Source: Trichosphaerium sp. ATCC 40318 (lineage: Eukaryota; Protista; Tubulinea). Taken from it: DNA of 64,000 nt. The notes under the pieces were generated by a model. It made no database searches and was not told the origin of the DNA. It saw only the letters and a program-made list of their open reading frames with translations. The DNA is taken from the NCBI GenBank assembly GCA_038496445.1, contig JALMLS010000213.1, positions 310,001 through 374,000 of the forward strand. Reading direction: 5' to 3'. Below are positions 1-64,000 of the stretch, piece by piece. Made by a program: the position numbers and the translations under genes. Numbering within the stretch: position 1 is the stretch's first letter; the number at the start of each line of letters is the position of its first letter.

Positions 1-428
1 CAAATGGAGCAAAAGGAGCGTCAGCCCCACCACGTGTTACTTCAAAGATACCACAAGTGCTATGTCAAGAACACTGGAAAAATGGTGAACTTGAAGGAGA
101 CTATAGGCGATGGTATGAGCATGGCCAACAGCATGTTCATTGTACATATAGAAATGGTAAGCGACATGGAGAATACAAGGAATGGCATAAAAATGGTCAA
201 TTGTTTATACAGTGTCAGTATGTCAATGATGAACGAAATGGAGAATGTAAGCAATGGTATGACAATGCCCAATTGTGGAAGCAGTATCATTACTTAAACG
301 GTTTGAAACATGGAGATTATAAGTGTTGGTATTATAATGGACAAGTTTGGGTACATTGGGTTTATGCCAATGGCAAGTGTATTAAAGGAGGAGAACAGGA
401 CGTTGACTATACATGTACAGTTTTGTAA
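1..428 (+). CDS. MORN-variant (MORN_2/YwqK-like) repeat protein, 3' part (5' end outside window), C-terminal CaaX motif CTVL
   Basis: Frame open from base 3 to the stop at 426-428; repeats of G-E-Y-K-x-W-x-x-N-G-Q-L; similar to 844..1944 (CQEHWKxGxLxGDY); ends YTCTVL*. Confidence 0.85.
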   Translation, partial: NGAKGASAPPRVTSKIPQVLCQEHWKNGELEGDYRRWYEHGQQHVHCTYRNGKRHGEYKEWHKNGQLFIQCQYVNDERNGECKQWYDNAQLWKQYHYLNGLKHGDYKCWYYNGQVWVHWVYANGKCIKGGEQDVDYTCTVL

Positions 429-843
429 AGAAAGTGGCCATTAAAGCCTTTTGCATAGCTGAACGCTAGACTTCCTTATAGTCCCTGTGGTTTACTGTTA
501 GAACTCCTAGTTAGAACCAATAGATGCAGGCATAAGTTAGTGTTCCAAACCACTAGCCAGGTATTTAATATCTCTGAAATCGTTTTGTCATTTTTTTTTT
601 GATTTTGTACAAAGAGTACACGTGATACAAAAAACAGTGTTTTTAGATAATTAAAGCCTTCGTACATTCCCACAAACTAGCAGACATTTCTTTAAGGTTT
701 ACTAATTAACCGAACTGATACAATGACAGTTGTGCTTCTAGGAAGTCAGCCACATTGAAACAAAGAAGGATAAACAAAAAGTGTGGTTTTGTGGTCTGTA
801 CAGAGGTGTCTATCGCTTTTTATTAGATCAAAACAGTGCGAAC

Positions 844-1944
844 TTATTGTATACTACACGACTTGTTTGGTTGATGGTTCAATGGATTGAACTCTTTTTC
901 CACTCTACCATAATCAAAATAGAAGTGGTCATTTAACTTGCCATTTTCAAGCCACGTTTTAAGCTCTCCATGTAGCTCTCCATATACATAACAACATTGT
1001 TTAGATAATTGACCATTCTCAAACCAATGCTTACACTCTCCGTCAAGTTTATCATTAACATACCTACACTTTGTGACTAATCTCCCATTTGTTTGCCATT
1101 CCCTATACTCACCATCACGTTTACCATTTACATAACAACAAATATCCCGTATTTGACCACCCTGATACCAACGCTTGCACTCTCCTTCTAGTTTATCATT
1201 GACATACTGAAAATGGCAAAACAACTGACCATCCTCATACCACTCCTTACATGCTCCTTCACGTTTATCATTAGCATATTGACACTGTATATGTGATGTA
1301 CCATCTTCATACCACTGTCTATACTCACCATTTCGCTTACCTTGTACAAAATAGCACCTCAGTTCCATGTTACCTGACGAGGCATGCCAACGCTTGTACT
1401 CTCCTTCACGTTTTCCTTTCACGTAATTACAGTGTTCCTCTAATTGTCCATTTCTAAGCCAACTCTTATAATCCCCTTCTTCTTTACCTTGTTTGTGATA
1501 ACATAGCTTTCGTATATACCCATTATCATGCCAACACTTGTATTTTCCTTCAAGCAGACCATTGACAGAAACACACTTAATATAAAGTTTACCATTCGAG
1601 TGCCAATGCTTGTGTTCTCCCTCACGTAACCCATTGACATAGATACAATGTTCTATTAGTTGTCCATTGACATGCCACTTCTTATAATCGCCATCAAGTT
1701 GACCATGTTTCCAATGCTCTTGACATACAACTTTTGATTTGATGGGAGCATCTTTGTCAACTGTAATTTTTAGCCATTTGCCATGTTTCTTCAGTTCGCA
1801 ATCAAACCTTGTTGTCACTGCGTTGTGTTTTGATAAACAAGGCCACTTTGAATACAATTTACAGTCTAAATCAACGATATCGAGGTGTATTTCAATGGGA
1901 AGGCGAAATAAGTGGCAATCGCCCACAGGTACTGAGTTATTCAT
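844..1944 (-). CDS. F-box + MORN-variant repeat protein with C-terminal CaaX (CSIQ)
   Basis: Uninterrupted 366-aa ORF; N-terminal LFRLPIEIHLDIVDLD...WPCLSK is F-box-like; about 11-12 repeats of about 24 aa; ends KSCSIQ*; probable 5'UTR intron at about 1955-2015 (GTACAT...ATACAG). Confidence 0.85.
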   Translation of the reverse strand: MNNSVPVGDCHLFRLPIEIHLDIVDLDCKLYSKWPCLSKHNAVTTRFDCELKKHGKWLKITVDKDAPIKSKVVCQEHWKHGQLDGDYKKWHVNGQLIEHCIYVNGLREGEHKHWHSNGKLYIKCVSVNGLLEGKYKCWHDNGYIRKLCYHKQGKEEGDYKSWLRNGQLEEHCNYVKGKREGEYKRWHASSGNMELRCYFVQGKRNGEYRQWYEDGTSHIQCQYANDKREGACKEWYEDGQLFCHFQYVNDKLEGECKRWYQGGQIRDICCYVNGKRDGEYREWQTNGRLVTKCRYVNDKLDGECKHWFENGQLSKQCCYVYGELHGELKTWLENGKLNDHFYFDYGRVEKEFNPLNHQPNKSCSIQ

Positions 1945-2139
1945 CTTATTAATCTGTATTTAGGTAAATAAATATTCAACTGTTATGATACAACAACTAC
2001 ATGTTATCTATGTACCTATAAGTATCTACAAAGAGGTGACGCTATGTTGTCTTATACGCAATTTTAGAGTAAATGTCTTTAGCGCACGTGTTTTTTTTTA
2101 AAATAGTCGTTGGTTTTCTTTATTTGTTGGATAAAACAA

Positions 2140-2565
2140 GTAGACTTCGATTTTGGTACTCTTACAGAGTACAACTTGTTGGCATTGGTGACCCCCCATC
2201 ATCCCAGGTTTTGCATAAACCATCCATCTTACCATCTACAAAATTACAAACTTGGTACAAAATACCAGGGAAGAAGAGTATGCACGCTCCGTTTTGTACG
2301 CCATTACCCTCAGCAAGAAGGAACAACTTTTACAGCGATACTCCGGATATTACCATCCTATAGCCATACTGCGTATTCATAAGCGTAACGGTATGGTTTG
2401 TTATTAATGTTCGCTCAAGGTTTGCTACGCAAGGAATCCAAATACGGCTTTTTTACTTTGTTTCATTGTCGAGATTGTGTGCTAGTAGGCTTTTGTGCAA
2501 CAGCTGCAATGAAATGCTGAAGTCAACAACAAAGTCTTGGCAGTCTCTAAATTTTTGTTGACATT
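2140..2565 (-). pseudogene. Decayed F-box/MORN-repeat paralogue
   Basis: Minus-strand translation gives MSTKI*RLP (F-box-like start with a stop) and NGVQNGACILFFPGILYQVCNFVDGKMDGLCKTWDDGG (MORN repeat), separated by stops and frameshifts. Confidence 0.6.
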
Positions 2566-2704
2566 GCTGTATGACATTACATACGCGTTTTAGATTACTG
2601 TTAGCAGTAGTGGTATATTTTTTGAAGCACCGTTTGTGTTGAAAAGATATATTTGAGACATTTTTTTATCTACGAATGAAGACTCTTTACTTAATTTCAA
2701 CATA

Positions 2705-6325
<3,621 letters not shown>

Positions 6326-6575
6326 CTTTGAGTGCTTGGTGTAGTTTGTGGTGCACTTCTAAGCGTACACGTCAAAACAATTCTGGCTTGGTACAAAAAT
6401 TCGGATTGTTTTCACTGTGTTGTTCAATTTAGCTAAAAAGAAATCTTCTCGACAGCATAAGTAGATTTTACCTTAGATGCAAGCAACGAAGCTTATATGT
6501 GTAACGCTGACACGAGGATAAAGTGCGAGTTACGAGCTATAGTTGGTTACAAAGATTTATTCTAGTTACATACAG

Positions 6576-7073
6576 TCACGTGAGCAACTTGGCTTTGGTC
6601 AGTTTGTCAAAAAGAGCATCCCAAATCTTTGTCCTACTCTTGTAGAGTAAAATGAGCCTCTTAGAGTATACAAAGATACCCTTTGTACCACCAGAAGATA
6701 CTCTTACTGAATGGAATGTTTTTAAAACGTTTTTAGGCACTTTGTAGTTCCCAACTGCCTCTCCGTACGTCACGCGTGGTTCTACCGTAGAAGAAAGCAA
6801 TTCCGTGATTTCTATGCGTAAACGGAGTGGCTGAAGAGCTTTTGAGCCATTAATCACCGCTATCCAAAGATGCTTGAAATAGCTGTCATAGAATTCATTA
6901 CAAGTACTTGAGAACCGAACAATAGAACGCCAATCGAGTGTGTAGATGATTTTGGTTATAATTACATTAGGAATAAGTCTTATGTCCTGAGGATCTGCTA
7001 TAACCTTGTAACGTAAGCGACCAGATCGTCTTACAGGGCCAGTATGGGTACGCTTTTTCCGTTTTCTTGACAT
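6576..7073 (-). CDS. F-box protein with basic NLS and an XPA-C-terminal-like segment
   Basis: MSRKRKKR NLS; IRLIPNVIITKIIYTLDWRSIVRFSSTCNEFY fits the F-box pattern; RVTYGEAVGNYKVPKNVL resembles the I/VTxxEAxxxYxLxxxxL motif. 3' end uncertain. Confidence 0.65.
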   Translation of the reverse strand: MSRKRKKRTHTGPVRRSGRLRYKVIADPQDIRLIPNVIITKIIYTLDWRSIVRFSSTCNEFYDSYFKHLWIAVINGSKALQPLRLRIEITELLSSTVEPRVTYGEAVGNYKVPKNVLKTFHSVRVSSGGTKGIFVYSKRLILLYKSRTKIWDALFDKLTKAKLLT

Positions 7074-7689
7074 TTTTTTGTTATGTTAAGTACATCCTAA
7101 CATTAAGTATTTTATAATGATAGCGTGTTGTGTCTGGTGTATGCTCATGGGTTCGATTATTCACTATGACATGTAGGGAGTACGTTTGTTTACGTCATGT
7201 CACTAGTATTAAGCAGTAGCTACTTGTTTACTTTGATACTAAAAACAGTGGATGCTTTCGCTGAAGAGTATGCATGCTCAGCTTAATCAGTTTGACACTG
7301 TATCAGCAATCAACTAAAGTAAGTTTGTCATTGACCACTGAAATCTGCAAGTAGTCAGAACGTGATTTCATATGGATTTTGAAATCCAAACATAATAATT
7401 CTGTTGCAGCTTCTAAACAACAAATACGGACTGTTGCTTGGTGGTTTATGAACTTATTCAATGTTTAAGTTATCAATAGAAGGTACTTTTCTATAATACT
7501 GCCTCAAAAAGAGGAAAAAAATCTGCTGTGCAACTTGCTATTTGCATCCCCTGCGACTTGATTTGTACTGTTTCATACCACGTGTTAAAAGATAAGTACT
7601 AACATACAGCGTTTTGCAACCAACACAAACGCAAATTGCAAGATTAACTTACAGCTTGGTAAAGGGCCTTCAGAGGCAATCTGTTTACT

Positions 7690-8851
7690 TTAATAGTTAA
7701 AGGTAACATCGCTAGTTTTGAAAAGTCCGCTATTACACAGGTCAAAGTGTCCCACAAGAGTTTTGTCATCACATGATAAATTTTCGTCTTTGCTCAATCC
7801 TACCACAACTCCGTAGTCATCTGTAGCAGGAAATTGACGAAAGTTGCATCCTAGTACTGCTTGTTTTACTTTTACCCCACGTACTGTCTTCAAATGATAC
7901 TTTGGGTTAAAGCAATTATCGTTTGCAAGCATGAGCAATTCTCCAAAGGCTTGAGGGTTCTGTACTCTGCTAACTGTCCACTGATATCTACTGAACTTAC
8001 TACAACCACCAACAACTATTCCAGCTTTTACAGAAACCATGTATTCAGCGAGGAGTTTTGAAAGAGACTCAGATGAGGGACGTAAACCATTGAAACTTGC
8101 TTTAATTAAGCTTTCGAGAAGAGAGTATTTGGCATCGTGCACGTGTACGATGTTACCAATACCATGGTGCGCATAGAACTCGTCAATGTATTTAAGTAAA
8201 CCATGTTCAAGTTTGAGTTTTGCATCCTCGAAGTTAAGGAACCTAAGGCGAAGTTATAAAAAAAAACAAGTTGTACAAAAAATGAACATACTTTGCTGCA
8301 ATAAAATCTCGCCAATCGACCGTGTTTGAGCTTTGCCCACCCAAGTCCGTTGAGATAGAAAGTGAACTGTCTATAATAGAAGTGATGATGGATACTTCAG
8401 GACCAAGACGAGGTAAAACGGATAATAGGAACTTGACAGAAGTAAACAGAATTCTGCCAACATCTGCTTTTTCTACTGAAGGATCCTGCTGTGTCATCTT
8501 TGTTGCAAAGGCTTTGAGGTTATTGTCATCTGCATCATAAGCAATTTTGGTTGCTCTGAGGAAAAAGCTGTTGAAGAAAGTTGCCTTAGTGATGCCTTTC
8601 TCCGCTTCGCTTTTCATTAAGTTTAAGGCATCAGACAACGCGTTTCGGTACGTTTGGTTTTGTTCAGCCCAACTCTTTGGAAATCCAGCACAGGCGCCAA
8701 TATGAGATGTAATAGGTGAGGTAAATGTTGCTGCATTTGAATCGCAAGCACATGACCCAGGCTTTCCAGGGTATTCATTCCACTTGAATTCTCCGCAACC
8801 ATTAGTAAGGTATACAAAAGCTACAAGCAACAAGACCAGTCGTATTGCCAT
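7690..8851 (-). CDS. Secreted Cys-containing protein with a possible Cry/jellyfish-toxin-like helical segment (at least 2 exons; further exons towards about 7350 possible)
   Basis: Signal peptide MAIRLVLLLVAFVYLTNG; GTATGT...CCTTAG intron at about 8243-8291 joins the two ORFs in frame (DFIAAK|FLNFEDAKLK). Confidence 0.7.
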
Positions 8852-9319
8852 AATCGTTGATTTGCTAAAAATTGTCTGATTTTCACGTGTGGAGTATCCT
8901 GAAAAACCACGAACCTAATAACTCCATTTCTTAATTTGTCACGTGTAGTTATTACGAGGTGATTTTAGTAGGAAGATTTCTGGCGCTAGGATACGAAATT
9001 ACGAACAGGCTATCTCGTAATAACTTGAGATGGGAAGCACAGCTGTAGCTTTTGAGAGTAGCAATCCAATACAAGAAAGAATACCACGTGATCTTTTGAG
9101 TCTTGTTAGCAACCAACTGTTCCCCGATTCGTGAAATTCTGGGTTAGGTTAAAGACAAGAGGTGCTTAGGCACCTTATCTACTAAACAGGCCAGTTTACA
9201 ATTGCAGAAAAGTCGTTTACGATTTACAAACTAACAAACAAAAATGCGTGGTAAAGGTCTGAATTCTTGTATTATCGATAACTGCACTATCTCTAAATTG
9301 TAACTAACAAAGGGTCTTC

Positions 9320-9607
9320 ATAGGATCAGGTTGGAAGTACAAATATGCGTGATCACGAGGACAACTAAAGACTCAAAACATGTGGATTGATGGCAAAATG
9401 CATGGTGAAGAGAAAGAGTGGTATGAAAATGGGCAACTGCAGCACCAATATATGTGGGTTAATGACAAACAAAATAGTGAATCTAACTGGTTTGAAAGTG
9501 GACAACTGTTTGAACAAGCAATGTGGGTTGATGGTAAACGAAATGGTGAGAATATACAGTGGGATCAAAATGGACAAGATACAACACACAACTTTTGGGT
9601 TGTGTGA
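9320..9607 (+). pseudogene. Truncated MORN-variant repeat gene
   Basis: Three MORN repeats (WIDGKMHGEEKEWYENGQL); in-frame TGA at 9350-9352 close to where the repeat Trp is expected (KYKYA*SRGQL); no F-box found upstream. Confidence 0.6.
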
Positions 9608-10602
9608 GATTGTAGCTTGCAAATAGATCTTACAAGTGGCACCTCACGAGAATAGAAAGAAAACTAGTAACAACTCCAATGTTCTTCAAACCCAAGGTGC
9701 ACTATTAGATAATGGATAGAAGGCTCTATTTTACTTTGCTTCAAATCTCGACTAAGCAGTCAAACAAATTTCAAAAACAAAGAAGAAGAACTTTATTTAT
9801 TTATTAATTATTTAGTTGCCAATACCTCATCTCATCTGCCCTTACCAATGAACCCATGAGTCTAGACCCTAACTACCATAAGGCGAGTAGAGAAGGTACC
9901 CCAGCTAATCTATAGTAAATAATCACGAATTACTTATAAAGCACACAAAACACTCAAGTAAAATGTTGTGGTATCCTCCAGTTTACTAAAACACCTCCAA
10001 AACCCGCCCACGACATACACACACGCATTACAAGCGTTTATTGTAAAGTCGCGAAGTGCATTATCATACTACGCAGTATCCAATTCGAGTTGCATAAAAA
10101 AACCCCTGTTCAAACTTGTTTTTTATACGCTGTCTGTAGTCTTTACGCGCGTTTAACGCTATTGCGAGGCCTTTCGCGGTTGGCTTTGTATATTGAAACG
10201 AATTTGGAAAGATCCGCCCAGAAGTCTGATACCAACCGGCAAAAGCGACTGTTGGCTTGTGAACCTGTTTTTAGTAGAATAAACTGGTTTACTGGTTGTA
10301 TTACTCGGCTCGCTGTGATTTCGCATACAATGCGTTATTTTCACTCTACAATAACCTGAAACATGCGTAAAGCCACAAGAGAGCACAAAGTACTATTTTC
10401 CGTGCCGTTACAGTCATCTCAGCAAAATCACGTTCAGATCCGGTGCTCATACTCGGATTTCCAAATACTTGGTGTCATACTTGAAGTTAGCTGTAAATCA
10501 GTTTTCTTTTCGAGACCAGAGTAATTGTTCGAAGCACGTGATGACCGCTGTTGAAATTAACCATCACATCGTTAGAGCTAATTTACGAGTTATTACCTCT
10601 TA

Positions 10603-11625
10603 ATGAAAGCAAAACGCCAAGTAAGAGTAAACTAGATGGTTAAAACAACTAATATTAAACTGTAGCTCAGTTCCAACCTAGAACAAGACTATAACCGTCT
10701 ATTGAGGCTTCCATTGGAACTTCAACTTGAAATTATAGATCTAGATTTTGATATTTATCTGAAATGGCCTTTATTATCAAAGTACACAGCAACAACAACG
10801 AGATTTGATGATGACTTACAAAAAAATGGTAAATGGTTGAAAAAACAAAGGAAAGAAAATAAATGGAAATTATTGGATCGAGTGTATTGGACACAAGGTA
10901 AACGTGATGGAGACTGTACTCACTGGTGGCGCAGCAGTGGTCATTTGTATTCGCAATGTAATTATGTCAATGATAAGATTGAAGGAGAGTACAAGTTTTG
11001 GAACGATGACGGACAACTTGATAAACAATATTTTTACATCAATGGTAAACGAGAAGGAGAATACAAACATTGGGATTCTTCAGCAATGTTACGTGAACAT
11101 GGTCATTATTTAAATGATAAATTAGAAGGAGATCAAAAAATATGGTTTGCAAATGGCCGATTGGAGAGTTACTGCCAATATGTCAATGGTGAGCGAGATG
11201 GAGAGTATAAAACTTGGTTTCCCAATGGTCAATTGGAGTTTCATGGAAGCTTTGAAGAGGGTGTATGTAAAGGAGAACACAAGACTTGGTACTCTAATGG
11301 ACAGTTAGACTACCGTAAAAATTATGTTAACGGCAAGTCAGAAGGTATACAAAAGGTTTGGTACATAAGTGGTGAATTAGCAAGAGAATATTATTGTGCA
11401 AATGGTGAGATTGAAGGAAAGTACAAGAGGTGGTATAAAAATGGACAATTGCAGGAGCAGCAAAATTATGTTAATGGTAAAAATGAAGGAGAGTACAAAT
11501 GTTGGTATGGTAATGGACAATTGAAAGAGTACAAGTTTTATACTGACGGTAAAGTTGAAGAGCATAAACTATGGAATGAAGATGGCAAATTGTTTGAACA
11601 AGGAAGAAACAATGTATATTTTTAA
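10603..11625 (+). CDS. F-box + MORN-variant repeat protein (no CaaX)
   Basis: Exon 1 10603-10620 (MKAKRQ), 45-nt GTAAGA...CTGTAG intron 10621-10665, then in-frame LSSNLEQDYNRLLRLPLELQLEIIDLD...WPLLSK and about 10 MORN repeats; clear paralogue of 844..1944. Confidence 0.85.
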
Positions 11626-12750
11626 CATGCCTATTTAAACATGCAGATGTAAGAAAATAGTAAGAATACATTTGTTTAACTTGCCACTTGACATTTTGTA
11701 TGTAGCCCTCTATATATCCGCAATAATCACTACTAATCCCTTAAAGAACTAAAGGAATTTAAGCAAAAAGATATGGCTACCAGGTTACTTCTTGTTCAGT
11801 TATTTCAGGGGCGTTACATAGCTTGGCGCTCCAAGACAGATTTTGGGTATTGAGATCAGGTCAGAATTTTTACGTGATAAGTGCTCATGATTTCTTTTAT
11901 GCACCTAAAACACAAATTGTGGCCTCTGGTGAGCCAATTGGTACTCATTTTGTTTCAAATTGGTTTGCATTTAGCGTAGTAATAATTAGTTTATACTACA
12001 ACGCATAGCCTTACCAACGGGAGTACCTGACGTGCAACTATTTTCCTCTATGACACGAAACGTTCAAGTTAAAAAAGGTTAAAAGAGCTCACATGCATAA
12101 AAAGTTTTGCGCCAACACCTAACAGTTTATAACACATAAAGCAAACTACAACCAAAACATACTTTCAACGAACTGAAACGTCACTGAACGTTAATAGCAG
12201 CCACTACATGTAACACGTGACATTTGTTGGAGTAGGTTTGGAAAAATGTAAACACACTGTCCGCCATTGTCGTATAAGGTTCCAAGGCACTCCAACAGTG
12301 AGTGTGTTAATACGCTTTTGGCGTAGTGGTTTATAATATGCGACACCATCACATTAGATACTTTGCTGCAACACTGTAGACGTCACATTCGAATTTCTTT
12401 GCACACGTTCCTTCAAGCTACCTTTTTTGTCAAAAAGCAGCACGCTAGTTGCAAAAAACAGAAAAAAAAATTAATACAATTACACTCGTTTGTATGTTAT
12501 TACAACTGACGTTATTATTTTTGTATACAATTATTTACACCAGGTCAAAGCTTTTTTTCTTTTTTTTTTCTTCTTATTTTTTGTTTTAAGTCTTTAAATA
12601 GTAGTTTAAGGGAGCTTTTATGCCATAAGCAAAAAAACTCCTCAGCACTGCAATCAAAGAAATAAAAAATACGAAAAAGTCACCCTAAATATAACGCCAA
12701 GTTCGTTTTTAAATACTCCTGGTCTTTGGTTTTTTTTTTGGATTTCTGGA

Positions 12751-15700
12751 TTATTTTCTTGGCTCTAAAATGAGACTCCTATTGTACAATTCTTTTTCTG
12801 ATGTGGTTATTGGCTTATCAACTAGCTTTAAGTACTTAAAGACAGATGTCAAAGGCCGTAAGTTGTACGGCACTTCTTGGAACTTGATAAGCTCACTAAT
12901 AACCTTGGCTATACAAAGCATAAGACAACAGCCAAAAAGAAAAGAAAACAAGCGAGAAACAAGACGGCGAAGAAAACGACCAAAAAAAAGACGTACCAAG
13001 CGCTCTTCGCTTATCAAAGTTAATCAAACTCTTCTCCCCAACAGTATCTTTATTACCGTCTTCGATAAACGTCAAATCAGCCAAGAAAACACCTTTTTTA
13101 AGAAAGAGTAAGATTCCTTAATCCAAAAGCAAGTTTTCTCTTCTTGACGTACCAATATATGGAACACAAGGTGCTGGTGTACGCCTCATGTGTTCTCGCA
13201 ACTTAATAGAGTTGTGTTCATGAGAAAAAAGGTCTTGTAATTTCTCTAAAGTGTGTTTCTTTTTAGGCTCCAGACTTGCCCAAGTATGCTTTAATCGAGT
13301 CACAGAAGCAGCATTTAAACCTGAGATGAACTGCAAAGCGCCAGAAAGACAATTTAAGTCAAGCATATGCTATTAAAAACCAAAGTAAGCAAAACAAAAA
13401 AAAACAAAACAAAGTGTCTATTTACCTGAGCGATATCAATGAGCCACTCAACAGTTTTTGTACGTTTCTTAAGAACATCATGCTGTAAAATCTGTTCCGT
13501 GACCTAAAGAGAGAGAAAGAGGATAAGAAAAAAAGCTACAACAAAAGATTCAACAAAACAAAACGAACCCAGTTTGATATATTATTGAATCTGTTTATCA
13601 TTGCTTTAATATGAGGTGCACCATCCTCAGTATTCCAAGCTTGACCAAGACACTCCCAAGTTTGTATTTGAACATATAAATTATGTTCTATTAAACAAGC
13701 TTGACGTGCAAACTCAAGAGGATTAATTTTATAAATCCAACCCTCACCTACAACAATACATATGAATAAAAAAAGTTCAAGAAAAAAAACAAAGTGCACA
13801 GCGCCTAATGGCATGTGAATTTCGTGGCAGACAGCTGGGTCATCCACAGAGTATCTACCACAAAATACGCGGATATACAGTCTAAAGTTAAAGAGCATAC
13901 CTGAAACTTGTTTAGGAACAATACTTTGTGGTGGTAACTCTGTTAAAGTAACCACACTGATTTTCTTTTTATCCTGAAGCTTCTTATCTAATGCAGATTG
14001 CAAGATTTTTTTAATTGATTCTACTTTAACATCATTAATAAAATCCTGTATTAACTCTACGAGTTCTGGATTATCTAAACATTTACAAAGTTAGCACGTG
14101 CTACAAAGTTAGCAAAAAAAAAAACATCAAACGAAAACAAAAAAAACAACCAAAAAAAACAAAACGTCTGTGACAAACAACATGCCTTTAAAGTTTCGCC
14201 AAAAGTCATCAATCCATTTCTTCAATACAGTACTCAACCTACAGATAAAAAATTAGCATAAATAGAGCTACACCAGACGTAAAAAAACCAGTGTTCTTCA
14301 ACCTACCTAAATTGCTCTAGTTGATGCATTAAAGCAAAGTTGGCTTCAGCGACTCCTGAAGGTCTCTCTTTTTCATAATGTTGTTTGACAAGCTGTAAAA
14401 TCTCTTTTTCGTTACAAAAAGACTTGTACGTTAACAAAAACGCAGTAATATCATCTAAAAAAGCATAAGACAATCATTACAAACAACAAACCAAAAAAAA
14501 ACTAAAAAAATAAAGTATTTAAGCAAATACTTACCGCCATGTCTGGGCGTAGCCATATACTCAATAATCATAGATAAACTACCAGCCATAAATATCTTTT
14601 TACCATCATCTCCTTCTTCACACATAACCTTAAAATAAAACATAAGCAAGAACAATAAAACAGAAACAACAAAAAAAAAAAAAAGTCAACAACAAAAAAA
14701 ATTGTAAATGAGTCTTTTTGACGCGTACATCTTCGCTTTCCCATAAAACGAATTCATGAGCAATAACACAATCAAAAGCGATCTCTGTTAACCCGATTTC
14801 ATCAAGTGTAAGATCAAGGTTTAATTCCTTTCCATCTGCACCAGGAGACTTTGCAATCTGTTTGTTCAAAGAGTACTCTCTCCTCGAATTACAAAGCTTG
14901 TTAAGCATGAACCGTAGCGTCGCTTTACCATCCCAAACATATACTTGGTACTGTCCTCTAGGTAGTAATATCTTTAACACCTTTACAGCAGGCTGACGTG
15001 GGTTAGCACGCCTTGCTTGAAATTCTTTGAAAGCTTCCTTATTATTCGCTTTATCTCTATTCAATATGGTAGAAACACTATTCAATCGCGCTAATCCCTT
15101 TCTAAAGCTAGAAGTACGCCTAAATAGAGTTAAATAAACGAGTTTGAGCACAAAAAACCAACAAATAACAGAAAGTCATTAATATACTTACGATTTAGGC
15201 TTTTCTGATCTTCTCTTTGATTTAGCATCCTTATCTTTAGATATCTTCTTCTTTAAAAAAAATTATAAGCCAAACAAAAGCCAGAAAATCGACAAAGAAA
15301 AAAAAAATGGAGATAATTACCTGTCCAACAATTGTAGGGCTACTCATCTTTCTTGACATATTTTCACGCTTAACCCTAGATAACGAGCTACTACGAACAC
15401 GATCATCTATAGGTTTCTCACCTACAATAAAAAATAAGCTCTTACAAGCTCAAACTCGGTCACTCCTGCAACTTCAAAAAAGACAAAATAATTATTGTTT
15501 TCTCAAAAAAAAAGAGCAATACCAGGCATTGTAGGTGCTCCAGGTTTACGTAATGATATAGACTTCTGCGCATAAGACTTTAGAGGCTTCTTATTATCTG
15601 TAGCAGCAAATTCGTTCGCTCCTTTTGTACGAAATCGTCTACGCTTCTTTTTACCACCAGCAGTTCCTTGATCAAAAAAATCTGATACATCTGGCTTCTG

Positions 15701-16590
15701 TCCTGCACCTTTCTTTCTAATTGTAACATATCCAGTACGAACCAAAGAAGATCCGTCTTTAGATTTTTTTTTACTCTTTCGGCGTTTTGGTAGATTTGCA
15801 GCATTGTGTGAGTGACGACGTCTTTGAGGCTTTGGTGATTTATCACCAGAGAGCTTATCTTTACTTTTCTTCTTAGCCTTCGATCCCTACAAGCATATAA
15901 AGTCAGTAAAATCGAAATAAAATCAAAATCAAAAAAAAACAAAAAAAAATAAAAATTCGCGCTTACTTTGCGAGGGATAGTCGGAGAGGAATCAAGAGAT
16001 GTACCAGAAGAGAACACTGGTATAGATCCCGATGTAGGAAGCACACAAGCAGAAAAAGAAGAAGATTTTGGCAGTAAATCAGAATTCTTAGGAGGCACCG
16101 TCACAAAGTCCTCAAAGCCTTCTGGAACTGTTGTAGGAGCCGAAGGGCGCGCTTCAGAGCTTGGAGAAAGCGGTGGGGGAATATTTGGCGGAGCTGGCTT
16201 CGTAGTAGGAGGAGCAGGTACAATTGTTTCGTTAATCTTAGGCTTGGATGAATCGTCGCCATCTGTTTCAGCTGACGCTTCCTCTGCTGTTTCTGGCGTC
16301 GTTGGTGCAGATAGTTTGCTAGCTGATTTCTTGCCCTTGTAACGCTTTCTTTTACGCTTTTTTTTGGAGGACGTGCCATTTCGCTTTTTTAGAGAACCAG
16401 GGGCACTTTCTATCCTTTCCTTGTCTGCAGGTCGTTTTTCCGTTCCAACACCTGCTTTCTTTTCTAGTTGTTCGAGTGCTTTGATAGCTTCTGCTCTAGG
16501 GGACGGTTCTTGAGGAGGTCTACGGGTTGGAGGGCCCGATCGTGGTGTAGTATTAGGGCTGGATGGGAGCGAAACCGTTGTAGTGGCCAT
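12751..16590 (-). CDS. RasGEF (REM + CDC25 catalytic domain) with Pro/Lys-rich N-terminus and a Ras-binding/ubiquitin-like domain (multi-exon)
   Basis: NPLEFARQACLIE, INRFNNISNWV, GLNAASVTRLKHTW, PCVPYIG, DLTFIEDGN..LINFDKR; upstream LKILLPRGQ...LRFMLNKLC...LNLDLTLDEIG is RBD-like. Start approximate. Confidence 0.9.
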
Positions 16591-17468
16591 TGTACGAGCT
16601 ATTGGCTTGATATGCAATCTATTAGCTGTAAGTAAATTTGGTAGTTGTAAAAATGCAACAAGGTATTATAGCATTGAAGGACAATAGTATCGCGCGTGAA
16701 TAAAGCTCCCACGTAATTATTGGGTTTAGAGTAACGCAGAAAAATACACCAACGCCTCATGATATGTACGCTACATATTTAAAGTAATAAAACGTACATT
16801 GAGGTTGATCAACTGAAGATGCCTGGAGGTAGCCTTTTAGTGCTGTTTTTAGATGCAATCGATTTGCATTGATATAGGCAGTGCGCTTGCCTCCGTGCGC
16901 ACACTTCTACAAACGGTTTTATCAGTATTTTTCCTAGTTACTTTTTTCAAACAACGGTCAACAACATTTCCTTTTCTGAGTCTTTAGACGGTACACGTAA
17001 TAAACGCATGATGATGCCAGCAAGTTAATAATTTGAGTATTTAGCGCTATACTTCCCGAATATTGAACAGATTTATAACAGTAGCACTCACACCATTGGA
17101 AATATATTATTGAACCAATTGCAAGTTGTGAGAGAAATTTGCAATTTGGATATTCCAACAACCAAACGCTCGAATAAAAACCAATTAACGGTTCAATATA
17201 ATCCATAAACCGGCGATTTAAACAACTCAATAGGCTCACAACAAGCTACACTTCCAAAACAAGGAATCGAAACCGAAATCAAAACAAAATCTCACCCCTT
17301 TACGTAAAGGTACGTTTAAGAGTTGTCTTATAATAACCCATGCAATCATGTATGTATAAAATCAATGTGTATTCACAAATGTATGTCAATTGTATAATGA
17401 AGAACAGAGAAAAACTGTTGTTGTTGCAACACCTTCCTTTTTTTTTTTCTTTTTTTTGTTGGTTTTTC

Positions 17469-18819
<1,351 letters not shown>

Positions 18820-20000
18820 TATTGAAATACAAGCTTTAAAATATGGTATCAAACTACCTTAATTCAATTAAGTCATTAGCGTATCGATTGCACGTGTTGA
18901 CAAGCAATCTTGTCCATACAATTTGCTTCTAGTTACACTTTGGCCTTTTACATATCTTGAGGTGGCTTCAACCCCGCTTTCATGTACATCATCATGTCAT
19001 CATGTGTCATTTTTTTTTTTGCACTAAACTTTTTCTTTGTTTTACTTGTTGTGCCGTAGTTAGCTTTCCATGTTCCCAAATATGCGATGAGCCATACTCT
19101 TTATATAATTAGACTTGTAGGTGGCTGTCAATACACGCACGAAATAATGACATGGGTAAGAAGAATAGGAGATAAATAATCAACTTCTGTCATTGCTTAT
19201 TATATATTTAGTGTGCATTAAAACGAGTCACCACGTACGCCTTGTTATGTATTCGAACAAGATGACAACTACACCTGCTTATTGTTAGTTGCTTGTTTGT
19301 GACACGGGTGTTTTCGAGTTGCTTGAAGGCGTACTAATTGTGTGATGGAGGAATACGCCCATACCAATTTTCCAGCCAATAACCTGGTCTGTTCTGTTAG
19401 CATTGCGCTGCAATAGATCACTCAACTGTAGTTACGGTAGCCTTCAAAGCTTATATAGGCAACGGCCAAATTTACAGCACCAAATGATCTAGCGAGCGTT
19501 CTATATATCTTTTAAAGGGTATGAAGTGACTTTGGGCACATACAAACCATTTTGGGGCAAATTAGGTACCATCCTATCTGTTAACCTTGTTTAGCATTTT
19601 AAACGAGTTTTTAACGCGTACGTGGGCGTGAGAGAAAATTTAGGGCAAGAAGCACTTGAACAATGGCATTCGCTAGAAGAACAAGTGCTACTCTTTGCAA
19701 AATGGCTGGTGGAAGCTTCATGTGCAAGAGTTGTGCGAGCTAGGTGACAAAAAGCTAAAAGTCAAGCTATTTATAATTCACTTATGCTTTGACACTCAAG
19801 ATCTCACGCTAGCTATAAAAACAATCACGTGTTATGAAATTATTGATATAGCTGCTCCCACTAGCTGAAATACATGCTACTAACGTTGTTGAGTACACTG
19901 AACTCTTATACGAATTTCGCCAAAAAAAGAATACTTGTTATGTGAATTTTGCTTTCGCATTTTAAGTTTATCAGTTGCTCTATATTTCTCAATTTACACA

Positions 20001-23000
20001 ATGAATACAGCATTGCTGGAAGCCATACATAAGAAACCAGGTAACTGTACTATTGCTTCTATGTGCTAAAATAGACTACAGAACTAAAAGATGGTTCTAA
20101 AACCTCTAAAGCACCACCAATATTACCCCCAACACCGCCGAGCGTACGAGTGCATGCCCAATCAAAAGAGATAAACACAAGTGCTCCTCCACCGCCTCCT
20201 CCGCCTAAAAATGCCAAAAACGACATCCCTGGGCCGCCACCTCCTCCAGGAGCAGCAGTTAAGTGCCCTGTACCTACAGCGCCTCCAATGCCGCTTAAAA
20301 CTGGTGTCCCAGCCCCACCACCTCCTCCAGGGGCAAATAAAGGTGCTATTCCACCACCGCCACCAATGGCGAGTACAGGACCACCAAAACCACCTAGCGG
20401 TACTGTTACGCGTCGAAAATGGACAACAGCGGTAGATAAATCTGAAAAGCCTGAACTTCCTCCGTTTAAGATCAGTACGTTCACAACTAGCTCTAAAAAC
20501 AAACAACCTAACAAATACACAGAAAAAGGAGATTACCTATTTTTGGATTGGAGTAAAGTAGATGATTTACTTTTATCAGATACAGGGAGCGCAGTACGAT
20601 TTTTTCCTTTTTGTCGACTTTGTGTCGCTTATTTTTTGTTCTAAAGGGTGTATTCTTTATCAAAACACCTACTGGTACTGTAGTTATTAAAGGTTGCTCC
20701 GATATTGTACAGGTAGGCTAACATTTCGGCAAGTTTTATGCTCAGTGTTCTTAATTTTTTTTTTAAAGCAAGTATATGCTACGGAGCTTGCACTCATTCT
20801 TGATGTTGATGTACCAAAAATGAGAGTAATTGATTGGAGCGCACCAAGACATCGTTGGAGTTTATTAAAGAGCAAGATGACAAGCCTTGCGGTAAAGCGC
20901 TATGGACAAGGAAAGGCATGCAAAGTTAGAAAAGAACTTAACCGTGCACAATTCTTGGCAATGGAGGTATTGTAGTATGTTATAGTATCCTAGAGAGCTA
21001 ATATTTTACCTAGGTTGTAGTCGGTAAAGAGCTATTAGCTTATGGAGCAGATGGATTAAAATACCTATTTGGGCTATCAGCAGAGTGCGAGCTTTGAAAT
21101 TGCTACTGGCATTGTTTTAATAGAGTTTTTAGCTTTATTGGTGACAGAAGAGGTTCAAGAAATAGATTGCGCCAATTGGGTAGAGTGATTGGTTATGATA
21201 TACTCATAAATAACTGGGATCGAGTGCCATTGATATGGGAGAATGAGGTAGATTGATTGGGACTATTAAAGAAAAATCTAATGTAAATAGGGAAACTACA
21301 GTAATATTATGGTTGAAGCATTGCCTGGTGAAGATGGTTTGCCAGTGTACGTATAAGAATATATTATACAGGTTTTATACTAATGGTTTAAAATAGTATC
21401 CGTATTGTGGGTATTGATAATGGCACTAGGTAATAGAGTCACTTTGGTTTTTTCTCGTTTTGTTCTAACTTTTTTTTTTGCATTAGTTGTCTCAATAAGA
21501 AGATGCACAGTGTAGGGTATAACAAATATGTAGAAAAAATTAAGAAATGCTTGGAATCGATAATAAAGAACCCTTGCAAGGAACTCCCTGCTTTGAAAAA
21601 GTTCAGGGAATATGTAAAGATGGCAACAGGCTTCGACATGGGAGAAGCAGCTTCATTGCAGGTATTGATGATTTTTTTCAATTTGGTTGAAAACAGATGA
21701 TGAGCTTGTTAACACTGTTGCTTATAGATTCAAATGGGTATTCTGGAAATAATTATCAAAGCATCTAAGCTACAGCTTGATGATTTTAAAAAGCTGAAAA
21801 CAAAGGTTGCGGGTATGATTGGCACTGATTGGGCAGACGTTTGGAAATCTGGATTAGGCGTCATATTCCCAGAGTTTTTTAAGGATATTGTTGATCTTTT
21901 TAAGTCCTTTGAGGAGAGTGCTAATATTTTATTGGCTAAATATCCAACAACTCATATCATGCAACCATGCACATCTGCGATTAAAAGAGATGAGTTTAAA
22001 CATGATAATGTAAAGATATTAGTTCTACAAAATTTTGGATTCCATGCTAAGGAAGGTGCCAACTTTATTCGTGGTTTAGTTGCTAAAGAAGAGCGTAAAC
22101 CTGGTAAGCTTTATAATATCAACCGATTCTTAATTATACTTACTGTTCATCTAGACTTTATCATTTGGCCTGAGCATGCATTAAGATACAGCGGTTTGTA
22201 AGTTGGTTTTTTTTCTCGCTATTTTCTGGGTTGTTGGCTTATTCTTATCGTTAATGTTTGTAGGGTAAACGACTCTATTTCACCTGTTAAGGACTACTGT
22301 AAGCTAGCAAAGGAACTTGAAGCGTACATTGTACTTGGAAGTACACTAGAAGTAGAGGATGGTAAAATGTACAATACGGCAATAACAATCAGCTCAGATG
22401 GTCAGTATCTTGGAAAGTATCGTAAAAGAAAACCTCTTGGAAACCATACAGTACCTGGTACTGAAGTTGCGATATATGATACAAAATTTGGAAAGATAGC
22501 AATCATGTACTCTTGCCTTTTTTGAAGTTTTTTTTTTCTCACTTTTTTCGTGATTTAGGATATGCTTTGACATCGAAAATCGAGATGTTTTTGATGACAA
22601 TGTTGCCGAGAAACCATTCCTTATACTCAATCCTGTATTGATCCCATCGCCAGCATTAGAAAATGATGATAAGAAGATTAACGTAGCGTGGAATATTGCT
22701 AGAAAATCAATGGCAAGGAAGTTTGAAGCACTTGCTACTAAGCATAACTTTACGCTTGTTCGTTGCGATAAACCTTTTGAGAATGAGAAGATGGTATTTG
22801 GTATGTTGATGTGCTTGAGATTTTGAAGTCAGCTAACACTCTTAAACTATAGGTACTTCTCAGGTTGTAGGTCCATCAGAAACTGTCCTTGCTCCAAAGA
22901 TGGGAACTTGTCATTTCTATGCTTATGCAGATTATCATATTGACAATCAATTCCAGGTTCGTCATGGAGTTCTTCTCTACACATATTTCTATGTGGTTGT

Positions 23001-24131
23001 GTCCATTAGCTAATTTGTTTCGGTTCAGGGGCCAACACCAGATAGACCACGTACAGCTGTTGAAGATAATACAGGTACATTTGATACGCTCTATTTTTTC
23101 TTAACTTATAATCTCAGGAAATCGTTACACTACGAAATTATTCGCTCAACCGTCAACATGTGCCTGTGAAGTTTCGATTACTCCTAGTATGTTTGCGTGC
23201 AGTAATGGAAATACACTAGATATTGTGAACATATCTAGAGGGTACTTTGAGGCTACAACAAAACTCAAAGGAGACATCAATTCAATTGTTTGGTATGTTT
23301 TTTTTTTCTTGTTTTATTCTGATTTTTATTACCTTTTAGCATTGATGATGTAATCATGGTTGCCACGGACTCAACTTGTTATACCCTGACAAAGAACTTA
23401 AATGTCGTTAAAAAGACCAAGGTAGTCTATTCAGGGCTGTATAGGGTTGATGGAGAGAAGGTGGTCGCTATTAAAGAAACGTCACTAGGTACTTATCTTT
23501 TTCTAAAGTTGCATCTAAGCGTTATTTAGATCTTTTGGATAAGAAAGGAAAAGTACTTGATACTGCCAAATGTGTTATTGAGAAAGCGTCGATTGTATGT
23601 GCTCATGGGTGTAGCGTATTCATTGCTGAAAATGGAAAAGTATCAGAGTACAATACAAACGCTAACAAATTTGAGAAAAGAACTATTGTTTCAACAGAAT
23701 ATAACATCTCGAGCATTTCCTTGGTTCCCTCAGAACCTAAACAACTGGTAATTGGTGATACTAATGGAAATATCCATATTGGTTCAATACCTGGTATGAC
23801 ATATATCTCTAACGATTTCAAACTAACAATGTTGCCCCTTTTAGAAACAACAGAATGGAAAACTTTGTCAATCTCTAAAGAGCCTATTTCCAACATTTCT
23901 GTTGTAGACTCTTCTGTCATTATAGTATCACATGGTTCTACACTTTCTCAGGTTAATATAAACAAAGAACTTAACCCAGTGCGTCATCTCTTCACAGTAG
24001 ATTGTGGGTTGATTTCGAAAATCGCTTTATGTGGATATTGTATAATTGTTTGTGGAGAGAAACGATTAGCTGTACTAGAGTTTGCTCAAAATTATCATAA
24101 CATACCACTACCGAGAATGTTAGGTCTGTAG
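20001..24131 (+). CDS. Multidomain protein: WH2-like motif + polyproline + actin-fragmin kinase catalytic domain + carbon-nitrogen hydrolase (nitrilase) domain + WD40-like propeller
   Basis: ALLEAIHKKPELK; PPPPP tracts; SDTGSAGVFFI..VVIKG, LGRVIGYDILINNWDRVPLIWENEGNYSN and VGIDN (AFK); FIIWPEH, YNTAITIS..GKYRK and KIAIMICFD (nitrilase E-K-C triad); beta-rich repeats such as LVIGDTNGNIHI. Confidence 0.8.
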
Positions 24132-24428
24132 ATAAATAAATTGTATTTGGATGAGCTAAATGCATTAGTTTTTTATCTTTTATTAATAACAGCTTAACCG
24201 TGAGGCAGGTATTTGCATAACCTAGTGTAACAACATGGCTAGCAAGGGTTATAGGTATTGTTTTGAAAAACGTCACAAGTGTGCTTAGGTGTATTTGCAC
24301 ACCAGCCGCGCAGTTGTAAATGAATATTGATCATCACAAATGTAACAGATGAGGGTATAAACGCATTATTTAGCATACACAGGATACTTTATATATTTTG
24401 CTGTTTATGACGCTCAGGGTACGATTGT

Positions 24429-26804
24429 TTACATTAATAAAACAGTCTCGATTGAAAGCTCACTTTGCAAAAAATGCTGGATGTTCTTTCTCTGTTCCAT
24501 CATTGTTTGTTGAAGGAATATCCAGGATATGACATATTGTATCGAATAGAAATATATTTTCGGTGACAGGAAGCTCTTTACCTCTTGCAAATAACCCACC
24601 TTTAAAGTCCATGGTAAGTACGAAATCACGTGGTTTTTTTTTGAAAATTCTTGGCCTTACCAGTTCCTATGAGAATGCCTTGTACACTTGTCTCCATAGT
24701 ATCATACCCGTTATACATTTTAACTGTGGGAGAATCTCGGTTTTTTACAATAACTCCACCAAGGTCTGCAATACCTTAAACCTTATTAGCCTTTTGGCTC
24801 AACAACTTTAACAAAAACACTCTTACCTATGATAGGCGCTATATTTTTATTTGCGTCATAATGGAAACGTCCTGGTATGCTTTCCTTTTTCCAAGCTGAA
24901 ATAGTTTGGCTAAAAACAGAGAAAGAAAGTTACAATAGCGACGATGAAGAAAAAAAAGGGAAAAAACGTGTACTTTTGCAAACGTTCCATAATACTATCA
25001 GAATCTTTCTCACTTTCCGGATAAAGCTGTAAAAAAGGACCATCAAATAATGCACCATAGTTCTCGCTATCCTCTCCTAAAACTTCATCCAAGTATACTA
25101 TCTAAATGACCATTTAGTTTACCAAAAATATCTTCGTACTAAAAATAGGTCTACCTTGGACTCATTGAGGGCTACCAGACCTACATTTTAAAGGTAAGTA
25201 TACGTCACAGACTTACATTATTACTTGATCAAGAACCAACGGAAATAGATACATACCTGAATCACTCGTTACTATAACATGAACATCATATAATTTTTGT
25301 GATTCTGACATTTCTTCGATGAGGTAAGCAACCATCGCATCAAAAGACTCTACACTTTTCTTGATTGCAAAACGAAAGATAAGCGATCAACTGTATTATA
25401 AATAGAATCTCTATTTATTATTGGTAGTGTACCTTGACCTGTGTGGATTCACGTCCATATAATCTTAATGCATTTGCTATATCACCACGGTGCATGAGAC
25501 CAAGCCTTGGTCCTTGATCCTTTAACTCCAACTTTGCTTGGTTACCAACTATAAATACATGGGGTATCATTAAATCTGCTAGTTTCTTGGCAGTATCATT
25601 CATGGATAACAGTGAGGGAATAGGCATGTAATGTGACGGTAATTTACCTAGATATTAGATGAGAAAAAAAGAAGAAAGTGTTAACAGAGCTCCTTTACAG
25701 TTCGATTCATTCCAGATTTTTACTGTTGCCACTACATACGAAAACTTCCACAATTTAGAACGTAATGTTTTTGGTGGGGGAAAAAGTAAGAATGGAATCT
25801 GTTGAACTGCAAAGTGCTCTGCTGTTGGCTTTTTTTTCAAATACCATCGATTGGCACGTTAGAAAATGGCCATAGCGCAGTGACTGCTTTGATATCGTGT
25901 TCTTGTACTGTGGAAGTATATTAGTACATTATATTAGAGTATAAAAGCGTACCATAGTTCCATAGTGGATCAACTGTGAACCATTTTGATGTAGGTTTAA
26001 AATCGTCAAAAACTTGCGACAGATTTTTTGTATCTCTGAAGCGATTTGCAATAATACCATGATGTTCAGGATACAACCCCGTAACTGGTGACAATATCAA
26101 ACACGTTTAAGACACGTTAACATTAAGAGCACAGACCTGTACTAAAGTGATTTGGTGCTGAGGTAGACGGCGTAACGGGCATGGTAGGAGCTGAGATTCC
26201 ATTCTTGAAGGAGTGAGATATTTGAACACGTGTTTCAACAGTACCTTTGCTAGATTTCTAAGCGTTGTGAGTTTGAATCTTTGATCTTGTAGAATATCCC
26301 AGGATAAACCTTCAGCACTTATTAAAACGACCATTGTCGGTTTAGGCCTTGAAATACGTTGGATTAGACTCGTTCTTAAGAGTTTTAGGCAAAACCCATA
26401 CCCTTCTGGTAAAGCATCGCTTATAGATACAGCAATAGCGCCGGCAACTATTGCAACAGCGATTACGCTCATAGCCACGATTATCAGTAGCCATCCAGGA
26501 CACTTTTGATGACAAACAGTTAAAAACAAAAAACCCGAGCTATTTATAACCTCAACACGTGCGAGAGGTAGTAAAAAAGAGGCTGATACGGTTTTTTGTA
26601 GATATTGTTCTGTAACAGACGTACTTCAGCGTAGTGTCTATCTTTCCAACTGTATGTTTGAGGAGCGAACTCAGACAAGTCTTCGTCATCATCTTCATCA
26701 CTTTCTCTGATAACTATGTCTTCATCGTTGCCTAGTAATTCATCTTCTTCATCAGATAATCTTAGGTCATCCAAAGAAACCTCTTCAGCTTCGTTGGAAC
26801 TCAT
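24429..26804 (-). CDS. Type II membrane ENPP/type-I phosphodiesterase family protein, predicted catalytically dead
   Basis: Acidic cytosolic N-terminus, one TM helix, VVLISAEG, PSTSAPNHFSTVTGLYPEHHGIIANRF, C-terminal ENIFLFDTICHILDIPSTNNDGT. Confidence 0.8.
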
Positions 26805-27362
26805 TTTTTGTCGCTACAAACAGCAAAAGTTTATTTTACATCAACGGTCGTGTTTGTTCGTTTATTTTAGGTTAATCATGACATGTCCAATTCAAAAACA
26901 TAGTAGAACGTTAGGGAATCTATGGTTTCTGCTTCTTCACTGTTCAATATTAGAGTATAAAAAACTCATTCTGTTGGGTTTAAAAAAGGTAACTTACATG
27001 CTATGCGACTCGCAGTGGTAAACATATATTGTACTTAAGATACCTCTAGAACGGAGGGTAAGCGTGCTGGCTTGAAACAACTTTCAATCGTGAATGGATT
27101 GGAATACAGAGGTGGCAAAAATACCCGAAACAAAAAGATTGTGGTTCATAAAACCCTGAAGTCCGTATCACTGCTGTCATAATGTGCTACTTGAGGTTTG
27201 CTGCGAACTTGTGCAGACTTCCGAACAGACCACTTTTTTTTCATCGCTTCTACAACCAAGATGGTTAGCATGATATGTGTAACTACGCGTGTAAAGCGAT
27301 AAAAAGAGTATTGAGCCAGAATTTACGAAGATATAGCAAAAAAGCACATGTGCTTTCCTCAA

Positions 27363-30336
27363 ATGTCAAAAAAAGAAGATCATTATTGCCTGTACAGGCA
27401 CACTTCCTCGTAAAAAAAGCTATGAGCTTGTTTGTCGCTAAAATTTAATTTGGCTAAAAAAGTTGAACAGTTTCAACCAGTCTATGCGCAGTACGTTTCA
27501 TTTAAAAGCGTATTGGACTATTTTTAATCAAAACAAAGTAACTAGTTCTTTTTGGTTCTTTTTTTTTTGGTTTTTACAAAATTCTTGTTCATTGAACCCG
27601 AGGACGCTGTTATTAATCTCGGACCGTTAAAGTGCCGGGATTTGCCACCTCTTATAGAAAACTCATGACTTTTTTTTTTTTAACTACGCTTCAGTAACTT
27701 GACAAAAAAAAAGGAAAAGACTCCATCACGTGATCTACGTAAACGTATACTTTGTTACGTACAAATAGTTTCCCCGCTTCTGAAGTGTTTTGGGTCTCAA
27801 TCTTATTAACATGAGTAAAACGGAGAGATTTAGACAGTATTGGATAAAGAACGTGCCCAATTGGATCCAGATTGTGTTTTACAATGACATGGAATTTTCT
27901 GTACTTCAAACAAACGTGTGGGCTGCAATACTCGGTATATTTGGCGGTATAGTGTCTGCAGGGTATAAGCTACTACTAGAAGTACGTTTGAAGAAGATAT
28001 TTGGCGTTTCACATGATTAATCTCACTAACTTTACTCCTTTTTTTTTCTGTAGTTTCTGTTGGGTGTCGTATGGAATGATATACCAAATGCTCTTACAAA
28101 AGCGGGGATGTTCGGATCAAAGTTTAGGACTTATAACTACAATTGCACGTGATTAGTAACTTTGTTACCTGTACTGTAGTAACATCGCCTTAGGGATAGC
28201 AGCGCTAGTTTTAGGGACATGCACAGGTCTTTTGATAAAGGTATCTTCACAAAAGGGTTTTTTCTTGTATGTTTTCGCTTGCCTTAGCTCGTTTAGATGT
28301 GGAAGTATACACCTTTCAAAGGGACATCTACCATTCCCGAAGTTATATCTAATGTGCATGGTCCTGGTGTAATACCTTTAAAGCACGTGGTGCCTATGCT
28401 TGTTGTATCGCTTGTACGAACATCTTTTGTTCTGCATGTATTTTACTTACTTTTTCTCTGTCAAGATATCTATCATCTCTGGCGGGAGTGCTGGTCCTGA
28501 AGCTGCTGTATGTAATTATCGAATATTCACAAGAAAATCACGTTTTTAATTGCGTCACAACGCCAATGCAAAAATCCAAAAAACTCATTTTATTTCTGAA
28601 GGTGATTATCATTGTTGGCGCTATGGGTTCTTGGATAGGTACATCCTAGCTTTTGTATGCATTTACATTAATCGAGTTTCAAGGGATATGTTGGCTACAG
28701 CCAAGAAGGACAAGAAGAATTATGACATTATGTGGAATGAGTGCTGGCTTAGCTGCTTTTTTTGGACTTCCGTTGGGTACCAACAAAAAATACGCTATCG
28801 AACGTTTCACTCTTTCTAACGTACTGGATAGGTGCAGCCTTATTTTGTCTAGAGCTACCACATGTAGCAAGTCTACAATATTTTGAGGTATAACTTGAAA
28901 TACCTTGTTGTCAAAAATCAAAATCATTCGCAAAACACGTGGTTTTTTTGAAAGCTAAATTTCTTCATTTTTTGCAACACCACATTAGCAGAAATCGCCG
29001 TACCCTGGGTGTAACTGTTCTTAAATATGAGTGTATGCTCATTAGGACATTTTTGAGCAGTCGTACTTATTTCTTTTACAGGCTTTGTCTCCTGCTATTT
29101 TATGCACGATATTGAGTGTTATTGTATCAAAAATCATCACACAGACTCCTCTAGGTGGGATGTATATGTTTCCTAATCTTGGAGAAATAAACTACATGGC
29201 GCTCGTAAAAGGTGCAGCAATGGGTCTTGGAGGCGCGGTCATTGCTGCTATATTTATGGTTACATTAAAGTATACTAAAATGGCTGTCAAAAAACTAAAA
29301 ATAGGACCAATAGGCACGTCTAGTTTTGCTTTTTTTATAAATAACTAACATATATAAGTACTTGGTATAATGGGTGGAGCTTTATTTGGTATTATGGGAA
29401 CTCTGTGTCCTTCGGTACTCGAGTCTTTGATATTCAAAGAAAATACTAATCAGTTTTTGTGTTAGACTTTATTTTGGTCAGAAAATGAACTCCAGGCTGT
29501 TTTCCTCCGTGGAAACAGTAGCCTACCATATGCCATACATCCAGGCATATGGCCCATGAAAGTACCTTTAGGATGGGAGGTAATGGAAAAACGCACCCTT
29601 TTTTTGTTAATTGATGTGTTCAGGATTTCGCTCTAATTGGTTTTACTAAACTTGTTACTATTATCATAACAATAGCTGCAGGTTTTCCAGGAGGTACAGA
29701 ATTATAAAATCTGCTCCTTTGATGACATTCTGTTTTAGGTATCATCTTTCCTCTCTTCTTTGCTGCGGCATGTATCGGATACTCTATGGCACTCCTATTA
29801 CATCTTCCGCCAACCGTTTGTATGTTATCTATGATGGCCGCACTACAGTCATCAGTTACACGAACCCCATGGTCAACAGCATTGATTCTGTTACAGGTTC
29901 GAAACGCTGTTTCTTTTGCTATTAAACCAAACAAGAACATCACATTGAGTTCTAACAAAAGCGCTACTTATCTGATTCTTTACAGTCTTACATTTTTTAG
30001 ATCCAATCTGGTATATTCTCTACACCTGATGTACCTGTTGTACACTACATAGCTGCGTTCGCGGTGATGGTAGAAGTTATATGGATTAGTACATCAATCA
30101 CAACTTGGTTTGCTTTGTACCCACAGCAAAGGAACAGATCAGATCTTATTTTTTTGGAAGAACATGAAGACAAAGTAACTCAAGAAGAGTACAAGTCATT
30201 ACTCAGCGGACAATTCGATGATACCAGACCTTTGGATACTACAGGAGAACCAGGTGATATTGTGGTTGTAGGTTCGAGGACTAGCATGAATGTCAACACT
30301 CTAAACGATGGCGACACCATTAGTGAAACACCCTGA
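27363..30336 (+). CDS. CLC chloride channel/transporter family protein, short CBS-less prokaryote-like (YfeO/EriC-type) form, multi-exon; start uncertain
   Basis: GTSTIPEV, SGGSAGPEA, LCGMSAGLAAFFGLPLG, GFPGGIIFPL, VTRTPWST and many hydrophobic helices. Confidence 0.8.
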
Positions 30337-30530
30337 AAAAATAATAAAAAATATGTAACTGAATAAAATACCGTTCAACTAACACGTGATTCTCACTCAA
30401 AAAAAAACATTCGAATAGCTACAAACAAATAAATACTAACAAATTGTGTAGAAAGAAGTCAAAACAGAGTCAATGTCTATAGAGTATTACTAGTAATACA
30501 TACTACAGACATTGAGCCGCCATTCGAACG

Positions 30531-32845
30531 GATGATCGTAAAATTGCTTAGTGTCGCTTTTATATTGTATGCAGTATCACATGCGTTGAATATTTCAATA
30601 GAAGCGCCAACACAATCCCTAAACGAAGGAGATGCTATACAAATAACTGTACACCTTTCTAACATAACGACATCACAAAATATAACCGTTTGGCCCTTTG
30701 TAAACAACAAGCAATGGGGTTGTCAAGTGTTGTTAATGAAATCATCACAGTATACAGCTGTATCTTTACTACCGTTTCCAAACGCAGGTATGCCGGTTTT
30801 CCAATTTAATACCACGTGTTTTTACAGTCTTTTGTTCAAGGCATTGCAAAAGTGGTTTATGCTGTACTTGATGAGCCTCAATTGCCCTTTCCTGTCGGCA
30901 CGAGCTTAAGTGCTTCCAAACCCGTAATCACGTCAAACGTGCTAACGGCTGAGGTACGATTACGGACGGGGTCATGTCAATATTAACAATAAACAAACAG
31001 GTATCATCAAAAACATTTGGCAAGCAAACATCCTCTAATCACAGCGTGGGTATGGAATGGGAGTCTTGGTTTACATTGCACAATAACCGCTATGACACTG
31101 CAGAAGCATATCCTATAGTTGGGAGATACGACTCTTTCAATGTTGATGTAATAAAACAACATCTCATTTGGTTTTTGTTTGCTGGCGTAGACTTTTTGGT
31201 TGTAGATTGGACAAACAATTTGGCACGTGATTATTTACACTTGAAGGTCTTTAGCGAAATGATTAATTATTGTTTCCAGTGGGGAAAGCAACACTGGAAT
31301 GAGCGGGGACTGAATATACAAGAGCTTTGTAATGCAACTACGACCACCATTGAAGTCTATTCTGATGCTTTGAAAAGTACTATTTAATATTCAAGTTTTT
31401 TTTTTCACACTTTTCGGTAATTCCTACCTAGGTGGTAAGTTTGCCTCTGTACCTAAATTTGTACTACTCTTAGGATTAGATAACGGTCCTACAACTACAA
31501 GGTATTGAGGTTACGTTTGTGTTAACTAATAGTTCTGTAGCACTGCTATAAACGAAGAACTTGACTGGATGTACAACAATTATGTTAATAACAAAAGTAC
31601 TTATGCGCATGACTTTAAAAATCAAGTATTCTAACAACTAACCAAGGTATTTCTGATGACTTGTGGGTTGTCTATGATGATAAACCACTCGTTGTAATAT
31701 TTGACGGTGGCAACATACATGCCAAAATGTCTCCTCCAATTTCAGATGACAAATTCACAATAAGGTTAGTCAACAAATGTTAAACAGTGCAGGTGCCAAA
31801 CCTACCTTCTTTTACCCTTCTCTATTCTTTGTTTATTCTTAAAACTCCCTCACCTACATATACAGATACATGACATCTCAATTGCAGGGAAACCACTTCA
31901 ATGAAAAAGGCTTTTGGTCTTGGATGGACGGTGAGTTGGAAATCAAGACAATGTAGAACTTGACATGTGATCTAGGTACAATAGAGCCACTACCAACTTT
32001 CTACAGTGAAAAAGCTGAAGCTTTAACTACCACAGTCGCCTTTTTCGAGGGAGGAGGGTGGTTAAGTCCAAAAGCTAAGGGTAGGTTGAGCGGCTGGACG
32101 TTTTTAAAAGAGATGCAAACTGCTTTACACTACCAGTATGATTTCTAACTTTTACCATTATCCGTATACTTATAAGTACATTTAAAGACCTCTATTCATG
32201 CTTGTGAATCAGTGGAACGAGTATGCTGGCCAAAAGGAAGGACAAGGTAGCATCTTGAACTTGTTTCAAAAAAAACCAACCAAAAGTAATTTCTAAAATC
32301 ACTATTCCTTTTAGGCTATGGACCAAATCATGATGTTTATGTTGATTGCTACAATGTTGAACTTAGTAACGATATTGAACCGACAAGCCAAAGTGCATGT
32401 GCTTACCGTGGATGCGGCGGATGGGGATTCTACTACCTAAACTTATTACATGCACTTATCGAGTTTTACCATGCACCTACATCATCTGAAATCGCTGTAA
32501 TGGCAATGTCAAGTCCTAGACCTAACCAGAATATCAACACTACAAGCATACCAGTAGTCTGGACAAGCGTGGGTGAGAAAACTATTCAACAAAGTCTTTA
32601 ACTAACTTATTATATTTTTTGCAGGTTTTTCTGGATATTTTGATATTTATCTCAATGGTGTATTGAAAGGATCTACTACTAGAACAAGTCTTAATATTGA
32701 AGTTACAAAGAGGGATTCAGGCGTATCAGAAATAGTTCTTGAAGCACGAGGAAAGAAGACTCCTTATGCTTTGAGCAGCACAACAATGGACAAGTATGAC
32801 CTAGCACCATTGCAAGTTAAAAGAGATGTTTTAATAAACTTGTGA
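30531..32845 (+). CDS. Secreted glycoside hydrolase, GH99/GH71-like TIM barrel with flanking Ig-like segments
   Basis: Signal peptide; YPIVGRYDSFNVDVIKQHLIWFLFAGVDFLVVDW; DDKPLVVIF; LVNQWNEYAGQ; SNDIEPT; WGFYYL. Confidence 0.7.
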
Positions 32846-33290
32846 ATCTATTTCCTCAAATAAAAAGTCAAGTTGTAATGTCCTAACAACAGAATGGCGG
32901 CACAGATCTCGAAATCATAAAGTAAAGAAAATAATGAGAGTTCCCGTTACACATACACCAAAAAATAGTCAAGACGATCACAAAAGAGTATGTAGTATCT
33001 CAAATTTGATAATAAGTCAGCTACCTAGAGGGTTGCATAATTAGTATGAATTTGTTTTTTGCACGGATTTATAAACAATAGGTTGCTCCTTCAACAAACG
33101 TGACAATCTCAGTTGGCAAAGCACTTAAAAGGTAGGATTAAAGCTAATAACAGTCCAATAAATAAACTAAAAGTTACCCTCCATGGACTAATTTAAACCA
33201 AATACCGAATCAAATGTGTTTTGATCTCGTGGTCAACGCTGTTATCATTATTTATTAGACAACACGTGAGCACTGTAGAGATAAATAGCA

Positions 33291-36200
33291 ATGATTATTT
33301 TGCTCGCGTTGGTTGTGGCAGTGTTGATAGTGTTTTCTACTCTGTACAAGAACGTTAGACGGAGAATAGACAAACTACCACCAAGCCCAATTAGTCTTCC
33401 GATAATTGGTCATCTTCATCTCTGGGCAGATCCAAAGAGAATGGTGGAGTAAGTCCGTTAATTAATTAACCGCTTGTTAAAAGGCAATTAGCACTGCGAT
33501 GTACTATGAGAAAAAGCTTGGTGGTATTTACAGCATGGATTTCGGGCCAAAAACAGTAAGGAGACAATACATGTAGACTTTCGTTTAAACTGGGACATTT
33601 TTATTTGGGCTAAGAACTTTTGTAATGGGGACGATTTTTGTAAGCAGTTCACACCTCTCATATCAATGCTTTATCCTGTGTGAATGTACCTTTGGAATGA
33701 ATGGCTCTATTGTTAAGTTCTAAATGTGGAATAAATTATTTACTTTTTTACTTGTTTTTGGCGTTTTTTTTTACGACTTAACTAAAAAAGCGTCAACTGA
33801 GCTTCATTGCTCACAAACAAATTAATTAAGCCAGTATCAGTTATAAACGGTGCTTGAAAAGCAATACACGGGTTGTAGTCTAAAACAAGGATTATGGTAC
33901 CGAAACACCAACAAGTGTATACAACGTACCTTTAAACGACATTAATTGTGTTTAAAACGCTAAAAACGTTAGTTTGTGGTGTAAAGAATGAAGAAAAAGC
34001 GAGTTCCCAAAATTAACAATTACACAAGCTTTGACAAGCGTTTAAATTAGTGAAGTGTCACCTAACGCTATTTTCCATGTATTGAGATTAGTTTTACGCT
34101 TGTCGAGCATTGTGTAATTGATAAATTCCAATATTCTGTACTAATGGACCATTAAGCGATTTTTGGATTTAAATACCTCAAGAGCTAATTGACCATCCCA
34201 CACTTTTCATAGTGATAGTCAATATGTGTTATATTACACAGTGTAATTTATAGCAATAGTTGATGGAGTGTAGTGACACAGTTTCTTTAAACCTGTTTTT
34301 GGTAAGTATTGAAGTATCTCCATGTAAAAACTAAGTTTTGTCTCTAAAACTCGTATAGTGGTAAAACATAACTATAGAAAGCTTTGTGGCTATCTGACGA
34401 AATCAAGTACCCAAGCAAGAGTGAGTTTTTTTACATTTTCATATAGGTATTGTGTTCATCAACTTCTATGAAAAAGAAACCTCTGTATTTTGATACCTAA
34501 ATGATCAAATATGCTATAACCGTGTATAGGTAAACAATGATTTATTAAGCACCTGCTGCCAAAAGGAAAGATTTGCAAAAGGTATCTGTGGGTTAGAATG
34601 ATTGTTCAAAACAATGTCCAATTTCCAACAATTAGGTCTAGAGACAGATGATGATAGCTTTATGTGGGACACTGAAAGTGATAAAAAATGCCTTAAACGA
34701 AAGAATGTAATCCTTACTCAGTATGATGGAAAAGAATTACCTGCATAACATGGTGGTGATAGAGGAGAAGAATATGATCCCAGGCAGAAAAAACTCAGTT
34801 TTAGTTTCAATGAAATAGTTGATTGAAGCACACTATTAATTACCAGCAAGTTCTGGTTAATATAAATTATAGACACATATGCGCTCTGAAGTATACCGAA
34901 AAATTGGGCATAAATAACATTTTTGAGGTGAGCTAAAATTTTTTTGAAAGTGTGAACAGCTTACAAAAATCGTCCCTGAATACCTTACGCCCACATATAA
35001 CTACAAAGCAACTGCTAACTAAAAGAAAATTTGTACAAGAGCATAAAATATGAGTTTTCTTAGGCCTCGGCGATTTGGTCGGCAAGTGCAGAAAAAATAG
35101 CTAATTACGTCACCTATTCTTAGTGCACAAAAGGGTGAAAGTGATCGTAGGCGCCTAGAAACCTGAAATTTTTATGCTCTTGTCCAAAAAATGACCCTGT
35201 TTTAAATGAAAGCCAACATATTTTGATAACTATCCACGTGATCTTTACCTTTTTTTTTAAGCTCGTTTTTATATCGGATCAATCACTGGTCAAAGAAGCT
35301 TTAATCAAACACAGACAAGTTCTATCAGATAGACCTAAGGCTGACTTTTACGCCTTTCAAAGGATTTACAGAACTGATCCGAAAGGAGGTTTGAAAAACT
35401 AAAATCAAAAAAGCTATTTTTTAGTTGTTGCTAGTTAACTGTTTTGACCTACCGTTAGGCTGCTTTTTTTCTAATCTTAATAAGAACCATAACAGATATA
35501 GAATGTTATTTAATAGTGAACTGACATCAAATAGCGGGATGAAGGTAAGCGAGTACTTTACTTATTAGCTGCTTTAACATTTTGATCAAAAGGAGATAAA
35601 TAGAGTTTTGAACTCTGTAATCAAAGACGCTTTCGCAATGTTCAGTCAACATTATGAAGAACAAAAAGAAGTCACTGGAAGAGATGTATCATATGCATTT
35701 ACAGTCAATATGATAAGTTTATTACTACTTGATGTTAGATCATACAATAATACAGACAAAGATATTGCTGATATTTTTGGAGTTATTGAAAAATTCGTAG
35801 AAATAACAAGCGCTCCAGCCTTACGTGATGTATTTCCATTGCTCTCTTTTCTTGAAAACGATAGAGTACGATATGGTAGACACTTGGTTGTTTGATTAAT
35901 GTGTTTCTATAGGTAAAGGAACTAGAAAGTGCTGCAGCAAGAAGAGATTTCATCTTTGGAAAGCTAATTACAAAAGCACGTGCTTCGTACTCTCCGAACA
36001 AAACGAGACATTGGCTTGATGTATTATTAACAAAAATACCTGATATCACTGATGGAGAGCTTATCGGTTTTCTGAGCGAGCTTGTTGCTGCAGGTGTTGA
36101 TACAACATCAAATTCACTACAAACGTACCTAAATTTTGGTTTTCAGGTTGACCAGAATTTCTTTAAAAAAACAAGAGTGACATTCCCCGTTTTTCAGTTA

Positions 36201-37009
36201 GTCATTACTCACAACCCAAATCATTTTCATGCCTCATATTTTATATGACGGACACGAGAAGGAGCATTAAACTATTAGTACTTGTTACATTGTACTGAAT
36301 GCTCATGGTGATTAACAAATTCAAGCTAAAAATAATCTTTAATCTTGTCTATCGATATTCCGGCCAACTCCTCAATTTTTCATGTGGGTGTACTGAAATC
36401 ATTAGCGCATTTACAATGCTTGCAAAATGCCAAGAAATACAAGAAAAAATTAGAAGCATCATTGGGGATAAAGATGTAATGTCAATGTCTCTTAAGGTTA
36501 AGCTGTTTAGAAAGTTGTGTTAGATAAGTTCTAATTCTCAGATAGGATTTTCAAGAAATCACGTATCTCAAGTATTTTGTTCAAGAGCTTCTTCGTATCA
36601 AGCCGGTGGTTCCACTTCTCACACCACACAAAGCGAGGGAAAGTGTTCAACTTGGAGGATACACAGTACCAAAGGGAGTAAGTAATGCCAACTGCATACG
36701 TTTTAACAGTGACAGGCGGTCTTAATGTTCCTGCATCAATCAGAGTGTCACAGTGAAGTGTGGGATCAACCTTTCAACTTTGATCCAAGTAGATGGGAGA
36801 AACCTAAACAGAGAGTGTACCCATTCGGCCAAGGTTTGAGAAGATGCCCTGGAGAGCGAATAGCAATGACAGTTCTTTACAAAGTAATAGCTGCATCTGT
36901 TCAGAAATTCAAGTGGATAGAAACTGATACACCAAACTCGCTTAAACTGGACTCTGCAATCGTTCAAAGGTACTCAAAGGAGCCTGTGTTTAGATTTTAT
37001 GAAGTATAA
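33291..37009 (+). CDS. Cytochrome P450 (multi-exon; 1.7-kb second intron with transposon remnants)
   Basis: N-terminal anchor + PPSPISLPIIGHLH; AAGVDTT (I-helix); ELLR; FDPSRW; PFGQGLRRCPG heme motif. Confidence 0.93.
33607..34991 (+). mobile_element. Decayed PIF/Harbinger-like DNA transposon in the P450 intron
   Basis: Inverted repeats 33628-33654 and 34950-34976 match 26/27 (GGGACGATTTTTGTAAGC[A/T]GTTCACAC), with weaker outward extension (GGGC-TAAG / CTTACGCCC); internal broken frames IAIVDGV (about 34250) and SKTRIVVKHNYRKLCG (about 34340) resemble DDE_Tnp_4 motifs. Confidence 0.65.
35030..35205. mobile_element. MITE-like fold-back element
   Basis: TTTGTACAAGAGCATAAAA...TTTTCTTAGGC at 35030 is the imperfect reverse complement of GCCTAGAAA...TTTTATGCTCTTGTCCAAA at 35152-35188 (14-bp perfect core); no coding capacity. 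Confidence 0.6.
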
Positions 37010-37099
37010 CATCCATGATTGATGTTGATGCGAAGAATGGACGTTGTAGAATAGCTTGTTAAAATACATTGAAGAGTTGTTTGGTTCGAACAAAGCTAT

Positions 37100-39805
37100 T
37101 TTCGTAATCAAACTTCCTAAACTCATAATGTCTCCTTGTATTTTTTCAAGTGCTTGTTCTAAACAAATGTCACGTGCAACACTATTTTACAAAGTTCTCT
37201 CCAATTAAGATTCTGGTGTGGTGAAAGAAACGTTCCTAGTTTCAGTCTCAGTTTTAAGGAGTCGTTCTTGTCCTTTCACTAGATTCTGGCACGTTACAAT
37301 TGGTTTAACAAAGATAAAACCAGGACCATACGACATGCTCCTATATGAACACGTACACACTATTTCAGGAAGCCTGGTCTGGTGCATAGCCTATTAGCGC
37401 AAGTCATCCGGGTGATTTTTTATTTTTTATTTTACTCATATTTTCCCACCATACTTTACACGTGCTATAAACTCTTTATGTTTCTTCAGATATTTTATCC
37501 TCTTTTTAGAATCAGCTAGCTTGAAAGGTTCATCACTTTCTGTAAAAAGCTGTACAACACGTCTTCCTGCTTTCCTCTCCAATCGAATCTTAAAATCTGA
37601 TAAAGTTGATAAAGTTGTCATTGAAATGACAATCATTGAATTCTCAGAAACATCATGTGCTTGACAAACAAGTTTTGATATACCTATATAAATAAATATT
37701 AAAATCGACATGTAAATGTACTAAGATTTTTGCTTTACCCTTAATGTGAGAAGTCAATCCTTTTTGTTTTATTAATTGATTCACTGAAACGCCGCGAAAA
37801 TTCTTAAGCCCAGCATCTGCACCAGCGCGTAATAACCCATTAAAAAGCTTTCTTCTGCTCTTTTCTGCAGCATAGTGAAATGGTGTGTTTCCAGATGAAT
37901 CCCTTTCAGAGGACGTAAGTCTGTTTAACACAAACCAAAGAAAAAGTAAGTCTTACTTGTTGTTTGGATCAGCACCATGTGCTAATAGCAAGGTTGATTC
38001 GTCATAGTGTCCATTAATGACAGCCATATGAAGTGCTGTCATTTTTTTAGCACCAGCTACCTCAGTATCACATCCTTGCTTAAAAAAATACTAAGAAAAA
38101 ATAAAAATGATCAGTAATGGGATGTACCTCAAGAAGCCACGCAGCAACTTCCAAATGACCCTAACAATGTTAAATAAACACTTAAAGGAATCTTTACATA
38201 CATTTTGACAAGCTATGAGCAAAGGTGTTGCACCTGATTCCATAGGCGTTGATATTGTACCTGTAAGAGCCCTGATTAATTCAAACAAACCCATTGAATT
38301 AAATACAAATATCCGTACGCATAGCATGCTTATACTTTGCACTATCGTACACGCTCTGAAGTAGTGTTTTATTTAATAAAGTAAGAACAACTTGAACTCT
38401 ACCTAGAGACAACTGTAAACCGAATAGTTTGACTTGGTAGGCAAAACGAGGAAAAAAAAAGTTAATAAAAATCCTTACCAAACTCTGCTGCAACGTAAAG
38501 AGGAGTAGCTTCTTGGTTTGACTATTCAAATAAATCATTTACAAGTATTTCTAATGATTACTTACTTTGATAGTTACATCAGCCCCATTTCTTATTAGTA
38601 GCTTCGCAACATCATCAAACCCACCCCTGGTTGTAAGTAAATTTAAAGATCTTTTTAACTTTTTTTTTGTTGGTGTTCTAAAAGACAAAGAAGTGATCCT
38701 TACCTACTTGCCAGGTACAATGGTGTCACACCTGTAGATGTTTTTGCATTAATAGATGCACCTTTCTCTATTAACAACTCAACAATACGCCATAAGTCTA
38801 AACTTGCAGCCATATGTAAAGGAGTGAAACGGTTCTGTTTAAAGAGTTATTAAGTGACTAGTGATACGAATAGCATACCTTATCCACAACATTAACATCT
38901 ACACTAGGATGATCAACGAGTAGTTTTATAAAACTATAAGACTTCTTTGTCTTTATGGCATACGTCAAGGCGTACTCACCACTAATTTCTGGGTGAGAAC
39001 AGAAAACAGCAAAAAAAATGGGTTGTACTAACTTATCCAGAGCAATGTTAGGATCAGCTCCCCACGTCAATAGCAGTGTTGCAACACTAGAATGCTCGCC
39101 TTATAATTAAATTAGTACAAGTACTAATACGGTAGTGGAAAATAGATCACATCACGTCAGTACCTTTCACAGCAACAAAGAAAGCTGTAGCAGAATCGTT
39201 CGCTTTTAAGTCCAAGTCAGCGCCATTCTTGATCAAAACTTCACAAGCTGCGGTATTACCTTTTTAAAATACCAATTAGTAAGGTATACCACAGTGTGAT
39301 GGATAAAATCTAATCACCTCTTGCAGCTGTATATAGTAACGGAAAGTACAACCGATCTTCTTCTTGGTAATTGACATATGCATCTTTTTCTAATAACCAC
39401 TTTTTTATATCATCTGTTGAACCTTTCAGAGTTGCATCTAATAATCCCTTGTTCTCCCTTTGGCAATATAAGTGTTATATTAGATTCACTAAATGACATA
39501 CGATGTATGTAGATTCTCTCGACGTTCAATTTTTCTTCCAGACACATCACTAGATAATACATCTTTTTCAACAATTTTTGCTTGCTCAATAATCTTGCTA
39601 TCACTATCCATCTTTACTACAACTCTCTTTGCACCCTGGTTTGATCTAATCCAATGATAAAATAACCACGTGGTTTACTCGTATTCAAAGTCAAGACATA
39701 CTTGTTATAGCTAACGTAGTATCCACCCAAAACAGCCAAGAATACGAGAAATAGTACAAGTCTGTACTGATTTTTGTTAGATGACATTTGATGCACATGT
39801 GACAT
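37100..39805 (-). CDS. Ankyrin-repeat protein with N-terminal transmembrane anchor and a C-terminal ubiquitin-like segment (multi-exon; 3' end approximate)
   Basis: LVLFLVFLAVLGGYY TM; repeats FTPLHMAA, VTPLYLAS, ATPLLIAC, MTALHMAV, NTPFHYAA, GADPN. Confidence 0.85.
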
Positions 39806-39859
39806 ACGCGATAGAGCAAGTACGATATTGTTGCCACTGTGTAATTGAATGTGTCGATG

Positions 39860-40450
39860 GTACGCGCTAGTACTCCAGTTTTTTGAGCGATTTTTAGCTG
39901 AAGTGCTTTATCAATGCCAGCCTGGTTTTTTCAGTGAGTCACGCGTACGTATAGGAATTTCCAAGTCTTTACAACGCAGTTGTACATTACCTGTTTAGAA
40001 GGTGCGTTTTGTTTTCGCTTTTTAGCACGGTTTACCATCTTCCTGAGCGTGTACGAAGGGTGTGCACTATGTATGGATTGTCTTGACAGATGTTAGTAGT
40101 TGTTACGATAAATATTCGTAACACCTGCACACAGGGCATAGTATTGACACTTCTACGTGAGCAAGGAGGCATTCAGCTACTGGTGTCAAAAAAGAAATAC
40201 AACGCAAGTTTACCGCAGAAGGAGTGGCCACAATTAGTCTCAGCAGCCCCACAAAACAGCGACATACAAATTGGGCATACTAACTCGCTGTAAATGTCAT
40301 CAAGTGGTTCTTGACTCTTTTTGGCTCTAACTTTACTCGAACGCTTTGACATTGTATAACCAGCAACAGCGAGAAGAACAGCACTACAGGGCAAAAAAAC
40401 CAATAGCCAAAAAGTCAGCGTAAGTCGCTAATTTGATAGTCGCTCCAACA
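39860..40450 (-). CDS. Small C3HC4 RING-finger E3 ligase with hydrophobic N-terminal segment (ends approximate)
   Basis: CPICMSLFCGAAETNCGHSFC|ECLLAHVEVSILCPVCR assembled across short introns. Confidence 0.8.
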
Positions 40451-40565
40451 CTGCACAATGCGGTTACGTAAGATATATCAGTGCGCGCCAATGTCCTCGA
40501 GGGTATTTAATCACATTATACTTCTAAATACTCAATAACACACCATTAGAACCTCAAACAAGCAG

Positions 40566-41234
40566 ATGAGAGGTTTCCGCAGTTTTATACGCGTAAATTG
40601 CGACCTGTTTTTAAATTGAACTTAGCAATACACGGTTACGCACACAACCAATCAGACCCTACTGGAAGCAAATATTTTAAAAAACTTCGCTTTACAAGAG
40701 CCAACAGACTAGAAGCAGAGTACGCTTTATTATCTACGCCCCTACGCTAACTGTAGCATAGTATGGTGCATAAAACACCTCACATTGACTCACTTGATCC
40801 TTGGATTTCAAACTACAAAACTCTGCAAGATCGCTATTGGGACGAAAAACTTATATGGAAGATTGCAAGGTATCAATTTTGAGATGTAACGACAGAGTTT
40901 GAAAGAAAAAAAAAACAAACAAAAAATTTTTGATTTCTCATTTTCTTCGTGTAGAGGTAAGCCACCTACGCGTAAACACGAAGGTAAAAAGGCGCAACTC
41001 CGTAAAAAAGAAGCTGCACGTAAAGCCAAGAAAGCAGCAGAGGAAGGCATTGATATTACATCAAAACGTGTTGTCGACCCTTTGTCACGTCCTCCACCAG
41101 ACACAAGATCAAACAGACACTTGTCGCCTTCATACGATACTTCTGGCGTTGGTCTCAACAGGTACGGCATAGAGAAGACGGAATTCCTTGAGTTTATGCG
41201 CAAGTACATTGCTAACAGTTTTACTTTAGATTGA
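40566..41234 (+). CDS. MRPS33: Mitochondrial small-subunit ribosomal protein mS33 (RSM27-like)
   Basis: Four exons: MRGFRSFIR|AIHG...PTGSKYFKK...|...DPW..DRYWDEKL..IAR|GKPPTRKHEGKKA, matching the RGKxxPKKxEGKxA C-terminal signature. Confidence 0.6.
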
Positions 41235-41494
41235 GACCAAAGAGCGGTGTCAGAGCTTTCCCAATCCAAGAATAACTTGGCATCATGCGTATTAGCGCTC
41301 TCATATATGCTTTACTTCTTGGTTATGACACAGAAGACGTCTTCTTTTGAAAAATATTGTAAACATCGCGTTAGGTCGCTTTTTATAAGCGCAGACGCAC
41401 TAAAAATAAATGATAGACATTTAATAACAAGCAAGAATAGTCCCTTTTTTTTTGATGAGAGGTTTTTTCTCGTTTTTTTATTGCAATACTAGAG

Positions 41495-43956
41495 TTACAT
41501 AATTGAACAATCTTCCTTCTGTTTTTCAGTAGCAGAAACACTTGCTGGAGCTGCGAACATTTGTACAAACATTGGCTCAACACGTACAATACTTTTGAAC
41601 TCCTCCAAGGCAATACCATCGCCTAGAATAAATGTTAAAGGACAAAAGCTGATATTGTTTTTTTGGGGTTTTTTTGCGTACTTTTATCTAAGTCTAGTGT
41701 ACTGAAGACAGCGTCTATACGTTTTTGTTGATTTAAGGTATAAAACCTACCACGTGTCGCTTTTATCATATGAAGAATAACATTCTTGAATTCACTTCTT
41801 TCTAAGCTTCCATTCTTGTTTATATCGTACACATTAAAAACAACTATCGAAGAAATAGGGTTAAAAACAAACAAGTAACATAAGGGTAACAAAAAAGATT
41901 TTGTGTCATTGATAGCGTGAGTGAGAATAAAAAAAGAAAAACAAAATTGAAAAAAATAGAACATCAAAGTGATCAAGACTCAAGACTTACAAGTTAATCT
42001 AGAATCAAGAGAGCCTTTCCATAGAAGAGATAAACCTAGTACAGAATAAGAAGAAACTCGTAGTATTGTAATTGGAAAGGTACCTGATGATAACTCTTGG
42101 TATGTGACTTTACCATCCTTATCTGTATCAAATGTCTAAAATATTATTATTAAGAAATCTTGAATATATTTTTTGACGTACTTCAAAGAGACTCGTTAAT
42201 ACGCTTTTATGCTGGAAATGAGGTAATACTTTATCTACAATACCAGAGAACTTCTCTGGGGTTATGTATCCAGTCGTTTTGGCATCAACAGCAGCAGCTA
42301 AAAGTTATTTTTGTTAAGTTCAGCCAACACCAAGAAAAACGTGTTGGTACCATCTATCTTAACCTTGGCAAAGTTTTTGTACAATACTTCAAGTTCTTCT
42401 TTTGACACTATTGTATATTCTCAATTAGATAAAAAGGAAGCTTTAAAAGAATAACGCTCAAACGTACATGAGGTACTTTTACTCAAGTTGTAAATCTGGG
42501 TCTTTTTTACTAGTTCTTGTGATTGTTCAAGGATTGTAGTACGACTATAAGTATGTGCTTTTTTGTACTCTTTGTCACTTAAATCAGAACGCAACTTTGC
42601 GCATTGCTATAGATAAAAAACACGTGAAAAACGGTTACAAACTGGTAAATTCTGTGAAATTCAAAAACCTTTTGTGTAATACCTTTACAAAGACTTCAAT
42701 GTCATATAAATTAGCGTTTGCTTCACGTAGATGTATTGCAATCCCAGCAGCATCTCTTAGTTCCAGAACTTTTTCTATATGGCGAGAAAATTAATCAAAC
42801 AGTTAAGCGGCTTCTTAACAGCTCTACGAACCTTTACTATGTCCAACCATAGCTAAACATGCTATTATCAATGCATGTGAGTTATCCATGAATAGTTGGT
42901 CGAGTACTACAAGTGCAGTCTGTGTAGAGAGTAAGGAACTTGCGTTTTTTGTTTGAAAAAAAGTTTTAACGGACGGAGAACGGTAGGGCTGTTGTCGTTG
43001 CGCAGAGAAGCCAAGGTATTGTTAATACGGATAGAGCAACATTCTGTTTGATCAAGTGATCATGTACATCTTTCATGTGGGTCTTTAGGAAATGTTCTAA
43101 AGTTTGTTGCTCGACTTGTGCTCCAAATAAGTTCGACAAGTAGAAATCTGACAAAATATTCTCCACCATTGACTTGAAACACCAAAAAGAAAGCTCTTCG
43201 TCTTCAAGAACCAAAATCAATGATGTTGCAACAAAATTCATCGATTGAGCGTAACCTAAAAGCGTAGATAGATTAACAAATTGCAAACCAAAAAAAAAAA
43301 AGTTCTAAAATAAAATTGTACCAATGTTAGGACGGTGAAGTGCAAACGCCTTCAAAACATTCCGGAGTTTCGATGCAACTTCCTCTGTAAATCCCTTAGA
43401 CTCTAAAGCAAACATTAGCTCAAACATTAGCTCAAACTACAAATACAACACGTGCTAAAAAAGATACATAAAAAAAACAGTATCACGTGCCTGGAAACGT
43501 GCGAGGAATGTCCTTTTCAATTTGGTCATCAACCTGTGGGTCTAGTTTGCTCTGAGATTCTACAAGTTTAGAGTAGAACGCCATTGAAAAATCTTGTTTT
43601 AGCTCGCTCACACGCAATAAGATCGGCCATACCTACGCCGTGTTAGTGTTCCAACAACGTTTTTGTATTATTTTGATAAAACGGTTGTGTACCGCTTTTC
43701 TGTACTGGTGAGGTACTCCACCCTGGCGAATAAGCTGTGTGGCTTCTTTTATTTTATTCTTGTCTTGAAGGAATGCTTCAGGCGTTAAATTACCATTTTC
43801 TAGTAGAGCTTCCCATGTGCTGTCGAATTGAAGGCTAAACGTTTTGCTGTGGGCGTTAGTTTGCGTTCGAACTACATAGATGTACCTGCGTTCATACGCT
43901 GGGATATTCTCAGCGCGTAACACCCATCCGAAAGCATCTCTTGTCTCTGTGGTCAT
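41495..43956 (-). CDS. TBC-domain Rab GAP with EF-hands and C-terminal CaaX (CSIM)
   Basis: DAFGW; GVPHQYRKA; QIEKDIPRTFP; IGYAQSMNF; EF-hands DTDKDGKV, DINKNGSLERSE and DLDKSDGIALEE; ends EDCSIM*. Confidence 0.9.
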
Positions 43957-44074
43957 TTTGTGAGACTTACAAATGTCAAAAACAGTAAAACAGCACAAAA
44001 GTAGTAAATACGACAACACACTTGGTTATACAGTTGTGATCGAATTACTGTTCAAGTAACAGGTGTTTTTAATT

Positions 44075-45274
44075 ATGGGTGAGCCAGTAGCAGGTTATTA
44101 CGCTTGTACAAGAAAAAACGAGCACCTTGCGCTTTGTTACACTTCAGATAAGCAACATCTCGAAGTACTGGTTGGAGGAGACAAAATACTCTCTTCTTGG
44201 GCGCCAGGCGATCACTCCTTTACAATCAAGACCAAATCCGTTAGACCTCTTTCTTTTAGCGTAGAAAAGGATTGTTTGGTGAAATCTAATGGTAAAAAAC
44301 GCACAAAGTATGAACGAGTGGGTATATGGCCAAAAGACATCGACTCAGATTGCTTTACAGATTACAGTGACATGTCAACATTTTTACAAAATTTCCGCGA
44401 TACTGGTTGTAGCGTTGTATCTGGCGCTTTTAAAGATAATTCACTACTTGAAGAGGTTCGTATAGAATCCAATTTTAGACTACAAATAAGATGAGTATCG
44501 TTCAAGTTTGGTATTTGTTCTTATTTTTTTTTTCTTCAAGATTCATACAACATTTTACACTATTGCAACAAAACCAACTCATAATCGAGGATGGTTCAGT
44601 ACACATGTTGATTGTTATGATGCCAATTATAAGAAACTAGTGGACAAACTCTTAGCACAAATCAGTCAACACTTGGATGCGCTATTGGGTACTTTTCTTT
44701 GATCCAACATTTTTATCTGTTGTGCAACTCATCTCATCCCTTAACTTCATTTTTAGGTGCTGGAAAATGGGTTCATGATGGCAGGTTACAGATAGGGTTT
44801 GTTACAAATCATAGAGCAGCACGTGTACCAAACTGGCACGTGGATAGTATGTTTCTAAATCATGGAGAACCATTTTCTGTACTTGTTGGTATACCTCTTC
44901 ATGGTGCTTTTGAAAAACCAAATAGTGGCTACCTAGCAGTTTTTGAAAAGAGCCACATGTTATTAAATGAGCTGCTAAGCAAACAAGGAGAGAATATAGT
45001 TGATGGGCCAAAAGACAAGGCCGAAAAGATTTCAAAGTATTGTGAGCTAAAAGACTGGCAACCTTCGTTTATTAAAGCTTCTGTTGGTGATTTTTACATG
45101 TGTCATTATCGTATGATTCATGGCGTAACACATAACTTTGAGATGGATAGAAGTATAGCTTATTTACGCATAAAGGTTATTGATAAAGTGCGCGAAGAAA
45201 AAGGAGCAAAATTGGGTTTCAAATGGGCTGACTCTGTAAAAATGTACGATCCATGGCTTCTTTATGACTTCTAG
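44075..45274 (+). CDS. Phytanoyl-CoA dioxygenase-like 2OG-Fe(II) oxygenase
   Basis: FRDTGCSVVSGA; NWHVD; GYLAVFEKSH; GDFYMCHYRMIHGV..N..DRSIAYLR (HxD...H...R). Confidence 0.75.
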
Positions 45275-45729
45275 TACGTGTATAATACACCTATGATACC
45301 ACTTTAATCCTTATCACAAAGAAGTATAAGCTTAAAGTAAGTAATATTCGAGTAATACACTAAGTAATGAAAATAATAAATAATTTTAGCATGTAAAAAT
45401 AGAATACGTCTTTTGACAAGTTTGTTTTATTGGGATACGAAAGTTATCGCAGTTGATTGCAAACAGAATAGTTGGTGGAGTAATGACATAAAAAGCACTT
45501 CAATGAACGGTATTTATTCCTTTGTCTGTTTGAGCAAAATAGGAACTGGTTTTAAGCAATGTATGACGTCAGTATCGGGTATATTGGGCCGTTTGGCCGT
45601 TCTAGTTTGACCTTTGTTTACTTGTATTTTTGGGCTTTATTTTTCATTTACATTATTAAAACAAACAAAGGTACGCTTTTCCGGCTCATGCGGTCGTATT
45701 CCTACGTCGCGCTAACTCCATTATTTCAG

Positions 45730-46480
45730 ATGACGCAGTGGTACAACTTGAAGGTTAGACTTTTACTTGCTGAGGACCTCCCTAACGAAGACGTCACTGG
45801 TACGTTATCTGTTTACGTTTATAGCATCTTTGATCGTTTTCCGACGTTGAGTTTGATTTTGCGGACGTTGAGCGCATACACAGGCGTAGTATGCCTCATT
45901 TGACGCTTTCTAACTTGCAACAAAAACGATTGAGATAAGCTAGATTCAACACTTTTAATTGTTTAATAACGCTCTCCTTACTCAACTACCAGGTGATTCT
46001 GACCCTTACGCCATTGTTTGCTTTGGAGACCTTAAGAGCCATCAGCACAAATCAGATTACTATAAGGACACTAATAGACCTGTTTGGAATGAAACTTTCG
46101 CGTGCGCATCATTTTACTATCATCTGAAAAAACGATGATGCTATATTTAAAATATTCACTTTTTTTATTTTGTAGGGACACAATAGCAAACACAGAGACT
46201 CTAAAGGTGACTGTATGGGATAAAGATAACCTGAACTCTGATGACAAGCTCGGGGAGACTGTTTCTATTAAATTTGACGCCCTAGAAGAGAACAAAGAGG
46301 TAAAAAAACCGAAAAACAACTTTTTCATAAATGAACTGAATACTCGGTTCTAACAAGTTAATTATAAAGGTTATCGAATGGTATGATTTAGCAAGAAAAG
46401 GAAAGAAACAAGGCAGAATTCGTATCGGGCTTGAAATGACCAAAGGAGAAGCTCCACCAGATGCAAGCAAACGCACTTAG
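45730..46480 (+). CDS. Small single-C2-domain Ca2+/lipid-binding protein
   Basis: LKVRLLLAEDLPNED..GDSDPY; NRPVWNETF; LKVTVWDKD..SDDKLG; GRIRIGL. Confidence 0.9.
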
Positions 46481-46788
46481 TAAATAAAACCTCCCAGCTA
46501 CCTTTCGCATTGGTAGGCTGATTTGTACCAAAGAAAAAGTAACAATAAATACGAATGTAGTAAACAATCAACGGTGTCAGGTTATAACAAACAGCAAACC
46601 ATTATTAATGCAGTGCACTACACCAATCTCTATTGGACTTTCTACTTTGACTATGTTAGACTCATATTTCACCATTTGTAATGCGTCGGTTAGAGATGTA
46701 GTACATAGTATGCGCTGGAAATGCACGTTATAAGTCCTTTTATAATTATTGACAGGTTTCTTGCAGGTACAGAGTGACATGTGTTACT

Positions 46789-48543
46789 AATGGCGTAACA
46801 TTACTACGCCGCTCGCGTACATACATTACCGATGATCGCAAGCCAACGTACTATACATTTTGAAATTGAGGGTTTACAACAACGTTCTTACGCTCATCTA
46901 TCTCATTTAGCCGGTTTTGGGCAGATAAACGCAATGTTCGCCAGCAACTTGAACAATTTGGCGAAAAATTCCGCCTCATGCTACGAGACGATTGGTATAA
47001 GATGAAAACAACACAATTGAATGAAAATGGATGTAGAGCAATTGTAAAGAGGTACGAAACCATCAACGACAGGCTCATTTCAATTCAAACACCCTCTGAT
47101 CGCTTCAAGGCATGACGAATCTCTATGTAAAGTGCTTACAACAAATTTTCCAGAGCATAAATTTCAAGGACACAAATTCCTGTACGTTACATCTTTTGTG
47201 TATCTTTACCTTAATATTCTACGCGTAGAAAGTCCCCTCATGGATATTGGGATGACAAAATGGTCCAAATTGAACGACTTCAATTAATAGAAGAGAAGTT
47301 TGAATTAAAGACTCTAGACGATTGGAAAAACGTGTCATTCGCTGATTTCTCACAAGAATTTGGTGGCCTCTCTTTGTTAACAAGGTTAGAACTCTATCAA
47401 ACAAAAAACAACGTTCCATCGTTTAATTTCTTTGTAGCTACAATAATTCTCTTTTAAAGCTTCTAAAAGCAATATACCCTTATCATCTATGGATGAACCA
47501 TGATTGGAGTGCAGCAGAACATCGTCATTTATCATACTTGCCTCGAAGTTACTGGAGCAAAGTGAAAAATCGTGTTCAGTTTGTAAATGATGTTGCAGCT
47601 CCTCAATTGGGTATAAGGCGTTACGAAGACTGGTACAATGTATTACCAGTTCGTTTGAAGCGTCTAGGCGGCGGCACGATCCTCGACCAGTGCGTAAATC
47701 TTCATAAAAACAAATTAGTTGTAATATCCTCTCAGGTACAATAATTCCATGTTCAGGATTCTACGAGCTGTTTATCCAGAGTTCGCGTGGAATGAAACAT
47801 CTTTCAAGTACGATTTTTTTTTTGAGTTTGGTTTTCTTGATGTACATCTAACACGCACGTGGTTTAGAGGCACAAGGAGAAACTATTGGAAAGGAAAAGA
47901 TAACGTAATACGTTTTTTAACCAATGTCCACAGTCGATTAAATATGCCGCAAAACCCGCAATCCTGGTACGTCAAAAAACCCACATTTTGTATTGTCAAG
48001 TGACAAATATATGTGCTTTGGTTCTTGCGTCTTATTTCTTTTTATTTTGCGGCCTGTCGCGTCATACTTTTACCAATAAAACGAAATCAAACAGGTTTTT
48101 TTTTTGTTATCGCTTTGTTGCTTCAACATTTGTTGGCGACTTTGACCAATTGCTAGGTTGGATGTATCTCTACACCAATTACGTTACCTTGGAGGATCTG
48201 GTATTGTGTCTTACTACCCACAAGTCCTGCAACTCGTGTATCCAGATGAGAAATGGGACTGGGATGACTTCAAAAGTAAAATCAAGCGATCACAGCAAAA
48301 TTGGCTTCTGAAGTGTATAAAAACTCTATGTGTACAATAAACCAAACAGATGAAACAAAATTAACAAGTTGGATATCATCAAAATTACGACATACACATC
48401 ACAAATTATTCTCTACGCGGATTGGAGACACGTGGAAGACTTCGGGATAAAAACGGGATACAATATCAGAATTACAGTTTCTAGCGGCCAAAGAAATTCG
48501 CTTGTTAGGATCTTTGCTTCCACATGAGAAGACAGCCATTAAT
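46789..48543 (+). CDS. Uncharacterised repeat protein of the 'LGIxxxEDWYxV...GG...VYPExxW' family (ends approximate)
   Basis: Four related units: LRDDWYKM, LKTLDDWKNV..FGG, LGIRRYEDWYNV..LGG..VYPEFAW, and W..V..LGG..VYPDEKW. Confidence 0.7.
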
Positions 48544-48746
48544 GATTTAATTTATTGGCTAGTGTACACTGTCTAATGAGATAGTCGGATATTCGTGAGA
48601 TCCTCAAATCTTATTTGGCATTCCCCTATGGCGCTACACGCATACACGCAGTGGTATCATCGTGTAGTTTTGGTGAAAAAAGCATGCTGTGGGGTTGATA
48701 TTTTGGCAAACTATGTTACGGCTTTGTGACATATTGTGGTGTACTT

Positions 48747-49504
48747 CTAACCTCTTTTCAATCTGCTGTACTCAGCGTATTGTGCCTTCAAAGCTGTTTC
48801 AATAAATTTAACAGCTTTAACTGGATTTGCGGATTCTCCGCATGTAAAAGTGTCCACAGCTGCATACCCATGCTCTGGCCACGTATGTATGCTTATATGA
48901 GATTCTGCTAACAGGGCTATGCCCTTTTGAAGGGTTTGTGAGCAATAAAAAATCAAATGGTTGTATGACGCACTGTTACGCCCACTGGTGAGAAGGAGTG
49001 AACCTAAACGGAAAGTTTGTTTGTTGAAAAGTAGTTCTGTAAAATTATGTACCCGCACTGAACCAATCAATGTGGCGTTACCAGCACGCACAGAGCCTTC
49101 AATGACAGCTTTTATTTTTGTTTCATCATTGAGAATTTCCTTATTACATCCGTACAGGTCAGCTAAATATACCATTAAGCGTGTCGACATCGCCACTTTA
49201 CTGTGGAGTGTACCGATGACGTGTTTGCCATGCTGTATATTATCGTATTTAAAACCGCGCTAAAACAACTTAAAATACATCATCACGCGGCCAGATAACG
49301 CGCTAGTTCGAAAAACACAAATTAGCATACATTTTCACCAAACGAACTTCGTGATAAGTCTTTCCATCGATGTGGCTCTGCATCTTGAAGCTTATTCAAA
49401 GCCGAGAACACAAATAAATACTGCAAAATCACTAGAAACGCCAATAATACAGCTGTCAACTGTACAACGCGAATCACCAATCCAAGTTTCGGCCCGTTTC
49501 CCAT
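48747..49504 (-). CDS. speD: Prokaryotic-type S-adenosylmethionine decarboxylase proenzyme (SpeD) with an N-terminal transmembrane signal-anchor
   Basis: Spliced model: TM exon ending SSFGEN|RGFKYDNIQHGKHVI|ADLYGC...GNATLIGS|VHSFSPVGVT|GIALLAESHISIHTWPEHGYAAVDTFTCG...LKRG*; ESH self-cleavage motif intact. Confidence 0.85.
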
Positions 49505-49894
49505 TTATTAGCCTTTGAGAACTTTAAAGCAAACAACAGTAGCGCAGTTTCCAATCCGTTACTTTTTTTCGTAGCTAGAAAAAAAAAACCAAAACACGCG
49601 CTAATACACATACACAAGGCATTAATTACTTGCAATCTCAAAGGAACATGAAGATACAACTATGAGCGCTAGTAGGAACGTCGAAAAGTGATAAATTTAA
49701 CACTTTATACTTTAATACTGCATGGCCTGCGCAAGTGGTTTTTTTTTTTCAATAATAACCTTATACATGCTTGTGGTTGTTGTGTTAAAGTAGTTGCAGT
49801 AGAATTGACGTCAATTTTAAGCACGGGAATAACGCCTATTACCATTTTAGGATTTCATTCTCTAAAATTTTCACGCAAGCGACGCCACCTCCTC

Positions 49895-50526
49895 ATGCGC
49901 CTTTCACCAATCTACAATAATCGCGATGGCTACGACACAGAGCAGCTACCTGTACCACCAAGAGAACACTGCGAGCTAAACAAACTAGCGATGGAACATT
50001 ACAGACGTGTAAGAGAGAAATACGCTTATACATTACTACAACGCATGTATAATGAATATGGGTACGGTTTAGAAGCAATTAGAGAAAAATCCATTCCATC
50101 AAAAAAAAAAAAAACTTGCGCCATTACTTTCCTTTACCCTTCCTTTTTCCCAACCTGTTTAACCATCTTTGCAGACCTCTTATTGTACAGAACACATCCA
50201 GAGGGTCACTTATAAAACTCTGCCCAAATAGAAGTACCCCACGTGTACCTGAAACTCATTACATGACTTCAAACGTACAAGCGTTACATAGAGGAAGAAC
50301 AGAAAATGACAAAGAAATATCTTTCGCGAACACTGCCACAAGAAGCAGGCGAGCTCTTGGGAGCAGGCCGACAGTTAAACCTCCGCCTACAGATTGGCCG
50401 TTACGACCACGCGGAGTTTTGAAACGACGTAGTACACCTAAGCCACAATCTAAGAAGAAATATTCATTCATAAAGCTAGCAACATGCCAGGCGTGCTCAT
50501 CTAAATCAACAAACACTTTAAAATAA
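49895..50526 (+). CDS. Hypothetical basic protein (2 exons)
   Basis: ATG 49895; phase-2 intron GTACGG...TTGCAG (about 50061-50174) joins two ORFs in frame; no recognised domain. Confidence 0.4.
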
Positions 50527-50892
50527 CCCACAATCCTCTCAACCGACAAATATTATTTAAAATTGGCGTCTCAACCTGTACTTAGCCAAAAATTCTTGTA
50601 CATAAACCTCTAATTCTTATTGAACGTCGGGGCAACTAAGTAGTTTTTTTTTTTTCGTAACTTCGAAAAAGTCGAGATCATTTATGTTCTTTTTCGGCTG
50701 CTAGCGCTAGACAAGCGCAAATCCACGTGAACTTTATTTTAGAAAACATAACGTTTGTTATTGTTATTAGCATTGTAGTTATCGTACAACAGCGGACTAT
50801 CTCGTACGAAGATGTACCAATGGCGTCGTTTGGAAATCTGTTGTGAGCTTGGTTATGGGATTTTTGGTGTAGTTTCTATTTTACAACTAACA

Positions 50893-51913
50893 TTACGCAG
50901 TTTCTCCGTCAATGTCCGCTAGTGGGTTTGCGTGGATAGTAATGTAGCGAATTTTTATTGGCGTGATGGGACGTTCTCCTTCTCCAGGTACCACCTCCAT
51001 CGCCTTCAGGACATCGTTACCATGCAAAACTCTAGAGATAATGGTCAGGATACATAAAAACTAGCGCTAGCGACAGTAGCGTATCACGTGCTCACGTGAT
51101 TCTGTCGTGCTGCCATTCAACTAATAAAGGTAGCGAACCACATTTGCTAGCGCAAGTGAGGCAAGTGCGCTTGTGATAGCATTTTGTCTTTTGTCCGGGC
51201 TTAGCGGAGAATTTGATAAAAAGTGATTTTGTGAGGCAGAAAGTTTAAAAAAAGAAGAAATGTCTCATCCCAAGAATTCTGGCTCGTAAATTTTTTTTGC
51301 GCTGTTGGTTTTTTTTTGGTTTTTTTAGCAAGCGACGTACTGTCCGAATATTGAGTATTTACCATCAAGAGAAGGTAGAGCCTTGTATGTAATAAAAAAT
51401 TGGGATTTGTTCGTATGTGGACCAACGTTCGCCATTGACACTACGCCACGCCTGTTATGCTAAGGTGATGTTATATGGGTGCGATTTAAGCGGAAACAAA
51501 GGAGATTTGCGTACAGTAAGTTTTTCACGAATCTCATCTTCAAATTCATGACCGTATATGGACTGTCCTCCCTTGCCTTTGTTTGTTGGATCACCTGTTT
51601 GCACTATAAACCCTGGTATGTTCCTGTTTGATAGAAAAACAAATTGAGTTTGCAAAGCTTTCGCCAATAAATGCTTACCTGTGAAAAATACAATTGTTGT
51701 AGTAGCCACTGGCGCACAACGCCAAAAAATTCTAAATTGTAAGTTAACTGTGTAATCAGTCTTAATAATTGTCGTGTTCGCCCAAAAACGTACGTATGCG
51801 CATACTGGCGTGTCCTCACAGAATACTTCAATCTTAATATCACCCATCGTTGTATGCAACGTAACCGACTTAAATTTCGCGTTAGGGCGCGTATATAATA
51901 CCGTACGTACCAT
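50893..51913 (-). CDS. PPIL3: Cyclophilin-type peptidyl-prolyl isomerase, PPIL3-like
   Basis: M|[15 protein letters not shown]; [11 protein letters not shown]; [14 protein letters not shown]; [17 protein letters not shown]; ITIHANP. Confidence 0.92.
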
Positions 51914-51953
51914 TATGAGCAGTTTGTAGATTTAAAAACAAACGCAAAGAAAA

Positions 51954-54939
51954 ATGCCACGTTCAAGACATTTGTTGACGTTTTTTAGTGGTACAAGCCC
52001 AAATACGCCCACTGTTTCGTCCCAGCACTTTGGTATGGGCAATGCAAACTTTGCAGAGAATTACGGTTTACGTATTCAGGGAGTGGCCGATAGAGTCATA
52101 ACTACGTTTGAAGATGAGTATACACGCAGTTTAAAAGGCAATCAGTTAGATTACTTGAACAAAACCCCAAAATGTAACGCTTTTGTTTAGCGGAATATTG
52201 GGCACAACATGTTAGCTCTGGAGAGGGTGTATTCCCTAAAGTTATTGTAAATGAGTCTGACGTGAACAATATATCCATCTGGGAAGAGTCTCGCGCTGCT
52301 TTAAGGTACATAAACCACTAGCGGGATAATACTACATACTTTTACGTTGTACTTTTCTACTTGTCGTCAATTCATCACAAATCGCTCCTTTTTCGCTAAG
52401 AAACACTGTAGCGCATCTCGGGAGATCCTAGATTTCCCAAGAGAATCAAACAATCTTCGCCTTCGTGCTCACATCCTTCGCTGGGAAATCATGGCACCAG
52501 AGTCTAACCCATTTGTAGCATACGTTATAGGTACGTATACGCCTTCTACTATAACCATGTTGAAATTGACATAACGTTCAGAATCCTCGTATGGGCCTAA
52601 GCGGTTTTTGGTTTATAGACGCTTTAATCAATTCAAGGAGATAAATGCAAAGGTAAATAATTAAAATACAATTATACAAGTGACAAGTGTCAAAACAAAA
52701 ATGAAAAATGTTGCTTTTTTTTTCAGTGAAGTATCGTTGACACTTTGGATTTTAGTTGTCTTCTGTAAAGCCAAGAAGGGCGGTACTGCCTACAGCAAAA
52801 TTATTAGAGCGAAGGTGAGTAATAATTAGATATTTAAAGCATGTATTAAAGAAGATATAGGCGGTTTGATGAATGGCATCTTCAAAACCGCAGAAAATCT
52901 CTACAACAATTTTTAGACGCTCTTACTGAAGGTATATTTTTTATTTGATATTTTATACTTATCCGTAACATAAAGATGAAATTGTTTCCTGCAATCCACA
53001 TTTTTTACATTGGCTTTGTCAAGGTACGAATAGATAACACAAAAAAAATAAACAAACCCAAAGTTCACTTCGAACTAACTACCAAAAAAATAGACGAAGA
53101 CGAGATTGAGCTTCGTATATTTCAACGTGCATTACGCGCCACGCGCCATAGATACACTCTATTAGTTCAACTACATGCGGATGGGCGTGATGATGCTCTC
53201 AAGAAATTGGTAAGCGTTTGTTATGAAGTTGTTTTTTAGTTGTAAATTAATTTCTTGTTCAGGCGATACATCAAACAAGGAGGGAGTTATTTGATCATTT
53301 AATAGATACAACTGATACTAGAATTAAACACAAGAAGTCAATGAAGAAAGGGTATCAGATAGCAAATGATATAATCACGCCTATTGTGAATAAGGGTACA
53401 ATTTTTTTATCTTTTTTTTTCTTTGTTTCGTTAATCTTTTTTTACTTGTAGGCATGCGCCATTCGCGCAAAAATGCGTCTGTGCTTATACCAAAAGTCAC
53501 AAAGGTTTTATCTTCTGATGGACATCAAGATGTATTTGATAATTTAAAGTTGGCTATACACCCATTCCTGAGTGACACTTTGGATGAGTTCAAAGCGGTG
53601 AGCACATATATTTCTTTTTCTATAAAGTTAGAGCGCTTTACTCACTTCGGAGCTAGGATATGGTTGAAATTGGACAATGTCTTCAATCTACTCTATCTGG
53701 TAATGTAGGTAAAGCATTTGGAGAATTAAGAGGGAGGTTACAACAATACACTGAAAAGGAGATGAAAATGCTTTTTAAAGGTGATAAATCTTCTATTGAT
53801 AAGCTTGCTATGGAATACATTAAGATTGGTAAAGAGTTCGAAAAAGAGCTAATGGAGAACCTTGATACATCTATAGACAGGTTTATAGAGGCTTCTAGTC
53901 CATTATTGAAGATGAGTAGCGTTAAGGACGCATTGGTAGTCCTTCATAAGTGTCCTCATGTGATTGGCATGGTTATAAAATTTTTATTTCATTCACTTGA
54001 AAAGTTCAAAATCATTGTCGTTTTGCTGGACGGTTTTGAGCGTGTAGATAAATGTGATAATAATGGTATAAGTAATGCTCTTGAAATGCTTGAAAACGAT
54101 ATACATATCGCATTACAACTTGGTTTTAATGAGGTACGAGAGAACAACATCTTCGGAGTTGAATTTTTTTTTGGAATTTTAAAGTGAACATTCACAAAGT
54201 AGAAGTTTTTTTATTTTGACTTTTTTTTTCTTTTGTTAGCTTCGTGATTTAGCTTGGGGTGTTTATTGGGAAGCAAGTATGATACCAGAGCTTGAAGATG
54301 CTATGGAAATACTTCTTGGATATCTTATTTCGCATGTTAGATTGGAACAAGAATTTCTTCTTAATCTCACATTACGTTTCTCAAATGATGCACTCAATCT
54401 GTGTTCCAAGGATAATTTTTCTCCAAGTGAAGCCTCAATCGCTAAAGGCATCAACACGTACGTCACAAAAATAAAACCAAACGCCATAGGAGCTCATGCG
54501 ACGGCGCAGTTTTGGAGAATTTCGCTTTTTTTTTAACTTTTTTTTGGTAGACTTGCGGAAGAAGCAATGTACATCGCCTACACCTCTACCAGCACGACGT
54601 ATTCTCAAAAAAGCAAAGACCTACTGTTAAGCGGTATTGTTCACTGTTTCACACATGTAATTACAAGCAAGATGTTATGCACTATGCAGTCAGAAGTACG
54701 TCGTTTAGACTTTCCTATTTTTTTTTGAAAGAACTTGGACTTGTCGGTTTTTTTTCTTTACTTGGAAGTCTAATTTTGGGCTTTAGGGAAGTCCTGCGTT
54801 ATCAGTAGAACCTGATAAGCCATATAACGATATTTTTGATCCTGTTAATATCGTTAAAGACATATTAGAGGAGGAATTGCCGAATGTCGTACAAGAACAA
54901 CTTGATAAGACTTTTTTCAAGTCTCTTTACCCAAACTAG
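51954..54939 (+). CDS. PX-domain protein with a long helical region, possibly Niban/FAM129-like
   Basis: FVAYVI..FLVYRRFNQFKEI..LP..RFD..LQNRRKSLQQFLD (PX); flanked by helical segments VITTFEDEY and IFQRALRATR..G..DALKKL. Confidence 0.75.
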
Positions 54940-55282
54940 TTTTGGTGGAAACTAAAATCAACCATTGTATATAGAAACTAAACGCTACACACTGTACTTG
55001 TAATAATAATCTTCAAAAAAAATCGAATAGAAAAAACTGCACGTTGTAGTGCGTGCAACCCACCAGAAAGAAGGTGACGCGTCCAGCGACAATAGGAACG
55101 TGCATATTTAGAGGGCAGTGCTGCGAAGTGAAAATGCTGGGGAGTTCTTTTTTCGTTGAATTTTTCTTACTTTTTCAAAAGTCATTTTTTGTCAAGTCAA
55201 CAATGCGTAGAGGTCTTCCAGGCACGTATAGCACTATGATACTCTTTCTACTAGCGCTTTCAAGTCAAAATATGGTTATGTA

Positions 55283-55599
55283 CGCTCGTTGAAATCAGGT
55301 TGCAGTGCTCCTGGTGGATCTAGTGATGCATGACTACCACCCGGAAAAGGGAGGTACCTCTATGCCAATGGCGCAAGTGCTTTTAGGAAAGGTGGTCGTT
55401 ATGCTTTGCAAAGAACACATTTTGTCGTTGGTTCACTGGGTAGCGTACCTGGTAACGCACCACTCTCATGCAACTCGTCAGCTTAACTCGCTGAGGTGGA
55501 AGAGTCTAGGGCGTCGTCAGTGACTTTACCTCAACAGTGGATGTCGTAGATGGGAATGCGGCTGCGTTTATGTAGTTTAAGAGCGATTTCTACTTTTTT
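55283..55599 (+). ncRNA. Candidate structured non-coding RNA (about 300 nt), class unknown
   Basis: GC-richer intergenic block with nested complementary segments containing G-U pairs, 5'/3' end pairing and a T6 run immediately downstream. Confidence 0.4.
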
Positions 55600-55801
55600 G
55601 TGCAAAATTGAAGCTTGCCAGTTTTTTCATTTGTATACCTGCATGAGGTGCTAGCGCTCTTTTTTTTGCAATTTGGCTTCAAATTATTTTATGGCGCGTA
55701 AATCAAAGCATCAGCTTCAATCGCAAAAAAAATTGACACAGCCTCTAGCAATAATGATAATATGTCATGTTTTTACACTAATGGTAACCTAGGATCTTCA
55801 A

Positions 55802-56215
55802 TTATTGTTGCTTACCAATTGTCATCACTGTAGTGACTAGCATTGTCATCACTATAGTCACTACATATGTGCTAACATTTACGGACTCGGCACTGTTGCC
55901 GGCCTTGTTGTCACCGACATCGTTGTCGCTGTCATGGACCAAATCAATGACATGACCCTTTTTTTTGAAAGTGTCAGTGTCACTGTCGCTATCACGAGTA
56001 CTGCGCTCCAGATTGAAGAAATGAACCCCGGCTTTCTTCAAGGCCGCTTTGTCGAACTTCACTTGGGAAGGGATTTTGGAGTCAACAACACTATCTGTGA
56101 CTTTCTCAACAACATTGTCGTCGTCATCACTGAGATCGTCATCGTTGTCACTGATATCGTCATCATTGTCACTGATATCAATGAAATGGCCTTCTTTACC
56201 ATCGAACTCCAGTAT
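55802..56215 (-). other. Acidic low-complexity reading frame with DISDNDD tandem repeats (gene fragment or pseudogene)
   Basis: Open frame GHFIDISDNDDDISDNDDDLSDDDD...GHVIDLVHDSDND; 18-bp tandem repeats at about 56125-56180; no clean start found. Confidence 0.35.
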
Positions 56216-56528
56216 TTGTCATCTTGTTTGATGTAAAATAATAAAAAGAACAAAAAAAAAGTTAACCTTTGCTCAACTCTTTTATTGCTCTTATTGTAAT
56301 ACTTTTGGACAGTTTGTAGTAACACTCATCAGCTGAGCTATTTTTGGGACTGATATTGACAGTCCACTAAAGAATCTTTTCCCTTCATAAAATTTGAATA
56401 GTACAGTACTTGGTATACAGACTCACAGTTGTAATAATTTTGTTACTTTATTATTTGTAATATACACAAGAACAACACATGTTTAAGGTGTACTTTATGT
56501 AATACTTCAAAGAATGTATTAATACGAT

Positions 56529-59500
56529 CTATAAACTTTGTACATAATTAGCTGGTATCCATCCTGCATTACCACGCAATTCTGCTTCCCACCAGCCACC
56601 TAAACATCCACCATTAATCAATAAAAAAAAACCACGAAAATCCAAAAAAAAACCATACTGTTGTCCTTTGCAAGAACAGTAAGCACATCGCCTACAGCGA
56701 AGCTGAGCTCCTGCTCGTTAGTTGCAGTATAGTCATACAATGCACTACAGACAATATAAGTTAACCAAAATCTCAGAAATTGAACAAGAGTGACATACCG
56801 ACACTGAGGCTTGGCTGCTTTCTTCCTGGCGGCAAACTTTTTCTTACCACCAAATCTCTTTTTCTTTCCGGCAAATTTACCTTTGCCTCTACCGCCTCTT
56901 CCACGGCCTCTACCTCCTCGACCACCTCGGAAGCCACCTCGCTTTGCCATACCCCTAAACGTCCGTAAATATGAGATTCGCTTGAAAACATAGAAAGGAT
57001 TGAATGAGCGTACATTTTACGGTTGCCTCCACCATTGGAAGGATTAGGACGATGCATTTGAGGGCGCTTTACGCCACGGTTTTGTTGTACGCCAAAAACT
57101 GGTTTCTTTACTCCAGAATTGCCTGTTTGAGGTCCTCTATTGCTAGGTACAGCTCTAAACAATACTCATTAATACAAATAATAACAACGAGTAGCTACAA
57201 AAACGCGTAAAGCTGAAACAAAACACAAGAAAAAAAAAGTAAAATTACACGTTTCGTACTTGTTGGTTTTCTTGACTTGCACTTGATCACGCATGTTACT
57301 GCGTGTATGATTAGCCTGAGGAGCAGCAGGTTCTGGTGCACTAGGCACTATAAAATTTGTTACAAGACAATTAGAGTTAGTAGTTTGACGTACTGAGAGC
57401 CTTGCCGGCACCTGCTGGTACCATCATTTTCTTCTTCTTGCAAAAACCTCCTTCTGGGGCAGTAGGAGATTGGATAAATGAAAGAGTGGCGCTAGACGCT
57501 TTACCCTTCTTACTAATCTTAGTAGTAATAGTGAATCTAAATAGGTGTTATGAGTACAACAGTTGGATAAAAGTAAAACAGGATAGCATGCTGTAAATTT
57601 GAGAAAAAAGAAGGACAAAAGTAAGATAAACGTACTGGTTAGAAAACTGAAGGTTAAGGCCGCTCTTGCACTTGAGTAGTTGTGCTAGGTATAGTGTAAG
57701 TAGAGTAAGTGATTTTTAGGGGTTTTTTCGGCGAGTTTCTGAGGGTGTGCGCACCAAGGATTTCAGTCTTTTTTCTGCACTCAATAAGAGTATCATGCTC
57801 TCCATTGATTTTGAAAAGCATCATGTTATCAGCCATATCACTCAATGTTACAGAGCTTAATTTATCCCAACTAATAGTACGCGTACAATTATACAACCAA
57901 GGGTTCTTTAACCTTTTTTGAAAAAAAGTCAGAAAAAAAGATCAAAGACATTTGGTTATGTACCTCTCTTGCTTGTCTTTGGCCTTATTCTTGCCAATTT
58001 CGATAAGACTAAAGGAATGCTCGGTAATAACAAAGACACGAGTACGTGGCTTCAATTTTCTATCATACTTACGGACTACGTCCGCGAATAGGATCTTGAC
58101 TACAAAAGACTGTTAAACGGGTTTTTTGTCAAAATAAAAAACAAAGTAACGTACTCTTCTTTCCACCAGCAAGTCCTTTCAACTTAAAGTTCTCCTTCAT
58201 GGCGATGTAATCACCTTGAAATTTACGATCAACACTGTTACGACGCCTGTCTTTGCGATCCTAAGCATTATGAGGTCATAGAAAGAAGTATGGTAGTGGA
58301 AATAAGAAAGTATTAGTTTTTGAAGTTGTACCTTTAGCTGGAGGTTAGCAGCGTTCTGTATTTTCCAGTTGTAGTGAGCCATAATCTTCTCAGTGAAGAA
58401 ACGTTGAATTCTGTTCGCGTAGGTGAAGACCTTACGCTCACGAGCTTCTTCCAATTGAAATACAGTCTCTGGAGCACGGACAAAGATCTTAGTGTGTCCT
58501 GCAGAAAATGCAGGTTTCTTAGGGTCTAGTTAAACATAATTAGAACAAATCTGGTGATAATTAGAGGTTAAGTACCGTTTTGAAGTCCCATTGCCTTAAG
58601 AATCTCCAATGAGCCTTCTTTGTACCTTCCACGCCAATTCTCTGCTGGCCAGGTAGCATCTGTTGTGATAGCATACCTAATAGTCGAAGTGAGAATGTGT
58701 TTTTTGTAAAATGAAATTCGACATACCTCCAAAAGAATTTGTCATACAACTGCCTGTAAGCATATCCAGCTCTTCTTACTTTAATATTCTCAAGTAGTCC
58801 CAAGTATTGTACTTGATGCATAACACGCGTAGTATTCATGAATTTGCCTTGTTTCTTGTCATTAGGCTTGATACAACGGATGTAATGCGGGTGACATTTT
58901 GATAGCGCATCAACAAGTAGAGCAATAGATTGCTTTAATAAATAGTCAGTTAATGCGTAGGAAGCGCTTTTTTAAACTAAAGAGGGGTTTCGTACCTTGA
59001 TCTTGAATGAGGCTGTTGTTGGACGACGTTTGTCTGCAGGTGTTGCTGATTCAGGGAAGAGTCCAGGAATAAGCGCAGAACCTGTACACTGAGCAAGGTT
59101 GATTAAATCATTGTAGAGCAAGTCCTTATTCTTATCACAAAAGCCACCAAGTGAATATTCTACATCACCAGCGTAATGCTTAACGATAAACTTTGCAGGA
59201 CCAGCGCCCTTCCAATGAGCATGCTGAGAGTGATACTCTGTCATTTTACCCAAGAACTTCTCATCTGTTCCCTTTGGGAAATTGCAAGTATCATCAAGCA
59301 GTGTAAAGACACCAATAGGATTCTATGACGAACAAAAAATGAGTAATCAAGAAAGTCAAAACAACTTTTTTTTCTTCTCGAATTTTACATCCGACAAGCA
59401 CTGTGTACGTACCTTTTTAGACTCAATCAAATCACAACAGATTTTGTTATTAAAAAACTTGATAGGTTCCCATTGGATACCCTAAAGAGCTTGTTAGAGT

Positions 59501-61366
59501 CTAATTATTCAAAGAAATAAAAACAGACCTCAGATGTGTATTCCTCTTGTTCTTCCTTCAATGTCAGGTTGATGAAAATTTGTTGGAGTTTTTCGTTAAC
59601 GTAGTTGATACATAGCTGCTCAAAGCCATTTTTATCGAAGATTTCAAAACCGTAAATATCTAGAATGCCAAGAAGGAGGAATGCAATGCCATCTGTCCAA
59701 CCGAGAGCTACGTTTACTTTTTGTACGATAAAATCAAACATTCTACTATAAAGCGCTTTGGCAAGTGCATCACGAGAGTAAATAGCACCTGAGAGGATAA
59801 TTTAGGGATTTTTACTTAATTATTTGTTTGAGTACCTTCGGTGTTTTGTGGGACTTTGTATGTAGATCCACGTCTGCCTACACCACCTGTATTAATTGTT
59901 CTTGTAGTGATGGCTTGAGTGAGAGAGTTTGCATCAGTTTGGAGCAAGTATGCCGCCATGCTAACGACATTTTCATCAACAACATGTGCCTGTTAAAATA
60001 ATCAGTCAGCTCCAAAAAAAACCAAAAGACGCAGTCACATACCTGCTCTTGTCCATCTTCTTTAAAGGTGATATTACCAATCCATAAAATAGCTGCAATC
60101 AACCTTAAAACTTCTCTTTGTTCTTCTGGTGTGAACTGCATTGTTTGCATTGAGTGCAAGGTATCTTGGAACTCCTTGACGTCATCCATACCATCAACAT
60201 CATAAGCTTGGCCCTAATTCATTAGTTAGACCAAGTAAACAATTATCCTGTCATGCAAGTACCTGATTACAATAAAAGTAATAGCTTGCATCCTGTAGCC
60301 TGAATTCTTCCTTTGTTTTGGCATCTGCACCCTTTAAGAGTTGATAAAAGCTAACGTTCAAGTTAAATAAGAAGATTGCTAATAATGAACATACATGTGG
60401 AAATTTCTTTCGTTCTTTTGTTGGAATACTACACGAGACTTTTCTAGAAGATCTAAAGTATTCGTAAGAAGTTACACTTCTTCACATTTTGTTCATTCAA
60501 CGCACAATTGGTTACTCGTCCACCACGAGGTTCACCGCCAAGATCAAATTGGATTTCCATATATTTACCCTGAAATTATGTAAGCAGATTGCCTAAAAGG
60601 TACAAGGCTTGAAAATATCAAAGAACGTACAAAACGAGAAGAGTTATTATTTCTGATTGTTTTTGCATTTCCAAAAGCTTCAAGAAGCGGATTAGAGTCA
60701 GCAATACACTCCTTTACACGCTTTACATCGCCACTAGATGATCCACTGTGCGCTGCAACATACTAGGGATATTAGAAAAACTTGGTTTGGTCAACGGTTT
60801 TAACAACACAAAATATTTTTTTTGTGTTGCTTTGAGGGTTATTACTTACGTTCATAATGAACTTTGCAGCTACAGTTTTTCCAGCGCCAGATTCTCCTGA
60901 AATAATTACACACTGGTTCTCTTCATCAGCCAACAACAATCTGTACATGTCATCTGCCAAGGCGTATACGTGTGGAGGCATCTCGTAGCGGTATTTACCT
61001 CTGTAGTCCATAATCACTTTCTTAAAACAGATGTCAGTGTGACTAAAAGACAAAAAATAGTAAAGCCTTGTTTAGGGAGCGTACTTCACCGTATAAGTCT
61101 GGTATCATACGAAAAGGGTTGACAGAGATAAGTACGTGACCAATGTACGTCTAATACGTCGTTAGACAAGAAGAAAAAAAGACCAACAGCCAAAAACTAA
61201 AAACGCACATAAATCATGTCCTTATCGAACCGTTTCTGTAAGTTGCTGAGGATACCAGAGTTGGAAATATCCGACAGCATGGTCATGTCGTTTACCCCAG
61301 CCTTTCCGAAAAATGTAGCCTACGCGAGAGATTATTATTGTCATGCGCGTTAGAAGCACGAACCAT
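56529..61366 (-). CDS. MYO1: Long-tailed class I myosin heavy chain (motor, TH1, TH2, SH3)
   Basis: PPHVYALAD; GESGAGKT; LEAFGNAKT; GILDIYGFE; VKHYAG; [16 protein letters not shown]; TH1; SH3 [20 protein letters not shown]. Confidence 0.96.
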
Positions 61367-61719
61367 CTTGGAAACGCAGTTGTTTTGCCGTTATGATTCC
61401 GGATTAGTTGTAGAGGTTTAAAACTTAGCCTAAATTACTATTAACGCTCCAAAACGCTTTGGTAAAGCAAAAACGATGGAATCTCGCATTCTAGCGGTCA
61501 AATCGAACATCGCTTGCAGATCAAGCGGTGGAGTGCACGAACCTTATATTTATCACTACGAAGGAGTGATATCTTATATAATGTTGTTAACTACAAAATT
61601 GCGTAAGATTTACTTAAAATGAAGAACTCTGCCTCGCTTAATAACACTTACTTAAACTGGCTTCCCAAAGTGGGTTTGTAACCACAAACAATAATATTAT
61701 ACATTTACAAAGTGCTTAG

Positions 61720-63667
61720 TTACTCTTTTTCTTTCTCTACAACAGTAATCGATCTTCTTCATCTCCAAACTCAGACAACTCGATACCTTCCTTAGAACTA
61801 ACTGCGCCACTGCCTTGAGTGAATATCTGGTTTGCTCCTTTTACTGTGAAGAAAATAAGGTAAACTACAAAATAATAGAGAGCGAGAAAATGACGCACCT
61901 TCAAAGGTTAGGATTGTTTTGCCAATTTTGATCATATCGCCAGGTTTCAATGCGCATTTTGAAATTTTGGCACCATTTAATTTAGTGCTACTTGCGCCCA
62001 TATCGACCACATAAGGTACATTATTGATTACTGTAATACTGCAATGACTTCTAGAGATCTTGGGTTTTCTGTCAAGGCAAAAACTGATTAAGCTGTAAAA
62101 AAACAAAAAAGCAAGTTCTTTTTTGGATACATATTGATCCTCATCAAATCGAACAGTGCAGCTAGATGAGCGCCCCAAAGTATTATTCGCTCCCTTTAGT
62201 TTATATATTTTCTTCTTGCCATTCTCAAAGTACTGTACGACTGTCATTTTACCTGTGACAACATTATAAACATTTTTTGTTTTGAATAATTATTTTCATC
62301 AAAACGCACCTAAAATTGGTTTTGTGTAATAATAACCTTTGTCATCTGAATCAGTGTTTGGTTTTTCAACCCGTACGCTCTCTGAAATACGTATTAAATA
62401 CAAGTAAAGACGCCTTTCGCATACTCTTTGTTTTTTTCTCGATAAATCTTGTCAACGTGGATATCCACTCTTCAGCAGCGACATCATGCTTTGCTTTGAG
62501 GTGGAACGTGCGTAGTGGTGTGTATATTTTGAAGCAGCCCGCTTTTGTACTCTCTATTTCAGTGATGAAGCGCAGAGATATAAAATTATACGGGGCATTG
62601 TTGAGCTACAAAGTGTCAAAACACGTGTCAACAATTCAACAAAAAAAATGTGATTTTAACTTCAAAGGTGGTTTTTTTGGATTTACCAATCCATAAAAAC
62701 AACCAAGTGCACGTACGCTAACTTTCTCGTGTGGTTTAAAAAAGTACAAGTAATCTTTGTACAGTACAATATAAAGCTTTCTCCACTCCTCCTTTTTACC
62801 ACGTGCCCTATTGGTTATTTGTTAATTAAACAAAAAATTCAACAATAAAAATCATCGTTAAGAGGTAATTTACCTTTCTAGGCGTAAATAGCCTTCTTTT
62901 TCTTTTTTAATTCGTTCGTCAATAAAAAATCCAGATTCATGAAGAGCACGCAAGATAGTCTTGTATCGCTCTACAAGCATGTGTTCCTGCTCTTTCAAAA
63001 AAGGATCGAGCTTCTAGTTTTACGGAATTAGCTTTATCAACGCCCAAGAGCAAAGTAACAATACAACACGCAATTATATGTACTCGGAAAATATTTTAAC
63101 GCACCTTTCTTGACGCTTCTTTTCGCGCAAGCTGTTCTTTCGTAAATTTTAACTTCAGCACTTGTTTGAACGTTTTATGCCATTCAGCGACAACGTCGTC
63201 CGAGTCAGCAGAGAAGTCAAACATCTGCCCAATCGTCACTACCTTGACGCGATACGTTGTACAAAGCTCTCCGACCTCTTCCCGTAACTGTATCTTTGTT
63301 AAACCGTCCTCTTTTAGCACTTGTTTCAGTTTTGCGTAGGTTATCTCGTAAACGGCATGAGGGTTCTTATCGGCAGCAAGGCTCTATAAAGCACTCTTTA
63401 GCACCTACTAAATATGTAGTATAAGTTACAAACCTGCTCTGTCTTGTAAAAGTATAAAAAATCGCCGTTTAATACGCAATAGAACTTTTTGAAGTTTGGT
63501 TTGCCATATTTACGAGCGTATATCCACCCTTCCTTTATAATATCGATTAGACCCTCTGGAGTGTCGCCCGTAGAGCTCTCTTCCAATACTCTTAGTTCTC
63601 GGGCGATGCCCTTCTTTGTTTGTTTCTGCTTCTCCGATGCACCTACGACCTCAACTACGTCACTCAT
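61720..63667 (-). CDS. Tandem PH-PH-FHA domain signalling adaptor
   Basis: IKEGWI..KKFYCVL..LYFYK..W (PH1); KEGYL..WRKLYIVL..LYFFK..EEW (PH2); LGRS..SRSH..DMG..TKLNG..LKPGD (FHA). Confidence 0.85.
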
Positions 63668-64000
63668 AGTACAAGCAGTAATTGGTTTTGCCGTACAGCT
63701 TAAAAAAGAAACAATCTTGACTTAGTTAAGACAATTTCACTATTTGAGACCCATCAGCTTTGTAAACGCGTTTATGCAAATTATGAGTGCAATTTGCGTA
63801 GTTTACCAACTTAGTATTTTCGTAACACGCATTTATAGTCGTTCACTGCTTGCCATCGGCAGTGTACGTAACGCCGTAAGCAATATACAAATACCACCAA
63901 GCACAGTTTGTACGTTGCTTGCATCTTTGCGTTAATTTGTACTGACAGGCAAGAATTCCTGCGACAGTTTGTTTCAGAAACATGTTGCCTTTGTCCGCAT

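Follow-up and report, generated by a model that had tools for sequence, protein, structure and literature searches.

The closest described counterparts of the locus reported here are the prenylated F-box proteins AnkB, FBXL2 and FBXO10 (PMC2916131, PMC9988375, PMC11042265). Legionella pneumophila AnkB and mammalian FBXL2 and FBXO10 each combine an N-terminal helical module, target-binding repeats and a C-terminal CaaX box, and the same order of parts was found in a gene of a marine amoeba, referred to here as B. The three described proteins follow the logic of a lipid-anchored SCF substrate receptor, and by analogy the same logic may be proposed for B and its neighbour, A. The repeats are ankyrin in AnkB and LRR in FBXL2, whereas A and B carry MORN_2 beta hairpins; likewise, the F-box of the described proteins is experimentally proven, whereas that of B is statistically undetectable. 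AnkB is a bacterial effector delivered by injection, whereas A and B are genes of a eukaryotic nucleus; their products carry neither a polybasic nor a palmitoyl second signal.

Trichosphaerium sp. is a marine amoeba whose draft genome has a GC content of 37.69%, with introns of 75 bp and exons of 154 bp on average, and F-box and MORN are the commonest domains among its ~1,580 giant-virus-derived gene models (PMC10521059). Dozens of models are labelled "YwqK family antitoxin" or "MORN repeat protein (Pacmanvirus)", and intron-bearing, laterally acquired genes for AdoMet decarboxylase and glucose/sorbosone dehydrogenase are described (PMC10521059). F-box and MORN are handled separately in that study, from which the N-terminal module, the fused architecture and the CaaX ends are absent (PMC10521059). 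The stretch of DNA analysed here (64,000 nt, hereafter the window) is AT-rich, with a GC content of 37–38% throughout, and long ORFs are scarce. Genes split into short exons encode a myosin head, a RabGAP-TBC protein, an NDUFV2-type 2Fe-2S protein, a cyclophilin, an FHA protein, a prokaryote-type AdoMet decarboxylase and a glucose/sorbosone-dehydrogenase-like protein, and the window is eukaryotic nuclear DNA. The last two genes are of kinds that are both reported from Trichosphaerium, and with the GC content and split genes of the window, which is not human DNA, they point to this amoeba as its probable source. Scans of the window with Rfam and for tRNAs gave no matches.

Genes A and B lie at the left end of the window in a convergent, tail-to-tail arrangement, with 415 bp separating their stops (Table 1). 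In its visible part, A has five repeat units, followed by a 17-aa tail outside the repeats that ends in DVDYTCTVL, and B ends in NKSCSIQ. Pfam MORN_2 (PF07661) matched B with an E value of 4.7e-32 and A with 9.1e-12, the bit scores being 106.7 and 44.2 where 29.6 is the cut-off; the two proteins are 46–48% identical over their repeats, a level at which synonymous sites are saturated, and the 11 regular 24-aa units of B agree with the tandem units of ~23–24 aa required of MORN_2. Reading frames and Pfam thus bear out the sequence-only reading, which had described two tail-to-tail paralogues of MORN-variant repeats with different CaaX ends.

Table 1. Coordinates of the MORN_2 genes, their parts and associated signals in the window
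Feature	Position	Strand	Remarks
ORF A, C-terminal part of MORN_2 paralogue	3-428	+	Start beyond window edge; 141 aa visible
CaaX box CTVL of ORF A	414-425	+	Geranylgeranyl-type, X = L
Stop codon of ORF A	426-428	+	
ATTAAA, variant poly(A) signal	440-445	+	12 nt past the stop of A
AATAAA	819-824	-	20 nt past the stop of B
ORF B, intact intron-less gene	844-1944	-	366 aa, ATG to TAA
CaaX box CSIQ of ORF B	847-858	-	Farnesyl-type, X = Q
20-aa non-repeat tail of B	847-906	-	Model confidence low
MORN_2 solenoid of B	907-1782	-	Residues ~55-346; 11 regular units and degenerate ends; pLDDT mostly >95
N-terminal F-box-like module of B	1765-1917	-	Residues ~10-60; from family profile and AlphaFold
One-unit MORN_2 relic (NFVDGKMDGLCKTWDDGG)	2165-2302	-	Upstream of B
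Fragment D	9380-9607	+	75 aa; three MORN_2 units
Paralogue C	10636-11625 (ORF 10702-11625, 307 aa)	+	B-like N-terminal module and MORN_2 units

The full-length AlphaFold model of B (pLDDT 91.2, pTM 0.81) is a beta-hairpin solenoid, for which the best fold matches in Foldseek were MORN1 and junctophilin-2 (TM to target ~0.4–0.55, E ~1e-9 to 1e-6); Rhs-type beta-hairpin repeat proteins also scored. Canonical MORN1 and junctophilin share this solenoid fold with B and have a membrane-associated scaffold role, but their repeats define another Pfam family (PF02493), and the anchor of junctophilin is a transmembrane helix rather than a prenyl group. The repeats of B find their closest matches among YwqK-like proteins of bacteria and MORN_2 proteins of giant viruses. 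YwqK-type antitoxin/immunity proteins have PF07661 in common with B and gave the best repeat-level matches (24–45% identity), but have neither the N-terminal module nor a CaaX box; such proteins are recognized by a toxin gene alongside in a prokaryotic operon, whereas the window is eukaryotic and B has no toxin-like neighbour. A further comparison is offered by DUF5758 + MORN_2 proteins of giant-virus-like contigs, which, as here, join a constant N-terminal domain to MORN_2 units and are found as paralogues in tandem. That domain, PF19062, bears no relation to the module of B and hits neither B nor C.

Additional copies, namely paralogue C, fragment D and a one-unit relic, had been overlooked in the sequence-only reading and were revealed by tblastn with B. 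The ORF of C ends in NNVYF, without a CaaX box, and lacks a clean ATG; an ATG at 10636 is in frame with it but soon meets a TAG at 10663-10665, either a nonsense mutation or part of a 27-nt GT-AG mini-intron. Fragment D has neither the N-terminal module nor a CaaX box and ends in NFWVV, and the relic is most likely what remains of a paralogue that has decayed. Because C, D and the relic are decayed, the cluster is regarded as being under birth-and-death turnover.

The N-terminus of B begins MNNSVPVGDCHLFRLPIEIHLDIVDLDCKLYSKWPCLSKH, in which the pattern LPxE..I...L(S/C)K resembles an F-box. A word-based search with this N-terminus alone returned no matches, and in the first database search a single protein shared it, the MMETSP transcript P0005. 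An exhaustive search with a three-sequence module profile against 1.84 billion cluster representatives was required, and gave at least 51 representatives at E<=1e-3, of which 22 reached E<=1e-10. In the family consensus, LLxLPxELQxxIxxxDxxVYxxWPLLCKxTAxTxRFDxxLxKHGKW precedes the MORN_2 units, and P, L, A, R and G are nearly invariant. Among 21 members whose sources were looked up, nearly all came from one marine-protist transcriptome, as MMETSP transcripts or in JGI sample 3300016894, so that relatives of B are transcribed; the GC content of the family transcripts (36–37%) is similar to that of the window. One exceptional member lies on an ENA contig of another eukaryote (48% GC). The Trichosphaerium strain was probably also sequenced in MMETSP, which would explain the origin of these relatives. 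No match to the module was found in Pfam, NCBIfam (noise only) or the PDB, in IMG/VR searched with the module profile, or among JGI metagenome contigs, a collection evidently without the transcriptome sample. Judged by this conservation, the module is a real domain of ~50 aa that was previously undescribed, and its combination with a MORN_2 solenoid is a real architecture marking a sizeable undescribed family.

These data also bear on whether the genes are decaying, presently functionless relics of lateral acquisition from a giant virus or bacterium. The absence of introns from genes in an intron-rich genome, the nearest repeat matches in bacterial YwqK-like and giant-virus MORN_2 proteins, and the damage to C, D and the one-unit relic are all as expected of such relics, as is the prominence of MORN and F-box among virus-derived genes of Trichosphaerium (PMC10521059). 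However, B is an intact ORF of 366 codons with a poly(A) signal after it and a host-like GC content (38% vs 19–26% in viral MAGs), members of its family are transcribed, and the N-terminal module was absent from the IMG/VR search. We therefore regard this explanation as very improbable.

For the C-termini, CaaX rules assign X = Q to the farnesyl type (FTase) and X = L to the geranylgeranyl type (GGTase-I). Both ends have Cys at -4, an aliphatic a2 (I or V) and a fitting X, so that the types assigned in the sequence-only reading, farnesyl for CSIQ and geranylgeranyl for CTVL, are canonical. Poly(A) signals follow 12–20 nt past the stops, and transcripts of relatives terminate ~20 nt beyond an AATAAA-type signal; the stops therefore look true, and splicing past them is unlikely. 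The tails of 17–20 aa follow the last YxNG turn and are aligned by the repeat-unit HMM in neither protein; nor can they be aligned with each other, although C-a-a-X is kept in both. In the AlphaFold model of B, pLDDT falls over residues 341–366 and is below 50 at 358–366, a disordered tail. We also considered the boxes as the periodic C-x-Y-V of the repeat, whose position 23 is Cys in 37% of units, cut by a stop in the right phase; this was rejected because the HMM aligns to neither tail. On these sequence grounds, A and B, if expressed, would likely be prenylated. With no polybasic stretch or second Cys in either tail, and hence no second membrane signal, a single prenyl group would attach the proteins to membranes only weakly.

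The boxes might instead be accidental: A and B would then be soluble proteins like others of a MORN_2 family that evolves fast, and the Cys at -4 would reflect their high Cys content. Cys at -4 was found in 0 of the 51 family representatives and is likewise absent from C and D; counted alone over 55 family C-termini it was seen twice, against 1.5 expected. In addition, B consists of 6% Cys and contains five internal CaaX-like 4-mers, and the missing second membrane signal would suit soluble proteins. Set against this, both ends are fully canonical, for which family composition gives a chance of p ~0.005–0.01 per protein and ~1e-4 for A and B together; over the 55 C-termini, two canonical boxes compare with 0.26 expected (Poisson P 0.028). 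The boxes also sit on extra non-repeat tails that are missing from the other members inspected and have diverged past alignment with the box retained, and the tail of B, disordered in the model, would be accessible. Accidental ends thus appear unlikely to us. In the sequences compared, however, the motif is unconserved among relatives, and prenylation would characterize these two copies, or an unseen subfamily, rather than the family. To speak of a prenylated family, as first proposed, is therefore too strong. Its author had named CaaX ends no more frequent among paralogues than by chance as grounds for refutation, and family-wide the counts come close to this.

The relation of the module to F-boxes was examined by structure, profile and motif. 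AlphaFold places short helices at residues 11–14, 17–24, 28–36 and 39–45 of B, in an F-box-like order, with the last three following directly after L15-P16 at pLDDT 83–95; folded alone, the module reached a pLDDT of 82.7. As in F-boxes such as that of Skp2, helices begin directly behind LP, behind (L)D and at (S/C)K. By eye, the succession of LP-x-E-(I/L)-x-x-x-I, a short loop with D, a second amphipathic helix and (L/V)-(C/S)-K also corresponds to the hydrophobic pattern of the F-box consensus (Pfam and Skp2), the first loop being one residue shorter; we take this likeness as a lead rather than as a test. The module also precedes the repeats (residues ~10–60, then ~55–346), the N-terminal position before interaction repeats that is expected of an F-box.

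Profile and structure searches against F-boxes, proposed as a check in the sequence-only reading, were insignificant throughout. With B, Pfam reported neither PF00646 nor PF12937, even at E<=1; across 51 family N-termini, PF00646 appeared in one (E 0.094), among seven weak hits, and a re-scan of ten family members gave an F-box in none. PDB profile searches with the module retrieved no F-box chain at E<=10. Foldseek with the 62-aa module model found no PDB matches, the domain being too short for Foldseek to decide, and two matches in BFVD at E 7–9, one of them a Pandoravirus "Morn repeat protein". An ORF of the window (6576–7073) was considered as a bona fide F-box bridge and rejected: its Pfam F-box match has an E value of 0.17 only, hhalign to the family profile was blank, and PDB and database relatives were absent. 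At the residue level, T-A stands after (C/S)K in place of the F-box Trp, and the conserved WPLL and RFD..KHGKW are non-F-box features; past the helices, conservation continues through RFD..L.KHGKW, where the solenoid has its first beta strands. Caution is called for because of the missing Trp and of these family-specific signatures reaching into the first beta strands. The claim that B starts with an F-box keeps its LPxE…(S/C)K motif and helix order but reaches significance in none of the Pfam, PDB profile and Foldseek searches. That the module is a divergent F-box is plausible, at roughly even chances.

The suggestion that F-box and MORN proteins occur in giant viruses found direct counterparts in IMG/VR, where MORN_2 genes are present in giant-virus MAGs and F-box-like + MORN_2 proteins do occur. 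Two paralogues of a 1.47-Mb viral genome (IMG/VR UViG 2974536336, L011:2045-2797 and L007:220-1140) start IPNEILDIICF..SRVCKKF and continue with MORN_2 units. Their N-terminal module has the form (L/I)PxE(I/L)..I....(S/V)CK, spaced identically to the amoeba module. The N-terminus of the L011 protein matched only F-box (E 0.044) and F-box-like (E 0.076) in Pfam, both below cut-off, and the L007 protein matched only MORN_2. Alignment by hhalign of the amoeba profile with L011 was gapless and in the same register (P 0.005), and with both viral paralogues gave P 0.003; this similarity is weak, with probabilities of 7–10% across hhalign runs. The viral genes differ from B in their GC content (~23%) and have no CaaX box, and their proteins lack the WPLL and RFD..KHGKW signatures. 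A search to enlarge the viral family returned the same two genes only, and the giant-virus-like contig around a DUF5758-MORN_2 gene had no annotated F-box gene for reference. Compared by sequence, the two viral proteins are a weak counterpart of the amoeba architecture and the best bridge from the module to F-boxes.

Prenylated MORN scaffolds with no link to SCF offer another account, in which the module, specific to this family, would cap the solenoid or bind a partner and would resemble an F-box only superficially, and A and B would act like membrane-associated scaffolds of the junctophilin/MORN1 type. Every F-box test was non-significant, the extension of conservation into the first beta strands (RFD..L.KHGKW) is what a capping element would be expected to show, and MORN1 and junctophilin are the fold matches; the canonical CaaX boxes, disordered non-repeat tails and poly(A) signals are equally compatible with such scaffolds. 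A mere cap, however, needs less conservation than is seen across paralogues of 30–50% identity, and its resemblance to F-boxes would have to extend to the LP-E-I...(S/C)K register, the spacing, the helix order and the match to a viral F-box-like/MORN protein. We consider this account somewhat unlikely.

Our tentative working model places A and B in a lineage-specific multigene family of a marine amoeba, probably Trichosphaerium, and has them act as modular prenylated adaptors. The constant helical module of ~50 aa would attach to one shared partner, most plausibly Skp1/SCF given that the module imitates an F-box in motif, spacing and the order of its helices, while the variable MORN_2 beta-hairpin solenoid would bind differing targets. 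A farnesyl (B) or geranylgeranyl (A) group on the flexible tail would then put the complex on endomembranes. The model starts from a domain family, a repeat fold and CaaX sequences on disordered tails, and from there predicts that the proteins bind Skp1, are prenylated, reside at membranes and have substrates. Reading A and B as membrane-tethered ubiquitin-ligase adaptors is plausible. Of the SCF adaptor family first put forward, the constant module ahead of variable repeats has held up, whereas F-box statistics and family-wide CaaX have not; the label "prenylated SCF adaptor family" would draw on two inferences, and the one from CaaX would extend to A and B only. A role in defence against intracellular bacteria or viruses, as first suggested, would be purely conjectural. 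A stronger version, which we think quite improbable, would make the proteins lipid-anchored SCF receptors with a highly divergent F-box that recruits Skp1 and is shared with giant-virus F-box-like/MORN proteins, a hypervariable solenoid that selects targets, and farnesyl or geranylgeranyl tails directing them to organelle or phagosome membranes. Such receptors would be a convergent, host-encoded counterpart of AnkB, perhaps in an arms race between the amoeba and viruses or bacteria.

If the module binds Skp1 and the tails are prenylated, B and its relatives would provide the first MORN-type SCF substrate receptor and a host-encoded parallel of the AnkB/FBXL2 design. A function would thereby be given to one of the largest amoeba "MORN / YwqK-like" expansions, which has been filed only as laterally acquired (PMC10521059). 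Regardless of this outcome, the module is an undescribed domain that marks at least 51 sequence clusters and merits definition as a family.

In a 1.47-Mb giant-virus genome (locus L011), an F-box-like gene with ankyrin repeats lies immediately upstream of an F-box-like gene with MORN_2 repeats, so that two repeat types are found side by side on one N-terminal idea. On a giant-virus-like contig (L014), tandem genes that each combine DUF5758 with MORN_2 are adjoined by U-box, ankyrin, kinase and AAA genes. The N-module, the conserved F-box-like N-terminal domain of the MORN family, was also found on a database contig from a different eukaryote (L013), alongside MCM, Rpb6 and Exo70 exons; no clear MORN_2 array could be detected downstream of it.

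Coordinates of the features in the window and on the database contigs
Feature	Location	Strand	Details
F-box-like + ankyrin gene	L011:453-2021		IMG/VR UViG 2974536336
F-box-like + MORN_2 gene	L011:2045-2797		IMG/VR UViG 2974536336
Tandem DUF5758 + MORN_2 genes	L014:10001-11875		JGI contig, 290 kb
N-module, one copy	L013:1586-2362		ENA contig, 48% GC
Glucose/sorbosone-dehydrogenase-like gene, exons	window 2984-5113	-	PF07995, weak matches
165-aa ORF	window 6576-7073	-	basic N-terminus + F-box-like stretch IRLIPNVIITKIIYTLDWRSIVRFSSTCNEF
Paralogue C 5' region	window 10636-10705		in-frame ATG at 10636, TAG at 10663-10665
Poly-proline exon	window 20150-20644	+	PPPPPPP..GPPPPPG..APPPPPG
S-adenosylmethionine decarboxylase (AdoMetDC), prokaryote-type	window 48747-49196	-	PF02675, 5.4e-31

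Elsewhere in the window, the F-box-like match of the 165-aa ORF was scored at E 0.17 (Pfam); the ORF showed no similarity to the N-module, and no relatives were found in the databases searched. The AdoMetDC gene appears to be interrupted by an intron-like in-frame insert; a laterally acquired, intron-bearing AdoMetDC is on record for Trichosphaerium (PMC10521059), to which this seemingly intron-split gene corresponds. A Thr/Pro-repeat-rich exon, which looks mucin-like, adjoins the glucose/sorbosone-dehydrogenase-like exons, and the poly-proline exon, without a match in Pfam, looks like a formin FH1 region.

In paralogue C, the third family copy, which lacks a CaaX box, the in-frame TAG falls nine codons after the ATG. 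The stretch at 10639-10665 begins with GT and closes with AG, and its length of 27 nt is divisible by three. The arrangement reflects one of two things: a nonsense mutation, or an intron that is unusually short.

Many family members, among them P0005 (an MMETSP transcript), P0121 and P0169, carry a Cys or Cys cluster (CCC, CC, CCCC) 4-6 residues ahead of the LP motif, and two members start with MGA. Judged by sequence, these positions may be palmitoylated or myristoylated, and such putative N-terminal acylation could provide an alternative membrane anchor for family copies without CaaX.

Follow-up and report, generated by a model that had tools for sequence, protein, structure and literature searches.

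The window examined here, a stretch of 64,000 nucleotides of Trichosphaerium sp. ATCC 40318 DNA, carries on its forward strand a gene that very probably places a polyproline head, an actin-fragmin kinase (AFK)-type kinase, a nitrilase-superfamily domain and a WD40-like propeller in one protein. As read from the DNA, the fusion of kinase and nitrilase domain is physically real and lies within one exon. The earlier note on this DNA knew of no description of the fusion, and a literature search for an actin-fragmin kinase with a nitrilase found no description of such a fusion, searches with Pfam/InterPro identifiers likewise giving nothing relevant. The AFK-nitrilase protein appears to be a new domain architecture assembled from known parts, whose function we can only infer.

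Gene structure and transcript support

A hand-built model describes the locus as a single gene of 19 exons and 18 GT-AG introns of 41-72 nt, with a spliced product of 1064 amino acids encoded in a clean frame (1064 codons plus stop).

20001-24131, + strand: whole gene (hand-built model; cDNA at 12 joints, the other joints supported by homologue collinearity)
20041-20081, + strand: intron 1, 41 nt, GT-AG, predicted without RNA confirmation
23794-23844, + strand: intron 18, 51 nt, in frame and stop-free, skipped by a cDNA contig

The 12 splice joints with cDNA-contig support lie in the kinase part and in the part encoding the nitrilase C-terminus and propeller; the contigs derive from one public run and show at least 99% identity on both gene halves. 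In that one run none of the contigs covers 21632-22758, a segment that includes the junction exon (21728-22103). The joints 9/10, 10/11, 12/13 and 13/14, for which there is no RNA, are gapless at the joint when aligned with uninterrupted homologue frames. Intron 18 had been overlooked in the ORF reading, and the tail model reaches its lowest pLDDT at the 17 residues that this intron would encode. Taken together, an 18-intron chain with a stop-free frame of 1064 codons, the 12 cDNA joints and collinear homologues from three other sources rule out a chance origin.

The kinase domain

20585-21892, + strand: AFK-type atypical kinase, residues ~182-477, exons 2-10 (Pfam PF09192 and 1CJA alignments)
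20689-20691, + strand: Lys199 (VVIKG), aligned with 1CJA Lys97 through L001
20769-20771, + strand: Gln207, at the position of 1CJA Glu105; Glu in L001 and L007, Gln in L006
21218-21223, + strand: catalytic Asp325-Arg326 (NNWDRVP), aligned with 1CJA D203-R204
21242-21296, + strand: NEGN, residues 333-336, split by intron 6
21416-21418, + strand: Asp360 (GIDNG), equivalent of the DFG Asp; GIDN is kept in L001, L006 and L007

Since intron splits preclude a whole-domain score, the Act-Frag_cataly profile (PF09192) was scored per exon piece. It matches three of these pieces (E 1.4e-4, 2.1e-10 and 9.4e-3), which cover profile positions 65-126, 133-177 and 226-274 of 282, one of them at 40.9 bits against a cutoff of 24. 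Homology to the Physarum polycephalum AFK structure 1CJA was tested through the homologous locus L001 (41% identity to the window protein across the kinase region), which aligns with 1CJA over the N-lobe (69-133; E 9e-7) and the catalytic loop (177-221; E 2e-6). A profile alignment (A1) covers 1CJA residues 249-308 and reaches ~20 residues into exon 10 (E 0.045), the exon that holds the kinase C-terminal helices (IQMGILE..DWADVWKSGL..FFKDIV).

The kinase K, DR, N and D residues had previously been listed as present, and they are all found, as K199, D325-R326, NEGN and D360; the L001 sequence NNWDRLP..NEGN matches NNSDRLP..NEGN of 1CJA. The roles of the Asp-Arg pair and of the other AFK catalytic residues have been described (PMC1261164). 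Profile matches, homology to 1CJA and the Lys, Asp-Arg, Asn and metal-binding Asp residues together place the domain in the actin-fragmin kinase family PF09192. Should the Glu replaced by Gln207 be the one in helix C, the kinase could be less active.

The kinase-nitrilase junction and its homologues

21728-22103, + strand: exon 10, the junction exon, where a variable spacer of ~35 residues links the helices that end the kinase to the opening nitrilase strand VKILVLQN (profile alignment)

The intron-free run from the kinase helices into the first nitrilase strand, which the earlier note had placed within ORF 21734-22201, is present as described, the true limits of the exon being 21728-22103. 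It is open throughout: from the ADVWKSGL..FFKDIV helices at residues 458-477 to the strand VKILVLQN at 517-524 there is neither a stop nor an intron. At L001 (positions 9974-10795) one frame of 274 codons leads from the kinase IDN motif through the connecting helices to the nitrilase PE motif with its Glu. A second homologous locus, L005, has a 40-nt phase-0 intron exactly at the position of the 9/10 joint and in the same phase as the window intron, while a third, L006, carries kinase, helices and nitrilase in the window's order up to the contig end.

The window protein is collinear with these three eukaryotic contigs at 30-50% identity, the homologue contigs being independent assemblies from JGI, ENA and Logan, and the complete order of polyproline, AFK-type kinase, nitrilase (Glu-Lys-Cys) and WD40-like tail recurs in L001 and L005. 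Because it recurs at this level of identity in three other contigs, the module order goes back to the common ancestor of a small eukaryotic group. A further locus, L007, encodes the kinase and its helices, and a nitrilase was not detected downstream.

Broader searches returned little. A HMMER search of the junction ORF against 1.84 billion protein representatives gave four fragments and zero full-length annotated proteins; annotated protein sets lack this architecture, since prokaryote-style gene calling breaks the gene up into fragments. Querying a word-indexed database with the homologue P0003 returned P0003 itself only, and ESM Atlas features computed on the L001 junction frame gave only sub-threshold, unrelated matches. 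Against metagenomes, the linker profile found no relative, and the nitrilase core found 51 loci, all of them generic nitrilases without a kinase; the three of these that were placed fall in different generic branches.

The nitrilase-superfamily domain

22010-22956, + strand: nitrilase-superfamily domain, residues 517-758, exons 10-14 (Pfam PF00795 and PDB sequence matches)
22172-22174, + strand: Glu554 (IIWPE), by alignment; PE is kept in L001, L005 and L006
22424-22426, + strand: Lys616 (YRKRKP), from alignment A3
22445-22447, + strand: His623 at Lys+7, where generic nitrilases have a second Glu
22563-22565, + strand: Cys645 (MICFD); MICFD(V/I)EN is common to the window, L001 and L005

Exon 12 alone matches the CN_hydrolase profile (PF00795) with an E of 4.3e-9 (36.5 bits, cutoff 23.2), and the scores for the homologues are 47.3 bits (P0003) and 46.2 bits (L001). 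Sequence matches in the PDB are spread over Nit2, PH0642, Nit3, Nta1 and amidases. In an AF2 model of the homologue L005 (149-865), which holds about two thirds of the domain, the nitrilase part has a pLDDT of 84-96 and forms the alpha-beta-beta-alpha sandwich; the top Foldseek matches of this model are Nit3, Nit2, the PH0642 amidase and CPA (E 5e-10 to 1e-8).

The domain had been called an intact amidase, a description that stands for the Glu-Lys-Cys triad and fails at the second Glu of the catalytic tetrad. The triad is complete: a 35-sequence alignment puts E554 in the PE column, K616 in RK and C645 in C(F/Y/W)D. The Lys+7 position (equivalent to Glu142 of the Geobacillus amidase), which is Glu in most generic nitrilases aligned, is His in the window protein (His623), Arg in L005 and Glu in L001, and because of the His and Arg at this place catalytic activity may have changed or disappeared. 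Compared with Nit2, Nit3 and PH0642, the loop that follows the Lys is shorter. PE and the catalytic Lys are identical at all four loci, MICFD is identical in the window, L001 and L005 (the L006 contig stops earlier), and conservation along the whole protein peaks in the nitrilase core, with 48-49% identity to L001.

The NCBIfam branch models for Lnt, archaeal nitrilase, formamidase and CPA reach at best 25-36 bits against cutoffs of 133-500, and by sequence the domain appears to fit no named branch and no branch with a known protein substrate. Yeast Nta1 had been cited as a nitrilase-fold enzyme that acts on protein N-termini; for the window domain Nta1 is just one among many equally distant matches.

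The N-terminal head and the propeller tail

20004-20095, + strand: WH2-like motif NTALLEAIHKKPELKDG, residues 2-18, by sequence resemblance; split by predicted intron 1
20111-20395, + strand: proline-rich region, residues 24-118, with four runs of 5-7 Pro
23050-23128, + strand: connector RTAVEDNTGNRY from nitrilase to propeller; the pattern RTxxED(N/C)T(G/E)NRY also occurs in L001 and L005
23118-24128, + strand: WD40-like beta-propeller tail, residues ~774-1064, exons 16-19 (Pfam on the L001 tail; AF2/Foldseek)

The N-terminus ALLEAIHKKPELK depends on the predicted intron at 20041-20081. It had been read as a WH2 head, and it presumably resembles a motif of WAVE type, LLxAIxKxxxL(K/R), of which it shows just the spacing LLxxIx(5)LK. 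A Pfam search of residues 1-34, WH2 (PF02205) included, found nothing at E<=10, and a regular-expression scan of L001, L006 and L007 did not find the motif, so the WH2 identity is rejected as unproven. The polyproline reported after the N-terminus is there, as four runs of 5-7 Pro, and L001, L006 and L007 likewise carry such runs upstream of their kinase. Polyproline heads are typical of actin-assembly factors.

The predicted propeller tail is borne out in its general form, as propeller-like by Pfam and Foldseek, and turns out to be WD40-like rather than Kelch as in Physarum AFK. The tail of the window protein is beta-rich and propeller-like, with a weak Pfam WD40 match (E 0.06), and the L001 tail matches 17 WD40-type Pfam families (best E 1e-8). 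An AF2 model of the segment encoded at 23532-24128 (pLDDT 67) retrieves only WD40 propellers in Foldseek (E 1.6e-5, TM 0.6-0.68). We therefore reject a Kelch tail: there is no Kelch match, and both Pfam and Foldseek give WD40-type folds only. The C-terminus of the protein is conserved in the homologue comparison.

Comparison with known systems

The window protein and Physarum AFK (1CJA; PF09192) share the kinase fold family, with the glycine-rich strand and its Lys, the NNxDRLP..NEGN loop, IDN and the C-terminal helices all aligning, and both have a C-terminal beta-propeller and a proline-rich segment. They differ in that the propeller is WD40-like in the window protein and Kelch in Physarum, the proline-rich part of the window protein is N-terminal, a nitrilase-superfamily domain of 240 residues separates its kinase from its propeller, and the window protein has Gln in place of 1CJA Glu105.

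The only two-enzyme AFK precedent that we found is PHS1 of plants and green algae, in which an AFK-type kinase and a second, unrelated catalytic domain share one polypeptide (PMC8783414). The PHS1 partner, however, is a dual-specificity phosphatase (MAPK-phosphatase-like) whereas that of the window protein has a nitrilase fold, and PHS1 has neither the propeller nor the polyproline head. Conversely, a Glu-Lys-Cys nitrilase fold is joined to another module in NitFhit, glutamine-dependent NAD+ synthetase and the apolipoprotein N-acyltransferase Lnt (PMC9913352, PMC6946656, PMC5500890), but their partners are never a protein kinase or a propeller, and the window domain appears to fit none of the named branches and does not have the second Glu. 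The Dictyostelium myosin heavy chain kinases also place a C-terminal WD40 propeller after an atypical, cytoskeleton-directed kinase (PMC1420674); they belong to the alpha-kinase family and have no nitrilase domain, making this an analogy of layout only.

Proposed mechanism and alternative explanations

The explanation that best fits the whole is a four-module protein comprising an active cytoskeletal kinase, a docking propeller and a dimerising nitrilase domain with likely thiol chemistry; taken whole, we give it about an even chance, our confidence in the mechanism by itself being well below that in the architecture. The kinase would be active and would phosphorylate a cytoskeletal protein, while the polyproline head would recruit it to profilin or to SH3/EVH1 partners where actin assembles. 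Since the head would target sites of actin assembly, the substrate we favour is actin itself or a complex bound to it; this does not establish actin as the target, because AFK-type domains also phosphorylate tubulin (plant PHS1). By analogy with the Kelch propeller, which may do so in Physarum AFK, and with the WD40 propeller of the Dictyostelium myosin heavy chain kinases, the tail may dock a substrate or partner. Functional nitrilase-superfamily members are reported to build on a two-fold dimer (PMC4700190); the nitrilase domain may adopt this dimer and would then dimerise the kinase. It probably keeps thiol-dependent amide chemistry with a non-canonical fourth residue. In PHS1 the second catalytic domain controls the AFK-type kinase in cis (PMC8783414), and by analogy the amide chemistry would be expected to act on the kinase's target or to be co-regulated with it. 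The nitrilase fold can act on proteins, as in Lnt and Nta1. In its boldest form, which we regard as quite improbable, the protein would be a two-enzyme cytoskeletal modifier whose nitrilase fold works on a protein instead of a metabolite, perhaps deamidating or deacylating actin, profilin-actin or some other partner recruited through polyproline head and propeller, alongside AFK-type phosphorylation.

Two alternatives dispute the gene itself. The locus might hold two adjacent genes, a polyproline-kinase that ends at the stop at 21698-21700, 12 codons into intron 9, and a nitrilase-propeller protein that starts at the ATG at 21734. Such a split would account for the opening of ORF 21734-22201 with an ATG, for the stop met on reading through intron 9, for the absence of cDNA contigs spanning 21632-22758 and for L007, with its kinase and helices and no detected downstream nitrilase. 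It would, however, leave just 33 nt between stop and start, with no poly(A)-type loose end reported near 21700, and it would cut the kinase fold, since exon 10 opens with ~20 residues that match Physarum AFK 290-308; moreover, L001 holds the entire junction in one uninterrupted frame and L005 has an intron of the same site and phase. We consider two genes very unlikely. We give next to no credence to an assembly chimera or contaminant joining unrelated genes, a proposal for which no supporting point was found: base composition is uniform over the locus, intron style is constant throughout, cDNA contigs match both halves at at least 99% identity, and the module order is the same in independent assemblies (JGI, ENA, Logan). 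Misassembly, which the earlier note had named as grounds for abandoning the fusion, is excluded by these homologues of the same order. Both models are rejected on these points.

The other alternatives accept the single protein and dispute what it does. The nitrilase domain could be a pseudo-enzyme devoid of amidase chemistry, retained between kinase and propeller as a scaffold for dimerisation or spacing, as the change of the Lys+7 Glu to His (Arg in L005), the post-Lys loop shortened relative to Nit2, Nit3 and PH0642, the NCBIfam branch scores far under cutoff and the dimer-based build reported for functional members (PMC4700190) would all allow. Against this, PE and Lys are constant in four loci and MICFD in the three that reach it despite 30-50% overall identity, the core around the catalytic residues is the most conserved part of the protein, and L001 retains Glu at Lys+7, and we hold a pseudo-enzyme to be rather unlikely. 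The kinase could instead target tubulin or another protein, as in plant and algal PHS1, with the second domain mainly gating the kinase in cis. The PHS1 kinase domain, which is highly AFK-like, has been described as a tubulin kinase joined in one protein with a phosphatase-like domain (PMC8783414), and activity on actin has been demonstrated for just one AFK (PMC1261164, PMC4758236). The conserved polyproline head, typical of actin-assembly factors, speaks for actin nonetheless, the window protein has no phosphatase domain, and homology was measured against Physarum AFK (1CJA); a non-actin target seems unlikely to us.

AFK-type kinases are a small and poorly understood family of atypical kinases, and to our knowledge only two of their activities are known, on actin (Physarum) and on alpha-tubulin (plant PHS1). 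The four-module protein favoured here would add to them a conserved AFK subfamily with a nitrilase-fold domain of intact nucleophile, a WD40 propeller and a polyproline head. A two-enzyme modifier, if true, would amount to a novel form of coupled post-translational modification acting on the cytoskeleton. The subfamily is a testable lead to new cytoskeleton regulation in protists, to a possible protein-directed activity of the nitrilase fold and to the control of AFK-type kinases by a second catalytic domain.

Gene structure and transcript evidence

The gene region has a G+C content of ~37-39%, matching the remainder of the window, and on its + strand the coding sequence falls into numerous short open frames that GT-AG joining merges into a single one. 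No second copy of the gene was found within the window. One intron, passed over when the open frames were read, was added from cDNA and completed the 19-exon model:

20001 (ATG) to 24129-24131 (stop), + strand: gene of 19 exons and 18 introns (41-72 nt), encoding 1064 residues
23794-23844, + strand: in-frame intron of 51 nt, missed by open-frame reading, confirmed by X1 cDNA

Two public runs, X1 and X2, were found to contain this stretch; the RNA evidence comes from X1, which is made up of Logan contigs and must derive from cDNA since the contigs skip introns and one of them bears a template-switch oligo end. X1 contigs confirm 12 joints exactly as modelled, and the pieces listed match the window without a difference; the joints are those of introns 2-8 in the kinase part, introns 14-17 in the C-terminal nitrilase and tail part, and the 51-nt intron above. 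X1 has no contigs over 20001-20343 or 21632-22758, so the RNA gives no view of intron 1, of exon 10 or of introns 9-13, and a search of public runs for the junction region turned up only a small-share DNA run.

One X1 contig begins at 22898, within nitrilase exon 14, preceded by GTATCAACGCAGAGTACGGG, which looks like a template-switch oligo and would place a cDNA 5' end inside this exon; the template may have been truncated or the start may be internal, and the low depth does not discriminate between the two. Several contigs stop or switch to unrelated letters at 24335-24367, and at one joint the sequence returns from 24367 to 24336 through 31 foreign letters. These breaks probably mark either the transcript 3' end, ~200-240 nt past the stop codon, or the place where a neighbouring transcript overlaps. 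The polyproline-coding stretch 20344-20504 shows a depth spike of 57.6, where the contigs are 90-95% or less alike and continue into unrelated sequence; the spike is cross-mapping of other proline-rich transcripts and not expression of this gene. Nearby, an ORF at 17823-18149 (- strand) has motifs, LGACVNAPM among them, that make it a candidate for the mitochondrial complex I 24-kDa subunit (NDUFV2).

Kinase and nitrilase are joined in one protein

The junction lies in exon 10 (21728-22103), which ends with the first nitrilase strand. Residues 249-308 of the Physarum actin-fragmin kinase (AFK) structure 1CJA align across the exon 9/10 joint, taking in the last part of exon 9 and ~20 residues at the start of exon 10, a weak match by region profile (E 0.045). 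When the junction frame was searched with HMMER against 1.84 billion representatives, four fragments were found. Loci L001-L004 belong to one organism (581-kb eukaryotic contig, 48% G+C; JGI, Logan), and in L001 the kinase IDN motif, the helices and the nitrilase PE motif follow one another in a single 274-codon frame, with polyproline and kinase exons upstream and nitrilase, connector and WD40 tail downstream. L005 (JGI, 38% G+C) carries the helices and the nitrilase as far as the Cys in one frame, and in L006 (ENA, 33% G+C) the order is again polyproline, kinase, helices, nitrilase, up to where the contig stops. The C-termini are homologous as well. Two further features bear on the junction:

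21662-21727 (window intron 9) and L005:109-148 (40 nt, phase 0): paired introns at the same codon boundary
L007, 900-3152 (NCBI assembly GCA_049309645.1, contig JBJQOG010004391.1): polyproline, AFK-type kinase and helices

The paired introns fall after S-L/I-Q and before I/F-Q-M/L-G, where L001 has no intron; the position of intron 9 is thus conserved between two short-intron genomes of 37-38% G+C. Against the uninterrupted L001 or L005 frames, joints 9/10, 10/11, 12/13 and 13/14 are gap-free, and a 3-residue indel adjoins joint 11/12. The same helices recur in L007, as DWAGVWxSGL, and the 2.1 kb downstream yielded no nitrilase, which points to the helices being part of the kinase module and suggests that L007 is an unfused sister form or has lost the fusion.

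Two adjacent genes in place of one are very improbable: the stop-to-start gap would be just 33 nt and the division would sever the kinase fold. The kinase-nitrilase fusion proposed in the earlier note is confirmed by the exon 10 junction, the collinear L001 and L005 frames and the shared order in L006.

Catalytic domains

Pfam matches Act-Frag_cataly on exons 4, 6 and 9. L001 aligns with 1CJA over two stretches, the glycine-rich strand with its Lys and the loop NNxDRLP..NEGN. An Asp-Arg pair and an insertion before the Asn are marks of AFK (PMC1261164). The K, DR, N and D residues ascribed to the window protein were found in place (K199, D325-R326, NEGN, D360), and the one remaining doubt concerns Gln207, at the position of a Glu in 1CJA, L001 and L007.

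CN_hydrolase is matched on exon 12 (Pfam), and in a 35-sequence alignment Glu554, Lys616 and Cys645 occupy the right columns. The Glu and Lys are identical in 4/4 loci and the Cys in all 3 loci that reach it, and the core around them is more conserved than any other stretch of the protein (48-49% identity to L001), which argues that nitrilase chemistry is retained. The canonical second Glu, at Lys+7, is kept in L001 but replaced by Arg in L005 and by His in the window protein; its absence there argues for a chemistry that is non-canonical or lost. Of the nitrilase described as intact, therefore, the triad stands and the tetrad does not. The AF2 model of the L005 homologue (pLDDT 84-96 across the nitrilase part) is about equally like Nit3, Nit2, PH0642 amidase, N-carbamoylputrescine amidase and others, and NCBIfam assigned the domain to no named branch.

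Head and tail

The polyproline head is borne out by four runs of 5-7 prolines. The preceding motif, read earlier as WH2, resembles one in spacing only and has no Pfam match, and that assignment is not supported. A propeller tail was also correctly foreseen: it is WD40-like, as judged from WD40-type Pfam matches on the L001 tail and from a predicted all-beta model of 23532-24128, whose sole Foldseek matches are WD40 propellers and whose confidence is lowest at the 17 intron-encoded residues. The interval between nitrilase and propeller has a motif common to the window protein, L001 and L005:

Window 23050-23128; L001:11183-11995; L005:889-1473: connector region with RTxxED(N/C)T(G/E)NRY

Relation to known proteins and proposed mode of action

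Among known proteins, Physarum AFK and PHS1 come closest. The former shares the kinase family and has a propeller, but of the Kelch type, and lacks a nitrilase; PHS1 likewise combines two enzymes in a single polypeptide, though the partner enzyme differs. NitFhit, NAD+ synthetase and Lnt are fused nitrilase-fold proteins, none with a kinase partner. In line with the earlier note, literature and protein searches gave no paper or annotated protein with this architecture, using a linker-specific junction query and a word-indexed search that excluded full-length proteins.

Judged by its sequence, the protein would be an active atypical kinase directed to the cytoskeleton. Polyproline sequences of this kind bind profilin and SH3/EVH1 domains; since the head is of this kind and is kept in the relatives L001, L006 and L007, it may favour actin-assembly sites for the kinase. 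By analogy with other atypical cytoskeletal kinases, the propeller may be a docking module (PMC1420674). The nitrilase domain should dimerise the protein, because functional members of the superfamily are reportedly built on a dimer (PMC4700190). In PHS1 a fused second catalytic domain can control an AFK-type kinase, and such a kinase can have a substrate other than actin (PMC8783414). The analysis shows that the architecture exists and is conserved and that the catalytic motifs are in place, and the interpretation in the earlier note is partly supported. The protein has a new domain architecture, built of known kinds and conserved in a few eukaryotes.

Follow-up and report, generated by a model that had tools for sequence, protein, structure and literature searches.

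A gene for a small bacterial-type S-adenosylmethionine decarboxylase (AdoMetDC, SpeD) lies on the minus strand at 49504-48747 of the 64,000-nt stretch of Trichosphaerium sp. DNA that we analysed (hereafter the window). Around it lie spliced eukaryotic genes whose introns measure 46-309 nt: a plus-strand gene at about 47049-48347 that is convergent with it, a divergent plus-strand gene whose transcripts reach 49938, and a cyclophilin-type gene on the minus strand at 50720-51459. No second SpeD copy was found in the 64,000 nt.

The SpeD gene is split into five exons by four GT-AG introns of 49-71 nt, and its spliced coding sequence of 537 nt encodes a protein of 178 residues, with the TAG stop codon at 48749-48747. 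Exon 1 (49331-49504) opens with the ATG at 49504 and contributes 58 codons (residues 1-58), which specify the N-terminus, the membrane anchor and the start of a linker, up to the GTATGC donor at 49330. Removal of the 71-nt intron 1 (49260-49330, GTATGC...TTTTAG) joins exon 1 in phase 0 to ...RGFKYDNIQHGKHVI. Exon 2 (49214-49259, 46 nt) supplies the end of the linker and the first strand of the SpeD fold (..HGKHVI) and is followed by intron 2 (49163-49213, 51 nt, phase 1), exon 3 (49053-49162, 110 nt, ADLYGC...GSVR), intron 3 (49004-49052, 49 nt), exon 4 (48974-49003, 30 nt, VHSFSPVGVT), intron 4 (48924-48973, 50 nt) and exon 5 (48747-48923), which carries residues 121-178, the catalytic core and the stop codon. 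An initial annotation of this DNA had spliced the ORF with the transmembrane segment into GKHVIADLYGC; its intron at 49330-49260 was exact, phase included, but the gene has four introns and not one, and the stretch GKHVI|ADLYGC is itself split by intron 2. The predicted protein begins with MGNGPK, continues with a hydrophobic stretch at about residues 7-36 and a polar linker of about 30 residues, and ends with the SpeD domain at about residues 67-178.

cDNA contigs from three public runs (X1, X2 and X3) were compared with positions 47000-51500. These RNA data are assembled contigs and not reads, and the 5' exons come from a single X2 contig, for whose library type there is no record. The 822-nt contig is composed of 49525-49331, a 46-nt piece that corresponds to exon 2, 49162-49051 and 49001-48552. 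Its joints at 49331>49259, 49214>49162 and 49051>49001, the last of which is equivalent to 49053>49003 (three ambiguous letters), are the predicted junctions of introns 1 to 3, so that exons 1, 2, 3 and 4 are joined at the predicted sites. The exon 1-2 junction, which the initial annotation had proposed to check by RNA, is thus present in cDNA. At its 5' end the contig stops matching the genome at 49525, against the oligo sequence ...GTATCAACGCAGAGTACGGG, and past this position it runs into the reverse complement of ...TATCAACGCAGAGTACGGG, which we take to be the SMART template-switch oligo with terminal GGG. Because the template-switch oligo adjoins the match, the contig is cDNA and has its 5' end at 49525; strand invasion is unlikely, since the genome lacks a run of G there. 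The transcript start had been named in the initial annotation as decisive, a start 3' of the transmembrane exon speaking against an anchored enzyme; the cDNA 5' end lies instead 21 nt upstream of the ATG. The 5' UTR accordingly occupies 49505-49525, and the 3' UTR (48432-48746) extends at least to 48552 in the X2 contig and probably to about 48432, as judged from an X1 contig.

The 21-nt leader has no ATG and carries TAATAA in frame immediately 5' of the start codon. The AG of the intron 1 acceptor sits within an in-frame TAG, translation of exon 2 confirmed that it holds no alternative in-frame ATG, and M1 is the sole methionine among the 178 residues. With no second methionine available and in-frame stops immediately 5' of M1, an X2-type mRNA cannot yield a SpeD that starts at an AUG and lacks the anchor, and the membrane-bound form is, as far as the sequence can tell, probably the sole form of the enzyme made. 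Splicing of the last intron differed between contigs: intron 4 is retained in the X2 contig, in which a stop follows after 6 codons, 5' of the catalytic serine codon, and an X3 contig from the same sample splices both intron 4 (48973>48922) and intron 3.

The catalytic domain was readily assigned to a family. The Pfam AdoMet_dc profile (PF02675) matched exon 5 alone with E=1.2e-22 (80.7 bits, cut-off 25) and exon 3 with 4.2e-05 (24.3 bits, profile positions 5-38). The closest solved structures are the AdoMetDCs of Aquifex (2III) and Thermotoga (1TLU, 1VR7 and 3IWB). Residues 69-178 of the spliced model align end to end with bacterial and metagenomic SpeDs, many of them at 50-55% identity, and the best identity to any collected SpeD is 59% over 104 residues. 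Most of the closest matches are unnamed metagenome proteins; the named ones are bacterial or archaeal SpeDs with 50-59% identity, which, together with the PF02675 match, bears out the earlier assignment to the small bacterial type. At 34 of the 36 columns that are conserved in at least 75% of 379 homologues, the protist protein keeps the consensus residue, and the other two show conservative changes (D75 for E and S97 for A). The matching columns include G69, H71, F114, P116, G118, E127-S128-H129, H133-T-W-P-E137, Y140, D144, C148-G149 and R177-G178, and translation and alignment thus agree with the earlier statement that the ESH, HTWPE and TCG motifs are intact. The E, S and H of E127-S128-H129, as well as H133 and C148, are each about 100% conserved among the 379 homologues. 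Residues S63, H68 and C83 of the T. maritima enzyme serve in processing and catalysis (PMC10407285), and by the criteria of that study their counterparts are S128, H133 and C148. The codons of E127-S128, the predicted autoprocessing site at which S128 would become the pyruvoyl group, lie at 48900-48905, and that of C148, the predicted catalytic cysteine of the TCG motif, at 48840-48842. By this alignment the domain is an intact member of class 1b, the small AdoMetDC form in the nomenclature of Li et al. 2023 (PMC10407285).

Membership in the SpeD family does not in itself fix the substrate, since SpeD has repeatedly evolved into arginine and ornithine decarboxylases (PMC10407285). The protist protein might accordingly be a neofunctionalised, pyruvoyl-dependent decarboxylase of arginine, ornithine or another amino acid, possibly with a membrane-proximal substrate, and not an AdoMetDC. 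Genes for SpeD-type arginine decarboxylases that contain introns occur in Nannochloropsis and Tribonema and differ little in sequence from AdoMetDC (PMC10407285), and the protist SpeD sits on a long, unplaced branch of the tree described below. Against this, all bona fide AdoMetDCs have a central-region proline that SpeD-derived arginine decarboxylases do not conserve (PMC10407285), and the protist domain has both central prolines, P116 and P136, so that the AdoMetDC-invariant one is covered whichever is meant. All 36 of the conserved columns show the consensus residue or a conservative change, and the core motif is the same as in the Aquifex enzyme, which was deposited as an AdoMetDC. The ornithine decarboxylases are recognised by four diagnostic residues, Gln, Thr, Phe and Tyr, and SpeD-derived arginine decarboxylases are hard to separate from AdoMetDC by sequence (PMC10407285). 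We regard a changed substrate as unlikely, and by its motifs the domain is most probably a true SAM decarboxylase, with the reservation that arginine decarboxylases are poorly separable from it in an alignment (PMC10407285).

Composition and surroundings indicated that the gene belongs to the protist genome. GC content and GC3 of the SpeD coding sequence (0.43 and 0.38) were compared with those of the sampled part of the cyclophilin coding sequence (0.46 and 0.41), and the GC content of the SpeD introns (0.37) is like that of the whole window. Because of its short introns, which resemble those of the host, its host-like composition and its eukaryotic neighbours, the gene is resident and adapted to its host in composition, and not a contaminant. 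Contamination or mis-assembly was ruled out by the introns, the spliced eukaryotic neighbours and the match of the cDNA contigs to the genome at 99% identity or more. In the protein collections, word-indexed and exhaustive HMMER searches with the intron read-through ORF as query found neither a close orthologue nor the gene's own protein, and no representative match with E<1e-30; likewise, no orthologue sharing the same anchor was found among the protein collections searched.

In a maximum-likelihood tree of 90 sequences and 114 columns (IQ-TREE), the protist SpeD formed a long orphan branch within an unresolved polytomy of bacterial sequences, and FastTree gave a weak grouping (SH 80) with three collected homologues (P0064, P0168 and P0204) and a fusion protein (P0216). 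Class 1b AdoMetDCs are also encoded by giant viruses (PMC9992855). We considered a giant-virus or phage donor and rejected it, for the SpeDs at 33 viral loci, some on contigs of more than 300 kb, are 38-56% identical to the protist protein and no closer than the bacterial ones. These sequence comparisons give good support to acquisition of the gene by transfer from a prokaryotic or viral source. Four introns and host-like composition suggest that the transfer event was old. The earlier reading of the locus as a laterally acquired, intron-bearing eukaryotic gene thus held, given four cDNA-supported introns, prokaryotic-type relatives and eukaryotic neighbours. Horizontal acquisition by a eukaryote followed by intron gain is shared with the SpeD-type arginine decarboxylases of Nannochloropsis gaditana and Tribonema minus (PMC10407285); those enzymes, however, are arginine decarboxylases of a defined clade, for which a membrane anchor is not mentioned in PMC10407285, whereas the protist SpeD keeps AdoMetDC-type motifs.

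The transcript and domain data also bear on the possibility that the anchored form has no biological meaning, either because the gene is a decaying or poorly spliced remnant of the transfer or because its main transcript has another first exon. The retention of intron 4 in the X2 contig, which truncates the protein before the catalytic serine, the origin of the 5' exons from one run only and the lack of a close orthologue in the collections searched would fit such a remnant. The reading frame, however, is unbroken over five exons and ends at the conserved R-G of the fold, all catalytic residues are kept, the four splice joints are correct, and intron 4 is removed in the X3 contig of the same sample. 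In addition, no other start is available within the known exons, given the in-frame stops right before the ATG and at the acceptor of exon 2. A meaningless anchored form is accordingly highly improbable, and we hold with considerable confidence that, its topology apart, the gene encodes a real membrane-anchored class 1b SpeD.

The anchor itself is encoded entirely in exon 1 (49397-49486, about residues 7-36, with a core at V13-L36). The mean Kyte-Doolittle hydropathy of 19-residue segments in this region reaches 2.66, and the hydrophobic core of 24-30 residues follows just 6-12 N-terminal residues. A typical cleaved signal peptide is unlikely because a core of this length is too long. N-myristoylation of the MGNGPK terminus was considered; G2 is present, yet position 6 is Lys where a small residue is preferred. 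The N-terminal flank of the anchor carries a charge of +2 (K6 and R12) and is free of acidic residues; the 15 residues that follow the core have a net charge of 0. According to the positive-inside rule, a more positive N flank favours an N-in orientation; anchors that are long and strongly hydrophobic and begin after just a few residues often insert as N-out/C-in. The flanking charges thus weakly favour N-in/C-out (type II), and the long core speaks for the reverse, N-out/C-in.

N-terminal hydrophobic extensions ahead of the SpeD domain were present in about 10 of the 382 collected proteins, from sources of several kinds. P0137 comes from an EukProt Trinity transcriptome; its first 30 or so residues look adaptor-derived and are followed by a signal-peptide-like stretch. 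The P0007 cluster is of marine metagenomic origin, its contigs having long non-coding flanks, and one of its members is in MERC, presumably the marine eukaryote metatranscriptome catalogue. The 31-kb contig of P0269 also carries cyclin and PLA2_B genes, and P0131 is on a clearly bacterial contig between YfiH-like and DsbD_TM genes, followed by SpoU and Rpe genes. Two further examples are on compact contigs: that of P0161 has a virus-like look, with many small unannotated ORFs, and that of P0141, with Band_7, Peptidase_S49 and a second SpeD gene, could be bacterial or viral. P0137, the P0007 cluster, P0269 and P0131 share with the protist protein an N-terminal hydrophobic signal or anchor, a short linker and a complete SpeD domain, but their N-termini are short and look cleavable, whereas the protist anchor has 24-30 residues. 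All four are unannotated and unstudied. Short cleavable signal peptides and short linkers, which their N-termini resemble, would place the domain outside the cytoplasm, and the recurrence suggests that the extracytoplasmic SpeD is a recurring design. Scattered signal-bearing SpeDs in eukaryotic transcripts, together with the bacterial one beside a DsbD-type reductant transporter, may represent an overlooked class.

With these data we propose the following mechanism. The 24-30-residue segment would act as an uncleaved signal anchor that is inserted co-translationally into the ER. A type II orientation would follow from the charge of the flanks, positive on the N side through K6 and R12 and net neutral on the C side, and the linker and SpeD domain would come to lie in the secretory or endosomal lumen or at the cell surface. 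The initial annotation had likewise suggested a type II enzyme in the Golgi or at the surface, as a possible source of amines for modifying a coat, scales or a cyst wall. Self-cleavage of the proenzyme between E127 and S128 would leave the beta chain (residues 1-127) held in the membrane and bound to the 51-residue pyruvoyl alpha chain, presumably in an (alpha-beta)2 dimer as in Thermotoga. SAM would then be converted to decarboxylated SAM beside a co-localised aminopropyltransferase, on an anchored route separate from the cytosolic class 2 AdoMetDC pathway. If the domain is lumenal, SAM must be imported and MTA exported, and the catalytic Cys must remain reduced in an oxidising compartment. 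The small charge difference, and the way in which long hydrophobic anchors tend to adopt N-out/C-in, speak against this lumenal placement. The whole chain, that is, a laterally acquired, long-resident ('intronised') class 1b SpeD that functions as an N-terminally anchored, pyruvoyl-dependent SAM decarboxylase with lumenal topology, is put forward tentatively, at a little under an even chance.

The orientation is contested by a serious rival, in which the same enzyme is inserted N-out/C-in or otherwise tethered, with the SpeD domain on the cytosolic face of the ER, Golgi, vacuolar or plasma membrane. Such an enzyme would draw on cytosolic SAM and supply the decarboxylated form on the spot, next to, for example, a polyamine transporter or an aminopropyltransferase that is itself membrane-anchored. 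From established knowledge of signal anchors, a core of 24-30 residues after 6-12 N-terminal residues favours translocation of the N-terminus, and this arrangement is also metabolically simpler, as SAM is cytosolic, neither SAM nor MTA needs transport and Cys148 is kept reduced. The catalytic Cys of AdoMetDC is described as sensitive to modification (PMC10407285). On the other side, K6 and R12 without an acidic residue, set against a net-neutral C flank, predict N-in by the positive-inside rule, and translocation of the domain is implied by the homologues in which a short linker follows a signal-peptide-like N-terminus. A cytosol-facing domain is a real possibility, though we incline to doubt it.

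Whichever face of the membrane it occupies, the protein differs from its characterised relatives. With the class 1b AdoMetDCs of Thermotoga maritima (1TLU, 1VR7 and 3IWB) and Aquifex aeolicus (2III), it shares PF02675, a fold of about 110 residues, the E-S-H motif and the equivalents of H68 and C83; the known class 1b enzymes, however, are soluble, cytoplasmic and intron-less, whereas the protist gene has a 66-residue N-terminal extension with an anchor, four spliceosomal introns and a place in a eukaryotic genome. The eukaryotic class 2 AdoMetDC (AMD1) presumably has the same reaction and pyruvoyl chemistry as the protist SpeD, but it is larger, soluble and cytosolic, whereas the protist protein is small, of class 1b and anchored. 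Two class 1b-like halves, fused into one protein, make up class 2 AdoMetDC, whose sequence hardly resembles that of class 1b (PMC10407285). Eukaryotes were already known to have class 1b SpeD homologues with introns (PMC10407285), and what is new here is the obligatory N-terminal membrane anchor on a eukaryotic class 1b AdoMetDC. Neither lumenal decarboxylated SAM nor a class 1b SpeD that is secreted or anchored in a membrane was described in the literature searched, which leaves most subscription journals outside.

To our knowledge, AdoMetDC counts as a soluble enzyme of the cytoplasm in all three domains of life, and we know of essentially one use of decarboxylated SAM, aminopropyl transfer. 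If the enzyme can be made only with its anchor, decarboxylated SAM must arise at or within a membrane compartment, which would require a supply of SAM, a co-localised aminopropyltransferase and a product other than a housekeeping one. This raises the idea of a second, membrane-compartmentalised aminopropylation pathway apart from cytosolic AMD1 and spermidine synthase. In it, the anchored class 1b AdoMetDC and an anchored spermidine-synthase-like enzyme with an altered amine-acceptor loop would work in or on secretory membranes and yield polyamines that are unusual or long-chain, or else secreted or wall material that bears aminopropyl groups. We offer this pathway as a speculation that is on balance rather unlikely.

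Coupling of a SpeD to its partner has a precedent in gene fusions. Bacterial and diatom AdoMetDC-aminopropyltransferase fusions, some with a SET domain, have been proposed to serve long-chain polyamine synthesis, as the work of Michael (2011 FEBS Lett) is cited in PMC6356823, and P0216, one of the collected homologues, is a fusion of SET, AdoMet_dc and Spermine_synth domains. In these proteins gene fusion ties SpeD to its partner and brings the production of decarboxylated SAM to the site of its use, whereas the protist case would involve shared anchoring of separate proteins. If true, it would be a non-diatom counterpart of the proposed diatom long-chain polyamine machinery, reached by co-anchoring instead of gene fusion, and the protist SpeD gene offers a concrete entry to compartmentalised polyamine chemistry outside diatoms. 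The gene also provides a case in which a bacterial-type metabolic gene was retargeted after transfer by the gain of a 5' exon.

We also considered whether the protist SpeD and its signal-bearing homologues form a single eukaryotic clade of secretory SpeDs. Both FastTree and IQ-TREE placed the protist SpeD apart from the marine group of P0007, P0137 and P0184, with moderate support for the separating branch (90/85); in the AU test on 114 columns, one clade of protist and signal-bearing SpeDs was not rejected (p=0.19). An N-x-T sequon occurs at the same position in the protist SpeD (N102-A-T), P0007, P0137, P0184 and P0269. As a mark of a glycosylated, lumenal clade it was discarded, because the same sequon is carried by 71 of the 286 homologues without a signal sequence, mostly bacterial ones, and is therefore inherited and not diagnostic.

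Among the contigs assembled from three public RNA runs (X1, X2 and X3) were two forms of the transcript of the membrane-anchored class 1b SpeD gene. Intron 4 (48924-48973, minus strand) was kept in the X2 cDNA contig and removed in the X3 contig, and both runs derive from one sample. Retention of this intron in the mRNA leads to a stop six codons on, ahead of the catalytic serine. The retained form in X2 could be unprocessed pre-mRNA or the outcome of regulated intron retention. At window position 48535, in the SpeD 3' UTR, run X1 carried A where the window has G, and X2 and X3 gave no coverage there. Run X1 (2015) is labelled organism A, and runs X2 and X3 (2023) are labelled organism B. Since the contigs of all three runs were otherwise at least 99% alike, the two labels probably denote the same species.

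The genes on either side of SpeD were also transcribed. The convergent neighbour (47049-48347, plus strand) contained at least five introns, with an alternative acceptor after 47049, used at 47108 in X3 and at 47152 in X2. Its product carried a motif of about 60 residues (..LL..L.AVYPE..W....F..) repeated three times. The frame of the joined exons shifts within 47229-47689, and either a frameshift or a further intron may therefore lie in this interval. The divergent neighbour (49938-50616, plus strand), which lies some 410 bp upstream of SpeD's start and has a single 113-nt intron, encoded a basic protein. In X2 the template-switch oligo adjoined position 50182, whereas the X1 and X3 contigs extended to 49938, which suggests either two 5' ends or truncated cDNA. 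The next gene (50720-51459, minus strand; 309-nt intron) encoded a cyclophilin-type isomerase.

Signal-peptide-like N-termini also occurred among the SpeD homologues collected. For the bacterial class 1b protein P0131 (L036:591-1058), such an N-terminus and a DsbD_TM (thiol-reductant transporter) gene directly downstream (L036:1143-2375) hint that this SpeD works in the periplasm, with its catalytic cysteine held in the reduced state. The signal-bearing P0141 (314 aa), with a tandem pair of AdoMet_dc domains, was followed by another, single-domain SpeD gene (together L038:4001-5484) on a compact metagenomic contig that also carried Band_7 and Peptidase_S49 genes. P0137, from a EukProt transcriptome, opened within residues 1-30 with MIRRPPRST...DVYKRQ, which we take to be translated sequencing adaptor, not biology; its true start is probably a later Met, followed by the signal peptide.

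Methylated long-chain polyamines have been proposed to be made by proteins that fuse SET, AdoMet_dc and spermidine synthase domains. P0216 (619 aa) is such a triple fusion, and its group was weakly nearest to the window protein in the FastTree phylogeny.
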